A DNA stretch of 64,000 nucleotides. Source: a virus. How positions within the stretch are numbered: the first letter of the stretch is position 1; every line of letters begins with the position of its first letter. The position numbers were made by a program, and so were the translations under genes. This document shows positions 1-64,000 of the stretch, piece after piece. Below the pieces are notes generated by a model. The model was not told the DNA's origin. It was given only the letters and a program-made list of their open reading frames with translations, and did not search any database. Where the stretch lies: the UHGV virus genome UHGV-1372088; one strand, written 5' to 3'.

Positions 1-42
1 ACCAAAAGGGCGTCATATGGCGCCCATATTCAGGGATAGAAA

Positions 43-474
43 ATGAAAAGTGCAAAAGTGAAGTTGCTGGAATCGACCTTTAAGGGATACACCGGTCTGC
101 TTTGTGGCGTTCAGTTCGAAGATGGTGTTTCTGTCGAAGAGCTACCGTTTGTGGATCAGCAGCGTATCTGCGCGTCGATGCGTGCGGAAACCATCGAAGG
201 GCGCAACGTGAGCGCGTCAGGGCAGTTCTCAGAGCGTCACAACGTCTCGCTTGAAGATGTGCTTGCCAACGAGCCCAAAGCGCCCGACGTCGCTCCTATG
301 CAGCGTGGCGTGGTAGAGCCAGAAGTACCAAAGTTCACCCGCGAAGAGCTGGAGTCGCTGGCGGACGAGCAGGGGATCTCCGGTCTGCGTGTAGTCGGTA
401 ACCGCCTGGGCGTTAAAGCGAAGGGTATCGTTGAGATGATCGACGGCATCATGAAAGCACAAGGCGGCGTCTGA
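43..474 (+). CDS. hypothetical phage protein (morphogenesis region)
   Basis: Intact 143-aa ORF, stop overlaps next start (TGATG); position upstream of connector/tail genes; no recognisable motif. Confidence 0.45.
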   Translation: MKSAKVKLLESTFKGYTGLLCGVQFEDGVSVEELPFVDQQRICASMRAETIEGRNVSASGQFSERHNVSLEDVLANEPKAPDVAPMQRGVVEPEVPKFTREELESLADEQGISGLRVVGNRLGVKAKGIVEMIDGIMKAQGGV

Positions 475-1304
475 TGGCTATGTTAGGGGCGTTCGAAAGC
501 AACCAGACGGTCAATATGACCTTCTCTGTCGATATGCTGACGGTCGATACTCTGACCTACTCAGTGTTTGATAACGCAGGAAACACCTTGTTATCTGAAC
601 AACCCGCCACGCTGGATTCTGATTACTCGGTTCAGGTGGCGATCCCGGCGGAAGTGAATCAAATCGGGGATGCGGACCGGGCATTACGTCGCGTGAAACT
701 GAAGGCCACCACCGGAACCACTACGGTCGAGTTCGAAAATGTTTACGTCCTGTTGAACAACTTTGAACTGGCCGTTTTTGAGCAGTCCTTTGCCACGCTC
801 GATGACGCGGCAATGTACGCTATCGATATGGTTAAAGGTGATGTGATCCTGAATATGAGCCGGGTCCAGCTGCGTCGTTTGCTGATTGAAGCGACCGTCA
901 GGCTGAAGCAGATGCCTTTCTCCATCCGCCGCATCTTTGGCGTCGATTACGACGACTACGACCGACCGATGAACATGCTGAATGTTCATAACGTCTATTG
1001 GGGTCAGGAGGGCCAGTATCGTATGGACCTGATTGACTGGAGCAAAATGTCACCAGAGCTGTATGCAGGATTGCCGGATGATTTCAAGAAGACGTTGCTG
1101 GTGGCTACAGTCAACGAGGTTGCCGAGATTGCTTCAACCACCGATTCACAGTCCGCTCGTGATGAGGGCATCGTATCCGAGTCCATTGGGGAAACGACCA
1201 TTGCTTATCGTCAGGGTAAGGCAGCGAATCTTACCGTCAATCGCACAACGTGGCGGCTGCTGGTGAAGTATCTCAATAACCGAACAGTTGTTCGTCGCTC
1301 GTAA
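474..1304 (+). CDS. hypothetical structural protein (head/neck region)
   Basis: 276-aa ORF immediately upstream of head-tail connector-like genes; function not recognisable from sequence. Confidence 0.45.
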   Translation: MAMLGAFESNQTVNMTFSVDMLTVDTLTYSVFDNAGNTLLSEQPATLDSDYSVQVAIPAEVNQIGDADRALRRVKLKATTGTTTVEFENVYVLLNNFELAVFEQSFATLDDAAMYAIDMVKGDVILNMSRVQLRRLLIEATVRLKQMPFSIRRIFGVDYDDYDRPMNMLNVHNVYWGQEGQYRMDLIDWSKMSPELYAGLPDDFKKTLLVATVNEVAEIASTTDSQSARDEGIVSESIGETTIAYRQGKAANLTVNRTTWRLLVKYLNNRTVVRRS

Positions 1305-1329
1305 TCGCAGGGAGGCGCAGGGAGGCGCA

Positions 1330-1677
1330 ATGAACGTAGCGTGGCAGTTGGAAGGCTCTCTTTACCGAAAGAGCAAAGAGCTGGATGTGTACGGGGAGTC
1401 GCAGTTGAGGTTTGTCGGCCGCATAAAGTTGGGCATGGTTCGTTTCGCCGATTCGGTCGAGAAGTCATCCGTCCGCGCGGATAGTTCGGCCAGCCGTGGA
1501 AAGGCGGAGCAGGAAGAGTTTGATGCGGTAATGGTCACGCCGCTCGAATCGAAGGTTCAGCAGGGCGACATTATGCTGGTGGATGGCGTGAAGCTGCGCG
1601 TCGACATGATCCACAAGCGATTCGGGTTACGAGGGAGGCCGGGTCATCTCGAAGTGGGAGCGTCAATATGGGTTTAG
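1330..1677 (+). CDS. head-tail adaptor-like protein
   Basis: 115-aa ORF from ATG 1330 preceded by tandemly duplicated GGAGG RBS; size and position typical of head-tail joining proteins. Confidence 0.4.
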   Translation: MNVAWQLEGSLYRKSKELDVYGESQLRFVGRIKLGMVRFADSVEKSSVRADSSASRGKAEQEEFDAVMVTPLESKVQQGDIMLVDGVKLRVDMIHKRFGLRGRPGHLEVGASIWV

Positions 1678-2156
1678 AGTACAACGTAGGCAAGCTGGGC
1701 CGTCTGGCCGATCGCCTGACGAACTCCCAGAAAGCCTACAAGCGAAGCCTGATTAACGACATGACCAAGCTGGCCGTAACCGCGCAGAGGCTCGCAAGAG
1801 CCCTGGCGCCATACGAAACCGGATCGCTGGAGAACAGCATTTACGCGCGGGTTAACCGAAGCGACCTTGCCAGTCTGTCAATCGAGTTGGTTGTGATGAA
1901 AGACAGAGATAGGGTGGGTTCTCTAAATGGCGGCCGCCGGTACACTGGTGATGCAAAGGTCGGCGATTACGCAGAGTACATGGAGTCTGGCCGATACAGT
2001 CTGGGGGCTCGTTCCAGGCTTAAACAGGGTGGGAATGCGCTTAGCAGGAAGGTTGGCCGACGTTTCATGGACAGGACTGCCGAGTTTATCCGAAATGAAA
2101 TGAGGCGGATCATCGCCGACAGCGCACAGAAGGCCGGCTTCGGCCGAAGGAGATAA
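1668..2156 (+). CDS. HK97 gp10-like head-tail connector/tail component
   Basis: 162 aa; segment LAVTAQRLARALAPYETGSLENSIY resembles gp10-family motif; overlaps neighbours by a few nt (operon coupling). Confidence 0.45.
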   Translation: MGLEYNVGKLGRLADRLTNSQKAYKRSLINDMTKLAVTAQRLARALAPYETGSLENSIYARVNRSDLASLSIELVVMKDRDRVGSLNGGRRYTGDAKVGDYAEYMESGRYSLGARSRLKQGGNALSRKVGRRFMDRTAEFIRNEMRRIIADSAQKAGFGRRR

Positions 2157-2157
2157 C

Positions 2158-2532
2158 GTGATCATAGAACAGTTCGCGACATTGCTGGAAAAGAAGGGTG
2201 TTGGCAAGGTGGGAAAGACCATCTTCGCTAATGCGATGGGGGCGGAGGTAAAGTCTGGCGTCATGGTGGTGACTACAGGCATTGAGATTGATGGGGATCT
2301 GCACGACTTCTATCAGGACAATATGATTGTGGTAGTCCGGGACGCCAGTATCGGCGCTGCAATGAAGCGAGCTGACCTGATTATGGCCGCTTTGCCGATG
2401 TGGGATGAGGAAGAGGCCGGTGTTCGTTTTCGTTACGTCAGGCCGCTGAATTTGCCGACTTTATTCCCAAGGAACGATGCATCTCTGTTTGAGGTGGGAA
2501 TTTCCGTTGAGTTTGCCGCCCATTTGTTGTAA
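2158..2532 (+). CDS. tail completion/terminator-like protein
   Basis: 124-aa ORF with GTG start overlapping previous stop (TAACGTG); last gene before major tail protein as in lambda Z/U position. Confidence 0.4.
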   Translation: MIIEQFATLLEKKGVGKVGKTIFANAMGAEVKSGVMVVTTGIEIDGDLHDFYQDNMIVVVRDASIGAAMKRADLIMAALPMWDEEEAGVRFRYVRPLNLPTLFPRNDASLFEVGISVEFAAHLL

Positions 2533-2610
2533 TGGTTTTATAAGTATGTGTATACTTACCGTGCTTTAGATTAAGCACCCACAATTAAAGGTAAAAGGAG
2601 TTTACCGACA

Positions 2611-3102
2611 ATGGCTAATACCCATGTAAAGAATATCAAGTTAGGCGCCTGTGCTGTTTCTTTCGGCGGCACCGATCTTGGCTACACCAAAGGCGGTGTT
2701 GAGGTAGAGATTTCCACCGAGACGCTGAAAGTCACCGTCGACCAGCAGGGCCAGACCACTCTGTCCGAGCTGGTTCAGGGTCGTAACGTCAAAGTTACCG
2801 TTCCGCTGGCCGAAAGCGTTCTGGAGAACATCGTCAACCTGATGCCTGGCTCTACCATTAGCACGGATAAGAAATCCATCTCCATCACCACCGCTCAGAG
2901 CGTGAATCTGATCGACGTGGCGCAGCAGCTGGTTCTTACCCCGCAGGATGGCACCGACTTCATTCTGACCCTGCCGAAAGCGGCCACCGCCGGCAACTTC
3001 ACTATGGCGTATAAGTTCGATGACGTCCGCGTGTTCTCTGTCGAGTTCAATGCGTACCCGGATGACGCTGGTGTTTTGGGTAGCCTCACCAGCCCAAAGT
3101 AA
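2611..3102 (+). CDS. major tail protein (short form)
   Basis: 163-aa ORF after promoter-like motif and strong RBS (AAAGGAG); precedes chaperone pair and tape measure; ends TAA directly after slippery heptamer. Confidence 0.7.
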   Translation: MANTHVKNIKLGACAVSFGGTDLGYTKGGVEVEISTETLKVTVDQQGQTTLSELVQGRNVKVTVPLAESVLENIVNLMPGSTISTDKKSISITTAQSVNLIDVAQQLVLTPQDGTDFILTLPKAATAGNFTMAYKFDDVRVFSVEFNAYPDDAGVLGSLTSPK

Positions 3103-3356
3103 GTGTGACGGGTGTGACTGTGGCGCCGGCAACTGCGTCGGTCAGGGTCGGTGCAACGACCACGCTGGCCAAAACAGTTTCCCCGTCTAACGCTGACGAT
3201 CAAACCGGCACCTGGACATCCAGTAACCCTGCCATCGCAACCGTTGATACCAAGGGCGTTGTGAGAGGGGTTGCCGCCGGTAATGCAACGGTGACGTTTG
3301 TTACGAAAGATGGTGGCTTCTCTGCCAAGTCTACCGTGACTGTGACGGCATCTTAA
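3093..3356 (+). CDS. Ig-like (Big_2) domain extension of major tail protein reached by -1 programmed frameshift
   Basis: -1 frame opens at 3084; canonical X_XXY_YYZ heptamer C_CCA_AAG at 3093-3099 in correct register, followed immediately by 0-frame TAA; downstream 83 aa (VTVAPATASVRV...TVTVTAS) is a bacterial Ig-like group 2 fold signature. Confidence 0.6.
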   Translation, partial: PKVSVTGVTVAPATASVRVGATTTLAKTVSPSNADDQTGTWTSSNPAIATVDTKGVVRGVAAGNATVTFVTKDGGFSAKSTVTVTAS

Positions 3357-3364
3357 TCAAATCA

Positions 3365-3388
3365 AGGCCCAGAAATGGGCCTCTTTAA
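3365..3388 (+). terminator. rho-independent terminator after major tail protein gene
   Basis: GC hairpin AGGCCCAGAAATGGGCCT followed by CTTTAA. Confidence 0.6.
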
Positions 3389-3400
3389 CGAGATAAAAGT

Positions 3401-3718
3401 ATGGCTAAGTTACTAAATCTGGACACGCTGGTTCCCGCCGTTAAGCAGGTTCAAATCGGCGGAAAGCAATATCCGATTGTAGAGATGAGTGTAGGTCTGT
3501 TCGCGGAAATTAAGCGCTTCGAAGGTAGCGAAATTGAATCCATGAGCATTGCTGATCAGGTTGCTGCGTATGCGGTTCTGGTTCAGAAGCTGATTCCCTC
3601 TCTGCCGCAGAATGTGTTGGACGATCTCTCCGTTATCAACCTTCAGCAAATTTTCACCTTCGCACTGAACGTTGCGGATGAAACGAACGAAGCCGCCGCT
3701 GGCGACGAAGTAAAGTAG
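3401..3718 (+). CDS. tail assembly chaperone (lambda G-like)
   Basis: 105-aa acidic protein between major tail protein and tape measure; conserved synteny. Confidence 0.6.
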   Translation: MAKLLNLDTLVPAVKQVQIGGKQYPIVEMSVGLFAEIKRFEGSEIESMSIADQVAAYAVLVQKLIPSLPQNVLDDLSVINLQQIFTFALNVADETNEAAAGDEVK

Positions 3719-4068
3719 AAACCCGCGATGAATCCGATGAGGTGGTTTTGTCCATCGACTTCGGGTTCTATTTCAGTCGTGTAGCTGCTTATTACTCCTT
3801 GCCACCGAAACAACTACTGGAAATACCGCTTGAGACATTCTGGATGATGAGTCGAAACATCGAACGAATCCAGTCAGAGCGCGACTTGAGAGATTTTCAG
3901 GTCGCCAGGGTCGCTCAGGCCGGTGTTGAAGATGCTAAGGCGTTCATGGAGGGTTTGCAGCTAAGGATTGGAAGACCTGTCATCACTGATAGGGTGTACA
4001 ACCCAGAACGAGTCAAAGCAGACCCTGACGCCAAAGCGCAATTAATGGCAGTCTTTGGAAAAGGATAG
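3682..4068 (+). CDS. tail assembly chaperone frameshift extension (lambda GT-like)
   Basis: ORF in -1 frame relative to 3401..3718, open from 3682 and overlapping the last 34 nt of the upstream gene; the canonical arrangement upstream of tape measure genes. Confidence 0.5.
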   Translation, partial: NERSRRWRRSKVETRDESDEVVLSIDFGFYFSRVAAYYSLPPKQLLEIPLETFWMMSRNIERIQSERDLRDFQVARVAQAGVEDAKAFMEGLQLRIGRPVITDRVYNPERVKADPDAKAQLMAVFGKG

Positions 4069-4071
4069 GGA

Positions 4072-7000
4072 ATGTCCGACAATATCGTAGATTTTAAGCT
4101 GATCCTCAATGATAAGGAGTTCGAGGTATCAGCTAAAAATGCCGGGAAGTTACTCAAACAGCTGAGTGTGGATGCGGGTTTAGCGTCCAAGAAAATCTCC
4201 AACCTTGATGTTTCTGTCAACTCTCTGACGCGAAACATCAAAATCTTCACCGTAGCAGTGGGTAAAGCGGCCTCGGAACTCCAGGATTTGGGAGTCGGGG
4301 CCGAACTCGCTGGCAATGCGCTTCGTGATATTCGTACTCACATTGCCGCAATCAGTCGCAGCTTAACAGTATTCAACGACCGCGTTGGCAAAACCACAAC
4401 CGCACTGAAAGGTATGGCGAGTGAGCTGCGCAAGGTTCAGTCTGAACTTTCCGACTTCAGTGATTATGCCAACCACGCAGGCAAGTCTACGCGCGACCTG
4501 ACCGCGAACGTAGACGATCTCAATAAGAAAGCCTCCACCACAAATCGTCGCTTAAACAATACGACAAAGGCACTGGCCGGCTGGAAGGACTCTGGTGACA
4601 AGGCGAAGGACGCGCTGAAAGAAATCATCAGCCAGATGGATACGCTCATTGACCGTCAGAAAGAGCTGAAGGGTTTGGGACGTGCTGATGTTGGCGGGCC
4701 AGGTCGCGGCGGTAGTGGCGGTAGTGGCGGTCGTGGCGGTAGTGGCGGCGGTCGCCACCATAGCAGTTCTTTTGGCGGCGTAAGAGGGACCATCTTTGCT
4801 TTAGGCGAAGTGGGTGATGCAGCCCGAAACGTCAGAGATATGCTGTTTGGCTGGCAAGCGCCCATCATCGAGGCAGCAGCTGAAATGCAGAAGATGCAGA
4901 TGCTTCTGCAAGGTATAAACAAGGATGCAGCCGATCCATTTGCCGCAGCGGCGAAGGATATGGACTACATCATCGCCACCGCTAAAAGTGCGCCTTTTGC
5001 GATTGGCGAGTTGACGGGCTCATTCGTCAAATTCAAGTCGGCAGGATTAGATCCGACGAATGGCTCGTGGAAGACGCTGATCGACTCCGTTGCCCGATTC
5101 GGCGGCAGTAGTGAAACGCTTGACCGCGCAGCCGTCGCTATCCAGCAGATGGCAGGTAAAGGCGTCATCTCGATGGAAGAGCTGCGTCAGCAGCTGGGTG
5201 AGGCTGTTCCTACCGCAATGAAGGCGATGGCGGACGGCATGGGCGTTACTGTAGCCGAGCTTACAAAGCAGATCTCTACCGGCACAGTGAATGCTCAGGA
5301 AGGTTTGCGTCTCATGTTCGTTGGTATGGATGCCATGAACCGTGGCGCCGCGAAGAGCATGATGGTCACCTACATTGGCGCCCTGGCTCAGATGAAGACC
5401 GCCTTCATTCAGTTCTCTAAGACGGTTGGCGATTCCGGCTATCTCGAAGCTATGTCAAAGAGTCTCAACGAGATCACCGCGTTGATGAATAGCACAGATG
5501 GCAGGATGTTTGCCGCGTCTCTGGGCCAAAACCTGGCGACCGCGATCACGTCTCTGACGTCTATGGCCAGGTGGCTTGTCCAGAATCGAGAGCTGATTAT
5601 CAATCTCGGCGCAGCTATTGCGGCGTTCGTAGGCTTCAGGTTGCTTCGCTCTGGGATCTTGGAGGTGATTAGCGTCGGCAGCCAGATGGTGTCTGTGCTC
5701 GGTAAAAGCGTAACCGGATTACAGGCTCCATTTAATCTCCTGTCAGCCTCAGTGACCAGATTTAGTCGAGCGTCAAGGCTTGGACTTGGGACTATCCCAG
5801 CTCTCCTGTTCTCGATCAGGGGTGGTCTGACGGCAGTTAAGGTGGCGTTTGCTTCTCTGTCTGCGTTCATCGTCTCCAACCCGATTGGGGCCGCATTGCT
5901 TGCGATATCGACTGCCGTAGGCGTTATCGTTTGGGCGATGGGGAAGCTGAGAGATAAGACCGCGCAGACCGTAGAAGAGCTCAAGAAGATGCCTGAGGCG
6001 ATGACGCAGATCCAGCGCACTCAGATTCTGCTCGATGTCAAGAAGCGAAACGCGGAGATTGAGCGTGACGAGAATCTTCTTCAGTCAATCAAATCAGGCA
6101 AGCTCTCGGCGGACGCTCTGCCGGCAGACATCGCAACGGGCAGACAGCTGACTGTTAAAGATGTCGAAAACAGAGTTAAAACAAACAAGGCGATAAATGG
6201 CGACTACACTGGCCTGGTCACGAAAAGCGACGAGATAAAGGCCAAGGAGACGGCATCAGGCGTAACTAAGGCGGTGTTCGAAGACATTGAGAAGCGGCTC
6301 AATGTCGGTATGGCTAAATTCGCGGCAGGTCAGATGCGAGAGAATGAGGCCAAAAGGATCGCTTTGGACGCCGACAAATCTCTCTCCAAGGAAGAGAAGG
6401 ATAAGCGCCGGGATGAGATAAACCGCTCAGAGGCAAACGCTCAAGCCGACCTCTACAAGAAGGCCGCTGACGAGATGGAAGCGCGGGTTAAAAGTGTCGC
6501 CACACAGGTTAAAAACTTGGATGAGGCGCTGAGTAAACCTGGCCTGAGTGAAGATCAGAGAAAAATCCTGACCGCTCAAAAGTACGGTTACGCGAGCAAC
6601 TATGAAGAGTCGAAGCAGCAGCTCGACGACATGCGCAACAAGGAAAAAGATACCCGAAACAGTCGCCACGGTATCCCTGACGCCAGCGGCGAATATTCCA
6701 GCGCATCCGGGGCTAAAGCCGATCACCAGGTTTACGTAGCCAGAGTTAAGAACGACTTCAAGAACGGCGCAACGAGCATCATCGGCGAAGATGGCCAGAT
6801 CGCCAAGGATGTTTTGGGTAATGACATCGAGGGCATTAACCAGTTCAGAGCCAACGAGACTATCATCTCCAAATACGGCTCAAACGTAACCGGGGAACAG
6901 CGTAAGAAAGCCGAGGAAGCGTTGACGGCTGCCATTTTGCGAGACACCCAGATCCGCACAAAGGCAGCCGAAACGGCAAGCAAGAAAGAAGAAAGTGCTA

Positions 7001-8697
7001 ACAACAAGGCGCAAAAGGCGGCCGAGCGTAAGCAGAGGGAACTTCAGAAAGAGGCTGATGGCTACAACAAGACGCTGAACTCTTCTGAGCAGATGATCTC
7101 CATGATGGAGACGGGCTCTAAGAGAACCGTTTCGTTTGCCCAGAACGTCGAGAAGACGTCCGTGTCGCTTGAGAAGCTGGCTAACTCTTCCCCTACCGAG
7201 CTCATCACGCAGGAGATGATCGACAAGGCGAAAGAGTATCTGGAGACAATGAAGACGCTGTCTCCTGACTATCTGAAGCGACTGGAGAAGAAGGCCGCCA
7301 AGAAAGATTTGGACGATGTCGCGCCAAATGCAGCCGGTATCATTAGTTCCGGGCTTGATGGTTCGCAATCCAGAGACGAGCAGGTTGAGGCGTTCAGGAC
7401 CAAGTATGACGAAAGTCTGAACGCGCTTGAGAGCCGTCGCAAGCAGTACATGAGTCAGTTGAAAGACGACCCAAGTATGCAGGTTTACGTTGAAGAGTCG
7501 ACCAAGCGGATCAATCAGCTGATTAAATCTGGCAACGTCGCGCTCATCAAAGAAACCGGCACCGCCACGCAGAAGCTGGCGCTGGAGTATGGCGATCTGG
7601 CTACGCAGATTGAAAGCGTTTGGGCGGATACCTTCTCTGGTTTGACCGACACGCTGACCGAGTTCTTCTCGACGGGCAAGGCGAGCTTCAGTGACTTCGC
7701 CTCGTCGATTATGAAGGACATCACCAAAATGATCGTGAAGAGCCAGATCACACTGCCTCTCATGAACATGTTGGGGATGGGCTCGGGACAGACGGCCATG
7801 CAGCAGACGGGCCAAGGCAATCTGATGTCGTCCCTTGCTAACCAGGGCGTCTCTCTGTTTTCTGGCGCAGCAACGAATGGCGGCGGCACCAACGTTGTTA
7901 ATGGCGACGGTAACGTGGCCACCAACAGCAAAACGGCCTCGCAGTCCGTTGGTAAGTTAGGCTCGACAACCGCATCGACGACGGAGGGTGTGAGCTCTCT
8001 TGGGACGGCGGTGGTCGGAGTCGGCGGTGCGTTAAGCAATGTGAGCACGGCGGTAGGTTCCCAGACCAAGGCGATCATGTCGAACATCTTCAGCATGAAG
8101 GGGCTACAGACCGCCTCCAATGCGCTGATGTTCACCTTCGCCGCAATGTCAGCCAGTTCCTCGTCCAAAACGAGCAAGTGGTTGGGCTTCGCGGGTACGG
8201 TAGCTTCTGGGGTCGCCTCGATATATGCCGGTGGTGGATTCAGTGGCGGCGGTTCTGGTGAATCTCCTGGCGGCGGAACGGCGATTCAGAATGCCGGGGC
8301 AAACTATAAATTCGCCAAGGGCGGGATTATGGGGCCGGATGGTGCTCTGCCGCTGCACAAGTATGCCAAGGGCGGGATTGCAACGTCGCCTCAGCTGGCG
8401 CTTTTCGGCGAGGGCTCTCATAACGAGGCATATGTCCCGCTGCCGGACGGCCGGTCCATTCCTGTCACGATGTCCGCCGAAAAGACAGCTGGTCTTGGCG
8501 CTGGTGCTGGTGTGGTGGCCCCTGTTTCCATCTCCATCAACGTTCAGGCTGACGGTGTCTCTTCTGCAAGCGGCGCTGACTCGACCCAGGGGTGGAAGGA
8601 TGCAGCTGAGAAGATGAAGGCGATCGCGCTCGACACCATCCGTCAGGAGAAGCGACCTGGCGGATCGCTTAACGCAAACACTACGGGCAACCGTTAA
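4072..8697 (+). CDS. tail tape measure protein
   Basis: 1541 aa; N-terminal coiled-coil, Gly-rich GGS(GGR) repeat, central hydrophobic segments, long Ala/Gly/Ser C-terminus; lies between chaperones and M/L/K/I/J homologues. Confidence 0.85.
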   Translation: MSDNIVDFKLILNDKEFEVSAKNAGKLLKQLSVDAGLASKKISNLDVSVNSLTRNIKIFTVAVGKAASELQDLGVGAELAGNALRDIRTHIAAISRSLTVFNDRVGKTTTALKGMASELRKVQSELSDFSDYANHAGKSTRDLTANVDDLNKKASTTNRRLNNTTKALAGWKDSGDKAKDALKEIISQMDTLIDRQKELKGLGRADVGGPGRGGSGGSGGRGGSGGGRHHSSSFGGVRGTIFALGEVGDAARNVRDMLFGWQAPIIEAAAEMQKMQMLLQGINKDAADPFAAAAKDMDYIIATAKSAPFAIGELTGSFVKFKSAGLDPTNGSWKTLIDSVARFGGSSETLDRAAVAIQQMAGKGVISMEELRQQLGEAVPTAMKAMADGMGVTVAELTKQISTGTVNAQEGLRLMFVGMDAMNRGAAKSMMVTYIGALAQMKTAFIQFSKTVGDSGYLEAMSKSLNEITALMNSTDGRMFAASLGQNLATAITSLTSMARWLVQNRELIINLGAAIAAFVGFRLLRSGILEVISVGSQMVSVLGKSVTGLQAPFNLLSASVTRFSRASRLGLGTIPALLFSIRGGLTAVKVAFASLSAFIVSNPIGAALLAISTAVGVIVWAMGKLRDKTAQTVEELKKMPEAMTQIQRTQILLDVKKRNAEIERDENLLQSIKSGKLSADALPADIATGRQLTVKDVENRVKTNKAINGDYTGLVTKSDEIKAKETASGVTKAVFEDIEKRLNVGMAKFAAGQMRENEAKRIALDADKSLSKEEKDKRRDEINRSEANAQADLYKKAADEMEARVKSVATQVKNLDEALSKPGLSEDQRKILTAQKYGYASNYEESKQQLDDMRNKEKDTRNSRHGIPDASGEYSSASGAKADHQVYVARVKNDFKNGATSIIGEDGQIAKDVLGNDIEGINQFRANETIISKYGSNVTGEQRKKAEEALTAAILRDTQIRTKAAETASKKEESANNKAQKAAERKQRELQKEADGYNKTLNSSEQMISMMETGSKRTVSFAQNVEKTSVSLEKLANSSPTELITQEMIDKAKEYLETMKTLSPDYLKRLEKKAAKKDLDDVAPNAAGIISSGLDGSQSRDEQVEAFRTKYDESLNALESRRKQYMSQLKDDPSMQVYVEESTKRINQLIKSGNVALIKETGTATQKLALEYGDLATQIESVWADTFSGLTDTLTEFFSTGKASFSDFASSIMKDITKMIVKSQITLPLMNMLGMGSGQTAMQQTGQGNLMSSLANQGVSLFSGAATNGGGTNVVNGDGNVATNSKTASQSVGKLGSTTASTTEGVSSLGTAVVGVGGALSNVSTAVGSQTKAIMSNIFSMKGLQTASNALMFTFAAMSASSSSKTSKWLGFAGTVASGVASIYAGGGFSGGGSGESPGGGTAIQNAGANYKFAKGGIMGPDGALPLHKYAKGGIATSPQLALFGEGSHNEAYVPLPDGRSIPVTMSAEKTAGLGAGAGVVAPVSISINVQADGVSSASGADSTQGWKDAAEKMKAIALDTIRQEKRPGGSLNANTTGNR

Positions 8698-8745
8698 CAA
8701 CCAAAGTGCCGCAGAGATGCGGCACACAACTCAAGGATGAGGAAA

Positions 8746-9081
8746 ATGGCCAGAGAAACATTTGGGTGGAACCCTGATTCGCAATCGAAAAAGACCATAA
8801 AGCCGAACGTGACCGTACTGAAGTTCGGTGACGACTATGAGCAACGCCAGACCATTGGTCTCAACCGCGTGAAGGAAGAGTGGAGCCTGACGTTCCAAAG
8901 GCAGCGATCGGAAGTTGAGAAAATGGACGTTTTCCTGACGAAGAGAGCTGGCGTGGAATCGTTCTACTGGAAGACGCCGCGCAACCAGACAATCATTGTG
9001 GTTTGCGACACCCACGATGTTGAGTACGACAGAGGGGCGGCGAAGTTGACCTGCACATTCAGACAGGTTTTTGAGTCTTGA
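8746..9081 (+). CDS. minor tail protein, lambda M-like
   Basis: FGDDYEQRQTIGLN and SFYWKTP motifs parallel lambda M (FGDGYSQR...GLN, SFLWTP); about 110 aa. Confidence 0.6.
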   Translation: MARETFGWNPDSQSKKTIKPNVTVLKFGDDYEQRQTIGLNRVKEEWSLTFQRQRSEVEKMDVFLTKRAGVESFYWKTPRNQTIIVVCDTHDVEYDRGAAKLTCTFRQVFES

Positions 9082-9138
9082 TATGTATGTGCTTACATAT
9101 TAACATGGATCAAATTAAGGCTTAACTCACGGAAGATT

Positions 9139-9840
9139 ATGGGAATCAAAAAGGAAATACAAAGCCTGTCACCTTCGTCGGTGATAGAGCTTTTCATTTT
9201 GGATATGTCCGTTACCACCTCTGGCGGTAAGCGGTATTTCCACGCAGGTACGAACGAGATCCGCGACAGCATCGTCTGGCAGGGCGTGGTTTACGAGCCC
9301 TGGCCACTCAAAGCGACCGGGTTCGATATCTCCGGGCAGGGCACTCTGCCTTCACCGAAAATGTCCATCGCGAACTTTGGCGGAAGCATTTCAGCTGAAG
9401 TCCAGGCTAACGATGATTTGGTCGGCTGTACCGTCATTCGTAAACGCACACTGGCTCGCTTCCTCGATGCGGTCAACTTCTCAAGTGGCGTCAATCCAAC
9501 CGCCGATCCATCTCAGTTCTTCCCGGACGAAAGCTGGTTCGTCGAGCAAAAGACGCTGGAGACTTTCGAGGTCGTCGAGTTCGAGCTGTCCAGCGTATTC
9601 GAACTGATGGGCGTGAAGCTGCCGTATCGCCAGATCATCAAGAACACCTGCCCGTGGAAATATCGCGGCACAGAGTGTGGTTACACGGGTCCGTACTTCG
9701 ACAAAGACGATAAGCAGACCTCCATTTCTGGATCTGACTACTGCACTAAACGTCTCGACTCCTGCCGCGCCCGTAAAAACTACTTTGCGAACGGCATTAT
9801 CCACTTCGGCGGTTTTCCGGGGGCCACTCGTGTCTCTTGA
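9139..9840 (+). CDS. minor tail protein, lambda L-like
   Basis: 233 aa (lambda L 232 aa); C-terminal Cys cluster CPWKYRGTECGY...C...C as in the gpL Fe-S domain. Confidence 0.7.
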   Translation: MGIKKEIQSLSPSSVIELFILDMSVTTSGGKRYFHAGTNEIRDSIVWQGVVYEPWPLKATGFDISGQGTLPSPKMSIANFGGSISAEVQANDDLVGCTVIRKRTLARFLDAVNFSSGVNPTADPSQFFPDESWFVEQKTLETFEVVEFELSSVFELMGVKLPYRQIIKNTCPWKYRGTECGYTGPYFDKDDKQTSISGSDYCTKRLDSCRARKNYFANGIIHFGGFPGATRVS

Positions 9841-10633
9841 TAGCAAGTTCATCATTGGTGAGGCGCTATCTGGCGCCTTTATGTCCTGTGCTGCCAAAAA
9901 CTACCCGAATGAAGCGTGTGGCTTTGTCGTTTCTGGCGCGGGTGGGAAGTATCTCTTCGTTGAAGCCAGAAACACGTCAGAAGACCCACAGGAGCGTTTC
10001 GTTATGCACCCTGACGACGTTATGGCTGCGGAGGATAAAGGGGATGTGGTGGCTGTGTGGCACTCTCACACTGACCAACCCGCGACACCATCAGAAGCGG
10101 ATCTGGCTGGCTGCGAAGCGACGCAGCTGCCCTGGGTTATTACCGCCATTCACAAAAACTACGACGACAGCATTGATGTCGATTTCGTCTTTTCAAGTCC
10201 CGTCGTTTTCCATCCCACAGGATTCGAGATGCCTTACACCGGCCGCATTTATGCGTTCGGCGTTTTCGACTGCTGGACCCTGTGTCGCGACTATCTTGGC
10301 CGCGAATTTGGAATCAGTCTGAACCTCCACGAAAAGTTTCGCATCCCCAACTGGAGCGAAGGCGATGTGGACATTCTCGGCGACAACTTCGCTGGTGAAG
10401 GTCTGGTTCGCCTGGCGAATGGTGAGGAACCTCAGAAGGGCGACATCTTCTTCATGCAGTACGGAAAGATGCCGGATCACTGCGCCGTCTACATCGGTGA
10501 CGACCAAATTCTCCATCACCACAAGGACCGTCTCAGCTGCCGAGCCGTCTTTGGTGGGATGTACAAAAAGCATGTGACGCACCACCTGCGCCACCGGAAT
10601 CTACTTTCAGGGAAAGAGAAATGTCTGAATTAG
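9830..10633 (+). CDS. tail assembly protein, lambda K-like (MPN/JAMM + NlpC/P60)
   Basis: EACGFVV...AVWHSHTDQPATPSEADL aligns with lambda K ESCGFVV...HSHP..SEAD; C-terminal DCWTLCRDY...H (NlpC/P60 Cys-His). Start uncertain: GTG 9830 or ATG 9890. Confidence 0.65.
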   Translation: MSLDSKFIIGEALSGAFMSCAAKNYPNEACGFVVSGAGGKYLFVEARNTSEDPQERFVMHPDDVMAAEDKGDVVAVWHSHTDQPATPSEADLAGCEATQLPWVITAIHKNYDDSIDVDFVFSSPVVFHPTGFEMPYTGRIYAFGVFDCWTLCRDYLGREFGISLNLHEKFRIPNWSEGDVDILGDNFAGEGLVRLANGEEPQKGDIFFMQYGKMPDHCAVYIGDDQILHHHKDRLSCRAVFGGMYKKHVTHHLRHRNLLSGKEKCLN

Positions 10634-11208
10634 TTCACGTTCAATTGGGCGGTGCGCTGGCGACCAACTTCGGTCGCCATTGGCATTTAAACGTCCGAAA
10701 CGCCAAACAAGCCTTTGATTTGATCGACGCCAATAAGCCTGGGTTTAAGGCGTGGATTCGCAAACACGCGAAGTCGATTAGCAAGTACCACATCCAGATT
10801 ACAAACAAGCAGGGCCACAAGTATTCAATGGATGAAACCGAGTTTCAGATGATGGGTGAAAGCGACAACATCGCCAAAATCCGCATCACGCCAGTTCCGC
10901 ATGGTAGTGGCGGGAAGGGCTTTGCGTGGTTTGAAACCGTTGTTGGGGCTGCACTTTTGGTTGCCTCGATTTTCATTCCAGCGCTGGCCCCTTTAGGCAT
11001 AGCTCTCCTGATGGCCGGCGTCCAGGGGCTTCTCTCCCCACAAGCGAAGAAAGCACAGGGGCCGGCTAACAACTCTGATGCGACCTACTTTGACGGCCCA
11101 CAAAACACGACGAATCAGGGCAACCCGGTTCAGCTTAATTACGGTGAAGAAATTCTCGTCGGATCTCAGACCGTGTCCTCATCAATCACCATTGAACAGA
11201 CCGCATAA
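10621..11208 (+). CDS. tail assembly protein, lambda I-like
   Basis: 195 aa; hydrophobic central segment; position between K-like and J-like genes. Confidence 0.55.
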   Translation: MSELVHVQLGGALATNFGRHWHLNVRNAKQAFDLIDANKPGFKAWIRKHAKSISKYHIQITNKQGHKYSMDETEFQMMGESDNIAKIRITPVPHGSGGKGFAWFETVVGAALLVASIFIPALAPLGIALLMAGVQGLLSPQAKKAQGPANNSDATYFDGPQNTTNQGNPVQLNYGEEILVGSQTVSSSITIEQTA

Positions 11209-11216
11209 GGGCGTAC

Positions 11217-14200
11217 ATGGAACAGTTCAAAAAAAGAAAACTGCCTGAAATTATCGCAGGTGCTGGCGGCAAGAAGTCGTCCGGCTCGTCAAGGACACCG
11301 GTAGAGGCGGACGACACCGTTAACTCGAATGTCAAAGTATCCATTCTGGACTTGCTGGGTGAGGGCGTTATTGGCGGTCTGAAGGACGGCGCGAAGTCGA
11401 TCTTCCTTAACGACCTGCCATTGCAGAACTCTGACGACACTTACAACCACTCAGGCGTAACCTGGTGGTTCCGTGATGGCTCTCAGGACCAGAGCATCAT
11501 CGAAGGCTTCGACTACACCGAAACGCCTAAAACCATCGGCTTGCAGGTCAAGAAAACGAGCGCCGTTACGATGGCGGTCGACAGTGACAGCGCTGACCGC
11601 TTCCGCGTCATTCTGAAATTCCCATCGCTGAAATCTGTCGACAAAAAGACGGGTGACACCAGCGGTACTTCTGTCACGTACAAATTCCAGGTGAGCAGTG
11701 CCGGCGGCGCATTTGTTGACGTGGCGCCAGAGGGCGAGTCCTCCGGGACCGTTACGCTGACCGCGAAGAAGGCCGGCGTTTATTATCGAAGCTACATACT
11801 CAACCTGCCGAAGCCGGGCTCTAAGTATCAGGTTCGTGTTGTTCGTGTTACCGACGACAACAAAGACACGACCTACCTTGCCAACGATATCTATGTGGAT
11901 ACCGTCGGGGAGATCATCAACACCAACATGAACTACCCGAACTCTGCGCTGGTCGGCCTTCGCGTCAACTCAGAGCAGTTCGGCTCGTCCATGCCGTCTC
12001 GTTCGTACCTGATTAGCGGTATGAAGATCCGCGTCCCGTCAAACTACGATGAAGTCACCAACGAATACCGAGGGACATGGGACGGTTCGTTCAAACTGAT
12101 GTCGTCCAGTAACCCGGCATGGATTCTGTATGACCTCGTGACCAATAAGCGCTATGGTCTGGGTGAGTTCGTCAGAGAGTCAATGTTTGACCTTGGCCAG
12201 CTTTATCAGATCGGCCGGTACTGCGATGCGCTGGTTGACGACGGCTTTGGTGGCAAAGAGAAACGATTCGCCATCAACACGCAGATCACCACGCTTCAGG
12301 ACGCCTATCGCTGCGTTCAGGATATTGCTGGTGCTTTCCGTGGGATGGTTTATTGGGCCGGCGGCATGGTTCATGTGACGCAGGATAGCCCGTCAGACCC
12401 GATCGCCATCTACTCAAACTCCAACGTAATTGATGGTCGATTCTCCTACAAAGGCTCTGCCCGTAAGGATCGCCCTTCTGTCGCGCTTATCACCTACAAC
12501 AACAAAGAAGACAATTACAAGCAGAATATTGAGTATGTCGAAGACTTAGAAGCCATTGAGCGCTACGGGATACGCAAGACGGAGTCTGTAGCGTTTGGTT
12601 GTACTTCTCGTGGCATGGCTCATCGTGTGGGCTTGTGGACGCTTTATACAGGGCGTATGGAGTCGGACGTTATCACGTTCCAGACAGGGATGGACTCAGC
12701 ATTCCTCGTTCCGGGCGACGTCATCCTGATTCACGACAAGTTCCGCGCCGGCCGTCGTAATTCTGGTCGTGTTGTCGCATCCACCGCAAACAGCATTACA
12801 CTGGACTCTACGGTCGACATGACCAAGGCTGGCACCATCACCTTCATTAACGCTGAAGGCCGGATGATTAGCCGCGACATCCTTGAATCTGGCGTAGTGA
12901 GCAAAGTCACCTTTAAAGATGCAGTGAACGAGGCCGACCGCCCGGTTGCTGATGGCATCTGGGTGATTTCTCAAAGCGATCTGAAACCGCTTCAGGCTCG
13001 CGTAGTTGGTGTTACCCAGGGTGAAGACGGCGTTGGTAGCACGATCACCTGTATCCAGAATAACCCGTCCAAATATGCTGCCATTGATGACGGCGCCGTG
13101 CTCATCCCGCAAAACACGACCGTCCTTGATCCGACATTCTCGAAACCCGAGAACCTGAAGATCACTGAAGGAACATACCTGTCCTCTCCGGGCAACCTAA
13201 ACGTATCGCTGACGGCGACATGGGAAGGTAAATCCGCAGAGTATTGGGTTAGCTGGCGCCGATCCGATGCCGGTAATGTGTCCAACTGGCAGACGGCCAA
13301 AGTTAACGAAGAGCAGTTCGAAGTTAAGCCGGTCGCGGAGAGCGGCAAATACGACTTCCAGGTGTACGGCGTTTCCGTCTCCGGGCGTAAGACCGAAATC
13401 CTCAGCACAACGTATCAGGTTCTGGGAACCATGACGCCTCCGGGCGCTCCATCGTCTCTGACTGCCGTTGGCGACTACCGCCAGATTATCCTTGGCTGGT
13501 CTAACCCGTCGTCCGTCGATTTGGATCACATCCAGATTTACGCCTCGAAGACCAACGACGTCACCAAGGCGACTCTGCTGGCTAAATCCACGACCACCAA
13601 CTTCACCCACAGCGGTCTGGAAGATTCGGTAACGTGGTACTACTGGATTCGCTCGGCCAACAAACGCGGCATGACCAGTGACTGGAGCTCGAAGCTCGGT
13701 ACGTCGGCAATGACGCGCGATGTATTGTCGTTCCTGCAAAACAAGATCACCGAATCCGAGCTCGCCAAAGACCTTCTGGCTGATATCGACAGCAAGGCGG
13801 TTGCTGCTGAGGTTGATGCTTCCATTGAAGACGCGAAGTCCGAAGCTACCGCGCAGGTTGAGGCCGCCAAGAAAGAGGCGTCCAGCGCCTTAAGCGCAGC
13901 CCAGGTCACGCTGAACAACGCCATCAATCAGGAAGCGACTGACCGCAATAATGCTGTTGCTGACGAAGCTAAGCAGCGCTCCCAGGCTATTTCGGCAGAA
14001 GCTGATGCGCGTACCAAGGCTATCTCCGATGAGGCTATCGCTCGCGCTGACGCAATTACAAAAGAGTCCGACACTCGCACGAGGGCAATGGCCGACGAAG
14101 TCACCGCCCGAAACAAGGCTGTCGCTGACGAAGCCGCCGCCCGGACAAAGGCTGTGTCTGACGAGGCTGTCGCTCGCGCCAAGGCTGTGTCTGATGAGGT

Positions 14201-17200
14201 GGCGGCCAGAACCAAAGCTGTCGCAGATGAGGCCACCGCTCGCGCCAAGGCGATATCTGACGAAGCCGCCGCACGCGCTACGGCAATTAGCGATTCGGTG
14301 GCGGTTGAGGCTACCGCTCGCGCGAAGGCTATCGCAGACTCCGCGTCGTCTCTCAGCGACAAAATTGAAAAAGAGGTCACCGATCGCGTCAAGGCTGTTT
14401 CCGATCTGGACACCAAAACCGCAAACGCGATCTCGTCCGAATCATCAAGCCGCATCGCTGCCATTTCTGATGAGGCAAAGACTCGCGCTGACGCTATTCT
14501 TCAGGAGAAGAACAGCCGCCAGGCGGAAATTAAAAATGTGTCCGCTCAAATGCAGACCGCCAACGAGTCTCTGGCGCAGCAGATTTCACAGGTCGCAGCG
14601 GGAACAGGCGAGCAGTTCGACAGTCTCAAGATCTGGTATTTCGATGCACAGACAACTGAAGGGTGGAGCGGCAACAAGAGCGCTATTCTGTCTGCTGACG
14701 GGTGGATTCGCTCAGGCAATGGCGTGGATGCATGGCTGACATCGCCAGCAGGTCTTGCTATCGCCGGCGCATCCTATCGCTTCATGAAGATGCGTATCCG
14801 AAAAGTGGGTAATCCAGTTTGGGAAGGTGCAATTCGCTGGATCACCAAAAGCGGCGATAGCTTCAACAACACCAATTTCATCACGGTAAGCGAACCGGAG
14901 TACAACGCCCAGGGTGTTGCTACGCTGACGGCAAGCGATATCAAGTGGAATAACGATACCGTTCACCAGATTCGTCTTGATCTTTCCATCTCGACCGATG
15001 ATTCAAACTACATCGAAGTCGACTGGATCGCCGTCGGCCGACCAACTCCGGGCGCCGGCATGGCCGCTCTGCAAGATGAGAAGACCGCCCGTACCAACGC
15101 TGATGCAGCAGAAGCAGCCAGCCGCTCAACTCTGGCAACACAGCTGCGTGGCTCTTATGACGGGACTGACATTACAAAGCTGAGCTCTGGCCTCATCTTC
15201 CAGGAGCAGCAAGCGCGTGTAACTGCCGATAAAGTAGAGGCGACCGCACGTCAGTCACTGGAAACCAAAGTGAATGACAGCGTATCGAGTATCAACAAGT
15301 CGCTCGATACGCTGAACACGAAAGACCAGGCGATGGCGTCAGACATCACCGGCCTTAAATCTTCTTTAGACGACAAAGCTGATGCGTCGGCCGTTCAGAC
15401 ACTCAAGGCGACGGTCGAGCAGCAGGGCTCGAATATCTCTACTCAGGGACAGTCGATCACCAAGCTTCAAGGCGATCTGAATACCACCAACACCAATGTT
15501 GGGAAGAAAGCCGACCAGACGGCCATGACCGCGTTACAGGGAACTGTGACCCAGCAGGGCAAGGATATCGCGGCAGCCAACAGCAGCATCTCCACCCTGA
15601 AGTCTTCTCTGGACACTACGAACGATGCGGTGGCCAAGAAAGCTGATGCGACGGCGGTCAGCGATCTGTCTTCTCGCGTAAGCGCGACAGAAGGTAGCGT
15701 GTCCAGTCAGGGCGACAGCATTGTCCAGCTGAATAACTCACTGAGCAACGCTCTGGCGGACTCTGACGCTTCAGCCAAGACTCCGAACAACCTGATCGTC
15801 AACCCATCGTTTGAGCGTGGTATGGACGGTTATATTGGCGCATCCAGTCTCAGTACGGTCGTTACTGTTCAGATACCGCATGTCGGCACAAAAGCACTGA
15901 AAATTGACCCAGGTAGCTCCGTATCTCCGGGCCAGTACATCGATTTTGTCAAAGGCCGTACTTATGAGATCGGCGTCTGGGTTAAACAGGTTTCTGGAAC
16001 AACAGATAATGGGCAGGGCAACAACAAGCTGCGAGTGGGTAATAGTGCTGGAGCGCCAGTGTTTGAGGTCCCGTTCGCAAACCTCACCATTGACTGGACG
16101 AAAGTTAGCAAACGATGGAAGGCTACCGAGACGGGAAGTCTGCCCGTTACGCTGAGCAACTATCTGACCGCCGGCAACCGCTACTTCGATGACTTCTACG
16201 TTATCGACGTAACCGACGCCGTGAACATCGATGCGAGCGCCTCCGCGATTTCTTCGTTGCAGAGTACCGTCACGCAACAAGGTAAAGACATTTCGTCGCA
16301 GTCCACCAGCATCGCTGGCCTGAACAACAGCCTGAACACAACCAACGAAAACGTCGCGAAGAAGGCTGATTCCTCTGCGGTCCAGACGTTGCAAAATACT
16401 GTGACGCAGCAGGGCAAGGATATCTCTGCCGCCAATAGCGACATCACCAATCTGAAAGGCAGTCTGGATGCGACAAACGATAAAGTCGCTACCAAGGCTG
16501 ACGCTTCAGCAATGAGTGATCTGGCGTCTCGCGTATCCCAGAATGAGAAAGGCATTGCCACGCAATCCGACTCTCTGACCAAATTGAGTAACAAGGTGTC
16601 CAGCATTGACGTCGGCGGTGTGAACCTCATCACCAACGGCGATATGAGTGCGGCGCCGGTATCTCTGCTTTCCACTACGACCAGCTTTAAATCGTTCGAT
16701 CGTACCGTGACTGCCGATGTCCGTGGCATGTCAGTGGTGACGCCTCGCTCAATAACGCTGTCCGTATGGTTTAAAGAGCTGTCCTCTGGGTTCGGGACGA
16801 CGAAGCCGTTCACCAGTGTTGTGATTGGTAAAAGCGCTGCCGGCGATAATTGGGGCGTTCGTTTCTATGCCAGCAACGGAAGTGTGTCGCAGAAAGGGGA
16901 TATGTTCGTCTGGACCGGTACGATTAACCTGAAAGCCGGCGACACGCTGTTCAATGACCCGACGACGATCCGCTTCATTCTGGAAGATAAAACCCAGAAG
17001 ACTGGCGCCATCTTCTACCGCGTTAAGTTGGAAAACGGCAACATCGCAACCGACTGGTCCGCAAGCCCGGACGAAGTGAAGTCAGGTCTGGATGCCAATG
17101 CGTCTGCACTGAATGCACTAACGACGCGCGTTGCCTCAACCGAGGGTAATGTTGAATCTCAGGGCAACAGCATCACTTCTCTGAAGAACGACCTGGCGAC

Positions 17201-20200
17201 AACCAACGCCAACGTTTCGAAGAAAGCTGACTCGTCCGCTGTAGCGACAATCCAGAGCACGGTAACGCAGCAGGGCAAGGACATTGCATCCTCCGCGTCC
17301 GACATCTCATCGCTGAAGAATAGTCTCGCCACAACGGACAGCAACGTCGCGAAGAAGGCGGACGCCTCAGCACTGCAAACTCTGCAAAACACGGTAACAC
17401 AGCAGGGTAAAGATCTGACCAGCGTTGGCAATCGTGCAACGGCGCTGGAGAACAGCCTCAAAACGACGAACGACAATGTTGCGACCAAGGCCGATGCCTC
17501 CGCGCTGTCAACGCTTCAGAATACCGTATCACAGCACGGTGATTCCATTGCGTCTCAGAGCGACTCAATAACCAGTCTGAAAAACAGCGTCGGTTCTTTG
17601 GTTAACATGGGCGACAATCTGGTTCAGGACTCCAGCTTTGACAACGGCGGGCAAACGTTCAGGACTCAGCAAAATTCTGGAACATCTGGAAGTATTGTTG
17701 CGTTTGGCGCGTTTGGTGAAAACTCGGCCGGTGTGCGTATGGTTAAAGTCAACGGTACGTCGCCTGGTCTGTTCGCTAACGGCAAACTGCCAGTTCCGGT
17801 AAATGGCGCGAGAAAATACCGTTACATTGTTCGCGCGAAGGGTGTTTCCGGGGCAATGAATATGCTGCTGCGCCGCTGGAATTTTAACGGCAATACGGAA
17901 GGGGCGTATGAAGACAAGAACAATACGCTGACAACCGACTGGCAAACCATCACCTGGGACACATCCTTCTCGCCGAAAGACGGCGTTGACGGTCAGTCCT
18001 TTGGCATCTACTGCCATCCGAACAATGGCGAGATCTGGATTGATTCATTCCAGGTGTTCGACATTACCGATGCGACCAACAATGAGACGACGGCCAGCGC
18101 GTTAAGCAATCTGTCGACGACCGTTTCCAGGCAGGGTGAAACCGTCACCTCTCAGGGTACGGCGATCACCAAGTTGCAGAATGACCTCAGCTCCACCAAG
18201 ACCGATCTGGCTAAGAAAGCGGATGCATCGGCGCTTCAGACACTGCAAAGCACCGTGACCGATCAGGGTAAGACGCTGACCAGCCAGGGTGATGCGATCA
18301 CGGCGCTGAATAACACCGTTAATACGGTGAAAGGTGATGTGGCAAAGAAAGCCGACTCCTCTGCGCTTCAGAATCTTCAGAGCACCGTAACACAGCAGGG
18401 TAAAGACATCTCCACCAATGCCAGCAACATCACGGCGCTGACTGGAAACCTTGCCACCACAAACGCTGCCGTCGCAACGAAAGCTGATGCTTCTGCGTTG
18501 AACAACCTCACAACGAGAGTGACCCAGAACGAGAAGAACATCTCTTCTCAAAGTGACGCCGTAACGAAGCTGTCCAACACGGTAAGCAACATCGCGGTAG
18601 GTAGCGCAAACCTGATTCCGAACTCCGGCACAATGGAGGGATGGTCTGACGTCATTAGCGACACCTATCGTGGCAACAAGGTCTTCTCGTTCACGAGAAA
18701 AGCCAACAGCTCAAGCTACGTTCAGTCGAACGAGATTGTGCTGGCCGGCCCGGTGGACTCCGACAGCTACGTCTACAGCTTCTGGGCGAAAGCCGCGAAG
18801 GATGGCACTGTCATCAACGCCTACTTCTACAACCCAAGCAACACGACCGGTTCTGAAACAAGCCAGGGTGTTAAGGGTAGCAGTTCTGATGGCTCTGCGG
18901 CGATCACACTGACCACCTCATGGGCGCGTTATTGGGTTAAGTGGACTCATTCTCCGACAACCGGAACGAAGCGCTTCATTCCGGCGCGACTGAACAATTC
19001 CTCAACTGCCGACCAGACTGTCTTCATCAGCTCGCCGCAGCTGGAAACCGGCAACGTCGTAACCGACTGGAAAGCGGCAGACAGTGATTTCGCCTCAGCC
19101 TCCGCGCTCAGTACGCTGACCAGCCGTGTAACCTCGGATGAAGGCGTTATTTCATCTCAGGGTTCGGCAATCGCCGATCTGAAAAACAGTCTGGCGACAA
19201 CAAACTCGACCGTTGCAACAAAGGCGGACGCTTCAGCGTTGAGTTCGCTTCAGAACACCGTAACCAAGCAGGGTACGGACCTGAAGTCGGCGTCTGATTC
19301 CATCACGACGCTGAAGAACAGCATCGCGGCGACTGATGCCAATGTTGCCAAGAAAGCGGACGCATCCGCTCTCCAGACGCTCCAGAGCACCGTCTCTACG
19401 CAAGGGGATAAGATTGCCAGTCAGGGTAATTCTATCACCAGCCTGGGCAACTCACTGGACACCGTGAAGGGCGATGTTGCGAAGAAGGCGGACACTACGG
19501 CTTTGAATAACCTTTCTACTCGGGTTAGCAATGCCGAAGATAAGATCAGCAGCAGCAGTGACGCCATCACTTCGCTGAACAGCTCGCTGAATCAGCAGTC
19601 TAAGCGCGGCGCAAACATCCTGCCAGACGGGACGTTCGAGAGCTATTCGAGCGGGTACAATATCACCAATGGTCGCGTCATCGTGACTGCTGACGATTCT
19701 CACGGCGGAAACAAATGCATCCGTGTGACACGTCCGAACGACTACACTAATTATACAGATAACAGTGACAACCACATCTTCAGCGGCTTCCAGGTTCGCG
19801 ACAACGCGGTATTCTATGTTGAGTGCTGGGTTAAGCTGGACGCCAAGAGCACGACGATGGATGGCTCGGTGCAGATTGCGGTCGGCATGTCGTTGCAGTA
19901 TCAGGATAACTCCTGGCAGTGGCCGGCACTCATTAAGTCGGCAAAAGATCTGTCCGCAGACACCTGGACGAAAGTCAGTGGCTATCTGAAGAGCAGCAAG
20001 AGCGGTATCAAACAGGCGATGGTGCGGATCTCCATACCAAACGTATCGACTGTTAAGGCGGGTAACTCCTTCCTCGTCGATGATTTTGTCATTACCGACG
20101 TGACAGACGCCTATAATGCCCAGCAGACGGCTGATGCCACTGCGAGCGCGGTATCAACGCTTCAGACGACTGTGTCCAGGCAGGGCGACAGCATCACCTC

Positions 20201-23200
20201 GCAGGGCGACAGCATCACAACCCTGAATAATGGCCTGGCCACGGCGAACAAAGCCATTGGCACCAAGGCTGATGCCTCCGCGCTGTCATCGCTGCAAAAC
20301 ACCGTTACCCAGCAGGGTGAAGACGTTGCTGCCAACACCAACAATATCACTGCGCTGTCAAATCAGGTTGTCAACGGCAAGCAGGACACTTGGGCTCGCC
20401 GCATCTACAAGTGCCAGCTTGCCAACGCCGGCACCGAACCGACGTTTAGCGACATTCAGGGGCTTTCCCCGGTATTTATGGATGAAGTGGCCGACGCAGC
20501 CAGGATGGACTTCTCTGGCGCCGGATCGTATGTAGTCGCGCATTACAAGGCGATGGTTCGTGTTGCTGCGGATACCACCATCTCTGTGTCGCCTGGCTCT
20601 CGTGTGTTTGATGACTCCGGTGCGGTGTATGTGAATGGTGTTCGTCAGGCTGCTGCGTTGTCTGGAACAGCTGTACTCAATTTCACACTGTCCGCCGGCT
20701 GGAATACTGTAGAGTTTCTGGTTAACCAGTGGACCGGTAATGCCTATGTCAATCTGGGCTTCAAGCTGGGCGACAAGGTTGCCGAGCTGTATTCTGGTCT
20801 GGGCGTCTCTTCACTGTCTTCGGCGCTGAACTCGATCAGCTCCAACGTCAGCAAGGTGGGTGATCAGGTTTCCAGCAACAGCACGGCGATCACCTCTCTG
20901 AAGAACGGCCTGAGCGATACCAACTCTACCGTTGCGAAGAAAGCGGACGCTTCGGCTCTTCAGACGCTGCAAAACACGGTTACTCAGCAAGGTAAGGATA
21001 TTGCAAGCCAAAGCGACAGTGTTACGAATCTCAGCAACGCACTAAGTAACGTTTCTATTGGTGGCGTCAACCTGATCAAAAACTCAGGCGACATGGCCGG
21101 GTGGTCTGGTAAAACCAATGAAATCTTCCGTGGCAATGCGGTGATTAGCGCGACTACTAAAGCGGGCAGTTCCTACCGAGATCTCAAGGAGATTACTCTC
21201 GACGCTCCAGTCGACAATGCAGAGTACGTTTACAGTTTCTTTGCAAAAGGCGGTGAGAACGGCCAGAGCATGACCGCTTACTTCTACAATCCTAACTCGA
21301 CGATATCTAGTGTTAGTAGCCAGGGTGTGTCAGGCGGTGATGTCGATGGTCGTATGTCATTCACTTTGACAACTGAGTGGGTTCGTTATTGGGTTAAGTG
21401 GAAGCAGAAGCCGGGAACTGGATCTAAGAGACTAATCCTTGCTCGCATCCAAGCATCTTCGACGAAAGATCAGACCGTCTCTATCACCAGCCCTAAGCTG
21501 GAAGTTGGCAATATGCCTACAGAGTGGTCTCCGGCGCCGAGCGATATGGCATCGTCTAACGATCTGTCATCGCTGAAGACTACGGTTGACGCGAATAGCG
21601 GCGCTATTCAGTCTGTAACCTCTCGCGTCCAGAAAACTGAAGACAATATCTCCACGCAGAATACCGCGATCACTAAGCTTCAGGGTGATTTGTCGACCAC
21701 CAACAATCTGTTTTCCACGAAGGCTGATTCCACCGCGCTTCAGACGCTGTCAGGTCGCGTCGATAAGACGGAGTCCAGCATCAGCACCCAGAACGATGCA
21801 ATAACCAAGCTGAACAGCAGCCTTGATACCACAAATAAAGCTGTGGCTAAAAAGGCGGAGCAGTCGTCTCTCGATACGCTGAGCGGCCGGGTATCCAGCA
21901 CTGAAAATGGGATCACGGCGGCGAACTCCAGCATCACGTCTCTGAATGCGGCTATTCGCGCAGAGAACGCGAGCAGTGGGGATTTGATTACTAACCCTAC
22001 ATTTGACCCTCAGTACGCTCAGATGGGCTTTACCGTCGTCACAACCGACACAGATGGTGTTCCAGCAAACTGTCCATTCAGATATGCGGCTAAACTTGCG
22101 TCCCGTGACCATCATCCGAACTTCAACGCCATCGTTGCAACATTGGGCGATGTGTTTGAGATTTCGGTGCTGGTGGCGTGCGGCGCTGGGAATGCTGACT
22201 TTAACCTCTATCTTTGCACAGCAAACGGCCCAACTGGTGGGATAGGTGCCCCGCTTTATAATGGCGGAAATACCAAAGCTACAAGCACCTGGACTCGCGT
22301 AACATGGAAGTTCACTGTTAGCCAGGCAATGGTTGACAAAGGCTACATTCGTCCGTTCCTGCAAATCAACCAGTCTTCACCGTTCGGTACGATCTGGTAC
22401 GTCACTGACTGGCATATGCGCAACATCACTGCGGCATCAAAGGCGCAGGATACGGCGAATGCCACCTCTAAGGCGGTCGATTCTCTGACGTCCACGGTGA
22501 ACCAACAGGGCAGCGATATTTCCTCGATCGGCTCTCGTACAACGTCGCTTGAGAATGGTCTTAGCACCACAAACGCCAACGTTTCGAAGAAGGCTGATTC
22601 TTCTGCGCTTCAGACGCTACAGAACTCGGTAACACAGCAAGGCAATGACATTTCTGGCCAAGGTTCTCGCGTAACGTCTCTGGAAAATAACCTGACGGCC
22701 GGAGCAAACCTCATTCCTAACCCAGCGATGCTTAACGGCGCTCAGGGTTGGGGTGGTTCTGAGACAACTGTTGATGGTTACGCGGCGGTCGTCAGCAGCT
22801 CAGGCTGGGGACCATCGTCGTCCTACTTCCAAGTGACGCCAGGCGACATTATCGATTTGAGCCTGATGAGCCAGAGCGCGGGCGCAGCATCCATCTCATG
22901 GGGACTCCGCTTCGACGGCCCTGGACTGAGCAATTTCTGTCTCTACGCCCCTGCGTTGACCTTCGCGGCTGGCGAGAAGAAGAGTGTATCTGCGGCTATT
23001 ACCGTACCTGCTGGCGCAACAAAGGCGATGTTCCAGGCAAGCGCTAGGGCGACTTCCGCACGTACCGTATATAACATCATTGCTACCCGCCGTGATGCTG
23101 GAACCAAAGCCAACAGCTCTGCGATTGATACGTTGAACAGCACCGTCAAAACGCAAGGTGACACGCTTAGCTCGATCGGAAGTCGTACAACTTCGCTGGA

Positions 23201-26200
23201 AAATGGGCTGAGTAGCGCTAACAGCGCTCTCTCACTGAAAGCGGACGCGTCGGCACTGTCATCGCTGACAAATACAGTGACCCAACAAGGCAAGGATCTG
23301 GATGCAGCAGAAGCCAATATAACTGCGGCGAACACCAGCATCACCTCCATGCAGGCGTCTCTGACTCGTCGCACTGTATTTACGGTAACGGCGAAAGGCA
23401 ACGGTAACAGCGCTAATCACGGTTTCTTTGATGAGTCAGGTAAAAATCTGTTTACGCCTGGTCGCAGCTATGCGCTGATCACGTTTAAAGCGAATAGCGA
23501 CGGCTCGACGGTCATTAATACCAGCAAAACCTATGACGTTTTTGGCTCTGCCAACAACGGGAAGGCGATGTCTGACGATATTGCGGCTCTGGCTAATGGC
23601 GTTTACGTTTGCGTGATGACTTATGACGAGCCGTCGGGTCAGCGTAACTCGATTGCATCTGCCTTAGAGTTGCTCGGTGGCACAACTGAAGTTATTAACT
23701 CTCTGCCATATCGCGGCGCGTACATTCTCCTTGGCCGTAAAGGCATGAAGGCCGGCGACGGTCTGGAGTTACGCGCACCTACAGGTGGTGACTCCAGCGC
23801 ATTTATTTCCACGTCCGTTGAGTTTGTGAACGGGGTAATGATGGGGTTGGGCGCCGCCGGCGGTGTGATGATGAAGGCGGATGCGAACGCCAGTGCAATC
23901 ACCACTCTGCAAAACACCGTTAAGCAGCAGGGCGACACTATCGCTTCGAGCAGTAGTGCCATCACCTCTCTGCAAAACGACATGAGGACGGTTAATGACA
24001 ATGTCTCTAAAAAGGCAGATGCATCGGCGCTTCAGACTTTGCAGAACACGGTAACGCAGCAGGGTAAAGATATCTCTACCCAAAGCGCGTCGCTGACGCA
24101 GCTCAATAACAGCCTCAGCGCGACGAATGCCAGCATCGATGCGTCGGGCAAGATCCCTGGGAACCTGATCGTCAACTCGTCATTCGAGCGCGATAAAGAT
24201 GGCTACACCGGCTGGAGCTCTATCGCCTCCGTCATCGCAGCGTCGGTGCCACACTCAGGAAGTAAAATCCTCAAGCTGGCTGCCGGCGGATCTGTGTTAG
24301 TCGGGCAGGACGTTACCTATCTGAAGGGTCGCACCTATAAAATCGGCGCATGGGCTAAGCAGGATTCAGGCACCGTTATTCAGGCTGCGGACAACACGAA
24401 GTTCCGTATCGCGGATAGCACAGGTTTGCTGGCTAGTAGTGTTTACGGTCCTTTCACGTCAAACTGGCAGGAGATTAGCTTCACCTGGAGGCCGGGTAAA
24501 GATGTGACAGCGGCGACACAGATCACCGCCTACCTGTCCGCCGGTGCGATGTATTTCGACGACTTCTACGTTATCGACATCACCGACCGCGTCGATCTGG
24601 ATGCCACGGTGTCTGCGGTTTCCGGTCTGACGACGAGAGTGTCCAATGCTGAAGGGAATATTTCTTCCCAATCCGACAGCATCACCACTCTGAACAACGG
24701 TCTTAGCACTCTGAACAAGACGGTCAGCACCAAGGCCGATGCCACGGCGCTGTCTTCACTTCAGAATACCGTGACGCAGCAGGGCAAGGATATTTCGTCG
24801 GCGAGCGGAAGCATCACCAGCCTTCAGAGCAGCCTGAATACGATCAAGGTTCAGAGCAACCCTTGGATTGACGGTACGTTTGAAACCTATGACAACAATC
24901 AGCAGCTGGGCGGCAGCACTGCGATTGTAACGACGGACTTCAAGAACAGCGGCAACAAATGTCTGAAGGTTACTCGCCCAGCCAATACCAGCGGGAATTC
25001 CGACAAGACGATCGGCTCCTATTCTGCGGTGCGCCAGAGCGCGAAATATCGCGTTGAGTTTTGGGCTATGATGCCGGCAAGTGAAGCCCCGCCGTCTGGC
25101 TGGACTGTGGTCGTTGGTCTGCACTCCATCAACAAAGATGGTGGGAATGACTGGCAGGGCATTGCGTTCGACGAGGCTGGTCTTGGCGGTCGCGACCAGT
25201 GGGTTAAGTTTACTGGTGTAGTGAAAGTGAGTCCGAGCGTTACCCGTAGCCATGTATGGATTTCTACTCGTGGTCAGAGTGGCTCCAACACACCTGGATA
25301 CGCGGTGTACATTGATGATTTCGTCATTACCGATATCACTGATGCTGCGGATGCACAGGCTACGGCGGATGCGAACGCAACAGCAATCTCATCGTTGCAG
25401 ACGAAGGTCAGCGATATCGATGGGAAAGTGACTGCCCAAACGTCGCAACTGTCTTCCATGCAGTCGAAGGTAGATGCGTCTTCTTCGAAAGTGGATCAGC
25501 TGTCTAAGACCATTTCGGACAGTCAGAGCACTCAGGCATCGTTGAACACCAGTCTTCAGTCTCAGATTGATGCCCAGGCTTCGGCCAACATCAAAAACCA
25601 GGCTGATCTGAACTCGGCGGCCACGAGCATTGCGACCATTAAGTCTACGCAGTCCACACAGGCTACGCAGCTTAGCGCAATTGCCAAGCAGCAAACCGAT
25701 ATGACGGCATCGCTGGACAATCAGTCGGCATCTATTCAGACGCTTCAGGAGTCTGTCGCGAACAACGATTCTCTGAAGAGCACCTGGATGGTGAAGATGG
25801 AGACGAACAGCGCCGGCCAGAAATATGCAGCGGGTATCGCGCTGGGTGTGGATGGGAAGAGCCAGCAAAGCCAGTTCTTGGTTCAGGCAGATCGCTTCGC
25901 GCTGATTAATACCAGCAACGGCAATACGACGACACCGTTTGTGATCGATAACGGTGTGACGTACATGAATGCCGCTTACATCAAAGATGGGGCGATCACG
26001 AACGCGAAAATTGGTGGTGAGATTAGGTCTGACAACTTCGTAGACGGATCTCAGGGCTGGCGTGTCGGAAAGGATGGTTCTTCTCAGTTCCACAACGTCG
26101 TTGTCCGAGGACATGTTGAGGCCAACAGTGGATCGTTCAGAGGCGCTGTTTATGCTACTGACGGTTGGTTCCAGGGCACCGTATACGCGAACCGTATTGA

Positions 26201-26729
26201 GGGCGACATTGGTTCCTTCGCCATCAACATCGCACAGCACCGCACGCGTAAAGTGCCGAAGGCGACATGGCAATGGTTCGAGCTGGCCAGATTCCGTCGC
26301 CAGAGCTTCGACCAGGTGATCAACATTCGCGGCGGTCTATTGCAGACCGACAGCATCACCATCGACGGCGGCGCGAAACTCCGGGCGGGTATGTCGTATT
26401 CTTCCGGCGCAGATGGAGGCCTTAATCCAGGATTCCTGTCACACGCCATGTTGTTGCGTGCCACTGGCGCAACTTCTGGCGGCGGCAGCATGGAGATCGG
26501 CATTGAGCTTATGTACGAAACAGGTGGGTGGGACCGCCTGCTGACGGCACAAGGGGAGATGAACGTCGACAATATGTCGTTTGTTGTTCCAGCTGGCAGT
26601 GGGGATGCAGTTCTTCGTTATGGTTGTTATCTTGACCGTAACGGGCAAATGGTATTAACCATCCTTTCACGATTCGACGCTTTTTCGGCGCGGAATAACA
26701 ATGTAATTCGTGGATCGTCCACACCGTAA
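11217..26729 (+). CDS. giant central tail fibre / host specificity protein (lambda J-like N- and C-termini with about 10 inserted beta-sandwich + repeat-stalk modules)
   Basis: Uninterrupted 15.5-kb ORF (5170 aa); N-terminus resembles lambda gpJ; dozens of about 35-aa repeats (ADASALQTLQNTVTQQGKDI...SLNNSL.TTN.NVAKK); about 10 beta-rich domains each ending ..DDF.ViTDvTDA; C-terminus ADRFALINTS... J-like. Confidence 0.85.
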   Translation: MEQFKKRKLPEIIAGAGGKKSSGSSRTPVEADDTVNSNVKVSILDLLGEGVIGGLKDGAKSIFLNDLPLQNSDDTYNHSGVTWWFRDGSQDQSIIEGFDYTETPKTIGLQVKKTSAVTMAVDSDSADRFRVILKFPSLKSVDKKTGDTSGTSVTYKFQVSSAGGAFVDVAPEGESSGTVTLTAKKAGVYYRSYILNLPKPGSKYQVRVVRVTDDNKDTTYLANDIYVDTVGEIINTNMNYPNSALVGLRVNSEQFGSSMPSRSYLISGMKIRVPSNYDEVTNEYRGTWDGSFKLMSSSNPAWILYDLVTNKRYGLGEFVRESMFDLGQLYQIGRYCDALVDDGFGGKEKRFAINTQITTLQDAYRCVQDIAGAFRGMVYWAGGMVHVTQDSPSDPIAIYSNSNVIDGRFSYKGSARKDRPSVALITYNNKEDNYKQNIEYVEDLEAIERYGIRKTESVAFGCTSRGMAHRVGLWTLYTGRMESDVITFQTGMDSAFLVPGDVILIHDKFRAGRRNSGRVVASTANSITLDSTVDMTKAGTITFINAEGRMISRDILESGVVSKVTFKDAVNEADRPVADGIWVISQSDLKPLQARVVGVTQGEDGVGSTITCIQNNPSKYAAIDDGAVLIPQNTTVLDPTFSKPENLKITEGTYLSSPGNLNVSLTATWEGKSAEYWVSWRRSDAGNVSNWQTAKVNEEQFEVKPVAESGKYDFQVYGVSVSGRKTEILSTTYQVLGTMTPPGAPSSLTAVGDYRQIILGWSNPSSVDLDHIQIYASKTNDVTKATLLAKSTTTNFTHSGLEDSVTWYYWIRSANKRGMTSDWSSKLGTSAMTRDVLSFLQNKITESELAKDLLADIDSKAVAAEVDASIEDAKSEATAQVEAAKKEASSALSAAQVTLNNAINQEATDRNNAVADEAKQRSQAISAEADARTKAISDEAIARADAITKESDTRTRAMADEVTARNKAVADEAAARTKAVSDEAVARAKAVSDEVAARTKAVADEATARAKAISDEAAARATAISDSVAVEATARAKAIADSASSLSDKIEKEVTDRVKAVSDLDTKTANAISSESSSRIAAISDEAKTRADAILQEKNSRQAEIKNVSAQMQTANESLAQQISQVAAGTGEQFDSLKIWYFDAQTTEGWSGNKSAILSADGWIRSGNGVDAWLTSPAGLAIAGASYRFMKMRIRKVGNPVWEGAIRWITKSGDSFNNTNFITVSEPEYNAQGVATLTASDIKWNNDTVHQIRLDLSISTDDSNYIEVDWIAVGRPTPGAGMAALQDEKTARTNADAAEAASRSTLATQLRGSYDGTDITKLSSGLIFQEQQARVTADKVEATARQSLETKVNDSVSSINKSLDTLNTKDQAMASDITGLKSSLDDKADASAVQTLKATVEQQGSNISTQGQSITKLQGDLNTTNTNVGKKADQTAMTALQGTVTQQGKDIAAANSSISTLKSSLDTTNDAVAKKADATAVSDLSSRVSATEGSVSSQGDSIVQLNNSLSNALADSDASAKTPNNLIVNPSFERGMDGYIGASSLSTVVTVQIPHVGTKALKIDPGSSVSPGQYIDFVKGRTYEIGVWVKQVSGTTDNGQGNNKLRVGNSAGAPVFEVPFANLTIDWTKVSKRWKATETGSLPVTLSNYLTAGNRYFDDFYVIDVTDAVNIDASASAISSLQSTVTQQGKDISSQSTSIAGLNNSLNTTNENVAKKADSSAVQTLQNTVTQQGKDISAANSDITNLKGSLDATNDKVATKADASAMSDLASRVSQNEKGIATQSDSLTKLSNKVSSIDVGGVNLITNGDMSAAPVSLLSTTTSFKSFDRTVTADVRGMSVVTPRSITLSVWFKELSSGFGTTKPFTSVVIGKSAAGDNWGVRFYASNGSVSQKGDMFVWTGTINLKAGDTLFNDPTTIRFILEDKTQKTGAIFYRVKLENGNIATDWSASPDEVKSGLDANASALNALTTRVASTEGNVESQGNSITSLKNDLATTNANVSKKADSSAVATIQSTVTQQGKDIASSASDISSLKNSLATTDSNVAKKADASALQTLQNTVTQQGKDLTSVGNRATALENSLKTTNDNVATKADASALSTLQNTVSQHGDSIASQSDSITSLKNSVGSLVNMGDNLVQDSSFDNGGQTFRTQQNSGTSGSIVAFGAFGENSAGVRMVKVNGTSPGLFANGKLPVPVNGARKYRYIVRAKGVSGAMNMLLRRWNFNGNTEGAYEDKNNTLTTDWQTITWDTSFSPKDGVDGQSFGIYCHPNNGEIWIDSFQVFDITDATNNETTASALSNLSTTVSRQGETVTSQGTAITKLQNDLSSTKTDLAKKADASALQTLQSTVTDQGKTLTSQGDAITALNNTVNTVKGDVAKKADSSALQNLQSTVTQQGKDISTNASNITALTGNLATTNAAVATKADASALNNLTTRVTQNEKNISSQSDAVTKLSNTVSNIAVGSANLIPNSGTMEGWSDVISDTYRGNKVFSFTRKANSSSYVQSNEIVLAGPVDSDSYVYSFWAKAAKDGTVINAYFYNPSNTTGSETSQGVKGSSSDGSAAITLTTSWARYWVKWTHSPTTGTKRFIPARLNNSSTADQTVFISSPQLETGNVVTDWKAADSDFASASALSTLTSRVTSDEGVISSQGSAIADLKNSLATTNSTVATKADASALSSLQNTVTKQGTDLKSASDSITTLKNSIAATDANVAKKADASALQTLQSTVSTQGDKIASQGNSITSLGNSLDTVKGDVAKKADTTALNNLSTRVSNAEDKISSSSDAITSLNSSLNQQSKRGANILPDGTFESYSSGYNITNGRVIVTADDSHGGNKCIRVTRPNDYTNYTDNSDNHIFSGFQVRDNAVFYVECWVKLDAKSTTMDGSVQIAVGMSLQYQDNSWQWPALIKSAKDLSADTWTKVSGYLKSSKSGIKQAMVRISIPNVSTVKAGNSFLVDDFVITDVTDAYNAQQTADATASAVSTLQTTVSRQGDSITSQGDSITTLNNGLATANKAIGTKADASALSSLQNTVTQQGEDVAANTNNITALSNQVVNGKQDTWARRIYKCQLANAGTEPTFSDIQGLSPVFMDEVADAARMDFSGAGSYVVAHYKAMVRVAADTTISVSPGSRVFDDSGAVYVNGVRQAAALSGTAVLNFTLSAGWNTVEFLVNQWTGNAYVNLGFKLGDKVAELYSGLGVSSLSSALNSISSNVSKVGDQVSSNSTAITSLKNGLSDTNSTVAKKADASALQTLQNTVTQQGKDIASQSDSVTNLSNALSNVSIGGVNLIKNSGDMAGWSGKTNEIFRGNAVISATTKAGSSYRDLKEITLDAPVDNAEYVYSFFAKGGENGQSMTAYFYNPNSTISSVSSQGVSGGDVDGRMSFTLTTEWVRYWVKWKQKPGTGSKRLILARIQASSTKDQTVSITSPKLEVGNMPTEWSPAPSDMASSNDLSSLKTTVDANSGAIQSVTSRVQKTEDNISTQNTAITKLQGDLSTTNNLFSTKADSTALQTLSGRVDKTESSISTQNDAITKLNSSLDTTNKAVAKKAEQSSLDTLSGRVSSTENGITAANSSITSLNAAIRAENASSGDLITNPTFDPQYAQMGFTVVTTDTDGVPANCPFRYAAKLASRDHHPNFNAIVATLGDVFEISVLVACGAGNADFNLYLCTANGPTGGIGAPLYNGGNTKATSTWTRVTWKFTVSQAMVDKGYIRPFLQINQSSPFGTIWYVTDWHMRNITAASKAQDTANATSKAVDSLTSTVNQQGSDISSIGSRTTSLENGLSTTNANVSKKADSSALQTLQNSVTQQGNDISGQGSRVTSLENNLTAGANLIPNPAMLNGAQGWGGSETTVDGYAAVVSSSGWGPSSSYFQVTPGDIIDLSLMSQSAGAASISWGLRFDGPGLSNFCLYAPALTFAAGEKKSVSAAITVPAGATKAMFQASARATSARTVYNIIATRRDAGTKANSSAIDTLNSTVKTQGDTLSSIGSRTTSLENGLSSANSALSLKADASALSSLTNTVTQQGKDLDAAEANITAANTSITSMQASLTRRTVFTVTAKGNGNSANHGFFDESGKNLFTPGRSYALITFKANSDGSTVINTSKTYDVFGSANNGKAMSDDIAALANGVYVCVMTYDEPSGQRNSIASALELLGGTTEVINSLPYRGAYILLGRKGMKAGDGLELRAPTGGDSSAFISTSVEFVNGVMMGLGAAGGVMMKADANASAITTLQNTVKQQGDTIASSSSAITSLQNDMRTVNDNVSKKADASALQTLQNTVTQQGKDISTQSASLTQLNNSLSATNASIDASGKIPGNLIVNSSFERDKDGYTGWSSIASVIAASVPHSGSKILKLAAGGSVLVGQDVTYLKGRTYKIGAWAKQDSGTVIQAADNTKFRIADSTGLLASSVYGPFTSNWQEISFTWRPGKDVTAATQITAYLSAGAMYFDDFYVIDITDRVDLDATVSAVSGLTTRVSNAEGNISSQSDSITTLNNGLSTLNKTVSTKADATALSSLQNTVTQQGKDISSASGSITSLQSSLNTIKVQSNPWIDGTFETYDNNQQLGGSTAIVTTDFKNSGNKCLKVTRPANTSGNSDKTIGSYSAVRQSAKYRVEFWAMMPASEAPPSGWTVVVGLHSINKDGGNDWQGIAFDEAGLGGRDQWVKFTGVVKVSPSVTRSHVWISTRGQSGSNTPGYAVYIDDFVITDITDAADAQATADANATAISSLQTKVSDIDGKVTAQTSQLSSMQSKVDASSSKVDQLSKTISDSQSTQASLNTSLQSQIDAQASANIKNQADLNSAATSIATIKSTQSTQATQLSAIAKQQTDMTASLDNQSASIQTLQESVANNDSLKSTWMVKMETNSAGQKYAAGIALGVDGKSQQSQFLVQADRFALINTSNGNTTTPFVIDNGVTYMNAAYIKDGAITNAKIGGEIRSDNFVDGSQGWRVGKDGSSQFHNVVVRGHVEANSGSFRGAVYATDGWFQGTVYANRIEGDIGSFAINIAQHRTRKVPKATWQWFELARFRRQSFDQVINIRGGLLQTDSITIDGGAKLRAGMSYSSGADGGLNPGFLSHAMLLRATGATSGGGSMEIGIELMYETGGWDRLLTAQGEMNVDNMSFVVPAGSGDAVLRYGCYLDRNGQMVLTILSRFDAFSARNNNVIRGSSTP

Positions 26730-26732
26730 CAT

Positions 26733-26757
26733 GGCGCCCCGGAAGGGCGCCCTTTAT
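26733..26757 (+). terminator. hairpin terminator after J-like gene
   Basis: GGCGCCCCGGAAGGGCGCC hairpin then CTTTAT. Confidence 0.45.
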
Positions 26758-26782
26758 ACCGAATTAACTAAAGGAAGAGATA

Positions 26783-28288
26783 ATGAGTATGTACGAAGTT
26801 GGCACCGTAGCGGGTGCCGCAAATCAGGCGAAAGTGACTGGTACGACGACGAAATGGTCCAATGCCGCGCTGGGTGTCCAGCAAGGTTCTATTCTGGTTG
26901 TTTACAGGAGCGGCAATGCAGATCTGTATGCGATCAAGTCTGTCGATAGCGACACACAGTTAACGCTGTCCAGAAATATCACTGTCGCTTTCTCTGGCGC
27001 GTCGTATGGCATTATTACGTCAGAGACAGCCAGCACGTCAGCTTTTGCCAATCAGCTCGCCAGCGCGTTCTCCCTTTGGCGTAGCGTCGTCGAAGGATGG
27101 TCTGCTGCGCTGACGTCGACGGGCAACATTACGATGACAGATCCCATCACAGGAGTGTCAGTTACGGTCCCTGCCATTAATGGCATGGCCAGGATTGCCG
27201 GCGGCAACAACTTAACCGGAACGCAGAGCCTCGACAGCGACGACTCCGGTTTTATCCTCGGAAAAAATGGCGACATAGGTCTTATCAAGAAAAGCGGAAC
27301 CTATGGGAAGGTTATGGTGGGAAAATCGTCTCGATTCTCAGTCGTTCGAAGCGACAAAGACCGGATATCGGCAACTGACGAACAGACTGAAATTTTTGGC
27401 GTTGAAGCTAACGGTGACGTCAAAGTCGCGAACTCACTTTATGCTAAAGGTGTTCTACAAAGTGATTATCAGGTTAAAGCGCAAAGTATCGAGCTTTCCT
27501 ATACAACACCGTATATCGACTTCCATTATGGGAATAGCACGGCAGACTATACTCACCGAATTATTGCGGATGACCCGGTCGCATTAGGGTTCGAGTGCAG
27601 TCTTCGAGTTGCCAAAAATATTCGCGCGCAGGAGGGTATCAAAGCCGATTTATATGTGCGTGCCGCCAGTCGTGCCGGCATCATAGCGCAATATGACAGT
27701 GACCCCGGCGGAAATATCGGTGATCTTCGAGTTGCCCCAATCGTATGCAGTCAATTCGCAACTGTAGGCGCTGATGGAAACGGGAACGCTGGCGCGAATT
27801 TTTGGTTTGAGGAACACATAGGTTACAACCACCGTCTGGTAACTCAGGTCAAGGGATATGGTGCGGCGGTTCAGTATTGGCATCATCGCAGCGATGGGAT
27901 GATTTGGAATAGTCAACGTGGGGATGTGGCATGGGCTGCAACCTCTGATAAAAATCTCAAGCATGATATTAAGCCCACAGACGGTCGACAGTCTCTGGAT
28001 AACATCAACGCTATGGACCTCGTTACGTTTGTTTATAACGATGACGAAAAAGGCAGAACGAGACGTGGCGTGATAGCGCAGCAACTTCAGGAGATTGACC
28101 CATGCTATGTGAAGGTTAGTCGTGGCGAAATACTCAAAGATGAAACTGAAGACGGCACGGGGACTCCGGTTGTTGTTGAGAAGCTCGTTCTGGACACCAA
28201 CCCTCTCTTGATGGATGCACTGAGTGCCATTCAGGTTTTGTCGAGAGAGATTGAATCCCTAAAAGCTGAGTTAGCCTTGCGCTCTTAG
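26783..28288 (+). CDS. side tail fibre with C-terminal intramolecular chaperone (peptidase S74) domain
   Basis: 501 aa; C-terminal SDKNLKHDIKP...GVIAQQLQEIDP...LSREIESLKAELAL matches the autoproteolytic chaperone domain of T5 pb1 / endosialidase-type fibres. Confidence 0.65.
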   Translation: MSMYEVGTVAGAANQAKVTGTTTKWSNAALGVQQGSILVVYRSGNADLYAIKSVDSDTQLTLSRNITVAFSGASYGIITSETASTSAFANQLASAFSLWRSVVEGWSAALTSTGNITMTDPITGVSVTVPAINGMARIAGGNNLTGTQSLDSDDSGFILGKNGDIGLIKKSGTYGKVMVGKSSRFSVVRSDKDRISATDEQTEIFGVEANGDVKVANSLYAKGVLQSDYQVKAQSIELSYTTPYIDFHYGNSTADYTHRIIADDPVALGFECSLRVAKNIRAQEGIKADLYVRAASRAGIIAQYDSDPGGNIGDLRVAPIVCSQFATVGADGNGNAGANFWFEEHIGYNHRLVTQVKGYGAAVQYWHHRSDGMIWNSQRGDVAWAATSDKNLKHDIKPTDGRQSLDNINAMDLVTFVYNDDEKGRTRRGVIAQQLQEIDPCYVKVSRGEILKDETEDGTGTPVVVEKLVLDTNPLLMDALSAIQVLSREIESLKAELALRS

Positions 28289-28375
28289 GTTGCGATGATA
28301 TGTAAGTGTATACATACTAGCCTAGTGCGGCTATCATACAGGCTGGAATCGGTTTGACAGACATGGAGGACGAAA

Positions 28376-28690
28376 ATGTCAAACGAAATGCACGGTGTGA
28401 GCCGCACGGAAGTGGAGCGCATTGCGCAAATTGTCGCACGAGAGGTCTTGCAGGGCTTGCGCGACGAGGTTGGGGAAGAGGTCGATAAGCGTCTTAAGGC
28501 TTATCTCGGAGACATGACGTCGACGCAGCACAGCATTCAACACGCGAATCTGGACAAGCTGCTCAACCGAATGGACGCCATCTCAAGCGGATTTTTCGGT
28601 GGGGTCGTTTCGAAGGTGACGTCTTTCCTGATCACAGCATTGCTGCTGGGGCTTGCAGCATACGGCGTTAAAAGTGGAATTGGACAGTAA
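28376..28690 (+). CDS. membrane protein, possible holin/antiholin
   Basis: 104 aa with a single C-terminal TM helix (VTSFLITALLLGLAAYGV); first gene of putative lysis cassette. Confidence 0.35.
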   Translation: MSNEMHGVSRTEVERIAQIVAREVLQGLRDEVGEEVDKRLKAYLGDMTSTQHSIQHANLDKLLNRMDAISSGFFGGVVSKVTSFLITALLLGLAAYGVKSGIGQ

Positions 28691-28700
28691 GGGGAAAAGG

Positions 28701-29390
28701 ATGACTCCAAGAGGTATTCGTAACAACAACCCAGGCAATCTGGATAACACGAACCCGTGGCAAGGTCTTGTGGCCAACAAGAACGAATCGCGGTTCGCAA
28801 CATTCAAGGATGCGACATGGGGGATTCGTGCATTGGCGGTCACGCTGATCACTTATCACGACAAGCGCAAAGCGAAAGACGGCTCTCGAATCGACACGAT
28901 CCGCGAAGTTGTCGAGCGCTGGGCGCCACCGTCCGAAAACGACACCACGGCCTACGTTAAGGCGGTGTCCAAGGCGGTTGGCGTGTCGCCAGATATGGAA
29001 ATCGATTTGCACCAGTACCAGATTCTGAAGCCTACCGTCGAGGCGATTATTCGTCACGAGAACGGGCAGGGTCCGCTGAAGACGGCAAATACGTGGTATT
29101 CCGACGACGTCATCGACGAAGGTTTACGCCGTGCCGGTGTTGTGAAGCCGACCAAGGCAGTGAAGTCCATCCCTGTTACCAAGGAGACGGCCGGCGCTTC
29201 ATTGACCGCCTCTCTCGGTATTGCGCAGCTGGCGCAGATTGCACCGCAGATCAACGATGCAATGAACAAGGCGCAGGACAACATTTCCAGCGGTGATTGG
29301 GTGCGCATTGGGTTTGGTGTCGCGACGATCGTGATTGCCGGCTTCATTGCCTGGTCGCAGGTTCGCAAGTATCAGAAAGGGACAATCTGA
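28701..29390 (+). CDS. putative muralytic/endolysin-like protein with C-terminal membrane anchor
   Basis: 229 aa; N-terminal GIRNNNPGNL motif; C-terminal TM helix WVRIGFGVATIVIAGFIAW; lies between membrane protein and spanins. Confidence 0.35.
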   Translation: MTPRGIRNNNPGNLDNTNPWQGLVANKNESRFATFKDATWGIRALAVTLITYHDKRKAKDGSRIDTIREVVERWAPPSENDTTAYVKAVSKAVGVSPDMEIDLHQYQILKPTVEAIIRHENGQGPLKTANTWYSDDVIDEGLRRAGVVKPTKAVKSIPVTKETAGASLTASLGIAQLAQIAPQINDAMNKAQDNISSGDWVRIGFGVATIVIAGFIAWSQVRKYQKGTI

Positions 29391-29647
29391 TGGGTGTAGT
29401 AGTCGCTTTGATTAGTAAGTTCAAAGTGGCGCTGGCGACGGCTTCGGCCGTCGTTTTAGTGCTTTTCGGCGCTTACATGTTAGGTGGTCGCTATGCTCGG
29501 CGAGCGGTCGAAATTAAAGAGATCCGCGAAGAAGGTCTTCGCAATAAGAAAATCGTAGAGGCAAAGGTTGAAACATCAAAGCAAGTTGCAAGTCGGTCTG
29601 ATGATGCCGTGCATTCTGAGCTTCAGTCTGATTGGATGCGCGATTAA
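29390..29647 (+). CDS. i-spanin (Rz-like)
   Basis: N-terminal TM helix then charged coiled-coil region; start overlaps previous stop (TGATG). Confidence 0.5.
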   Translation: MGVVVALISKFKVALATASAVVLVLFGAYMLGGRYARRAVEIKEIREEGLRNKKIVEAKVETSKQVASRSDDAVHSELQSDWMRD

Positions 29648-29801
29648 AAAGCCGGTCACAATAGGCTTTTGTGACGTGTCGGCACCAATATACGCAAGTC
29701 GATCCGATCTCATGACGCCGGAAACGGAGCGTCAGATCCTCGAACATAATTTACTAGGTAAGAGACTGTGTGCTTGGGGAAAAAAGAAATCCGTTGATTG
29801 A
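29568..29801 (+). CDS. o-spanin (Rz1-like) lipoprotein in +1 frame overlapping i-spanin
   Basis: Signal peptide with lipobox SLIGC; gene begins inside i-spanin gene in a different frame (Rz/Rz1 architecture). Confidence 0.5.
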   Translation: MKHQSKLQVGLMMPCILSFSLIGCAIKKPVTIGFCDVSAPIYASRSDLMTPETERQILEHNLLGKRLCAWGKKKSVD

Positions 29802-29806
29802 TGGCT

Positions 29807-29839
29807 GAGCGCCCGCATTTAGAGGCGCTCGTTTTTTTT
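29807..29839 (+). terminator. rho-independent terminator after lysis cassette
   Basis: GAGCGCCCGCATTTAGAGGCGCTC hairpin followed by T9. Confidence 0.7.
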
Positions 29840-30070
29840 GTTAGTTGCAGCCTGATTAATGTCTGCACATCGTCGCAACGTAACGCATTTTGAGACGTTC
29901 TAATCGTTACTGGTACGTTTGCTTATCGACCCTCTCTCCATGCCACCAGCACCCCAATCCCTTCGTTTAAAACGACACCCAAGCCAAGCTATTGCATTTT
30001 ACAGCGAATCGAAAAGCGGCTAGTATTCCCTAAACAAGAAAACAACATGTTTACTAACGAGGCAGTGTAT

Positions 30071-30736
30071 ATGCAAACTACCGTTATAGTTGTTGGTGGA
30101 ACAAAAGGCGGACCGGGCAAATCAACAATCGCCCAGCAAATAGCCGCCTATCTCATCCTGAAAAAGAAAAAAACCGTGTTCATTCTCGACATCGACCCCC
30201 AGATGACGACCGCTCGCTGGTGCGAAGACCGCTCTGAGAATGAAGATTTGACCATCATCCCATTCGCCGCCAAACAGCACGATATCGATCAGACTATCGC
30301 CAGCTTGCGAGGAAGATATGACTTTGTGGTTATCGATGCAGGGGGCTTTGACTCCGACATTCAGCGACATGCTCTGAGACACTCTGACGTCGTTCTTCTG
30401 CCGCTAAGACCGAAACGTCGCGATCTGCGTTCACTTGGCGATGTGGATACCGTTGTCGCGGCAGCCAGAGCGTCTAATCCAGATCTGAAAGCCTACGTCG
30501 TCATGAATCAGTGTCCGTCATTGCCGTCTCAGGCGAAGCGCATTCTGGTGGCGAAGGATGTATGTGAGACGTTTGGTCTGGAAACCACACCGGTCAATCT
30601 TTACAACCGCAACGTGTACGACGATGCAGAGTGGGCGGGGCGTTCCATCTTTGAAGTGACTGGCTCTGAACGTGATCCGAAAGCGGAAGCGGAAATTCAA
30701 GAAGTCACCAATTTTATTCTTTCTGGAGGTAATTAA
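30071..30736 (+). CDS. parA: ParA/Soj-family partition ATPase
   Basis: Deviant Walker A VVGGTKGGPGKST at N-terminus, ParA-like length; followed by small DNA-binding partner gene. ATG 30071 preferred over 30047 (RBS GAGG). Confidence 0.75.
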   Translation: MQTTVIVVGGTKGGPGKSTIAQQIAAYLILKKKKTVFILDIDPQMTTARWCEDRSENEDLTIIPFAAKQHDIDQTIASLRGRYDFVVIDAGGFDSDIQRHALRHSDVVLLPLRPKRRDLRSLGDVDTVVAAARASNPDLKAYVVMNQCPSLPSQAKRILVAKDVCETFGLETTPVNLYNRNVYDDAEWAGRSIFEVTGSERDPKAEAEIQEVTNFILSGGN

Positions 30737-30738
30737 GC

Positions 30739-31179
30739 ATGGCGGACGATTTGAAGAAGGCTGGTGGGTTTGGTGACTTGACAAGCGGTGCTCGTCAATC
30801 GAAGCGCATCGAAGAAGCCGACAAACCGGCTCGCGTATCAAACAAGACCCAAGGCGCTCCACTGAAAGGTAAGACGGCAATCAGAAGTCGCACCATCAGC
30901 CTGGAAGAAGAGTACGTTGAGTTCATGGAAATTCTGGTTAAGCGCCTTCCTGACCTAAGTCTGTCACGATCAGATATCGTCCGTGTTGCACTGGTCGCTC
31001 TCAGCAAGATGAAAGCCGAGAAGCTGAAGTCTGTCATCGAACAGAACCGTTTGACCACCAGCAATGAAGTCGGTCTTCGCATTACCGAACTGGAACGAGA
31101 GTTCGACAAAGCCGAACGAGAAGAGCTGTTGAAGACTATCACGCCGGAAGAGTTGGAAAGGCTAATTGACCGCAGCTGA
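30739..31179 (+). CDS. ParB-like centromere-binding partner
   Basis: 146 aa, Lys/Arg-rich N-terminus, helical C-terminus; immediately downstream of parA and upstream of repeat region. Confidence 0.45.
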   Translation: MADDLKKAGGFGDLTSGARQSKRIEEADKPARVSNKTQGAPLKGKTAIRSRTISLEEEYVEFMEILVKRLPDLSLSRSDIVRVALVALSKMKAEKLKSVIEQNRLTTSNEVGLRITELEREFDKAEREELLKTITPEELERLIDRS

Positions 31180-31196
31180 TTTTGGAAAGCTGGCCT

Positions 31197-31503
31197 ACCC
31201 CTATATGTTTTAAGATCTTTTAAAAGAAAGTTATTAAATATATACAGAGCTAGGCTTTTTAACGCATTCAAAAGGCTTGAAAAGACAACACCCAGATACC
31301 TTTCAGGTACTGGCTGTTAACGTCAAAACCCAGAGTCAAAACCACGGAGTAAGGCATCTGAAAGATGCCTGGCTCCGTTCAGTTAAAGACGGTTCTGGGG
31401 TACTTGTTTTAAGTCAAAGCCCAGCCTTTTCTTCCTTCAAAAAGACCTAGCTCTGTATATCTTTTAATACTTTCTTTTAAAGTCTTTAAAAACATATAGG
31501 GGT
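31197..31503. repeat. about 55-bp imperfect inverted repeats flanking a 190-bp core with GTCAAAACC iterons and a GGCATCTGAAAGATGCC hairpin (candidate parS and/or ori)
   Basis: Left arm CCCCTATATGTTTTAAGATCTTTTAAAAGAAAG...CAGAGCTAGG and its reverse complement at 31447-31503; direct repeats AGTCAAAACC x2 plus a variant; non-coding. Confidence 0.6.
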
Positions 31504-31634
31504 ATTCGACGTTCACCCCAGACCTCAAAAAGAAGCCGCCAAAGAACCTACATTTCCCACTTTTAAAAATCACGCAGCCACATTACACTTGGCACAATTG
31601 TAAGTATGTAAGTGTATACATAGGCATCATAAAA

Positions 31635-32357
31635 ATGATAAAGCTGCACATGGCGCTGGATTTCGAAAAGTACGACATTCTGGAGACGATGGATACCGCG
31701 ACAATGGACTTGTGGGTATCCCAGCACGTCGGTCTTTCCCGATGCAAGGCTGAATCGTCGCTGTACACCAGTAAGTGGTTCGACTACCGCACCATGCACC
31801 CTCTTGTGGCCACCTGTCTTTTTACCGAAGTGTATAAGCTCAAACACTCCCAGATTACCCGTACCCACGGAAGAGAGGATCTGGTGAAAGCCTACTTTAC
31901 CACAGGTTTGAAGAGAGTTTCATACCTTGACATGTCGAAGGCGAACATCACGTCTCTTTGGAAAGCGAGACAGGTGGCGGACAGGTACTGCGTCCCATAC
32001 GACTACTTTGTCGAGACCATCCTCAGCATCGCAGCATCGAGACTATGGGATAAGCTGCCGCGACCGCAGCATATGTGGCAGGAAGATCTCATTGAGATTT
32101 TTGAAGAGAAGATGAAGACGCGCATGAAGACCACCTTCGACGATTCCGATTTCAGCTTCCAGAACGCATCCCAGATTGTCAACCGTGAAATTCAGATGGC
32201 TTATTGCCAGTGGATCATCAACCGCGTGAAGGATATGCCGTCCAGCAAGCGTGTTTACGCTATCGCTAATGTCGCCGTCCTGAATCGCCTCGTGCCGATG
32301 TCCGTCATGCAGAAGTGCTTTCCGGCCGAGTCGGAGAGAGCTCAGGTCTTCTGTTGA
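31635..32357 (+). CDS. hypothetical protein (possible replication initiator by position)
   Basis: 240-aa ORF between repeat region and helicase gene, preceded by promoter-like motif; no recognisable motifs. Confidence 0.45.
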   Translation: MIKLHMALDFEKYDILETMDTATMDLWVSQHVGLSRCKAESSLYTSKWFDYRTMHPLVATCLFTEVYKLKHSQITRTHGREDLVKAYFTTGLKRVSYLDMSKANITSLWKARQVADRYCVPYDYFVETILSIAASRLWDKLPRPQHMWQEDLIEIFEEKMKTRMKTTFDDSDFSFQNASQIVNREIQMAYCQWIINRVKDMPSSKRVYAIANVAVLNRLVPMSVMQKCFPAESERAQVFC

Positions 32358-32422
32358 TGCCCTTGTGTAGTTTGAAATAATTAACCCATGAAACAAGTTG
32401 TTTAGGAAATAAGAGAAAGGAC

Positions 32423-33772
32423 ATGTCAGAAGATACCAGCGTATTGCACACCGGTAAGCCACTGTCTGAAGAGTTTAACGACGACTTTCAGAACCGCCTG
32501 GCCGCCTATTTTTGTCGCGACTTCCAGTTCACCAGCCGCGCCGGTGATTTGGTTGAGCCCGATCAGTTTTCAAGTGCAGCCAACGGCTTTCTGGTAGACC
32601 TGGTCGGTTCGTACTTCAAGATGTACCGCAGCATTCCTTCGACGAAGGTGCTGGTCGAGCTTGTTCTTCAGGCCAACAAAAAGGGTCGCATCCGCGCCGA
32701 GCTCATGCCAGATATTAAGGCGGCGATTGCCCGCTGCATCAAAGAGCCGCTGACGGACACGAATTACATGGTCGATAAGGTGGCCACGTTCGCTCGTTCC
32801 TGTGCTTTCGATGACGCGCTGATCAAAGCCGCCACGCTGAAGGAGAAGGGCGAGTTCGAGAAAGCGATGGTCGTCATGAACAAGGTCAACATGGTTGGCG
32901 CTTCAGGCGCAGACGATGTTTACGATTATCTGGCCCGTGAAGAGGAACGTCTGGCCGCGCGTGACTTTGAAGCGTCGGATGATTACGTGCCAAACTCCAT
33001 CCCGACCGGCGTCCGCATTCTGGATAAGACGCTTTATCAGAAGGGCTGGGGCCGCCGTGAGATGGTTCTGATTATGGGCTTCGCTAAAGCAGGTAAGTCG
33101 ACTGCGATGGGCGAGTTCGCAGTAAACGCAATTCTGGCGGGTTATAACGCGCTCTACGTCTCTCTGGAAGTGCACACATCCATTTTGTCAGACAGGTTCG
33201 ATGCGCGTCTCTCTGAGCTTCCTATGGAGAAATTGACGGAACGACGCGATGAGGTGCATCGGAAGCTACGCGATATCGGCGCGGATGGGAAACTCGGTTC
33301 GCTATGGATTGTCGAGCGTCCGTCTGGTTCCTTCTCTCCGGCAGACCTGGACCGTCTTATCGATAGCATGGGAGCATCCGGGAAGAAGGTCGATATGGTT
33401 GTTGTCGACTATGCCGATCTGATGAGAGCGACGAACCCATCCAAAGACGACCGCGTTGATGTGAAGAACATTTACACCGATCTTCGTGCCGTGTTCGATA
33501 AACATAACGTTGCAGGTATGACTGCTTCGCAGACAAACCGTGACGGTGGAAGTGCAGAAACAGCGACCATGATGCACGCCGCAGACAACATCGAGAAGGT
33601 CCGTATCGCCGACCTGATTATCTCAATCAACAAAACGGAAGAGGAAGCGGAGAAAGGCGAAGCGCGTTTGTTCTTTGCGGGCTCTCGTAACCAGAAAGGC
33701 GGGTTTGCTCTGCGTGTCCAGCAAGATCTGGAGCAAATGCGATTCATTAAGAGCGTGTTAGGCGTCATCTAA
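32423..33772 (+). CDS. DnaB-like replicative DNA helicase
   Basis: 449 aa; C-terminal RecA-fold with Walker A GFAKAGKST and DnaB-like motifs. Confidence 0.7.
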   Translation: MSEDTSVLHTGKPLSEEFNDDFQNRLAAYFCRDFQFTSRAGDLVEPDQFSSAANGFLVDLVGSYFKMYRSIPSTKVLVELVLQANKKGRIRAELMPDIKAAIARCIKEPLTDTNYMVDKVATFARSCAFDDALIKAATLKEKGEFEKAMVVMNKVNMVGASGADDVYDYLAREEERLAARDFEASDDYVPNSIPTGVRILDKTLYQKGWGRREMVLIMGFAKAGKSTAMGEFAVNAILAGYNALYVSLEVHTSILSDRFDARLSELPMEKLTERRDEVHRKLRDIGADGKLGSLWIVERPSGSFSPADLDRLIDSMGASGKKVDMVVVDYADLMRATNPSKDDRVDVKNIYTDLRAVFDKHNVAGMTASQTNRDGGSAETATMMHAADNIEKVRIADLIISINKTEEEAEKGEARLFFAGSRNQKGGFALRVQQDLEQMRFIKSVLGVI

Positions 33773-33808
33773 AAAAAAGGTGCGGGCTGAGGCTACGCAC
33801 CTTATTTC
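33771..33808. terminator. bidirectional-type terminator (A8-hairpin-T-rich)
   Basis: AAAAAAAAGGTGCGGGCTGAGGCTACGCACCTTATTTC. Confidence 0.55.
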
Positions 33809-33903
33809 AGTATCGAAATCAAACTTAACCGGTTTTTTGGAACCGAGAAAATACACATGAGATTAAATCTTACCAAAAGCGCCATTTCTGGCAAGAGGTA
33901 GAT

Positions 33904-35022
33904 ATGTCAGAGCTTCAGGAATTATCGGAAGAGCTGGACTTCGAGCAGTGGCTTGACTCCGAGGGCGTAACGTATCGTCGCGGTTCTGTTTCGTCTCGCG
34001 GTCGAGAGCTGAATATCAAAGAGTGTCCGCACTGCGGCAGCGCCGGCTGGAAACTTTATTTCAACGTAACGACCGGCCTGGGTAAGTGCTTCGCGGGCGA
34101 TCACCCGGAAGACGTTCAGTTTAACAAGCTGACATTCATGAAAAGCCATTTAGGTTGCAACTGGACGCAGCTTAAACAGACGATCAAAGACGAGCTCCGT
34201 CAGCAGGGCTGGAAGCCAAAGACAACCGAAGAAGAGACGCTGGAAAGCAAGCGGGAGCTGGTCAGCGATCTGACGTTGCCATTTCACTACATGCTTCCCA
34301 TCGAGGGCCAGCTGCCAACGTATCTGGTGGGGCGAAACGTGGGCGTCGACCTGACCACGTATTTCGATTTGCGCTACTGCGTGAACGGCCAGCACGTCTA
34401 TCTCGACTATGTGACGAAGAAGCCGAAGATGCAGTGTTTCGATATGCGCATCCTGATCCCCGTCTACAGTCTCGATGGTGAGATGAAGACGTTCCAGGGG
34501 CGTGACGTCACCGGCGTAGCGGAGAAGCGCTATCTCTTCCCCAACGGACTGCCGGCGTCGGGGAAATTTCTCTACAACGGCCACAATGCGATTGGCAAAA
34601 AGACGGTCGTCGTTTGTGAAGGTGTTTTCGATGTCATAGGGGCCAAGCGAGCGCTGGCGACGGAAATATCCATCAGAGAGCTTGTGGAGCCAGTGGGGAC
34701 GTTCGGTATGCACTTGAGTGGAAACGTCCGTGGTGAGGATGAAGACCAGCTGGGGGCGTTTCTGGAGCTCAAAAAGCAGGGGCTGGAAACCGTCGTCATG
34801 ATGTGGGATAGCGAGAAGCAAGCGATACACAACACGTTTGGCGCGGCCAGACGTCTTATTTCGATTGGGTTGAAAGTCAGGATCGCCTGTTTGGGCGAGG
34901 AAGGACTCGACCCAGGCTCAGCAACTAACGAGCAAATCATCCGGGCCTTCTATCGTGCCAAGCAGTACACCAAGGCACTGGAAATGATGGCAATGTTAAA
35001 AGGAATCGAGGCGTTAAAATGA
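33904..35022 (+). CDS. DNA primase (zinc-binding + TOPRIM)
   Basis: CPHCGS...C...H zinc motif near N-terminus; TOPRIM-like VVVCEGVFDV and DxD region; preceded by a 14-codon leader ORF sharing the GAGAAAATACACATG start context. Confidence 0.65.
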   Translation: MSELQELSEELDFEQWLDSEGVTYRRGSVSSRGRELNIKECPHCGSAGWKLYFNVTTGLGKCFAGDHPEDVQFNKLTFMKSHLGCNWTQLKQTIKDELRQQGWKPKTTEEETLESKRELVSDLTLPFHYMLPIEGQLPTYLVGRNVGVDLTTYFDLRYCVNGQHVYLDYVTKKPKMQCFDMRILIPVYSLDGEMKTFQGRDVTGVAEKRYLFPNGLPASGKFLYNGHNAIGKKTVVVCEGVFDVIGAKRALATEISIRELVEPVGTFGMHLSGNVRGEDEDQLGAFLELKKQGLETVVMMWDSEKQAIHNTFGAARRLISIGLKVRIACLGEEGLDPGSATNEQIIRAFYRAKQYTKALEMMAMLKGIEALK

Positions 35023-35834
35023 AAGAGATCAGAGCGTTTGTCGAAAGAGAGGCGAAGTTCGTATTCGCGCACTTGCTTGAAAATAAGGGGATCACCGCGA
35101 AAAGACGACAGACCATCGAAGAGCGAAGCATTGATTACGCGGTCAACTTGCTACCTCGCAAAGAAATTTTTGATGACGTGATAATGATGACGCAACCCGG
35201 ATGCATCGCAGCAGTGAGCATGGCGCGGTTTGGGCCTCACTACCTTGTTGCGCTCTCCGACGACTTCCCTATGACGGCCGAGGCGTCCAAATGTTCATTC
35301 CTGATTGTGTTGATGGAAAGACGAAACAGAGGTCAGTATTTGCCAAAATCAAATACGTCGCTGGTCTTTACTCGTGACGAGTATTCCGACACCGCCTCCA
35401 TGTTTAACGAGTCGATTGATCATTTCAGACCGATCGATGAAAAATTGAGAGGCTTAACTGTAGACAGTGAGATGCCTAGCGTCATCATCGAAAGACCCAA
35501 AGATTTACTGTCTCGTATTGGGACGGAGGATAAGGGGGCGATCGCGGCGAGCATCAATCAGCACATTCACACCGCACTGGATAACGCCTTCTCTGACTTT
35601 GAGCCGGACGCAATGAATATCATCTCTTCAGCCAGTCGATTTGTTGGTGGCATGTTGGGCGAGTATGGCCGGGAGTTCGTTCGCAAGGCAACACATATAG
35701 AAACTCTTCTCGTGCAGACGCGATCCAATCTCGCTGGCCGCGTCGAAGAGCTTATTGCCTCAACCGCATTAGATGAATCAAGGCTGTCGTCCGACAAGCC
35801 ACAAGGCTTTAGCCACCTCTGGGGCATGTTCTAA
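35019..35834 (+). CDS. hypothetical protein
   Basis: 271-aa ORF, start overlaps primase stop (ATGA). Confidence 0.45.
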   Translation: MKEIRAFVEREAKFVFAHLLENKGITAKRRQTIEERSIDYAVNLLPRKEIFDDVIMMTQPGCIAAVSMARFGPHYLVALSDDFPMTAEASKCSFLIVLMERRNRGQYLPKSNTSLVFTRDEYSDTASMFNESIDHFRPIDEKLRGLTVDSEMPSVIIERPKDLLSRIGTEDKGAIAASINQHIHTALDNAFSDFEPDAMNIISSASRFVGGMLGEYGREFVRKATHIETLLVQTRSNLAGRVEELIASTALDESRLSSDKPQGFSHLWGMF

Positions 35835-35913
35835 CCTCAACAATTCACTGCCATGCCGTTGCACTTCGTTTATGATATATGTATAAGTAAGTGCATACAT
35901 AGGTGCAACGAGC

Positions 35914-36357
35914 ATGAGCAAGATAAATATCAGCAAACTTCCTTCAATTTCCAACAACAGCTATTACCTGAAGTGCTCTGCGCCGTCTGCGAACGGCAAA
36001 GATATGGGGTGTAGCTACACGGTATGTCAACACACTGTCATTACGTTTCAGGCCGGAAAACTTAAGGGATTTGATGGTTGTCGCAAGGCGATCGCTGAGC
36101 GCAAATGCAAAGCCGTTGGAATGATGGTCGAGGAAATTAAGTCGGGGGTTCCGATTTACTTCGTCGATAGCGCTGAAGAAATCCGTCTCGTTGAAGAGGA
36201 ACGAGCCAGGTCAAGCATCTTCGCCGCGCGGAAAAAATCGTCTCCGACGTTCGCATCTCGTATCGCCAAAACCGAATCAGTGCCGGCCGCTAAGCCAGCG
36301 GCTCCAATCGTAGATATTTACGCGGAGCTCGTCGCGGCCGAATTGTCCAGTAAATAA
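35914..36357 (+). CDS. hypothetical protein
   Basis: 147-aa ORF after promoter-like TAAGTGCATACATAGG motif. Confidence 0.45.
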   Translation: MSKINISKLPSISNNSYYLKCSAPSANGKDMGCSYTVCQHTVITFQAGKLKGFDGCRKAIAERKCKAVGMMVEEIKSGVPIYFVDSAEEIRLVEEERARSSIFAARKKSSPTFASRIAKTESVPAAKPAAPIVDIYAELVAAELSSK

Positions 36358-36385
36358 GCTGTTTACATAATAAGAGAGAGTACAC

Positions 36386-36877
36386 ATGAAACTGTCATAT
36401 ACGCCAGTTGTAGGCGAGCTATGCCAAATATCCGCGCAGTATCTTGGTGCCGGGTGGTTTGACTGCCAGGTGCTGGCGATGTCGGAGTTCGGTATTTGTG
36501 TGAATGTTACGAAGGAAGACGGGAAGAACTTCTTCTGGATTGACTCGACCGACGAGAGCGTGGCGGCCGACTTCCGTCGCAGCCTGTCTTTCCATCTCCA
36601 CTGGGCCAACAAAGAGACTAACGACCGTGTCGAGATGATATGTGTCGCCGACGACGCAACGACGCCTGAGAGCCGCACAAACAAGATTGTCGCATATATC
36701 GATCGTACTTCCGGCGTTGTGTCTTGCCTCCAGTCTAATGACTTCCTCGACAGATTCGAACGTGTGGAGGGTTTAGACGACTTCCCATCCGCTCCGCAGC
36801 CTCAAGACGGTTGCGACATTCTGGAATCTCAAGACGACCCGATCATCACATCAGCCACACTGGAGGCCACTGCCTAA
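36386..36877 (+). CDS. hypothetical protein
   Basis: 163-aa ORF; start context GAGAGAGTACACATG. Confidence 0.45.
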   Translation: MKLSYTPVVGELCQISAQYLGAGWFDCQVLAMSEFGICVNVTKEDGKNFFWIDSTDESVAADFRRSLSFHLHWANKETNDRVEMICVADDATTPESRTNKIVAYIDRTSGVVSCLQSNDFLDRFERVEGLDDFPSAPQPQDGCDILESQDDPIITSATLEATA

Positions 36878-38205
36878 TGGAAAAGCTGATCGCATTACGT
36901 GACAAACTGGACGCCATTAAAGCGATGGGGACCAATGCCAAAAAAGTCGCCCTGGCTGAGCTGAACGAGTTTGAGCAAAGCATGGTGTCAATGATGCTCA
37001 ACCCGTTCATCCGATTCGGGGTGAAGAAATACAGCGTCGCGGAGCCAGCGCTGGAGAATAAAATCCCTGATGAAGACGCTATCGATATTCTCAACTCCCT
37101 GGCCAGCCGTAAGCTCACTGGTAACAGCGCTATTGCGATGGTGGAGCAAGCTATTTCAGACATGACAGAGGAAGGGCAAGACGTGTTCCGCCGCTTCCTG
37201 ATTAAAGATCCGAAGGCCGGCATCGGCATTAGCCTGTGCAATAAAATCTTCGACAACCCGATTCCGGTGTTCGAGGTTCAGCTGGCCACGTCGTACAAAG
37301 AAAAAGGCGACAAGTATCCGTTTAAGGAAAACCCGAAAGCCAAATTCCCGATGATTGCCAGCCTCAAGCTGGACGGGATGCGCGTCATTGCCGAAGTCAT
37401 CGTTGACGAGGAAGAGGTTAACTTCCTGTCCCGCACCGGCAACCCGGTAACGTCTCTCGACCATCTGAAGCCAGCAGTATTAGATTTGGCGCGTATGACG
37501 CCGCATAAGCACATCTTCTTTGATGGTGAAGCGACGGCCGGTTCGTTCAACGATTCCATCTCAGCGCTGCGTAAAAAAGGCGTATCAGCTATTGGAGCGG
37601 TGTTCCACGTCTTCGATTACTTCTTGCCTGAATGGAAAGCCATTGCCAAAACGAAGGAGTACAAAAAGACCGGCCGCGTCCTGAAAGATCGCCATATCGA
37701 TTTGTGCAGCTGGACTAACTGGAAACGTCGACCGGACAACCAATACAAAGGCGACGTGCGACTACATCCCTTCCAGCTGGTGCATAGCCATAAAGAGTTT
37801 ATCGATCTGTTTATGGCGGCGCTGGACGCCAACGAAGAGGGGTACATGGCGAAAGACCCGTTCTCCGTTTATGAATTTAAGCGCACCAAAAGCTGGTGGA
37901 AGATGAAGGATGAGATTGAGGCCGATGGTGAAATTGTCGGGTTCAAGCCAGGTAAAGAGGATTCGGCATTCGCCCACACTCTCGGCTCGGTAACTATTCG
38001 CCTGGAGAACGGCGTGGAAGTTGAAGCATCCGGCATCAAGCATATGTACCTGGATGAGATCTGGAACAATCAGGAAAAGTATATGGGGCGTATCGTGAAG
38101 GTTAATGCCCACGAAGAGACGCCAGACGGCAGTTTACGCCATCCGCGCCTTAAATGGCCATCCTGTCTGCGCGACACCGAAGATCGTATTGGTGACAAAG
38201 AATGA
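36877..38205 (+). CDS. ATP-dependent DNA ligase
   Basis: Motif I KLDGMR (adenylation lysine), downstream EEGYMAKDP motif; about 440 aa; start ATG overlaps upstream stop (TAATG). Confidence 0.8.
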   Translation: MEKLIALRDKLDAIKAMGTNAKKVALAELNEFEQSMVSMMLNPFIRFGVKKYSVAEPALENKIPDEDAIDILNSLASRKLTGNSAIAMVEQAISDMTEEGQDVFRRFLIKDPKAGIGISLCNKIFDNPIPVFEVQLATSYKEKGDKYPFKENPKAKFPMIASLKLDGMRVIAEVIVDEEEVNFLSRTGNPVTSLDHLKPAVLDLARMTPHKHIFFDGEATAGSFNDSISALRKKGVSAIGAVFHVFDYFLPEWKAIAKTKEYKKTGRVLKDRHIDLCSWTNWKRRPDNQYKGDVRLHPFQLVHSHKEFIDLFMAALDANEEGYMAKDPFSVYEFKRTKSWWKMKDEIEADGEIVGFKPGKEDSAFAHTLGSVTIRLENGVEVEASGIKHMYLDEIWNNQEKYMGRIVKVNAHEETPDGSLRHPRLKWPSCLRDTEDRIGDKE

Positions 38206-38380
38206 TGGACGGTTTGGCTGGAGTTGGCTTGTTGGCCTTTCTTCTGGGTTTCTTTCTGGGCAGCATGATGCTCATATCGATAAAGAAAGACAACGTTGAG
38301 GCCGGGTTCATGGGGTTCAGGGGCCGGATTTATCGGATCGTGGATGTGACACATGTTGTAAAAGCCCAGAGCGGGGAGTA

Positions 38381-38593
38381 GTGATTCAGCTAACGAAGCG
38401 GGAGCTGGCCACACTGTTCGAAATTGATAAGTGTGGTTACTTCCTGGAAAACTGGCGACCAAAGACAAGGGCGCGTTTAGAGCGCGTCCGTTTGGTTGAT
38501 ATGAAGGAGTCGAACGGAGAGATACGCTACAAGCTGTCCGACGTCGGCAGAGAACTGATTTTGGCTTTAATGGAATCAAAAGGGAGTGTTTGA
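38381..38593 (+). CDS. small hypothetical protein
   Basis: 70-aa ORF. Confidence 0.3.
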   Translation: MIQLTKRELATLFEIDKCGYFLENWRPKTRARLERVRLVDMKESNGEIRYKLSDVGRELILALMESKGSV

Positions 38594-38831
38594 AATGATG
38601 GATATTGTTTTGTATGCGGCGGTAGTCGTCAGCTTGTTTTACACGTCGGCCAGTCTCGTTGGGTGGCTGTTCAATCTGTTCTCTGCAAAGTGCCTGGCAG
38701 ATAAGAAAACCGTTCAGAATGGTGCATCCAAGCTTATTAGCCTGGTGATTCTGCGCTGGGGCGAGCTCAGGAAAGAGACCGCTTATGAGATCGTCACAGG
38801 CGGCTATGTCGTGACAATCAAAAAAAAATAG
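38586..38831 (+). CDS. small hypothetical membrane protein
   Basis: 81 aa with N-terminal hydrophobic helix. Confidence 0.3.
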   Translation: MFEMMDIVLYAAVVVSLFYTSASLVGWLFNLFSAKCLADKKTVQNGASKLISLVILRWGELRKETAYEIVTGGYVVTIKKK

Positions 38832-39263
38832 CGGTTTAGATATATAAGTGTTTACATACATGCTCGTAATGTATAAGATTGTTTTGTTTTCGGAGTGATG
38901 CGATTTTTGCGGAGTTTTAGAAACTGACCACAAAGATAAATGCAAACGATGATGTAGTTCTGATGGCGGCTTAATAGCCTATAAGTCAGTGAGGTCTTCC
39001 GATTCCTCATTAACAAATTCGGCGCACTGATCCGGTGTGATTAATAATGGATAGCGGAGACTTGCTGGTGAATAGGCGATACTGACCCACGTACCCTTAA
39101 CCACGCGATAGAGTCAGACGGCGAGTCTCTGCGAACATGGGTGATGGCCTTTTAGTTTGTCGATTAGCTGTGCATAGCGTCGGCGAGCGAAGTCTGGTGA
39201 CTTAAAGGTTTATTCCGATGCCTGATGTGTGAAATGCAAATAGCATATTTGAGGCTGAGGATT

Positions 39264-39291
39264 GCGGGTTCGATTCCCGCGTCACTCTCCC
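39264..39291 (+). other. isolated tRNA T-arm-like element (GCGGGTTCGATTCCCGC + acceptor-like tail), no matching 5' acceptor found
   Basis: Perfect GGTTCGATTCC T-loop consensus; followed by 15-bp inverted repeat CAGCTGTTTGGGTGG / CCGCCCAAACAGCTG at 39297-39375. Confidence 0.3.
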
Positions 39292-39703
39292 ACGTTTCAG
39301 CTGTTTGGGTGGTTAGGAGCATTTCCAATAACCATATCCCGGTTTCAGCCCGCAACTGACCGCCCAAACAGCTGCGTCGTGTGTGATTACTTAATGTCTC
39401 ATTTCATCTTGGGTTAATTTGAAATTGCGACGTAGCGCCTTTCTCAAAACATGAAGAGGGTTTTGAGAAAGTGCGTGCTTACGATCGGGCTTTCTTTTGC
39501 CATTGACAGTCTTCTTCAACGACTTGATATGTTGATCATAAGCCCAGCCGGGGGTGGCGTGATAACACCGGCTGATTGAGATGTTTGTCTAAGGAAGGAG
39601 ACTTTGGTATTGGTCTCCGATCTCACCTCCAGGCCATCGAATATGCCTCCGCTGTTTGGTGACAGGCTCAGTCCGTTCCCTCTTAACGATAAAAGAGGTG
39701 CAA

Positions 39704-39786
39704 GCAAACAAAGCAGTCTGGTTGACTGCGGCCGAGGAAGACGTCTTATCCGGCAGAGAGTGGTTAGATTCCGCTTGTTTGCGCCA
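39704..39786 (+). tRNA. tRNA-like gene (7-bp acceptor, D-arm, T-arm GGTTAGATTCC, encoded CCA; anticodon arm non-canonical)
   Basis: GCAAACA pairs TGTTTGC 7/7, D-stem GCAG/CTGC with GG in loop, T-stem AGTGG/CCGCT, discriminator G then CCA; anticodon region cannot be folded into a 5-bp/7-nt arm by hand. Confidence 0.35.
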
Positions 39787-39822
39787 ACCTAAAGGGCTTT
39801 TTCGAGAGTCCTTCAGATTGGA

Positions 39823-39899
39823 TACCCAATGCGACAAAACGGTAAGTCGAGAGGATGCTGAGTCCGATGATGCAGGTTCGAGTCCTGCTTGGGTGACTT
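39823..39899 (+). tRNA. tRNA-like element (acceptor, U8, D-arm, T-arm GGTTCGAGTCC; anticodon arm defective)
   Basis: TACCCAA/TTGGGTG acceptor pairing, D-stem CGAC/GTCG with GG in loop, T-stem GCAGG/CCTGC; no CCA; possible pseudo-tRNA. Confidence 0.3.
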
Positions 39900-40104
39900 A
39901 TCTAAGATGATGTGATTCCATACATCACTTAGTGTCGAGGTCTAAATGGTGCGGCCATCAACCGCGTAAACAGCCATTAGATCCGAGCCACAAGCCTCGT
40001 CTGGCACTAACGTAAAGTGCAAGTGACGTGAAATTCAGGCTGTACGGCCAGAAGAGTAGCGTCGCGAACCATAGATCAACTTCATAATTTAAAAGAGAAT
40101 ACAC

Positions 40105-40716
40105 ATGTCTGAAGTCAAGAAGGTCATTACCGTAGCTGAACGCTCCACCAAAACTCTGGTTAAAATCGTTGCTGATGGCCAGAAGGTGCTTGCTGAACTG
40201 GCCTCTATGGCTGATTCAAACGTTATTCTGGCCGAAGAGATTGAGTTTAAACAAGGTCAGCTGGCTGATATCGAAAACCAGATCGCCTCTACCGAGCGTG
40301 AAGCTAAAGCCCAGCTGCGTCTGCGTGTAATCGAAAACGAAGACAAAGTTCTGGCCGATCTGATGAAAGCGCGTGGCTATGCCGTCATCACCTTCTCTGA
40401 TCTGGATTCTCTGAACTCTGAACTGGTCGCGGCCAAAACCGATAACGAGTACGCAGTATCCGAAGCGCGTGAAGCTGGTTATCAGGCAGCAGCTGCTAAA
40501 TTTGGCGCAGAGAACCGTGAACTGGCATCCCAGCACAAAGTTGAACTGGCAGAGTTTAAGGCTCAGGCGGTTGCTAAAAACCAACGCATCTCTGACCTGG
40601 AAGCGCAGGTTTCCGAACTGCGTGGTCAGATCACCGCAGAGCGTGAAACTCGTCTGGAGATCGCTAAAGCTGATGCTGGTCGTGCAGGTGTGGTTGTGAA
40701 CGCCGGCAAGAACTAA
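40105..40716 (+). CDS. coiled-coil protein, Ala/Glu/Lys-rich
   Basis: 203-aa ORF with start context AAGAGAATACACATG, followed by two strong hairpins. Confidence 0.5.
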   Translation: MSEVKKVITVAERSTKTLVKIVADGQKVLAELASMADSNVILAEEIEFKQGQLADIENQIASTEREAKAQLRLRVIENEDKVLADLMKARGYAVITFSDLDSLNSELVAAKTDNEYAVSEAREAGYQAAAAKFGAENRELASQHKVELAEFKAQAVAKNQRISDLEAQVSELRGQITAERETRLEIAKADAGRAGVVVNAGKN

Positions 40717-40849
40717 TGTCGACTTGGCCTCTTCGGAGGCCATAGCCGAAAGACTGATTGCGATTGTTCTTTCGGCTGTGACTCGACCCATAGCAACTCC
40801 ATTGTATCGAGATAGACACGATAGAAACTTTTGTTCGCGCAAAAACCAA

Positions 40850-40873
40850 AGGAGCCGAAAGGCTCCTTTTTTG
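40850..40873 (+). terminator. rho-independent terminator
   Basis: AGGAGCCGAAAGGCTCCT hairpin + T6. Confidence 0.65.
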
Positions 40874-40887
40874 TATCAGGAGAAAGG

Positions 40888-41709
40888 ATGACCAGCAAAA
40901 CTATCAACCCACCGCTGAAGTGGCCAGGCGGGAAGCGAACCGTGATGGGGTTCATCAACCAACACTTCCCAGAGGGCCGGCGACTCATCGAGCCATTCGT
41001 CGGTGGCGGTTCCGTTTTCCTGAATGCCGGGTTTGACCGCAATCTACTGAATGACGTCAACCCGGATCTGATTAACTTTTACCGCCAGCTGGTGGCCGGT
41101 GGCGCCGGTTTCGTTGAAATGGCGAGAGAGCTGTTTTCCAAAAACAGTGAAGGCGAGTATTACGACATCCGTGAGAAATTTAGAGCGCGAGATTCTGCGC
41201 CGGATATTCAAGCAGCCTACTTCCTGTATCTCAACCGGCACTGTTTCAACGGGCTGGTCCGCTACAACCAGGCTGGTGCGTTTAATGTCGGGTATGGGAA
41301 ATACAAAGCGCCCCATTTCCCAGAGGCAGAGATGCTTGCGTTGATCCAGATGGCTGGCTTGCGAGAACTGGCGTTTGTTTGTGGCGACTTCGACAGTGTC
41401 ATAGAGGAAGCGGGGGATGGTGACGTTGTATTCTGCGATCCGCCATACGAACCCATGCCAGATAAAAATGGCTTCACAGCGTACTCAGGGGCGACCTTCA
41501 GCTTCGCGGACCAAGAGCGTCTGACTCGTCTGCTGATCGCGGCCACGGAGCGTGGGGCGCGTGTGATGATAACCAATAGCGGAGCGCCAAAGATTCTGGA
41601 GCTGTACCACAACAACGGATTCACGCAGCGCCGGTTATCCGCTCGTCGCTCCATCTCATGCTCAGATTCCGGGCGTGAGACGGTAAGTGACGTGTTGGCC
41701 ATTATTTGA
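40888..41709 (+). CDS. dam: DNA adenine methyltransferase (Dam/D12-class N6-MTase)
   Basis: N-terminal KWPGGK...EPFVGGGSVF (AdoMet-binding motif I) and catalytic DPPY motif; ATG 40888 with RBS AGGAGAAAGG. Confidence 0.8.
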   Translation: MTSKTINPPLKWPGGKRTVMGFINQHFPEGRRLIEPFVGGGSVFLNAGFDRNLLNDVNPDLINFYRQLVAGGAGFVEMARELFSKNSEGEYYDIREKFRARDSAPDIQAAYFLYLNRHCFNGLVRYNQAGAFNVGYGKYKAPHFPEAEMLALIQMAGLRELAFVCGDFDSVIEEAGDGDVVFCDPPYEPMPDKNGFTAYSGATFSFADQERLTRLLIAATERGARVMITNSGAPKILELYHNNGFTQRRLSARRSISCSDSGRETVSDVLAII

Positions 41710-41788
41710 AACACGAATATATGTAATGACATACATATGTGATAGCGGTATATTCCAGATGTCACTCATCAATTAAAGGGATTTTAAA

Positions 41789-42544
41789 ATGGGTTTACCA
41801 CGTAAGAAGGCTCGCAAAGCAGGGAAAGGGGATCACGCATTACGCGGTCGTCGCGCTGATTACATCATTGTCGATGATCTGGCAGACGTCCAGACCCCGC
41901 GCTCCAAGCGGGACAATACACCCATTGAAGCACGTAATGAGGCTCAGGGTCATTACCTGGCCAACATTCAAGCCAAGTCGCTAATCATCGCCACCGGCGA
42001 AGCCGGCTGCGGCAAAACGTTCCTGGCCACCGCGTATGCTGCGGACCGTCTGCTTGCGAAAGACGTCCAGCGCATTATTGTTACCCGCCCCGTACTGCAA
42101 GCTGAAGAAGATTTGGGCTTTCTTCCGGGTGATGTGGGTGAGAAGTTTGCCCCCTACTTCCGACCCGTCTATGACGTTCTCCAGAAGCGTCTGGGCGCGT
42201 CCTTCCTCGAATACTGTCTCAAGCCAGAAGTCGCCAAAGTAGAGATCGCCCCGTTCGCTTATATGCGTGGCCGGACGTTTGAGGACGCTGTGGTCATTCT
42301 GGATGAAGCGCAAAACGTTACACCGTCACAGATGAAAATGTTCCTGACCCGCATGGGCGAGAATGTCACCGTCATTGTGAACGGCGATGTGACACAGTGC
42401 GACCTTCCGTTGGAGATTGAGTCCGGTCTGGACGATGCTCTTCGCCGCTTCAAACCCAGCCGTGATGTGGGGATGGTCGAGTTCTCGTTAGAAGATTGCG
42501 TCCGCTCTGACCTCTGTAAAGTTGCACTAGATGCCTACCAGTAA
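41789..42544 (+). CDS. phoH: PhoH-like ATPase
   Basis: P-loop GEAGCGKTFLATAYA; PhoH-family length and downstream motifs. Confidence 0.75.
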   Translation: MGLPRKKARKAGKGDHALRGRRADYIIVDDLADVQTPRSKRDNTPIEARNEAQGHYLANIQAKSLIIATGEAGCGKTFLATAYAADRLLAKDVQRIIVTRPVLQAEEDLGFLPGDVGEKFAPYFRPVYDVLQKRLGASFLEYCLKPEVAKVEIAPFAYMRGRTFEDAVVILDEAQNVTPSQMKMFLTRMGENVTVIVNGDVTQCDLPLEIESGLDDALRRFKPSRDVGMVEFSLEDCVRSDLCKVALDAYQ

Positions 42545-42554
42545 GGAAACACAA

Positions 42555-43100
42555 ATGTCCAGAGTGGTATTGCCGAAATATCAAAGCATTAAAGTTGTGG
42601 AGGCGGCCAAGATTGCGAGAATCCACGGTCAGGTAATGCTGTTATCCTTCTGCAATCATGTAACACGCTCTGAATTGGGCCACGTTACCAAAGTTGAAGT
42701 AGAACAGAATTACATCGACAAACATCAGCCGCAAGTTGGCGGATATTACGTTCGTTACGAAGATGGATATGAGTCCTACTCACCACAAGACCCATTTGAA
42801 TCAGGTTATTTGCCGCTCGAAACCGCTATCCATGCCGCCAAAGTCGGTGCATCTTTTGGTATTGCGATCGAGATGCTGAAAGACGGCCATCGCGTCGCTC
42901 GCAAAGGCTGGAACGGCAAAGGTATGTTCTTGCGCATGGTGTCAGGCAAACAGTACGACGTCGCTTGCGGCATTGCTCGTGATCTGGAGCTGGCGCCCTG
43001 GATTGGGATGAAAACAGCGGACGATAAGTTTGTTCCCTGGCTGGCCAGCCAGAGCGATATGCTGGCTGAGGATTGGGTGATTGTGGAGGTCGCTAAATGA
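42555..43100 (+). CDS. hypothetical protein (KGWNGKG motif, DUF2829-like)
   Basis: 181-aa ORF; RKGWNGKGMFL motif recalled from a phage-associated domain of unknown function. Confidence 0.4.
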   Translation: MSRVVLPKYQSIKVVEAAKIARIHGQVMLLSFCNHVTRSELGHVTKVEVEQNYIDKHQPQVGGYYVRYEDGYESYSPQDPFESGYLPLETAIHAAKVGASFGIAIEMLKDGHRVARKGWNGKGMFLRMVSGKQYDVACGIARDLELAPWIGMKTADDKFVPWLASQSDMLAEDWVIVEVAK

Positions 43101-43342
43101 AAGACCAGCACACCAAAATCAAAGGCTATCGTGATCTGTCGGCTGAGGAAATCGCGCTGATGAACGAAGGCAAAGAGCTGGCCCAGAAAGTCGGCGAGTT
43201 CGTTGAGAAGCTGGAGCGTGCTGAGTTTGCCAAAACTGGCGATGAAGTACCGGACAAACGCTGGCTTGCCATCGGTAAAACCGACCTGCAAAAAGGCTTT
43301 ATGTCTGTGATCCGCAGCATCGCAAAACCAACAACTTTCTGA
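43097..43342 (+). CDS. small hypothetical protein
   Basis: 81 aa, start overlaps previous stop. Confidence 0.35.
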   Translation: MKDQHTKIKGYRDLSAEEIALMNEGKELAQKVGEFVEKLERAEFAKTGDEVPDKRWLAIGKTDLQKGFMSVIRSIAKPTTF

Positions 43343-43349
43343 GGCTGAG

Positions 43350-43568
43350 ATGACTCCAGAACAATTTGCATATTGGTTACAAGGGTTCGTCGAGCTCAAT
43401 GGCCAGCAACCGACTGACGCGCAGTGGGACAGCATTAAAGAGCACCTGCAAACCGTGTTTAAAAAGGTGACGTCGTCCGTGCCGCCTACAGGTCCAGTCC
43501 CTCGTGGTGGCCTGGAGCAGCTTCGTGGCTCGGCACTTGATCAAACTCTCTTATCATTATCTTGCTAG
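43350..43568 (+). CDS. small hypothetical protein
   Basis: 72-aa ORF. Confidence 0.35.
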   Translation: MTPEQFAYWLQGFVELNGQQPTDAQWDSIKEHLQTVFKKVTSSVPPTGPVPRGGLEQLRGSALDQTLLSLSC

Positions 43569-43576
43569 GAAAACGC

Positions 43577-43825
43577 ATGAAAATTACCATCTACGGTAAA
43601 GAAGACTGTTCATACTGCAAACGTGCGGTTGAGCTCTCCAAACAGCTTATCGAACGTGGTTGCGCGGATTCGTACACCTACTTCAACATCGTCGAAGAGG
43701 GGTTCGACGCGGCGACACTCAGTATTATTTTGGGCCGACCGGTCCGAACCGTTCCGCAGATCCTTGTCGATGGGGTCGCCATCGGCGGGTATACGGAACT
43801 GGCCACACTCGCTACAACGCTTTAA
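43577..43825 (+). CDS. glutaredoxin/NrdH-like redoxin
   Basis: MKITIYGKEDCSYCKRA: CxxC active site in the classic glutaredoxin N-terminal context; 82 aa. Confidence 0.7.
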   Translation: MKITIYGKEDCSYCKRAVELSKQLIERGCADSYTYFNIVEEGFDAATLSIILGRPVRTVPQILVDGVAIGGYTELATLATTL

Positions 43826-43831
43826 GTCACA

Positions 43832-43860
43832 AAGGCCCGGTCTAACCGGGCCTTCTTCTC
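43832..43860 (+). terminator. rho-independent terminator
   Basis: AAGGCCCGGTCTAACCGGGCCTT hairpin then CTTCTCC. Confidence 0.6.
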
Positions 43861-43943
43861 CCCGCACCGCCTTCCTCAATTTGTAGACACGAACGCAAAA
43901 AGAGATTAAATTAGCTCTAAATTTAGAGTTAATCGGAGGTTTT

Positions 43944-44195
43944 ATGTTCACTGAAACGGTACTGGCCAAACGCACATCGTCTATTAGCGAGTTCAAGAAG
44001 AACCCGTCCGCCGCAATGAGTGAGTCGCATGGCGAGCCTGTCGCTGTCCTGAGCCACAACAAGCCGGCCTTTTACTGCGTCCCACCTGCTCTGTTTGCCC
44101 TCATGATGGACCAGATTGGCGACCAGCTCCTTCTGGATAAGGCTATGTCTCGACTGGATGATGATGAGGTGGAAGTCACCCTGGATCAGCTTTAA
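43944..44195 (+). CDS. Phd/YefM-family antitoxin
   Basis: 83 aa; ...SISEFKKNPSAAM...EPVAVLSHNKPAFYCVP matches the Phd/YefM antitoxin fold signature; acidic C-terminus; immediately upstream of toxin with TAATG overlap. Confidence 0.6.
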   Translation: MFTETVLAKRTSSISEFKKNPSAAMSESHGEPVAVLSHNKPAFYCVPPALFALMMDQIGDQLLLDKAMSRLDDDEVEVTLDQL

Positions 44196-44518
44196 TGGGC
44201 GACAATTTTACAACAAAGCTGACGTTCAAAAGGCTTGCTCTGGCCGAGTGGGAGTCGCTATCCACACCCATAAGGGATAAGTTCAAGAAGGTTTTGGCTA
44301 AGCGTCTGGAGTCACTGGATTCGCTGACGATGCCGAAAAATAGGCTCTCTCTTCAGCATAATTGCTACAAGATTAAGCTGAAGAACGACGGCTATCGTTT
44401 GGCCTATACGGTAAAAAATGACGAGTCCGGCACCGTCACCGTCGTAGTAACTGTCGTTGCGGTGGACCGCCGTGATGAAATTTACAATGAGTTGAAAAAG
44501 AGACTTAATGACGAATAG
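44195..44518 (+). CDS. RelE/ParE-family toxin
   Basis: 107 aa; C-terminal ...CYKIKLKNDGYRLAYTVKND...VTVVVTVVAVDRRDEIY matches the RelE/ParE pattern (yRirvGdyRviY...ilrighRkdvY). Confidence 0.6.
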   Translation: MGDNFTTKLTFKRLALAEWESLSTPIRDKFKKVLAKRLESLDSLTMPKNRLSLQHNCYKIKLKNDGYRLAYTVKNDESGTVTVVVTVVAVDRRDEIYNELKKRLNDE

Positions 44519-44558
44519 AGAACGGGAAAATAAACCCGCTCTGGGCATAAGGCAGAAC

Positions 44559-44867
44559 ATGACCACCGAAGAAATGCGCGACTTCCTTTTGCAAAACAAC
44601 TTTATGCGCGTCAGACAGCTGGAGGATGGAAGTTGGATCGGCACGATGAAGTTGATGTTCACCACGTCAGTTTGCATGGACATCGATGAGCTTTCCCCCT
44701 TCCGCTATCGCTGGTGCTTCGCGGACCCGGAGGAAGCGAATCACTTCTTTGATACGGCAGTCGACTTTGACGAAGTTCCGACTCGTCGAACGTCACTGAA
44801 AGGACACCGGTATCGGGGAGAGCCTTTGCTGCGCGAAAAAGACGAATTTGGATTTGATAAATGGTAG
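44559..44867 (+). CDS. hypothetical protein
   Basis: 102-aa ORF from ATG 44559. Confidence 0.35.
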   Translation: MTTEEMRDFLLQNNFMRVRQLEDGSWIGTMKLMFTTSVCMDIDELSPFRYRWCFADPEEANHFFDTAVDFDEVPTRRTSLKGHRYRGEPLLREKDEFGFDKW

Positions 44868-44903
44868 GCGCAAGCCTGCCAGAATCCACCATAACCCACC
44901 TTC

Positions 44904-44934
44904 TTGATTCCATACTTATATAGTATGGAATCAA
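44904..44934. promoter_or_regulatory. perfect 31-bp palindrome (13-bp arms TTGATTCCATACT, 5-bp AT spacer) 60 bp upstream of recombinase gene; candidate recombination site or operator
   Basis: TTGATTCCATACTTATATAGTATGGAATCAA read directly; arms are exact reverse complements. Confidence 0.55.
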
Positions 44935-44993
44935 AGGTAAAATGAAGCTATATTTGGCATCATCCTGCCACCCATTTCCTATCAGGGAGCGTT

Positions 44994-46016
44994 ATGAGCC
45001 TCGACCTCGATCACCAAAAAGCCATCGAAAACAGTTCAGTTGAGACAGTCGCCTATCTGGAACAGTGTCGGGCGATGTCCGGCAAGCAGCTGCTGGACGC
45101 CCCGGACGAAATGACATTTGAGATGGGCTTCCGCATTTTCACCAGGCTTTCACTTCTCGTCACCCGGCGCCGGCCGGAGATAGCGGTCCACTGTGTCCTG
45201 ATTCACATCATGCCGATGTTGCAATCAAAACAAATTGCCGCCATAAAGCGATCCGACATTAACAAAATCATAAATGGCCTGGTGCTGGACGGCAAGATTG
45301 TCCAGAGCCGACGAGTCTTTTCTGTTATGAAACAGTTCCTTAGCTGGTGCGAGTTCCAGGGCCACATCGAGACGTCGCCCCTGGCGTCCATCTCGCTAAA
45401 TAAGGTTGCCGGCGGCGTTCGCATGAAGCCGAGAGAGCGGATCTTGAGCGACGAAGAGATAAACCTGTTCTGGACGATGTGGGATTTGGCCGACGTTGAC
45501 GACTGCACCAAGTGGGCCGCCCGCCTCATTCTCTGTTCAGCCAGAAGACCGGATGAGGTGCTAAGGGCCAGGCGCAGTGAGTTCGATCTTGATAGAGATG
45601 TATGGAATCAGGGTACGCGCAACAAGTCCGCAAGACGACACACACTCCCCATAAGTCCAATTATGAGGGAGTGTATTGAGTCATTGTTTTTGGCCGGAGG
45701 TAACAGCGAGTGGCTGGTTCCGTCAAAAAGAAGGGAGGGCAATCCGGTATCCAAAGTGCTGATTTCTCAGGCATCACGTCGGATACAGGGATTGTCCTAC
45801 AGTGGATTTAATGAACCTTTTGAGATTCGAGACTTAAGGCGCACAGCCAGAAGTGCGTTTTCGCGCCTTAAGATCTCTCAAGAGGTAGCACGACAAATTA
45901 TGAATCACTCGCCAGAAGGTCTGGATAACGTATACAACAAGCACGACTACTTGGATGAAATGGCCGAAGCTATGTTGAAATATTCAACCTTTTTAAGAAG
46001 TTGCATTAAAGGGTAG
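44994..46016 (+). CDS. int: tyrosine site-specific recombinase/integrase
   Basis: 340 aa; C-terminal catalytic region ...RDLRRTARSAFS...IMNHSPEGLDNVYNKHDYLDE (R..HxxR...Y pattern of tyrosine recombinases). Confidence 0.75.
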   Translation: MSLDLDHQKAIENSSVETVAYLEQCRAMSGKQLLDAPDEMTFEMGFRIFTRLSLLVTRRRPEIAVHCVLIHIMPMLQSKQIAAIKRSDINKIINGLVLDGKIVQSRRVFSVMKQFLSWCEFQGHIETSPLASISLNKVAGGVRMKPRERILSDEEINLFWTMWDLADVDDCTKWAARLILCSARRPDEVLRARRSEFDLDRDVWNQGTRNKSARRHTLPISPIMRECIESLFLAGGNSEWLVPSKRREGNPVSKVLISQASRRIQGLSYSGFNEPFEIRDLRRTARSAFSRLKISQEVARQIMNHSPEGLDNVYNKHDYLDEMAEAMLKYSTFLRSCIKG

Positions 46017-46386
46017 ACTTCAGACGCTCTATCTCCGCCGTCAACTCTTCTTTGGATTTCTTCAGTAGTTCGTTTTCTTTACGGAGTGCGTCGAGGTCTG
46101 CCTCGAACTTCTTCACCATCTTCTCTTCACGGGTGGCGAAGTGGTTGAAAATGGCAGGCTCGCGTTCTTCCAGAACCATCATCATAAATTTGTGGCCGTT
46201 GATTCCAGTTGCATAGGCAAATGGAAGGACGCGGTCGAATGATAGATGTGTTTTCCCGGCCTTGATAATTGAGAGAGTGTTTACGTTGGGGAACCCCACT
46301 TCAGTCGCTATTTGACCTTGTGTTTTTCCAGAGTCGATTATAGCCGCATCCATGAGGGGGCGGTATTTGCCGATATCTACTGTCAT
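46006..46386 (-). CDS. HTH (XRE-type) transcriptional regulator with C-terminal coiled coil
   Basis: 126-aa minus-strand ORF; TQGQIATEVGFPNVNTLSII helix-turn-helix; leucine-heptad C-terminus; convergent on recombinase, facing an AT-rich 340-bp non-coding region. Confidence 0.55.
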   Translation of the reverse strand: MTVDIGKYRPLMDAAIIDSGKTQGQIATEVGFPNVNTLSIIKAGKTHLSFDRVLPFAYATGINGHKFMMMVLEEREPAIFNHFATREEKMVKKFEADLDALRKENELLKKSKEELTAEIERLKSTL

Positions 46387-46724
46387 TTAATTCACCTTTT
46401 CGATGATATTTGAAGTTTGCTGCTTGTTTGTTGTTCTATGAGAATATCTTAACTAAGTAAGTACATACAATATAGCACAGATAAATATACAGATACACAG
46501 CATAAAAACAAGTTAAGGTCATCGCCTCAATAACTACTTGTTTAGGTAGGTTTTTTTAACTTGACAACCATCAAGGCCAGTAACAATCTTTTACAAAATG
46601 GCAGAATTATGTCAAAAATGTGAATTTATTAACTTAAGAATATTCCTTTTATTGTAATTGCAGAGTATATTCACGCTTATATTTTTGATAGATGTGAGAC
46701 TTACAGGGATAAGGTTTTTGAAAT

Positions 46725-46946
46725 ATGCAAGATACAATCAATTCGCTGGAAAATTTGAAGGTTATGACCTCCCTTATCCTTTCGCGGGAGGTGGCGGCAA
46801 CACTAAGTGTTGATTATCAATTCACCCCTATCAACGAGCAATGTCAGGATCTTCTGGCCTCTGTTCTGACGTCCGGCGACAAGAAGTTCGCGGTCATGCA
46901 GCACCCCATCAACAGCACCCTGGCCATCATCTACCGCTTCGTTTAG
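46725..46946 (+). CDS. small hypothetical protein
   Basis: 73-aa ORF in otherwise non-coding AT-rich region. Confidence 0.25.
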   Translation: MQDTINSLENLKVMTSLILSREVAATLSVDYQFTPINEQCQDLLASVLTSGDKKFAVMQHPINSTLAIIYRFV

Positions 46947-47030
46947 TACGCCCCCTTACTTTGATCGTTGAGTGCCGCTGTAAGATGTTTATACTTAGTT
47001 TATAAGTAAACACTTACAGAGGCATTAGAT

Positions 47031-49097
47031 ATGGCAACCGCGCAGCAAGTATCCATTTTCCGTGACGCAATTAAGAAAGTAACAACCATCCTTGCTGGTA
47101 AAGACTTGCCTGTCATTGAGCGTGGGCGAAAAGCCTATGTTCGATATCACAACGACGAGCCCGTCGAAATCTGCATCCCATCCATACCGGATGACGCAAG
47201 CGAGAAGTTCATGGAGGCGATTCGTGGATTTGTCGATCATGAAGTCGCGCACATACTTTTCACCGACAACAAGGCCATCACGGCAGCCACTGGCGGGAAG
47301 AAGATTAAGGCGTTTTTCATCCTGAATGCGGTAGAGGACGTCTTCATTGAAAAGAAGATGTCGAAGCTGTTTGCCGGTTCCAACGCCAACCTCATCGCCA
47401 CCCGTCGTCACGTCATTGAGGACGTTTTCACGCCTCGCTTACGCGATGCTCTGGCCCAGAGTGCAGATGAGGTCCAGCTGTTCCGTAACTTCTTCCTTGT
47501 GCCAGCGCTACGTTCGTGGGGCGGCCAGTTGGACTTCATCTCCTTCATGGAGGAGCACGGAAAGCATGTAGGCGAAGTCTGCGCTTTCCTTGAAGGCAAA
47601 GGTATTCGCGCTGATATTGAGAACCTGGATAAGAGTCTCGATTCGCTGGCGCTCGCCGGAAAAATCACCAAGTGGCTCAATGAGTTTTCGGATCTGAAAG
47701 AGAAAGACGAACCAGAAAAAGAGAAGTCCGAGGCGAAAGAAAAGCCTGAAGAATCGGAGGAAGAAGCCGAGGAAGATCAGCCAGACGAAGAAGTTGAAGA
47801 TGCTGATGAGGGCGACGAAGAGGTTGGCGAAGACGAAGACGAAGATGAATCCGAAGCCGAAGATGCTGACGAAGACGCTGACGAAGCCGAAGACGCTGAC
47901 GAAGCCGAAGAGGGTGACGAAGCCGAAGAGAGTGACGAAGCCGAAGAGAGTGACGAAGCCGAAGAGAGTGACGAAGCCGAAGACGCTGACGAAGCCGAAG
48001 AGGATGATCTGCCTTCTCTCATCGACGCTCTTATGAAAGCTGAAAGCAGCGATGGTGATGATCTGTCTATCGAAAAGGCGCTGAATGAAATCATGGGCAT
48101 TGAGGAAGTGATGTCCACTGAAGACAAAAGCTACCGCCCTTTTGAGCGCACTAGCGACTATATGGGGCCTCTGGAAGACGCAGACGCCTTTATGCGAAAA
48201 GTATTTGGAGACCCAGAGAACAGCCGTCTGTACGTGGCTCCATATGGCGTTGAAGGCTATAAAATTGAGGACGACGAGAGATGTCTTCGTACCTTTTCTC
48301 GGATCGGCAAAAAAATGGACGCAGGTGATGATACCGCAGCGGCGATAGCCAAAGACCTGGAACGCGCCATCGCATCCAAAAACAGGACCATGTTTATCCC
48401 CGGCCAAAAGAAAGGGAAGGTTCATGGGCCGAGTCTGTATCGCCTCAACATGAATGATGACCGCGTGTTCCGCCAGAAGGACGAGAAGCGAGCGGTTAAT
48501 GCGTGTGTGCAGCTGGCGATCGATATGTCGGGCTCAATGTCGGGCGAGCGCATCCATATGGCGGCAATGGCAGCATATACGATGGCAAAGGCGCTGGATG
48601 CCATCAAGGTTCCTTGCATCGTTACTGGCTTCACCACTGGCACAATGCCAAGAGGGAGTTGGCATAACGAGTCCACCAGCAGACCCTTCACACGATTTGA
48701 ATCGCTTTTCCTTCCTATCCTGAAAGGATGGAATCGCAAGGCAGACTCTCTGGAAACTCGTCGTAATTTGGGCCACGTTATGAAAGGCGTACCACTGCTC
48801 AACAATGTCGACGGTGAAAGCATTCGCTCTCTTTCGCGTCACTTCAATGATCGCAAAGAGGACCGCAAGATAATGATTGTGCTCAGCGACGGTGAACCAC
48901 ATGCAGTTGGTCGCGGATTCGCCAACGACTTGAGGAAAGCGGTTGGCGACATTGAGCAAACTGGCATCGACCTGTATGGCGTGGGCATCCAGACCACTGC
49001 ACCAAAAAGGTTCTACACAAAGTCGGTCGTTATCCACAATCTGCCAGACCTTGGCAAAGAATTAATCAGACTGATTGCGGGATCTCTGATCGAGTAA
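47031..49097 (+). CDS. CobT-like protein: N-terminal domain, 110-aa poly-acidic tract, C-terminal vWA domain
   Basis: 688 aa; aa 215-330 almost entirely D/E/A/S with tandem DEAEES repeats; C-terminal MIDAS motif DMSGSMSGER; paired with downstream AAA+ gene. Confidence 0.65.
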   Translation: MATAQQVSIFRDAIKKVTTILAGKDLPVIERGRKAYVRYHNDEPVEICIPSIPDDASEKFMEAIRGFVDHEVAHILFTDNKAITAATGGKKIKAFFILNAVEDVFIEKKMSKLFAGSNANLIATRRHVIEDVFTPRLRDALAQSADEVQLFRNFFLVPALRSWGGQLDFISFMEEHGKHVGEVCAFLEGKGIRADIENLDKSLDSLALAGKITKWLNEFSDLKEKDEPEKEKSEAKEKPEESEEEAEEDQPDEEVEDADEGDEEVGEDEDEDESEAEDADEDADEAEDADEAEEGDEAEESDEAEESDEAEESDEAEDADEAEEDDLPSLIDALMKAESSDGDDLSIEKALNEIMGIEEVMSTEDKSYRPFERTSDYMGPLEDADAFMRKVFGDPENSRLYVAPYGVEGYKIEDDERCLRTFSRIGKKMDAGDDTAAAIAKDLERAIASKNRTMFIPGQKKGKVHGPSLYRLNMNDDRVFRQKDEKRAVNACVQLAIDMSGSMSGERIHMAAMAAYTMAKALDAIKVPCIVTGFTTGTMPRGSWHNESTSRPFTRFESLFLPILKGWNRKADSLETRRNLGHVMKGVPLLNNVDGESIRSLSRHFNDRKEDRKIMIVLSDGEPHAVGRGFANDLRKAVGDIEQTGIDLYGVGIQTTAPKRFYTKSVVIHNLPDLGKELIRLIAGSLIE

Positions 49098-49207
49098 CGT
49101 TCTTTTTTCCAACCTAAAAATATGTATGTACTTACTTGCTTACCTATATCGAGTAAGTACAATTCATATAACTAAACGACATTACTCAAATAACGACGGA
49201 GATACGC

Positions 49208-50437
49208 ATGGATCAGGTTAAAGAAGTTGCTGCGGAAAACGAAGGTTCTGAGTGCATTCAGTGCTCGTGGTGTGGCGAGTATAGCCACCACATAGGCCAG
49301 CATCTTCTTAAAGGTCGCTGCAACAACATTCCTGCGGAGCTCGTTGGTCTGGAGCCAGCCGAACTGTTCAAAAAGTACAAGGCGATGCATCCAGACGCCC
49401 CAACCATGAGCCAGCTGGCGGCGGCGAAGATCCGCGAAGCATACAAGAAGGCAGATGGGAAAGTGTCGGCGAAGGATGAGGTTGTCAGCTACGCCATTGC
49501 CGAATTTAAAACAGAGCTAGTGCCAGCTCACGGGGTGTTTGGGTTAAAGCTGTCGGCACTCTCTCGCAGCAATGGCGAGCCGCTGATGGTCAACGTAAAC
49601 GTCAATACGCCGTTCCCAGAACTGGTCCCGGAGATCCGCGAGGACTATGTCTTCGGTGATGTCGAGTTGCTGAAAGATGTCCTGATGATGCTGGAAACCG
49701 GTATCCCAGGCTACATCTTCGGCCACGCTGGTACTGGCAAAAGCACAATTATTTCGCAGGTTTGCGCTCGCCTTAATCGTCCGATGATCCGCGCCCAACA
49801 TACAGCGTCGACTGAAGAGTCGCAAATCGTCGGCCAGATTCTGGCGAAAAACGGCAGCACTTACTTCGAGCCTGGTCTTCTGTCTCTGGCTATGCGCTTA
49901 GGTTGGGTTTATCTGGCGGATGAGTACGACTTTGCCTACCCACAAATCCTCGGAATCTATCAGCCGGTTCTTGAAGGCGAGGCGCTGACGTTGAAAGAGG
50001 CCACTCCAGAGTGGAGAACCGTTAAACCACACGCCAAGTTCGCTTTCATCGGTACTGGTAACACCAACGGATCAGGCGATGAAACCGGTCTGTATCAAGG
50101 TACGAACATTCAGAACGCCGCCAACTTCTCACGCTTTGGCATCGTGGCTGAATCCCAATACATGAAGGCGGCGCAGGAAATCGACATGCTGGTCAATATC
50201 GGCGTCGACTTCGATTCGGCTAAGAATCTGGTGAAGTTCGCGACGGAAGTTCGCTCCGCTTACATCTCAGGAAAGGTGTCGCAGCCAATCGGTCCGCGTG
50301 AGCTGAAGCTGGCAGCCATCGTCGGTCTGGCACGAGGCAATCTCTCTCTTGGCATCAACAAGGCATACGCCAACAAGATGCCGTCCGTCAGCGCCCAGGT
50401 CGTCCGTGAAATAGCCCAGCGCATCTTCGGTGTCTAA
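49208..50437 (+). CDS. CobS/MoxR-like AAA+ ATPase with N-terminal Cys4 zinc-ribbon
   Basis: 409 aa; Walker A GHAGTGKST, Walker B/sensor region LADEYDF; N-terminal CIQCSWCGEY...C. Confidence 0.7.
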   Translation: MDQVKEVAAENEGSECIQCSWCGEYSHHIGQHLLKGRCNNIPAELVGLEPAELFKKYKAMHPDAPTMSQLAAAKIREAYKKADGKVSAKDEVVSYAIAEFKTELVPAHGVFGLKLSALSRSNGEPLMVNVNVNTPFPELVPEIREDYVFGDVELLKDVLMMLETGIPGYIFGHAGTGKSTIISQVCARLNRPMIRAQHTASTEESQIVGQILAKNGSTYFEPGLLSLAMRLGWVYLADEYDFAYPQILGIYQPVLEGEALTLKEATPEWRTVKPHAKFAFIGTGNTNGSGDETGLYQGTNIQNAANFSRFGIVAESQYMKAAQEIDMLVNIGVDFDSAKNLVKFATEVRSAYISGKVSQPIGPRELKLAAIVGLARGNLSLGINKAYANKMPSVSAQVVREIAQRIFGV

Positions 50438-50440
50438 TCC

Positions 50441-50632
50441 ATGAATAAAGGCTGCTTCGGATCATACGTCGTGGCGTCTGAAGTGAATGAGGTTTGTCTG
50501 GCTTGCCCAGACAAGCCTCTTTGCCACGAAAAGGTAAAAGAGACGCTGAAAGAACATTTCGGGGATGTTGAAGGCTTCCCCATCGACAACATAGGAAAGC
50601 GCAGAAAAAGCGCTAAGGCTAAAAACACATGA
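50441..50632 (+). CDS. small Cys-rich protein
   Basis: 63 aa with C..C..C..C spacing (CLACPDKPLC). Confidence 0.3.
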   Translation: MNKGCFGSYVVASEVNEVCLACPDKPLCHEKVKETLKEHFGDVEGFPIDNIGKRRKSAKAKNT

Positions 50633-52998
50633 AAACTTTACTCATTCGCACCGACTTTTCTTTGGGCGAATCGTCTCTTAAGGCGAACAGAGCGCCCATC
50701 GTTGCAGCGGAGAAAGGTTACACCTCGATCATTGTCGCAGATACCAACAATATCGCAGCCATTATCCCGGCCCAGCAGAATGCGCCTGAAGGATTCGATG
50801 TGATCGCCGGCGTTCGGGTGCTACTCGTTGACGACGTGGAGTATGAGCATCGCTTACGTGAAGAAGGGATCGCCAAGAAGGATGCGCCAGCGCCAGTGAG
50901 AAAGCGGATGTATAGCTTTACCATTCTCGTGAAGAACGACGCAGGGTATGGCGATGTGTGCGAGCTACTGACTATCGCCAATATGCGCGAAAACTTTTAT
51001 ATGGTTCCTCGACTGTCTATCGACCATTTGGCCGCCATCTATGCTCGCGGCAATGTGATCATCATGAACAGCGATCGCGACAGTGTTTTCCACCGCGACG
51101 ACTTCGTTAAAATCATTTCTGCGTTGGTCCGTTCCGGCGGCGCAGAGAACTTCTACAGCGTCGTTTACCCGATCTCCACTCCATTGTATGACCAACTCAA
51201 TTCACGCGCTCTGAAGGTCGCACAAGCGCTTAAATTGAATCCTGTGGCCATGTACCCCGCTTACTACGAAAGTGAGGAAGATGCTGACCTGAAAGACGTC
51301 GCGCACCTCGTCATCAACAACATCAAACTCGATCAGGATTATCGCTTCCGCTTCCCGTATCAGCGCGACAACGGCATTCAGGATCGCAAGCATTTACTGA
51401 CCCGGCTGAAAGAGTTTTCTATCCGCATGGGCGTACCGGTTCATCCTGATATGGTCACGGTCAATCAGGACAAAATGACGGAAGCATGTGCGTGGCGGTG
51501 GAAGCCAATGCCAGTCACGCTGCCAAAGCTGGCAGACAACGAGGCGAAAGCGCTGACGGAGCTGGCCATCGCCGGCTTGCGTAAGCGTTTAACGACAATC
51601 CAGTTTGGCTACAAGCCGAATACAAAAGACTTCGGCATATACACCGCTCGCCTGAAGTACGAACTGGAAACGCTTATCAAGTTGGGTTTCTGCGGTTACT
51701 TCCTGATGGTGGAGAATCTGATCAGCTGGGCGCGGAGTAACGACATTCCGACCGGCCCAGGTCGTGGTTCTGCGGCGGGTTCGTTGGTGGCGTGGGCCAT
51801 TGGTATTACTAACATCGATCCGATTCGCCACGGCTTGCTGTTTGAGCGATTCATCAACCCAGAGCGTCTCGACTTACCGGACGTCGATGCCGACTTCAGT
51901 CAGGTCCATCGCCCACGAGTTCTGGAGTATCTGGAATCCCATTACGGCGAAGAGTATGTGGCCGGCATCCCCAACTTCACCTATCTGGGGATGGCGTCGG
52001 CATTGCGCGATACAGGTCGTATCTTTGGCGTCAGCGCGGATGATTTGGCGGTATCGAAGCAACTCAAGCCGTTTGACGACGAAGGTCTGTCTCTGGAAGA
52101 AGCCAGGGAAGAGTTGTCGGCGCTCGACAAGTATGCAAAAGCGAATCCGAAGGCGTTCGAGTCCGCGACCAAAATTCAGTCATTGATGCGTGGGTTTGGT
52201 AAACACGCAGCGGGTGTGATCGTGTCTGGCGTTCCACTGACAGAAAGGACTCCCGTCGAAAGACGTGGTGATTCGCGCTGTATCGCGTTTGACAAGCGTT
52301 ACTGCGAGGCAATGGGTCTTATCAAGCTGGACGTGTTGGGACTGGCTACGCTCGATTTGCTGGCTTTATCACGCCAGTACGTCAAAGAGCAGACAGGTCT
52401 GGAAGTGGACCTCGATGCAATCCCACTGGACGACAAGAAGGTGCTTGGGGAGATGGCGGAAGGTCACACCATTGGAATCTTCCAGTTGGACGGCGGAACC
52501 ATGCGCAAATTGCTGAAGAGCATTGGCGGCGGCATCGAACCATTAACCTTCGAATCTACCGTCGCAGTAACCGCACTCCATCGACCTGGCCCAATGCAAT
52601 CTGGCATGGAAGACACTTACGTCAAGGTGGCGATCGGTTATCAAAACCCAGAGTCGATTCACCCCATGATTGACCACGTTACGGAAAGCACAAACGGCGT
52701 ACTGGTTTACCAGGAGCAGATCATGAAGTCCGCGCAGATTCTGGCCGGATTCACGTTCGCGGAGGCGGACAACATCAGGAAAGCGATTGGCAAAAAGGAC
52801 GTCGAGAAGATGCACAAAATCGGTGGCGAGTTCGTGCAACGCGCGACTGAAGGGTGGATTGAGGTCGAGATGGACGACGGATCGGTTGTCCAGGTTCAGA
52901 AGACGTCGATGCATATGTGTTCCGACGGCAAGCGTCGGACCATTTACCAGGCCATTGACGAAGATGCCGATATTATGATGTTGGACGCCGCGCATTAA
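50629..52998 (+). CDS. dnaE: DNA polymerase III alpha (DnaE-type), N-terminal fragment (PHP + palm/fingers)
   Basis: 789 aa; N-terminal PHP-like start; GYFLMVENLISWARSNDIPTGPGRGSAAGSLVAWAIGITNIDP...FERFINPERLDLPDVDADF aligns with E. coli DnaE catalytic core; ends with 47-aa insertion relative to DnaE. Confidence 0.8.
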   Translation: MKTLLIRTDFSLGESSLKANRAPIVAAEKGYTSIIVADTNNIAAIIPAQQNAPEGFDVIAGVRVLLVDDVEYEHRLREEGIAKKDAPAPVRKRMYSFTILVKNDAGYGDVCELLTIANMRENFYMVPRLSIDHLAAIYARGNVIIMNSDRDSVFHRDDFVKIISALVRSGGAENFYSVVYPISTPLYDQLNSRALKVAQALKLNPVAMYPAYYESEEDADLKDVAHLVINNIKLDQDYRFRFPYQRDNGIQDRKHLLTRLKEFSIRMGVPVHPDMVTVNQDKMTEACAWRWKPMPVTLPKLADNEAKALTELAIAGLRKRLTTIQFGYKPNTKDFGIYTARLKYELETLIKLGFCGYFLMVENLISWARSNDIPTGPGRGSAAGSLVAWAIGITNIDPIRHGLLFERFINPERLDLPDVDADFSQVHRPRVLEYLESHYGEEYVAGIPNFTYLGMASALRDTGRIFGVSADDLAVSKQLKPFDDEGLSLEEAREELSALDKYAKANPKAFESATKIQSLMRGFGKHAAGVIVSGVPLTERTPVERRGDSRCIAFDKRYCEAMGLIKLDVLGLATLDLLALSRQYVKEQTGLEVDLDAIPLDDKKVLGEMAEGHTIGIFQLDGGTMRKLLKSIGGGIEPLTFESTVAVTALHRPGPMQSGMEDTYVKVAIGYQNPESIHPMIDHVTESTNGVLVYQEQIMKSAQILAGFTFAEADNIRKAIGKKDVEKMHKIGGEFVQRATEGWIEVEMDDGSVVQVQKTSMHMCSDGKRRTIYQAIDEDADIMMLDAAH

Positions 52999-53082
52999 AC
53001 AATACAATAAGTAAAGCTGTAAACAATGTAATTAGTAGCGCAGTAAACAAGGTGTTTGCTGCGTCACATGGAGAAAATACAC

Positions 53083-54252
53083 ATGAAAGTCGCAAAAATA
53101 GTGTCCGAAAGACCGGGCTTGTCAGAAGAGAAGGCCAAAGAGATCTGGGACGCATTCGAGAAGTTCGGCGGCTATGGGTTTAACAAATCTCACTCCGCCG
53201 CCTATGCCACCATCTCCTACCAAAGCATGTACATGAAGGTACACCATCCGGCAGAGTTCTTTGCGGCCGCGCTATCCATTCTCGGCGAAGACAAACACCA
53301 GGCGATAGTGAAGGACGCGGCAACTTATGGCGTTCGCGTCATGCCGCCGGACGTCAACATTTCAAGCGGACGCATCGAAATCGGAAAGCTGCCTTCTGGC
53401 CAGATAGCGTTATTCGCCCCCTTCTCTTCCGTTAAAGGTTGCTCGGACAACGGATGCGCTGCCATCGTGAATGCGCGGCAGAAGGTCGGTGGGAAGTTCG
53501 AAACCTATGAGCAGTTTGAGATGGCCGTGGAGAAACGAGCCTGTAATGCTCGCATACGTGAAGGACTGATGCGCGTCGGGGCGTTCGCTTCCATTCAGCC
53601 AGGCACATTGCCGGCAGACGCTGAAGACCGCAAGAAGGATCAGGCGGAGTTGATGGGTAGTCTCTTTACCGGCACCGTGAAGATCGGTCGCGTGTTCGAG
53701 TCGACGCCACGGAAGACGGCGGAGCTGTCCGTTCTGATGGAAGAGATGCGCAGCAAGCTGGGCCTGGGCGAGAGTATGGTGACGCCATACATCGGCCTGA
53801 AGCCAAAGGTCATGATCATCCTGAACAACGCCAATGGCAGTGATGCCAAGAGCGGCATATTCATGAATAAGGGGTATGAGGACTTCAAGGGGCGCATTGC
53901 CAACACTCTGGGTCTCCGTATGGGCGATCTTTACGTCACTGGCGTCATGAAGCGAGCAAAGGGGAAGGATGAGCAGTACACCAAGGATGAAGAGGAAGTG
54001 TTTATCGAAGGTATGCGTCGTGAAATCGAGATCATGAACCCAACATACATCCTTGCGTGTGGAGCTTACGCTTCAAGGCTGTTTAACGAGAAGGACAAGA
54101 TGGGTGATTTGACTGGTCGCAAAGAGTATTTCGCGGACAAAGACTTCACCGTCTTCCATGCTTTCACACCGGGCGTCCTTCACTTCCGCCCGGAGGAAGG
54201 TGAAAAGCTGGATGAAATTTTGAAAGATCTCTGCGACGCGATTGAAGGCTAA
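53083..54252 (+). CDS. dnaE: DNA polymerase III alpha (DnaE-type), C-terminal fragment
   Basis: FEKFGGYGFNKSHSAAYATISYQSMYMKVHHPAEFFAAA matches DnaE ...EKFAGYGFNKSHSAAYA...HYPAEF; separated from N-fragment by TAA + 84 nt containing a promoter-like motif. Confidence 0.75.
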   Translation: MKVAKIVSERPGLSEEKAKEIWDAFEKFGGYGFNKSHSAAYATISYQSMYMKVHHPAEFFAAALSILGEDKHQAIVKDAATYGVRVMPPDVNISSGRIEIGKLPSGQIALFAPFSSVKGCSDNGCAAIVNARQKVGGKFETYEQFEMAVEKRACNARIREGLMRVGAFASIQPGTLPADAEDRKKDQAELMGSLFTGTVKIGRVFESTPRKTAELSVLMEEMRSKLGLGESMVTPYIGLKPKVMIILNNANGSDAKSGIFMNKGYEDFKGRIANTLGLRMGDLYVTGVMKRAKGKDEQYTKDEEEVFIEGMRREIEIMNPTYILACGAYASRLFNEKDKMGDLTGRKEYFADKDFTVFHAFTPGVLHFRPEEGEKLDEILKDLCDAIEG

Positions 54253-54364
54253 CGCAACTACCAAAATCCGCCTTAATTCAGCGCTTTACCCCCTTCCCCA
54301 CTGAGATAAAATCTACCAAACAACGAAACTACTTGTTTGGTAGATAACTCGTAAGGCAGTCAAA

Positions 54365-54670
54365 ATGAAAAAAACTCTGGTCGGTTTATTGCTTCTGGTT
54401 CCAGCGGCCGCGTTCGCTGAATGCACCACCGTGGGTGAATACACATCTTGCATGTACATCGACGGCAACCATGTTCGCCAGGTGACAACCGGACCTGGCG
54501 GCCAGCGTATCGAGCAAAATACGCGACTCAATTCTGACGGCAGCATCGACGGCTACACGACGGGCGACTTGGGTGATCACACCACCTCTATCCGCCGGCT
54601 TCCTGATGGCAACACCATGATCAAGACTGACGGCAAAACGCAGATCTGCAACGAGCTTAAATGCTACTGA
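54365..54670 (+). CDS. secreted small Cys-containing protein (moron candidate)
   Basis: Signal peptide MKKTLVGLLLLVPAAAFA; 4 Cys in mature part; own terminator (54677-54698). Confidence 0.55.
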   Translation: MKKTLVGLLLLVPAAAFAECTTVGEYTSCMYIDGNHVRQVTTGPGGQRIEQNTRLNSDGSIDGYTTGDLGDHTTSIRRLPDGNTMIKTDGKTQICNELKCY

Positions 54671-54676
54671 CCACAA

Positions 54677-54698
54677 GGGGTGAAAGCCCCTTTTTTTT
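54677..54698 (+). terminator. rho-independent terminator
   Basis: GGGGTGAAAGCCCC + T8. Confidence 0.7.
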
Positions 54699-54739
54699 GC
54701 GATAACATATATGTACACACTTACATATACAGACAGCAC

Positions 54740-55174
54740 ATGAACAAATCTCTCATTGAACAAATCCTGGAAGACCTCAACTTCGACAAAAACAATCTCG
54801 ATGAGGTTTGGCGCGAACAACCACGCCTTCTGATGCAGTACGGATACAAGCTGGCCGAAGCAGAGCGATCGATGGCCGACGCCAAGCGAAAGCTGGACGT
54901 CACGGAGGCGAGAATCTATCGAGAAGCCCGTTCAAAGCTGGGTTTTGACGGCGTCAGGATCAGCGAAAGCACACTGGACTCTCGCGTAAAAAGCGACCCC
55001 TCCTACGTCACCGCTCGCGCTCTCTATGACGACAGCAAGTATCAGGTGGATGTTTATAAGCAGGCTGTATCAGCGTTTTCTCACCGCAGAGACATGATCG
55101 TCCAGGCGTCAAAGGCATTCATCATCGAGATGGAAAGGTTGGGCGATGGGCGTTTTTCTGGCCCCCGCAGTTAA
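54740..55174 (+). CDS. hypothetical protein
   Basis: 144-aa ORF after promoter-like motif. Confidence 0.45.
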   Translation: MNKSLIEQILEDLNFDKNNLDEVWREQPRLLMQYGYKLAEAERSMADAKRKLDVTEARIYREARSKLGFDGVRISESTLDSRVKSDPSYVTARALYDDSKYQVDVYKQAVSAFSHRRDMIVQASKAFIIEMERLGDGRFSGPRS

Positions 55175-55307
55175 TCCTTCTTCCCGCATTTTGTATCTTG
55201 CTTATATGCAAATACATAACTAATATAGCTGTGTCGAATACGACCAGAACGCCACTAACGCTAATGCGCAGCCGGCCATATAAAAAAAGAAAATCGAGGA
55301 TTTACAC

Positions 55308-56270
55308 ATGTCAGTTCAAGCACTGTTACGCCGCAGTAAGAAGGCTCTCGAAGAGGCACGTCCTAGTCGTGGGCAGGATTTGGAGAAGCTGAAAGCAGGT
55401 GAAAACTATCTGCGAATCTTCCCGAACAAAGCGGACCCGGAGAACGGCGACTTCTTCCACCCATACGGTTTGCACTATGCCAAGCAAACTGGACCGGATG
55501 GCAAAATTCAATATTCGGCGGTCCTGTGTCAGCACCATACCCACAACAAACATTGCGCCATCTGCGACATGGTTGAAGAGGCAAAAATCTACCATCGCGG
55601 CAACGAAGCGATGAAAGATATGATCAACGATGTGCGAGCCGGTTTGCGCTATGTCGTTATGGGTATGCTGTCGAACAATGAAAACTTCTCTGGCTGCGAA
55701 GGTCCGAAACTTATCGACCTGCCTCAGACGGTATTGGATGACATCATTGCTCTGATGGAACAGGACTACGAAGACGAAGTCGGTGAGCCACTGAGTCGTG
55801 AGCGTGGTTTTGCATATCTGATCAAGCGTACCGGCACCGGTCGCGACACCAAGTATGAAATTACGCCTAAACGTAAACTGAAGTCTCCGATCACCCAGGC
55901 TCAGCTTGACGCACAGCCTAACTATCTGGATTTCGTGAACCAGAACGATTCAGCGAAAATTCCGCTGACTACCCGCATGGTATCCGCAACTCTGGGTATC
56001 GCTCCACCAGCAGGTTTAGCGGACAGTGCCGGCGCTCTGCCAGGTATGTCCGTTGGCGCACTGCCGGGCATGTCCGAAGGCTCAACCTATCTTCCGAAAG
56101 AAGAGCCGGTTGGCAAAGGCATTGATAACGAAATCCTGAACGAAGAGCTGGAACGCGCTGAAGAGGCGGTCTATGAAGAAGTGAAGGAGTCGAAGGCAGC
56201 TGAAGCAGCTCCGGCGCAGGAAGACAGTTTCGAAGATGAGTTAGCGGCACTCGCTGCGCTCGGAATGTAA
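55308..56270 (+). CDS. T4 gp32-like single-stranded DNA-binding protein
   Basis: KLKAGENYLRIFPNKADPENGDFF vs gp32 [26 protein letters not shown]; His/Cys cluster HHTHNKHCAICD at the position of the gp32 zinc site; acidic C-terminal tail. Confidence 0.55.
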   Translation: MSVQALLRRSKKALEEARPSRGQDLEKLKAGENYLRIFPNKADPENGDFFHPYGLHYAKQTGPDGKIQYSAVLCQHHTHNKHCAICDMVEEAKIYHRGNEAMKDMINDVRAGLRYVVMGMLSNNENFSGCEGPKLIDLPQTVLDDIIALMEQDYEDEVGEPLSRERGFAYLIKRTGTGRDTKYEITPKRKLKSPITQAQLDAQPNYLDFVNQNDSAKIPLTTRMVSATLGIAPPAGLADSAGALPGMSVGALPGMSEGSTYLPKEEPVGKGIDNEILNEELERAEEAVYEEVKESKAAEAAPAQEDSFEDELAALAALGM

Positions 56271-56331
56271 CCCACCATTCCTGCAACTAACGGGCGTCTA
56301 CGGACGCTCGTTTCATTTGGAGAGCAAGCCT

Positions 56332-57288
56332 ATGAATTATCTCTTCGTCGACGGCAATGGGTTGGGTTACTACCACCATGAGTCTGACAAGCTGAGTAAC
56401 GGTGACATGGAAGTTCAGGCCATCTTTGGCTTCCTGAAAAACGTTCGTCGCTATGCGTCCATCCTGAGAGCGCGACCGGTCATCCTGTGGGATGGTTTCT
56501 CAGATAAGCGCCGCGAATTTTACCCGGAGTACAAATCCAATCGCGATGAAGACGCGAAAATGAAGGCGATGAAGGAAGGCTTCGCCAAGCAGAAGCCTTT
56601 CATTAAAGACATTATGCGTGTGGCCGGCGTCAACCAAATTACCGCCGTGGATGGCGAGGCAGACGACCTGGCTGGCATGTTGGTGGCCAAATACCGCCAC
56701 GACGACAACGTCGAAAACGTCTATCTGCTTACCGGCGACTCTGACTGGAAGCAGCTGGTTAACGAGAAGACGACGTGGGTCGCCTTACGTGAAGATGCCA
56801 AGCATAAGCGCATCAACATGGAAATGTTCGCAGAGCTGACCGGCTACCCAACGCCAAAAGCGTTTCTTGAAGGTAAAGCGCTGCAAGGTGATAAGTCGGA
56901 CAACATTCAGCAGGTGGGCGGCATTGGCGAGAAAGGTGCGCAGGATCTGCTTCACGAGTATGGCTCAATCGTCTCTCTGGTTCGCGGCATCAACGATGGC
57001 TCAATCGTCATTGACTCCGGGCGTAATAAAACAGCCGTCAACAAGTTGGCTCGCAACGAGTTCAATGAGAAGACAGGCTGCAAGATGCTGGATGCTTTTC
57101 TGCGAAACATCAAACTGATGAACCTCATCCAGACGCAATTTGCCCCAACCAAGCTGGATATCGTTCGCGGCGAGCAGGACTTTAAGGGGCTGGAAGAGTT
57201 GTGTAATCGGCTGAATTTCCGGTCCATCGTAGAGGACTTTGAGGTGTTTGTGGTGCCATTTGGTCGCTACTGCGGGGCTTCCTCATGA
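56332..57288 (+). CDS. 5'-3' exonuclease / flap endonuclease (FEN, RNase H-like)
   Basis: N-terminal LFVDGNGLGY, GEADD motif, LLTGDSDWKQL; H3TH region; 319 aa. Confidence 0.65.
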   Translation: MNYLFVDGNGLGYYHHESDKLSNGDMEVQAIFGFLKNVRRYASILRARPVILWDGFSDKRREFYPEYKSNRDEDAKMKAMKEGFAKQKPFIKDIMRVAGVNQITAVDGEADDLAGMLVAKYRHDDNVENVYLLTGDSDWKQLVNEKTTWVALREDAKHKRINMEMFAELTGYPTPKAFLEGKALQGDKSDNIQQVGGIGEKGAQDLLHEYGSIVSLVRGINDGSIVIDSGRNKTAVNKLARNEFNEKTGCKMLDAFLRNIKLMNLIQTQFAPTKLDIVRGEQDFKGLEELCNRLNFRSIVEDFEVFVVPFGRYCGASS

Positions 57289-57572
57289 TTACGTCCATTG
57301 TACGTTTGGGAGAGACAACCACGGCGAACAAGCTGGCTATGGAAATGGCGCACCAGTTTGGCACGTACTCGATCAACGGGTTCAAAAGCATTCTCGAAAC
57401 CAACGGGTTGAAGCTGACTTACCGCGAAAAATTGATGGTTGTCGATCATTTGATGACCGCATTAACCCGAATCACAAAACTATTTTCATCTGGCGGTCTG
57501 TCATTCGACGCAGAGAAGGCGAAGACATACATCGTCCATCAATTAAACACAGGGGTAGAACAAAATGGCTAA
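57285..57572 (+). CDS. hypothetical protein
   Basis: 95-aa ORF overlapping neighbours by 4-8 nt. Confidence 0.35.
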   Translation: MITSIVRLGETTTANKLAMEMAHQFGTYSINGFKSILETNGLKLTYREKLMVVDHLMTALTRITKLFSSGGLSFDAEKAKTYIVHQLNTGVEQNG

Positions 57573-58632
57573 AAGTCCATTGGCGTTGGCGTTAGGCAAG
57601 AAGCTGGGTAAAAACGACGAAATCCAGAAGGTTGAGCAGTGGATTGATACCGGATACCCGCCGCTGAATGAAGTGGTATCAGGGGATCTGGAAGGCGGTT
57701 TCCCATGCGGGCGCATCGTTGAGGTGTTCGGTCCTCCGTCGGCTGGTAAGACGTTCCTTGCCACCAAAGCGATGATTGCCGCTCAGAAAGCGGGTGGCGT
57801 CTCAATGTTCCTCGACCACGAGAACAGCTTCGATGTTGGTATGGCTGTCGGTATGGGTCTGAATGCGGATGAAGACGAAGGTCAGTGGATCTACAAACAG
57901 CCAGACACTTTTGAAGACGCGATCGACTTAACAGGCCAGCTCCTTTCAGCGATCCGTAAAGGAGAGTTGATCCCAGCTGACGCGCCAATCGTCATCGTTT
58001 ACGACTCGCTTGCCTCGATGGTTCCGCGCCAGAAGTTCGAGAAGTTCGAGAAGATGGCGGACGGCACGGCCAAAGAGAAAGACGAGCTGAATATGAACGA
58101 CAACACGGCGCTGGCGCGAGCGACCTCAGCTAACCTGCCGACGCTGGCTAAGTGGGCGCAGAAATATAACGCCTGTCTCATCTTCCTGAACCAAGTTCGT
58201 ACCAAAATGGGCGTAATGTTCGGCGATCCGACCACGTCACCGGGTGGCGACTCTCCGAAGTTCTACGCTTCCGTCCGAATCAAGTTGGGCGGTGGCCAGC
58301 TGAAAGACGGTGGTGATCGCGTTGGTCAGCGTGTTACCGCCGAAGCCGTGAAGAACAAGGTCGCGCCGCCATTCGGCAAATGTGAGTGGAACTTCTACTT
58401 CGATCCGTCCCGCAGCCTGGACGTTATGGAGTCGATGGTGGAATACATGCTGGAGAATGGCTATCTGCCTAAGAGCGCGACCGGGCGCATCGAGATCGAC
58501 GGCAAGAAGTACACCAAGTCCCAGATTGTCGATTTGTACCGTAAGCAGGATTTGTCGACCGTCGTGAAAGCGATCAAGCGTATTCAGGCGAGTCGAGTGA
58601 AGGAAGAAGTCGAAGAGGCTGAGGAAGCGTAG
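57565..58632 (+). CDS. RecA/UvsX-family recombinase
   Basis: GRIVEVFGPPSAGKTFLATKA Walker A in RecA context; acidic C-terminus; 355 aa. Confidence 0.75.
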   Translation: MAKSPLALALGKKLGKNDEIQKVEQWIDTGYPPLNEVVSGDLEGGFPCGRIVEVFGPPSAGKTFLATKAMIAAQKAGGVSMFLDHENSFDVGMAVGMGLNADEDEGQWIYKQPDTFEDAIDLTGQLLSAIRKGELIPADAPIVIVYDSLASMVPRQKFEKFEKMADGTAKEKDELNMNDNTALARATSANLPTLAKWAQKYNACLIFLNQVRTKMGVMFGDPTTSPGGDSPKFYASVRIKLGGGQLKDGGDRVGQRVTAEAVKNKVAPPFGKCEWNFYFDPSRSLDVMESMVEYMLENGYLPKSATGRIEIDGKKYTKSQIVDLYRKQDLSTVVKAIKRIQASRVKEEVEEAEEA

Positions 58633-58650
58633 TCGACCGACAAAACAATC

Positions 58651-58678
58651 AGGCGCCCAATGGGCGCCTTTTTTTTTG
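58651..58678 (+). terminator. rho-independent terminator
   Basis: AGGCGCCCAATGGGCGCCT + T9. Confidence 0.75.
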
Positions 58679-58734
58679 CTTGTTTGTATGTATTCATTTA
58701 CATACTATATGTGTAAGAAAGCAACGAGGAGCTT

Positions 58735-58926
58735 ATGAAAACGAATACTTATCTACGCCTATGCGTCTTCGCCATTGTTGGGTCGATGATGGTCGGAGTC
58801 CTAATCCCCTGGCTGGTGTCGCAAAAGGACGATTTTGCTGTAGCAGCCGGCGTCTGTTTATTGCTCACCGTTCCGTGGGCCTCATACAAATTTTTCAAAG
58901 CGTTATTCAAAGAGGGTGAAGAGTGA
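58735..58926 (+). CDS. small membrane protein
   Basis: 63 aa, two hydrophobic segments. Confidence 0.35.
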   Translation: MKTNTYLRLCVFAIVGSMMVGVLIPWLVSQKDDFAVAAGVCLLLTVPWASYKFFKALFKEGEE

Positions 58927-59750
58927 AAAAGAAAATTATCGCACTGGCTGTCGTTCTGTCGGCATTTGTAATGACCGGTTGTGACAACGTAGCGCCAGGT
59001 GAGCGCGGCATTTTGGTCAACAAGCTGGGGTCTGATAAAGGTGTAGGGGAAGTGGTTGGCGTAGGTCGCTACTGGACCGGCATGAACACCACGCTCTACA
59101 CGTTCCCAACGTTCAAGCAGATGAAGACTTATGACGAGCCTTTCCTGTTCCAGATGAGCGACGGTACGACGATCGGCTACCACATCGGCATGAGCTATCT
59201 GGTTGAGCCGGATAAAGTCGCCACTATTTTCCAGACGTATCGCAAGGGCGTTGACGACATTACCGACACTGATATGCGTCAGAAGATCGCAGACTCGCTT
59301 AACCGTCTGGCATCTCGCATGACCACGGATAAGTTCATCGACGGCGGCAAGTCTGAAATGCTCGATGAAGCGCTTTCCGACATTAAAGAGCAGATGGCCC
59401 CCGTCGGTATTCAGGTTCTCAGTCTCTCCTATCAGGGTCGCCCAGAGTACCCGGCCAACGTCATTGCCAGCATTAACGCCAAAGTGACTGCCAACCAGAC
59501 CACCCTTCAGCGTGAGCAGGAAGTTAAGCAGCGCGAAGCAGAAGCAAACATGGCTCGCGCACAAGCTGCGGGTGAAGCAGACGCCAAGCTGACGCTGGCG
59601 AAAGCTGAAGCGGACTCTATCACTATTCGTGGTAAGGCGCTGCGCGAAAACCCGGAGATCATGAATCTCGAAGCCATCAACAAATGGAACGGAACCCTGC
59701 CTCAGTACATGACGTCGGGCACTCAGACGCCGTTCATTGCCGTCAAGTAA
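58923..59750 (+). CDS. SPFH/band-7 (prohibitin/HflKC-like) lipoprotein
   Basis: Lipoprotein signal ...VMTGC; SPFH-like beta/alpha core and Ala/Glu-rich coiled-coil (QREQEVKQREAEANMARAQAAGEADAKLTLAKAEA) typical of band-7 proteins. Confidence 0.6.
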   Translation: MKKKIIALAVVLSAFVMTGCDNVAPGERGILVNKLGSDKGVGEVVGVGRYWTGMNTTLYTFPTFKQMKTYDEPFLFQMSDGTTIGYHIGMSYLVEPDKVATIFQTYRKGVDDITDTDMRQKIADSLNRLASRMTTDKFIDGGKSEMLDEALSDIKEQMAPVGIQVLSLSYQGRPEYPANVIASINAKVTANQTTLQREQEVKQREAEANMARAQAAGEADAKLTLAKAEADSITIRGKALRENPEIMNLEAINKWNGTLPQYMTSGTQTPFIAVK

Positions 59751-59763
59751 CTCACTTCAAATC

Positions 59764-59786
59764 AGGCGTCCATTGGACGCCTTTTC
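59764..59786 (+). terminator. rho-independent terminator
   Basis: AGGCGTCCATTGGACGCCT + TTTCC. Confidence 0.55.
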
Positions 59787-60072
59787 CAACTCCGTACAAT
59801 AACAAATAAGCAAACAACTTGTTTAGAAAACAGGATTTACGAGTGGTACGCCTTTTAAAAATAAAATCAGCAAAAGAATCGTTTCTAGTGGACGCCAGAA
59901 TGCGTGGTCGACTGGTGTATGTGCCTGGCGGCAATCTGAATGACAAAAGGTTTGTCAGCACACTGAGAAAGCAAAAGTCGTCACACGGGCCTCTTAACTT
60001 GATGAAAACGGGCCAGCTTTACTACAACGCTGGCGACAGGAAACCAGAGAACGGGCAAATGCTGGTGGACGT

Positions 60073-60228
60073 ATGATTGATTGCAAAAACTGCGGTGAAC
60101 AAATGGATGGCGACGGCTACAGTCGCGTCATTCATTGCCCAAACGCCAATGTTGAAAAATATGATTACCACGAACCGGACGCGGAGCCGGTTTTTTGTGA
60201 CGAAGAGGTAGATGATGGCCAGAAATAA
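60073..60228 (+). CDS. small Cys4 zinc-ribbon protein (51 aa)
   Basis: CKNC...C...C spacing; not in ORF track because <60 aa; read directly. Confidence 0.3.
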   Translation: MIDCKNCGEQMDGDGYSRVIHCPNANVEKYDYHEPDAEPVFCDEEVDDGQK

Positions 60229-61129
60229 ACAGAAGCCAAAAGTAGAAAAAGGTAAAAGCATATTCGGCAAGGACGTCGAGACTCATCCAGCATATGGATT
60301 GGTCCGTGTCGGTCGTGTCAGTACGTCAGGCGCTAACCTGTTCGATTCCGACATCGACCACCGAGAGTTCATTGAGTTAACGTTCCACTCAGCCGTCATC
60401 GAGCGCGACGGATACAGCAATCACATTTCCAGAGGCGAAGACCGCAAGCCTCTTCTGACAGTCCAATTAAGCGCCGCGCAATGGGCAGCGATGGTTTCCA
60501 GCTTCGGCATTGGCGACGGCGTTCCGTGTACGCTATCGACGATCCGCGACGGCAAGGTCGTTGCCCTGCCTGAAATTGATAAATCGGAAACCATGCACGA
60601 GCGCTTCAGTAATCAAATCGAGATGCGGGTTCGCAAGGACGTCGAGAAGATTTCGGCAATTGTCGATCAACTCGGTTCACTAATTGCCAGCGGAAAAATT
60701 GGCAAGCGTGATTTGCGCGACCTTTACGATTCACTCTCCAGTGCGGTCAACAACCTGCCAGGCAACATGGCATTCGGCACAGAGCTAACCCAAGAAGCGG
60801 TCGACAAAATCGTGGCGTCCGGGAAAGCGGAAGTCGAGGCGTACATTGCCGGCGCCGCGATGCGTCTGGGTCTTGAGCAAATGACCACATCCGGCCAAGA
60901 AATAGGGATCAACGAAAAGATTTTGCAGATGCTGGAGAGCAATGATGGCGAAAGCCGCTCACGCGAAGACGGTCATGTTTTGTATGAAACCGGTGACGCT
61001 GATGCGCCCGACTGCATAAAGGATCGCAATGGCGAGGTGGTATTGAGTCAGTGTCGTCTTTGTGGGAAAGGTGAAGTCCAGATTGACGGCAGCAAGTGTC
61101 AAGGCGCAAGGAGTAAGCCAAATGCGTAA
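60212..61129 (+). CDS. hypothetical protein
   Basis: 305-aa ORF. Confidence 0.45.
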   Translation: MMARNKQKPKVEKGKSIFGKDVETHPAYGLVRVGRVSTSGANLFDSDIDHREFIELTFHSAVIERDGYSNHISRGEDRKPLLTVQLSAAQWAAMVSSFGIGDGVPCTLSTIRDGKVVALPEIDKSETMHERFSNQIEMRVRKDVEKISAIVDQLGSLIASGKIGKRDLRDLYDSLSSAVNNLPGNMAFGTELTQEAVDKIVASGKAEVEAYIAGAAMRLGLEQMTTSGQEIGINEKILQMLESNDGESRSREDGHVLYETGDADAPDCIKDRNGEVVLSQCRLCGKGEVQIDGSKCQGARSKPNA

Positions 61130-61316
61130 CAAGCACCCAGGCTGCTGCTACTGCTGCAAAAAGTGGGTAGCCCGTGGCGAAGGCCGCGTTGAGACATTTT
61201 GCGGCCGGAGTCGCGTTATCCACATCGAGTGTTCTCAGAATAAAAGTCAGGAAAGAGGCAGCGTTACGATTGCGCTAAAGCCATTTTTAAAGAGTGTATC
61301 GGTAGGGAATGTATGA
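61125..61316 (+). CDS. small Cys-rich protein
   Basis: GCCYCCKKW...C...C; ATG 61125 overlaps upstream stop. Confidence 0.3.
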   Translation, partial: RNKHPGCCYCCKKWVARGEGRVETFCGRSRVIHIECSQNKSQERGSVTIALKPFLKSVSVGNV

Positions 61317-61603
61317 CTAAGCCTTTGCATGTTTTGTTTTGTGAGATGTACGAGCAAGAGATCGAGGCGACCAAGTTGCCTGAGCAGGTCTTGCTGCTTA
61401 AATATCTGAAGGAAGCCAAAGACGATCTGCCGGTTGAGACGGATGCTGATTGGTTCTTTTCCGCCTGGCGAAAAGTCGACGTCATTTACTCAAGATGTTT
61501 AGGCAGCAAGGACATGATTGTCTGGAACCTCTGTCACTTTGATGATGCCATTCATCGCGTGGCTGAAAAATTCCCTTGGCCGAAATCGGATGAGAAGCAA
61601 TGA
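61313..61603 (+). CDS. hypothetical protein
   Basis: 96-aa ORF, ATGA overlaps on both sides. Confidence 0.4.
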   Translation: MTKPLHVLFCEMYEQEIEATKLPEQVLLLKYLKEAKDDLPVETDADWFFSAWRKVDVIYSRCLGSKDMIVWNLCHFDDAIHRVAEKFPWPKSDEKQ

Positions 61604-62286
61604 ACAGCAGTAAGCACTTTGACAGCCAGATTCACGAACTCGGTCACTTTGCGAATGATTGCAGCAATGACGATATCAAAAACGAGCCTATGTTCTTCAA
61701 CTGCGACCTTGATTTCGCATGGGATAACGGCGGCAACATAACACGCAGCTTCATTAGCAATCTGCCTTATGACTGGCAAGACGAAGGCATCGTATTTGAT
61801 TCTCGCGTTCACATGCTTATGCCAGGCTGGTATCCCGCTATACCAGGCTTCCACCATGACGACGTGCCGCGCCCGGACATTCCGGTGGGTCAGCACTTCA
61901 TCACCGCTGGTCAACCGGACTACGACAATCCGCGCTACCTTTCCGAGCACATCCTCGGTTTGGTTAACGCAGACATCTGCCCTACCAACTTCGCCATTGG
62001 AAAGTGCGAGATGCCGCAGATCCCAGACGGCGAGTTAATTTACCGGCGCTGGCATAGTGAAGTGGAGCGACTGATAGAGAGTGGCGAAATGGAGCGTGTG
62101 GCCATCAGGGACAGGACTTTGACTGCATTCGACTGGCAGACTTTCCATTCAGGAGAAAAAGCCATACAGCATGGCTGGCGCTGGTTTGGGCGTGTGTCCC
62201 GCAATACGGACAGAGTGAAGAAGATAACCAACGAGATCCGCGTCAATGCGCAGGTCTATCTTGAGTTCCCCATGCAGGGTTGGTGA
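61600..62286 (+). CDS. hypothetical protein (His-rich, possible metal-dependent enzyme)
   Basis: 228-aa ORF; HELGHF and FHHDD motifs. Confidence 0.4.
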   Translation: MNSSKHFDSQIHELGHFANDCSNDDIKNEPMFFNCDLDFAWDNGGNITRSFISNLPYDWQDEGIVFDSRVHMLMPGWYPAIPGFHHDDVPRPDIPVGQHFITAGQPDYDNPRYLSEHILGLVNADICPTNFAIGKCEMPQIPDGELIYRRWHSEVERLIESGEMERVAIRDRTLTAFDWQTFHSGEKAIQHGWRWFGRVSRNTDRVKKITNEIRVNAQVYLEFPMQGW

Positions 62287-62289
62287 CAG

Positions 62290-62514
62290 ATGAAAAAAGT
62301 TAAAATTTCAAAAGTATGCCCGTGTGGACGTGGCCTTAGAAGTCATGTTGACCTGCTATGCGCTCACTGTCGCGGAAAGGATGGAAAGCGCAAGAAGGAG
62401 GAATATTACAAGCGACTTGATGCCTTCCGGGCCCAACTACAGATGGATATGTTCGGCTTTATTGTTGACGATTTGAGCGAGCATCGAACGTTTTTCGTCA
62501 ATGTTAGAAAATAA
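62290..62514 (+). CDS. small Cys4 zinc-ribbon protein
   Basis: CPCGRG...CAHCRG. Confidence 0.35.
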   Translation: MKKVKISKVCPCGRGLRSHVDLLCAHCRGKDGKRKKEEYYKRLDAFRAQLQMDMFGFIVDDLSEHRTFFVNVRK

Positions 62515-62559
62515 GGCAACAGCTTTACGCCTGATGATTGGCAATACCCAGCAAATAAA

Positions 62560-62588
62560 GAGCCGCACATGTTGCGGCTTTTTGTCTT
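62560..62588 (+). terminator. rho-independent terminator
   Basis: AGCCGCACATGTTGCGGCT + TTTTGTCTTTG. Confidence 0.65.
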
Positions 62589-62721
62589 TGTTACTTGATG
62601 ATATGTATTCACATAGATAACATATAAGAATAGAGCCTTTCCATATTTGCGGCGCAGCTTAGACGCCGTGGCCAAAACCATATAATTAGCAAACAAGTTG
62701 TTTACTACGTTAGAGAAAATC

Positions 62722-63123
62722 ATGAAAGACGTAATCCCCGAAGAGTTCCTTGAGAAGGCAGTTGGTGCAGTGGAGAAGTCCAGATATTGGGAGCTCCTCG
62801 ACTGCCCTATCGTATTAAGTCTGGCAGAGACGCAAGCCAGACTCGCGGGAGAGCGCATCCCTCACGCCATCAGGACTTCAGCCAGACGTATGCTTACGCG
62901 CGTTAAGGAAGCGGAGGCAAGACGTCTCCTGATGGGTGTAGCCAATGCGATGGACCCAGCTGAGAAAATGAAGGAGTTCGAAAATTACCGCGCGAGAATG
63001 GTCTGGCTGGTGGCCTCGGAACTTCTCGAAGCGGCCCGTATTGGTAGCGTTGCGCAGTACCGGAAGCAACGACAGGAGATAGCGACCCGCTCTAAAGCCG
63101 TCGCCAGCGCCTTGGCCATTTAA
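62722..63123 (+). CDS. hypothetical protein
   Basis: 133 aa from ATG 62722 (RBS GAGAAAATC), 19 nt downstream of AAACAAGTTGTTT palindrome. Confidence 0.45.
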   Translation: MKDVIPEEFLEKAVGAVEKSRYWELLDCPIVLSLAETQARLAGERIPHAIRTSARRMLTRVKEAEARRLLMGVANAMDPAEKMKEFENYRARMVWLVASELLEAARIGSVAQYRKQRQEIATRSKAVASALAI

Positions 63124-63155
63124 GCGCGAATTATGCCGAAACAAGTTGGGACTGA

Positions 63156-63341
63156 ATGAAAACAATATTAGTGACCGTCGAAATCGACGTACCGGACCAC
63201 GCCTCACGCAAAGATATTGCCGACTTCGTTGATGTCGAATACGGCCAAGTTGGCGGCATGAAGCTTGATAATCCGTGCCGTGGCGATGCGACAGAGATCG
63301 TGAGTGCAACGTGGGAACCGGCCGAGAAAGAGAGAGGTTGA
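63156..63341 (+). CDS. small hypothetical protein
   Basis: 61-aa acidic ORF. Confidence 0.3.
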   Translation: MKTILVTVEIDVPDHASRKDIADFVDVEYGQVGGMKLDNPCRGDATEIVSATWEPAEKERG

Positions 63342-63344
63342 AAA

Positions 63345-64000
63345 TGGGTAAAGAAGACGAGTCATTCCGTGCGGCCTTTGATGTCTGGCAGGATAAAACG
63401 GATTGGGTGCAGAAAGATCGGCGCTTTGACGTGCTAAATCCCTGGGGTATGCATCGCGCCGACGTGCTGAAGGCATTTATCGAGCATTTGGAAGGTCGCA
63501 TTACGGAGCTGGAGCTTGATTGTGCCGAGTATCTCAAGTTTAAAGAAGTGATGGAAATGGCCTCACAGCATCTTGCGAACGACGAGCCGTTAGACCTTGA
63601 ATCTTTGTTCAGGGGCGAATTGGCGTCGGCCATGTTCTCGATGATGTTTGCCGGCGAGTTTAAGCGCAGCGGCGCGACCAATTACCTTGAACTTAGTTAT
63701 GACGTTCCTGAGTTTGGTGGCGTGATTGTCACCATCCAGAAGCAGGACGGCAAGACGCCAGGCCAGCGAATTGGGGAGCTGGAAGAAAGAATCGCCGAGC
63801 TGGAGTCCCGCACCGTCACCGTGAAGATGCCAAAGCCACACGCCCACTTAATCTGGATTCAGGCAGGTCATGCGCCAGATGATTACTGGGATGATGTAGC
63901 GGTATCTCATAGCGAGAAAGACCGTTGCTGTGATGGCTCAGAGCGCTATCCGGTTTATGCACGCTGGGAAATTGAAGAGATGCTTACCGCCGCTGGCATC
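63345..64000 (+). CDS. hypothetical protein (5' partial in window, continues past end)
   Basis: Open frame from ATG 63345 to window end. Confidence 0.4.

Follow-up and report, generated by a model that had tools for sequence, protein, structure and literature searches.

A DnaE-type polymerase in two pieces: probable two-subunit enzyme of a Klebsiella phage-plasmid, split at a site of homing endonuclease genes

In the window (the whole 64,000-nt stretch of virus genome UHGV-1372088 that was analysed), a DnaE-type replicative polymerase is encoded by two neighbouring open reading frames on the + strand. How can a polymerase work when its gene is cut in two? Is it broken, is it spliced back together, or does it act as two chains? 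A sequence-only reading of this DNA had proposed a two-subunit enzyme, a degenerated intein site or a pseudogene. The explanation favoured here, which we consider probable, is that this locus of an SSU5-like Klebsiella phage-plasmid produces a functional DnaE-type replicative polymerase made of two subunits, and that its gene broke at a position where related phages carry free-standing HNH homing endonuclease genes (HEGs). A homing-endonuclease fracture site with a mobile tail/head module is an explanation that the sequence-only reading had not foreseen.

Two reading frames sharing one polymerase

The first gene, dnaE-N (50629..52998, +), encodes a 789-aa N-piece of the C-family (DnaE-type) polymerase with the PHP domain, the palm and most of the fingers. 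The second, dnaE-C (53083..54252, +), encodes a 389-aa C-piece comprising a short head, the end of the fingers, HHH_6, the motif QAELMG and a UDG-fold domain. Both frames, the TAA stop (52996-52998), the 84-nt gap and the start with its ribosome-binding site are as they had been described from the letters. The stop and spacer (52996..53082, +) contain five in-frame TAA codons in total, the two genes sharing one frame in the window; this frame relation varies, one sister plasmid having a 1-nt insertion in the spacer (85-nt gap). The spacer holds no ORF and hence no homing endonuclease gene, and it matches the sequences that flank the endonuclease gene, upstream and downstream, in relatives. A promoter-like motif had also been read in it, but a sigma-70 scan of the spacer found neither a promoter-like site nor a terminator. 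What lies there instead is the palindrome AAACAAGGTGTTT (53045-53057), an intergenic motif that precedes the starts of five + strand genes in the window, dnaE-C included; it is part of a hairpin, GCGCAGTAAACA AGG TGTTTGCTGCGT (53038..53064, +). A Shine-Dalgarno sequence, GGAG (53070-53073), precedes the ATG of dnaE-C with 9-nt spacing (53070..53085, +) and has counterparts in relatives (AGGA or GGGA plus ATG). The spacer, which brings its own ribosome-binding site, is an ordinary stretch between phage genes, and dnaE-N and dnaE-C would be translated separately, probably off one transcript because no terminator stands between them.

Do the two pieces still add up to a polymerase? Pfam matches in the N-piece are PHP (3.4e-7; 31.2 bits against a cut-off of 26.4), DNA_pol3_alpha (1e-72) and DNA_pol3_finger (5.6e-45), and in the C-piece HHH_6 (1.7e-12, residues 83-172) and, weakly, UDG (1e-3). 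Catalysis by E. coli Pol III alpha depends on three acidic palm residues, D401, D403 and D555; the N-piece motifs PDVDADF (51877-51897) and KLDVLGL (52324-52344) align with PDIDTDF and KMDFLGL of Taq Pol III alpha. Pfam and the Taq alignment agree with the earlier domain assignment (PHP and catalytic core in one piece, the end of the fingers onward in the other), and the aligned Asp motifs answer the concern, voiced with it, that essential catalytic residues might be missing. The catalytic Asp triad, the HhH domain, GYGFNKSH (53170-53193) and QAELMG (53641-53658) are all intact across the two pieces; the fingers and HhH (beta-binding) features of DnaE are present but shared out between two polypeptides. 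Foldseek lists 2hpi and 5fkv among its matches. The usual N-terminal His-x-His of the PHP domain is replaced in the N-piece (IRTDFS), so metal binding is doubtful. In E. coli Pol III alpha the internal beta-clamp-binding motif is QADMF; QAELMG stands at the equivalent position, after HhH, with Q187, E189 and L190 nearly invariant in 15 C-pieces, and makes a putative, clamp-motif-like element. Pfam finds no match in the protein to tRNA_anti (PF01336), for an OB fold, or to DNA_pol3_tau-binding. In place of the OB fold/tau-binding domain, the C-terminal 155 aa of the C-piece (about 53785-54249) fold as a family-4 UDG (Foldseek: 4zbx, E 9e-10, TMt 0.79; also 1l9g, 1ui0 and UdgX). The UDG motifs are degenerate, GEGPG of 1ui0 being LNNAN and HPA being TPG, and the CxxC of the distant relatives P0029, P0031 and P0035 is absent from the window C-piece. 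The database label 'uracil-DNA glycosylase' is misleading, because the C-piece is the C-terminal third of a polymerase with degenerate UDG motifs.

Where exactly is the gene cut? GYGFNKSH begins at residue 30 of the C-piece, so the break lies 29 residues upstream of it; the sequence-only reading had the direction right but the distance, about 25 residues, too short. The cyanobacterial DnaE intein site, which we take to be between Y and G/C of GYGFNKSH, is 31 residues downstream of the window break.

Age of the split and its relatives

Is the stop real? It is common, at codon 789, to five independent Klebsiella plasmids (UK, Nigeria and Australia). The exact N protein occurs on 28 contigs and the exact C protein on 80, and clustering at 90% gives 111 N and 45 C sequences, almost all of 789 or 389 aa. 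Among the five plasmids, synonymous differences in the N-piece number 29-34 and non-synonymous ones 6 (omega 0.05-0.09), and the C-piece has an omega of 0.02-0.19. Variation is highest in the spacer, where 4 of 84 positions differ, one through an indel. Both pieces, always found adjacent and together, are kept intact in diverse lineages at 33-65% identity. The nearest lineages, at 57-65% aa identity, are splits lacking an HEG, with spacers of 56 nt (L172), 73 nt (L173), 70 nt (L100/L171) and 73 nt (L174). The split in the window is real and old, and both pieces are under purifying selection. The sequence-only reading had tied a continuous frame in relatives to a sequencing error here. Continuous dnaE genes do exist, in SSU5 (1172 aa), Cyrano, pJN2-26, PhiR41_1, Rhizobium B1VFA, Pseudomonas nickie and about 35 IMG/VR loci, but the shared stop, together with the selection on both pieces, leads us to reject the error.

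What, then, could have cut the gene? In many phage DnaE genes a free-standing HNH HEG sits at this same junction, between a tail-bearing N-piece and a head-bearing C-piece. These are NUMOD4-HNH_3-HTH genes (L089/L090/L091, L138, L139 and L176) or HTH/NUMOD3-HNH_3 genes (L094, L105 and L115), and the junction of L144 keeps a 63-aa remnant of a NUMOD4-HNH_3-HTH gene. The split, HEG-bearing L091 is 97-100% identical to SSU5 at the nucleotide level outside about nt 1980-3200 and 44-80% within, a recombination tract of ~1.2 kb round the junction. The closest relatives of split loci are tail-less continuous genes (L105/L108 69.6%, L115/L111 65.7%, P0033/L119 78.9%). Between L138 and L115 the tails are 76% identical, the host C-parts 38%, and the HEG types differ; L089 and L094 have hosts 94% identical and unrelated HEGs. 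Judged from these sequences, the tail/HEG/head cassette is mobile between DnaE genes. The mobile unit would consist of a tail of about 45 aa, a stop, the HEG, a start and a head of about 11 aa, inserted in a fingers-domain loop, some 20 ancestral residues before GYGFNKSH.

The comparison of the junction in relatives, which had been suggested with the sequence-only reading, thus turned up HEGs at the same site, continuous genes and HEG-free splits. The window has no HEG though relatives have one at the same junction, and its split allele is therefore filed as an HEG-free derivative or allele rather than a full member of the Aeh1 nrdA/mobE type. For this lineage an HEG origin of the split is suggested by relatives at 62% aa identity or less, the nearest of them HEG-free. 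The order of events could also have been different: the tail may have begun as a domain inserted in frame, the state seen in SSU5, and HEGs may have split it only later. The family shows all stages, namely the uninvaded gene, the HEG-occupied split, the degraded HEG, the HEG-free split and the re-fused gene with a scar; as these coexist, the life cycle of the cassette can be reconstructed and tested.

The tail, the head and the rival explanations

How might two chains find each other? The N-piece ends in a tail, the last 48 codons of dnaE-N (52852..52995, +; residues 742-789, GWIEVEMDDGSVVQVQKTSMHMCSDGKRRTIYQAIDEDADIMMLDAAH), and the C-piece begins with a head, the first 11 codons of dnaE-C (53083..53115, +; MKVAKIVSERP), whose pattern in split relatives is MK(I/V)xK(I/V)(I/V)S. 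An extra segment at the end of the N-fragment had been spotted before, one residue too short at 47 aa. Rhizobium and Pseudomonas phage DnaE lack the tail, as do the solved bacterial DnaE structures, and both tail and head are missing from all tail-less continuous DnaE genes. The association with the split is strict: all split loci have the tail and all tail-less DnaE genes are continuous. Searched against 1.84 billion proteins, a tail HMM gave only DnaE among its credible matches, nearly always at the extreme C-terminus of proteins of 756-791 aa. The module persists in frame in the continuous genes of SSU5, Cyrano, pJN2-26 and L102. AlphaFold2 models reach a pLDDT of 91 for a natural continuous homolog and 90 for window residues N600-789 joined to C1-389, the latter being an artificial, covalently joined construct whose tail has a shallow alignment and whose 10-residue block with the joint has a pLDDT of 72. 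The modelled tail has strands WIEVEM, VVQVQ and HMC, a helix (YQAIDE) and a strand IMML; after a 3-residue turn comes the long strand HMKVAKIVSER, which would place the break at a hairpin turn. Tail and head are thus predicted to form one small beta domain in which the head strand pairs with the last tail strand. The two pieces would re-associate non-covalently and, the final strands coming from different polypeptides, this domain would serve as a clasp that supplements the native packing of the fingers.

Could the gene simply be dead? A pseudogene or an assembly error would leave the polymerase broken and the element dependent on host Pol III. Such a view can point to the single continuous ORF in SSU5, Cyrano, pJN2-26 and PhiR41_1 and to CP110757, for which PLSDB lists no CDS over the region, but it has to contend with an identical stop in five assemblies and on dozens of contigs, a dN/dS of 0.05-0.14 in both pieces and the two intact pieces retained by diverse lineages at 33-65% identity. 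We regard it as very improbable, and the pseudogene option of the sequence-only reading falls with the stop shared by five plasmids and with the purifying selection on both pieces. Might the pieces have separate jobs, the 789-aa N-piece being a whole polymerase and the C-piece an independent uracil-DNA glycosylase or HhH DNA-binding accessory? The database names of the C-piece ('uracil-DNA glycosylase', 'helix-hairpin-helix domain-containing protein') and the family-4 UDG fold at its end (4zbx, TMt 0.79) would suit this subfunctionalisation. Yet the C-piece opens with the conserved last fingers helices (GYGFNKSH...HPAEF), followed by HhH and QAELMG, all on one polypeptide in every unsplit DnaE; with LNNAN for GEGPG, TPG for HPA and pieces that are never apart, separate jobs seem unlikely.

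Two further explanations would restore a single polypeptide. Ribosomal bypass or readthrough of the 84-nt gap, like that of T4 gene 60, could use the His codons CAT (before the stop) for take-off and CAC (before the ATG) for landing; CAT-TAA ... CAC-ATG fits tRNA-His re-pairing, the ORFs share a frame in the window and the gap has a stable hairpin. Ribosomes would nevertheless face five in-frame TAA codons, the gap is 85 nt in a sister plasmid and 56-73 nt, in other frames, or a 700-nt HEG in relatives, the take-off and landing codons vary among relatives, the C-piece has a conserved SD and ATG of its own, and the fold energy of the gap is ordinary (z = -0.44), which makes bypass scarcely credible. 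Could tail and head instead be a degenerate or atypical split intein that trans-splices the pieces? The order N-piece, HEG, C-piece in relatives is that of split-intein 'fractured genes' (PMC2677866), and related DnaE genes do carry true split inteins, at sites other than this one. Even at E 0.01, however, neither the N-piece nor the 52-aa tail has a Pfam match to Hint or intein families in the same search that picks up the intein halves of L144, L145 and P0125. Tail plus head come to about 59 aa, as against 88-105 aa plus 33-54 aa for the split inteins of PMC2677866. The would-be splice junctions have no Cys/Ser/Thr nucleophiles: the tail begins G-W, its first residue is W/F/E/M/N/Q in relatives and not Cys or Ser, and the head is followed by G-L/M-S/T-E, with no His-Asn before it at the extein border. 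With the module also in frame in four continuous genes (SSU5, Cyrano, pJN2-26 and L102), a splicing intein is highly improbable, and the same findings leave the degenerated intein site proposed earlier without support. On sequence grounds the closeness to the cyanobacterial site is analogy, not homology, because the insertion points are ~31 residues apart.

The two-subunit enzyme, by comparison, is supported by a split conserved across hundreds of assemblies, by purifying selection on both pieces and by the retention of all core motifs. A tentative but serious possibility goes further: tail and head (about 55-60 aa) may be a portable, self-complementing split mini-domain that moves between very different DnaE genes in a homing-endonuclease cassette and offsets gene fragmentation without splicing. 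It would outlive the endonuclease, persisting in HEG-free splits such as that of the window and, after re-fusion, as a scar kept in frame (in SSU5, for example); its role would parallel that of a split intein, but without catalysis. If tail and head do self-assemble as a split domain, they would offer protein engineering a small natural non-covalent ligation tag.

Comparison with known split genes

How does this locus compare with other genes in pieces? The split DnaE of cyanobacteria, with its naturally split DnaE intein, is said to have been described by Wu, Hu and Liu in 1998 and by Caspi et al. in 2003. There, too, a C-family alpha subunit is encoded by two genes, and the break falls within the same short part of the fingers, near FNKSH, but the window break lies 31 residues upstream and its genes are adjacent, whereas the cyanobacterial ones are at distant loci. 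Unlike the cyanobacterial protein the window DnaE has no intein, and its product would therefore stay two chains. The 'fractured genes' with split inteins and a free-standing endonuclease include three metagenomic DnaE loci (Dassa et al. 2009, PMC2677866). They share with the present case the order of N-half plus extension, endonuclease gene, and extension plus C-half, in phage-like replication genes, and their split-intein arrangement is present at other sites in the related DnaE genes L144, L145 and P0125. Their endonucleases are GIY-YIG or Vsr-like, whereas the HNH_3 family occupies this DnaE junction, and no splicing is expected here since the DnaE extensions, unlike theirs, are not intein halves. 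In Aeromonas phage 25 and relatives, gp43 is split with an HEG between the parts and works as two subunits, as reported at second hand (Petrov et al. 2006, cited in PMC2677866). This again is a phage replicative polymerase in two genes, with an HEG between them as in the relatives of the window; gp43, however, is a B-family polymerase with a GIY-YIG endonuclease, and it is not known to have a conserved portable tail module.

The best reading is by analogy with NrdA/mobE of phage Aeh1: the window dnaE would be a two-subunit enzyme of this 'genes-in-pieces' type. The nrdA-a/mobE/nrdA-b 'genes in pieces' were reportedly described by Friedrich et al. in 2007. They also appear in Crona et al. 2011 (PMC3045599), according to which the tails that nrdA gained through the mobE insertion must be present for the split enzyme to assemble, being dispensable for heterodimer formation and needed for higher-order assembly; 'clasp' may therefore be too simple a word. 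In both cases an essential replication-related gene, continuous in relatives, is cut by a free-standing HNH-type HEG, novel C- and N-terminal tails arise at a break between adjacent beta strands, and function is regained by non-covalent assembly; for DnaE both the strand position of the break and the assembly are predicted. The host gene differs (NrdA there, DnaE here), and an endonuclease gene is missing from the window allele. For Aeh1 the tails are given as unique sequences; the DnaE tail and head, known here from sequence and models, form a conserved folded module that occurs in many divergent lineages with two HEG architectures and is kept in re-fused genes. The host is moreover a C-family replicative polymerase on phage-plasmids that are frequent among clinical Klebsiella, E. 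coli and Salmonella. By this analogy, DnaE would be a second case, after Aeh1 NrdA, in which junction tails rescue an essential enzyme cut by an HEG, and its distribution is far wider than that of the Aeh1 case.

Two reading frames under constraint

The polymerase is encoded by two co-directional ORFs in the same frame: dnaE-N (50629..52998, + strand, 789 aa, TAA at 52996) and dnaE-C (53083..54252, + strand, 389 aa, ATG at 53083), separated by an 84-nt spacer with five in-frame TAA codons. A Shine-Dalgarno GGAG lies 9 nt 5' of the dnaE-C ATG. The split described by the sequence-only reading was recovered in full (both ORFs, stop, spacer, ribosome-binding site and start). The promoter-like motif it placed in the spacer was not, as a scan of the spacer for sigma-70 promoters and intrinsic terminators found neither kind of site at the threshold used. 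Folding of the spacer RNA predicts one 12-bp hairpin, and the whole spacer is no more stable than shuffles (z = -0.44). The N-piece matches the Pfam families PHP, DNA_pol3_alpha (1e-72) and DNA_pol3_finger (6e-45) and carries the catalytic acidic residues, its PDVDADF and KLDVLGL aligning with PDIDTDF and KMDFLGL of Taq Pol III alpha; the C-piece matches HHH_6 (2e-12) and, weakly, UDG, and its GYGFNKSH begins at residue 30.

Is the break an artefact, or the mark of a dead gene? Four complete Klebsiella plasmids (104-113 kb; UK, Nigeria, Australia) match the locus at 98.7-99.5% identity; they are non-mobilizable, three of the four being typed rep_cluster_2470. The stop at codon 789 is found in all five sequences (the window and the four plasmids), and identical N and C proteins are encoded on 28 and 80 contigs, respectively. 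The 90% clusters hold 111 (N) and 45 (C) sequences, nearly all of 789 or 389 aa. Both pieces are under purifying selection: among the five plasmids omega is 0.05-0.09 for the N-piece (up to 34 synonymous versus 6 non-synonymous differences) and 0.02-0.19 for the C-piece, and the spacer is the most variable part of the locus. These data exclude both a sequencing error and the pseudogene suggested earlier. In LR890700 the spacer carries a 1-nt insertion, so the common frame of the two ORFs is not conserved. Bypass or readthrough of the gap, considered on account of this frame and the CAT...CAC codons, was dropped given that indel and the differing spacers of relatives.

The encoded protein shares 61-63% identity with the DnaE of Salmonella phage SSU5 and of phage-plasmids like it by tblastn, which was needed to reach these relatives since megablast against the phage collection gave no match. 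A profile scan of genome contigs with the C-piece alignment returned chromosomal dnaE genes only, and our literature searches found no description of a split DnaE in SSU5-like elements.

Other features of the two pieces deserve mention. At window 50629-50700 (N-piece residues 1-20) the PHP domain opens with MKTLLIRTDFSLGES at the place of the His-x-His metal ligands of canonical PHP domains; it is probably not a metal-dependent exonuclease. Upstream, a Cys-rich ORF of 63 aa (50441-50632) ends in a TGA overlapping the dnaE-N ATG. The order CobT-like VWA protein, CobS-like AAA_5 ATPase, small ORF, dnaE (window 49208-50632) is kept at the same positions in L001-L003 and L172-L176, a range that takes in Pseudomonas Nickievirus, Rhizobium phages and SSU5-like phage-plasmids. 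At the other end, the DnaE of the whole phage group terminates in a family-4 UDG-fold domain (here 53785-54249, + strand, C-piece residues ~235-389) in place of an OB fold and a tau-binding domain. The SSU5-like clade has lost the UDG motifs (GEGPG to LNNAN, HPA to TPG, no CxxC); distant relatives retain CxxC and match Pfam UDG more strongly. Given the fold and these losses, the database label 'uracil-DNA glycosylase' for the C-piece is a mislabel.

The junction in relatives

SSU5, Cyrano, pJN2-26 and PhiR41_1 have a single dnaE ORF of ~1,170 aa, and distant Rhizobium and Pseudomonas phages one of 1,122-1,130 aa. Aligned with these distant phages, the last 48 residues of the N-piece (742-789, the tail) and the first 11 of the C-piece (the head) are an insertion, which the continuous SSU5 gene holds in frame. 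Stand-alone C-pieces of 385-421 aa starting MK(I/V)xK... range from 99% to 33% identity; the homologue search returns proteins of about query length, so missing 1,172-aa continuous proteins say nothing on frequency, and its lists were not used for split-versus-continuous proportions. The survey covered 57 IMG/VR loci with a UDG-bearing C part, both pieces being mapped onto each. Among these, the tail is present in every locus whose pieces are separated by a stop, all tail-less genes are continuous, and continuous genes with a tail occur in the SSU5-like clade only.

What occupies the junction? In L089/L090/L091, L094, L105, L115, L138, L139 and L176 a gap of 720-780 nt holds one ORF of 233-252 aa, an HNH_3 endonuclease of one of two architectures (NUMOD4-HNH_3-HTH or HTH/NUMOD3-HNH_3). 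The L144 gap keeps a 63-aa NUMOD4 remnant, the 281-nt gap of L109 has no + strand ORF of at least 60 aa, and the junction of L175, a basal SSU5-like relative (2113-3486), is occupied by three ORFs of 172, 95 and 184 aa that match no Pfam family, and not by an endonuclease gene. The nearest relatives of the window (L172, L173, L100/L101, pCAV1752-111, L174) have short, empty gaps of 56-73 nt. The L100 spacer matches at its 3' end what follows the L089 endonuclease gene (AATGAC..GGAAAACACATG) and in its 5' part what precedes that of L094, GAAAACAAnTTGTTT palindrome included, so that the empty spacers are endonuclease flanks without the endonuclease. The locus is an endonuclease-free allele of a fracture site of free-standing homing endonuclease genes (HEGs); the site is common among SSU5-like phage-plasmids and phages related to them.

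The palindrome AAACAA-nn(n)-TGTTT occurs five times in the window (30040-30052, 32391-32403, 53045-53057, 59812-59824 and 62691-62703), against 0.37 expected and with 0 of 100 shuffles reaching five. All five copies are intergenic, 15-30 nt 5' of a + strand start codon, often with a TAATTAG/ATAATTA box on their 5' side. In relatives one or two copies stand between dnaE-N and dnaE-C or ahead of the HEG. The palindrome resembles a gene-start module particular to the phage, be it a promoter, an operator or an RNA hairpin, and the TAATTAG / AAACAAnnTGTTT module near the junction may be a promoter, operator or processing site.

Has the cassette moved? L091, split and with an endonuclease, is 97-100% identical in nucleotides to continuous SSU5 over the gene except at ~nt 1980-3200, from ~380 nt before the stop to ~120-150 nt past the restart, where identity is 44-80%, as would be expected if co-conversion had taken place around a homing site. 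Outside the SSU5 clade, the nearest relatives of split loci are continuous genes that lack the tail (L105-L108 69.6%, L115-L111 65.7%, P0033-L119 78.9% identity), and these loci are far less like other tail-bearing genes, relatedness being read from pairwise identities rather than tree branch support. L138 and L115 have tails 76% identical, host C parts 38% identical and endonucleases of different types; L089 and L094 have hosts 94% identical and unrelated endonucleases. A tail profile run against 1.84 billion representatives gave 42 matches, of which all credible ones are DnaE, and in these the tail nearly always forms the very C-terminal end of a protein of 756-791 aa. The module is thus confined to DnaE and in most cases terminal, that is, split. 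No credible match in other host proteins was found in that set, the non-DnaE hits (ankyrin-like P0163; P0136, P0141, P0157, P0175) being repeat proteins with short hairpin-like stretches only.

Within the SSU5-like clade, split genes are found on the basal and intermediate branches (P0021/L176, with endonuclease; P0016/L175, P0015, P0002, P0003, the L100 group and the window). Continuous tail-bearing genes sit at three places, each with a different joint: ...KLP-MAAVRVTG in SSU5, in which the start Met of the C-piece is retained, ...DGIDY-VEIVSEQEG in Cyrano, and a longer linker in L102. On the tree topology, this distribution suggests that the split may be ancestral to the clade and the continuous genes independent re-fusions.

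Other interruptions were also seen. Near the junction of the continuous PhiR41_1-type gene, E. coli SSU5-like elements have many short or N-terminally truncated ORFs (proteins P0009, P0139, P0140, P0143 and P0146), one a 374-aa 'uracil-DNA glycosylase' with 324 member sequences and others frameshifted fragments of 71-126 aa; they may be assembly errors or genuine decay of the continuous allele. In Xanthomonas phage JGB6 (OQ436456.1, 33904-35834) the DnaE match falls in four pieces annotated as hypothetical protein, metallophosphoesterase (twice) and AAA ATPase, which suggests another heavily interrupted or mis-annotated phage dnaE.

The intein alternative

Could the break instead be a degenerated intein site, near that of cyanobacterial DnaE, as the sequence-only reading proposed? 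It lies 31 residues upstream of the Y|G position of GYGFNKSH, the insertion point of the Synechocystis DnaE intein. The three DnaE fractures of Dassa et al. are likewise away from that point (PMC2677866). Hint and intein models from Pfam do not match the N-piece or its tail, and the would-be splice junctions lack Cys/Ser/Thr and His-Asn. Tail and head together make ~59 aa, against 88-105 aa plus 33-54 aa for the split inteins of fractured genes (PMC2677866). Elsewhere in related DnaE (L144 near palm residue 380, L145 in the fingers, and P0125) intein halves are picked up by the same Pfam search. The intein proposal is rejected on these grounds.

Those three are true split inteins, leaving DnaE genes in three pieces. 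In L144 (1128-4771) the halves flank a 343-aa ORF without Pfam match, and in L145 (1894-6122) the intein C-half carries a fused HNH/NUMOD3 domain. P0124 and P0005 begin at the same second site (MRKLLKDLGGG), with the intein absent.

A probable two-chain polymerase

AlphaFold2 models were obtained for P0005, a natural continuous homolog (pLDDT 91.4), and for window N600-789 joined to C1-389 (pLDDT 90.3). In the latter the tail is predicted to form strands WIEVEM, VVQVQ and HMC, helix YQAIDE and strand IMML, followed by a three-residue turn, the long strand HMKVAKIVSER and the conserved LSEEKAKEIW...GYGFNKSH helix. In the model the break is at a hairpin turn within a small beta domain, the final two strands each being contributed by a different chain. 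The pLDDT is 72 over the ten joint residues and 88-92 around them. Over its final 155 aa the model resembles family-4 UDGs, and in the remainder Pol III alpha structures.

Of the options first offered, that of a genuine DnaE polymerase in two pieces holds for this locus. How would the pieces work together? They would be translated separately, as the C-piece has its own conserved Shine-Dalgarno and ATG, and probably co-transcribed, as no terminator lies between them; reassembly would be non-covalent, helped by the tail/head domain. The nrdA/mobE locus of phage Aeh1 is the experimental precedent for assembly through junction tails: the tails that mobE created on entering nrdA are essential if the split reductase is to assemble (PMC3045599). 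The locus belongs to this known 'genes in pieces' kind, with the added interest that its tail/head domain is conserved and apparently portable. Mobile elements settle beside the most conserved coding DNA, and the likeness to the cyanobacterial split DnaE is positional and ecological, without homology.
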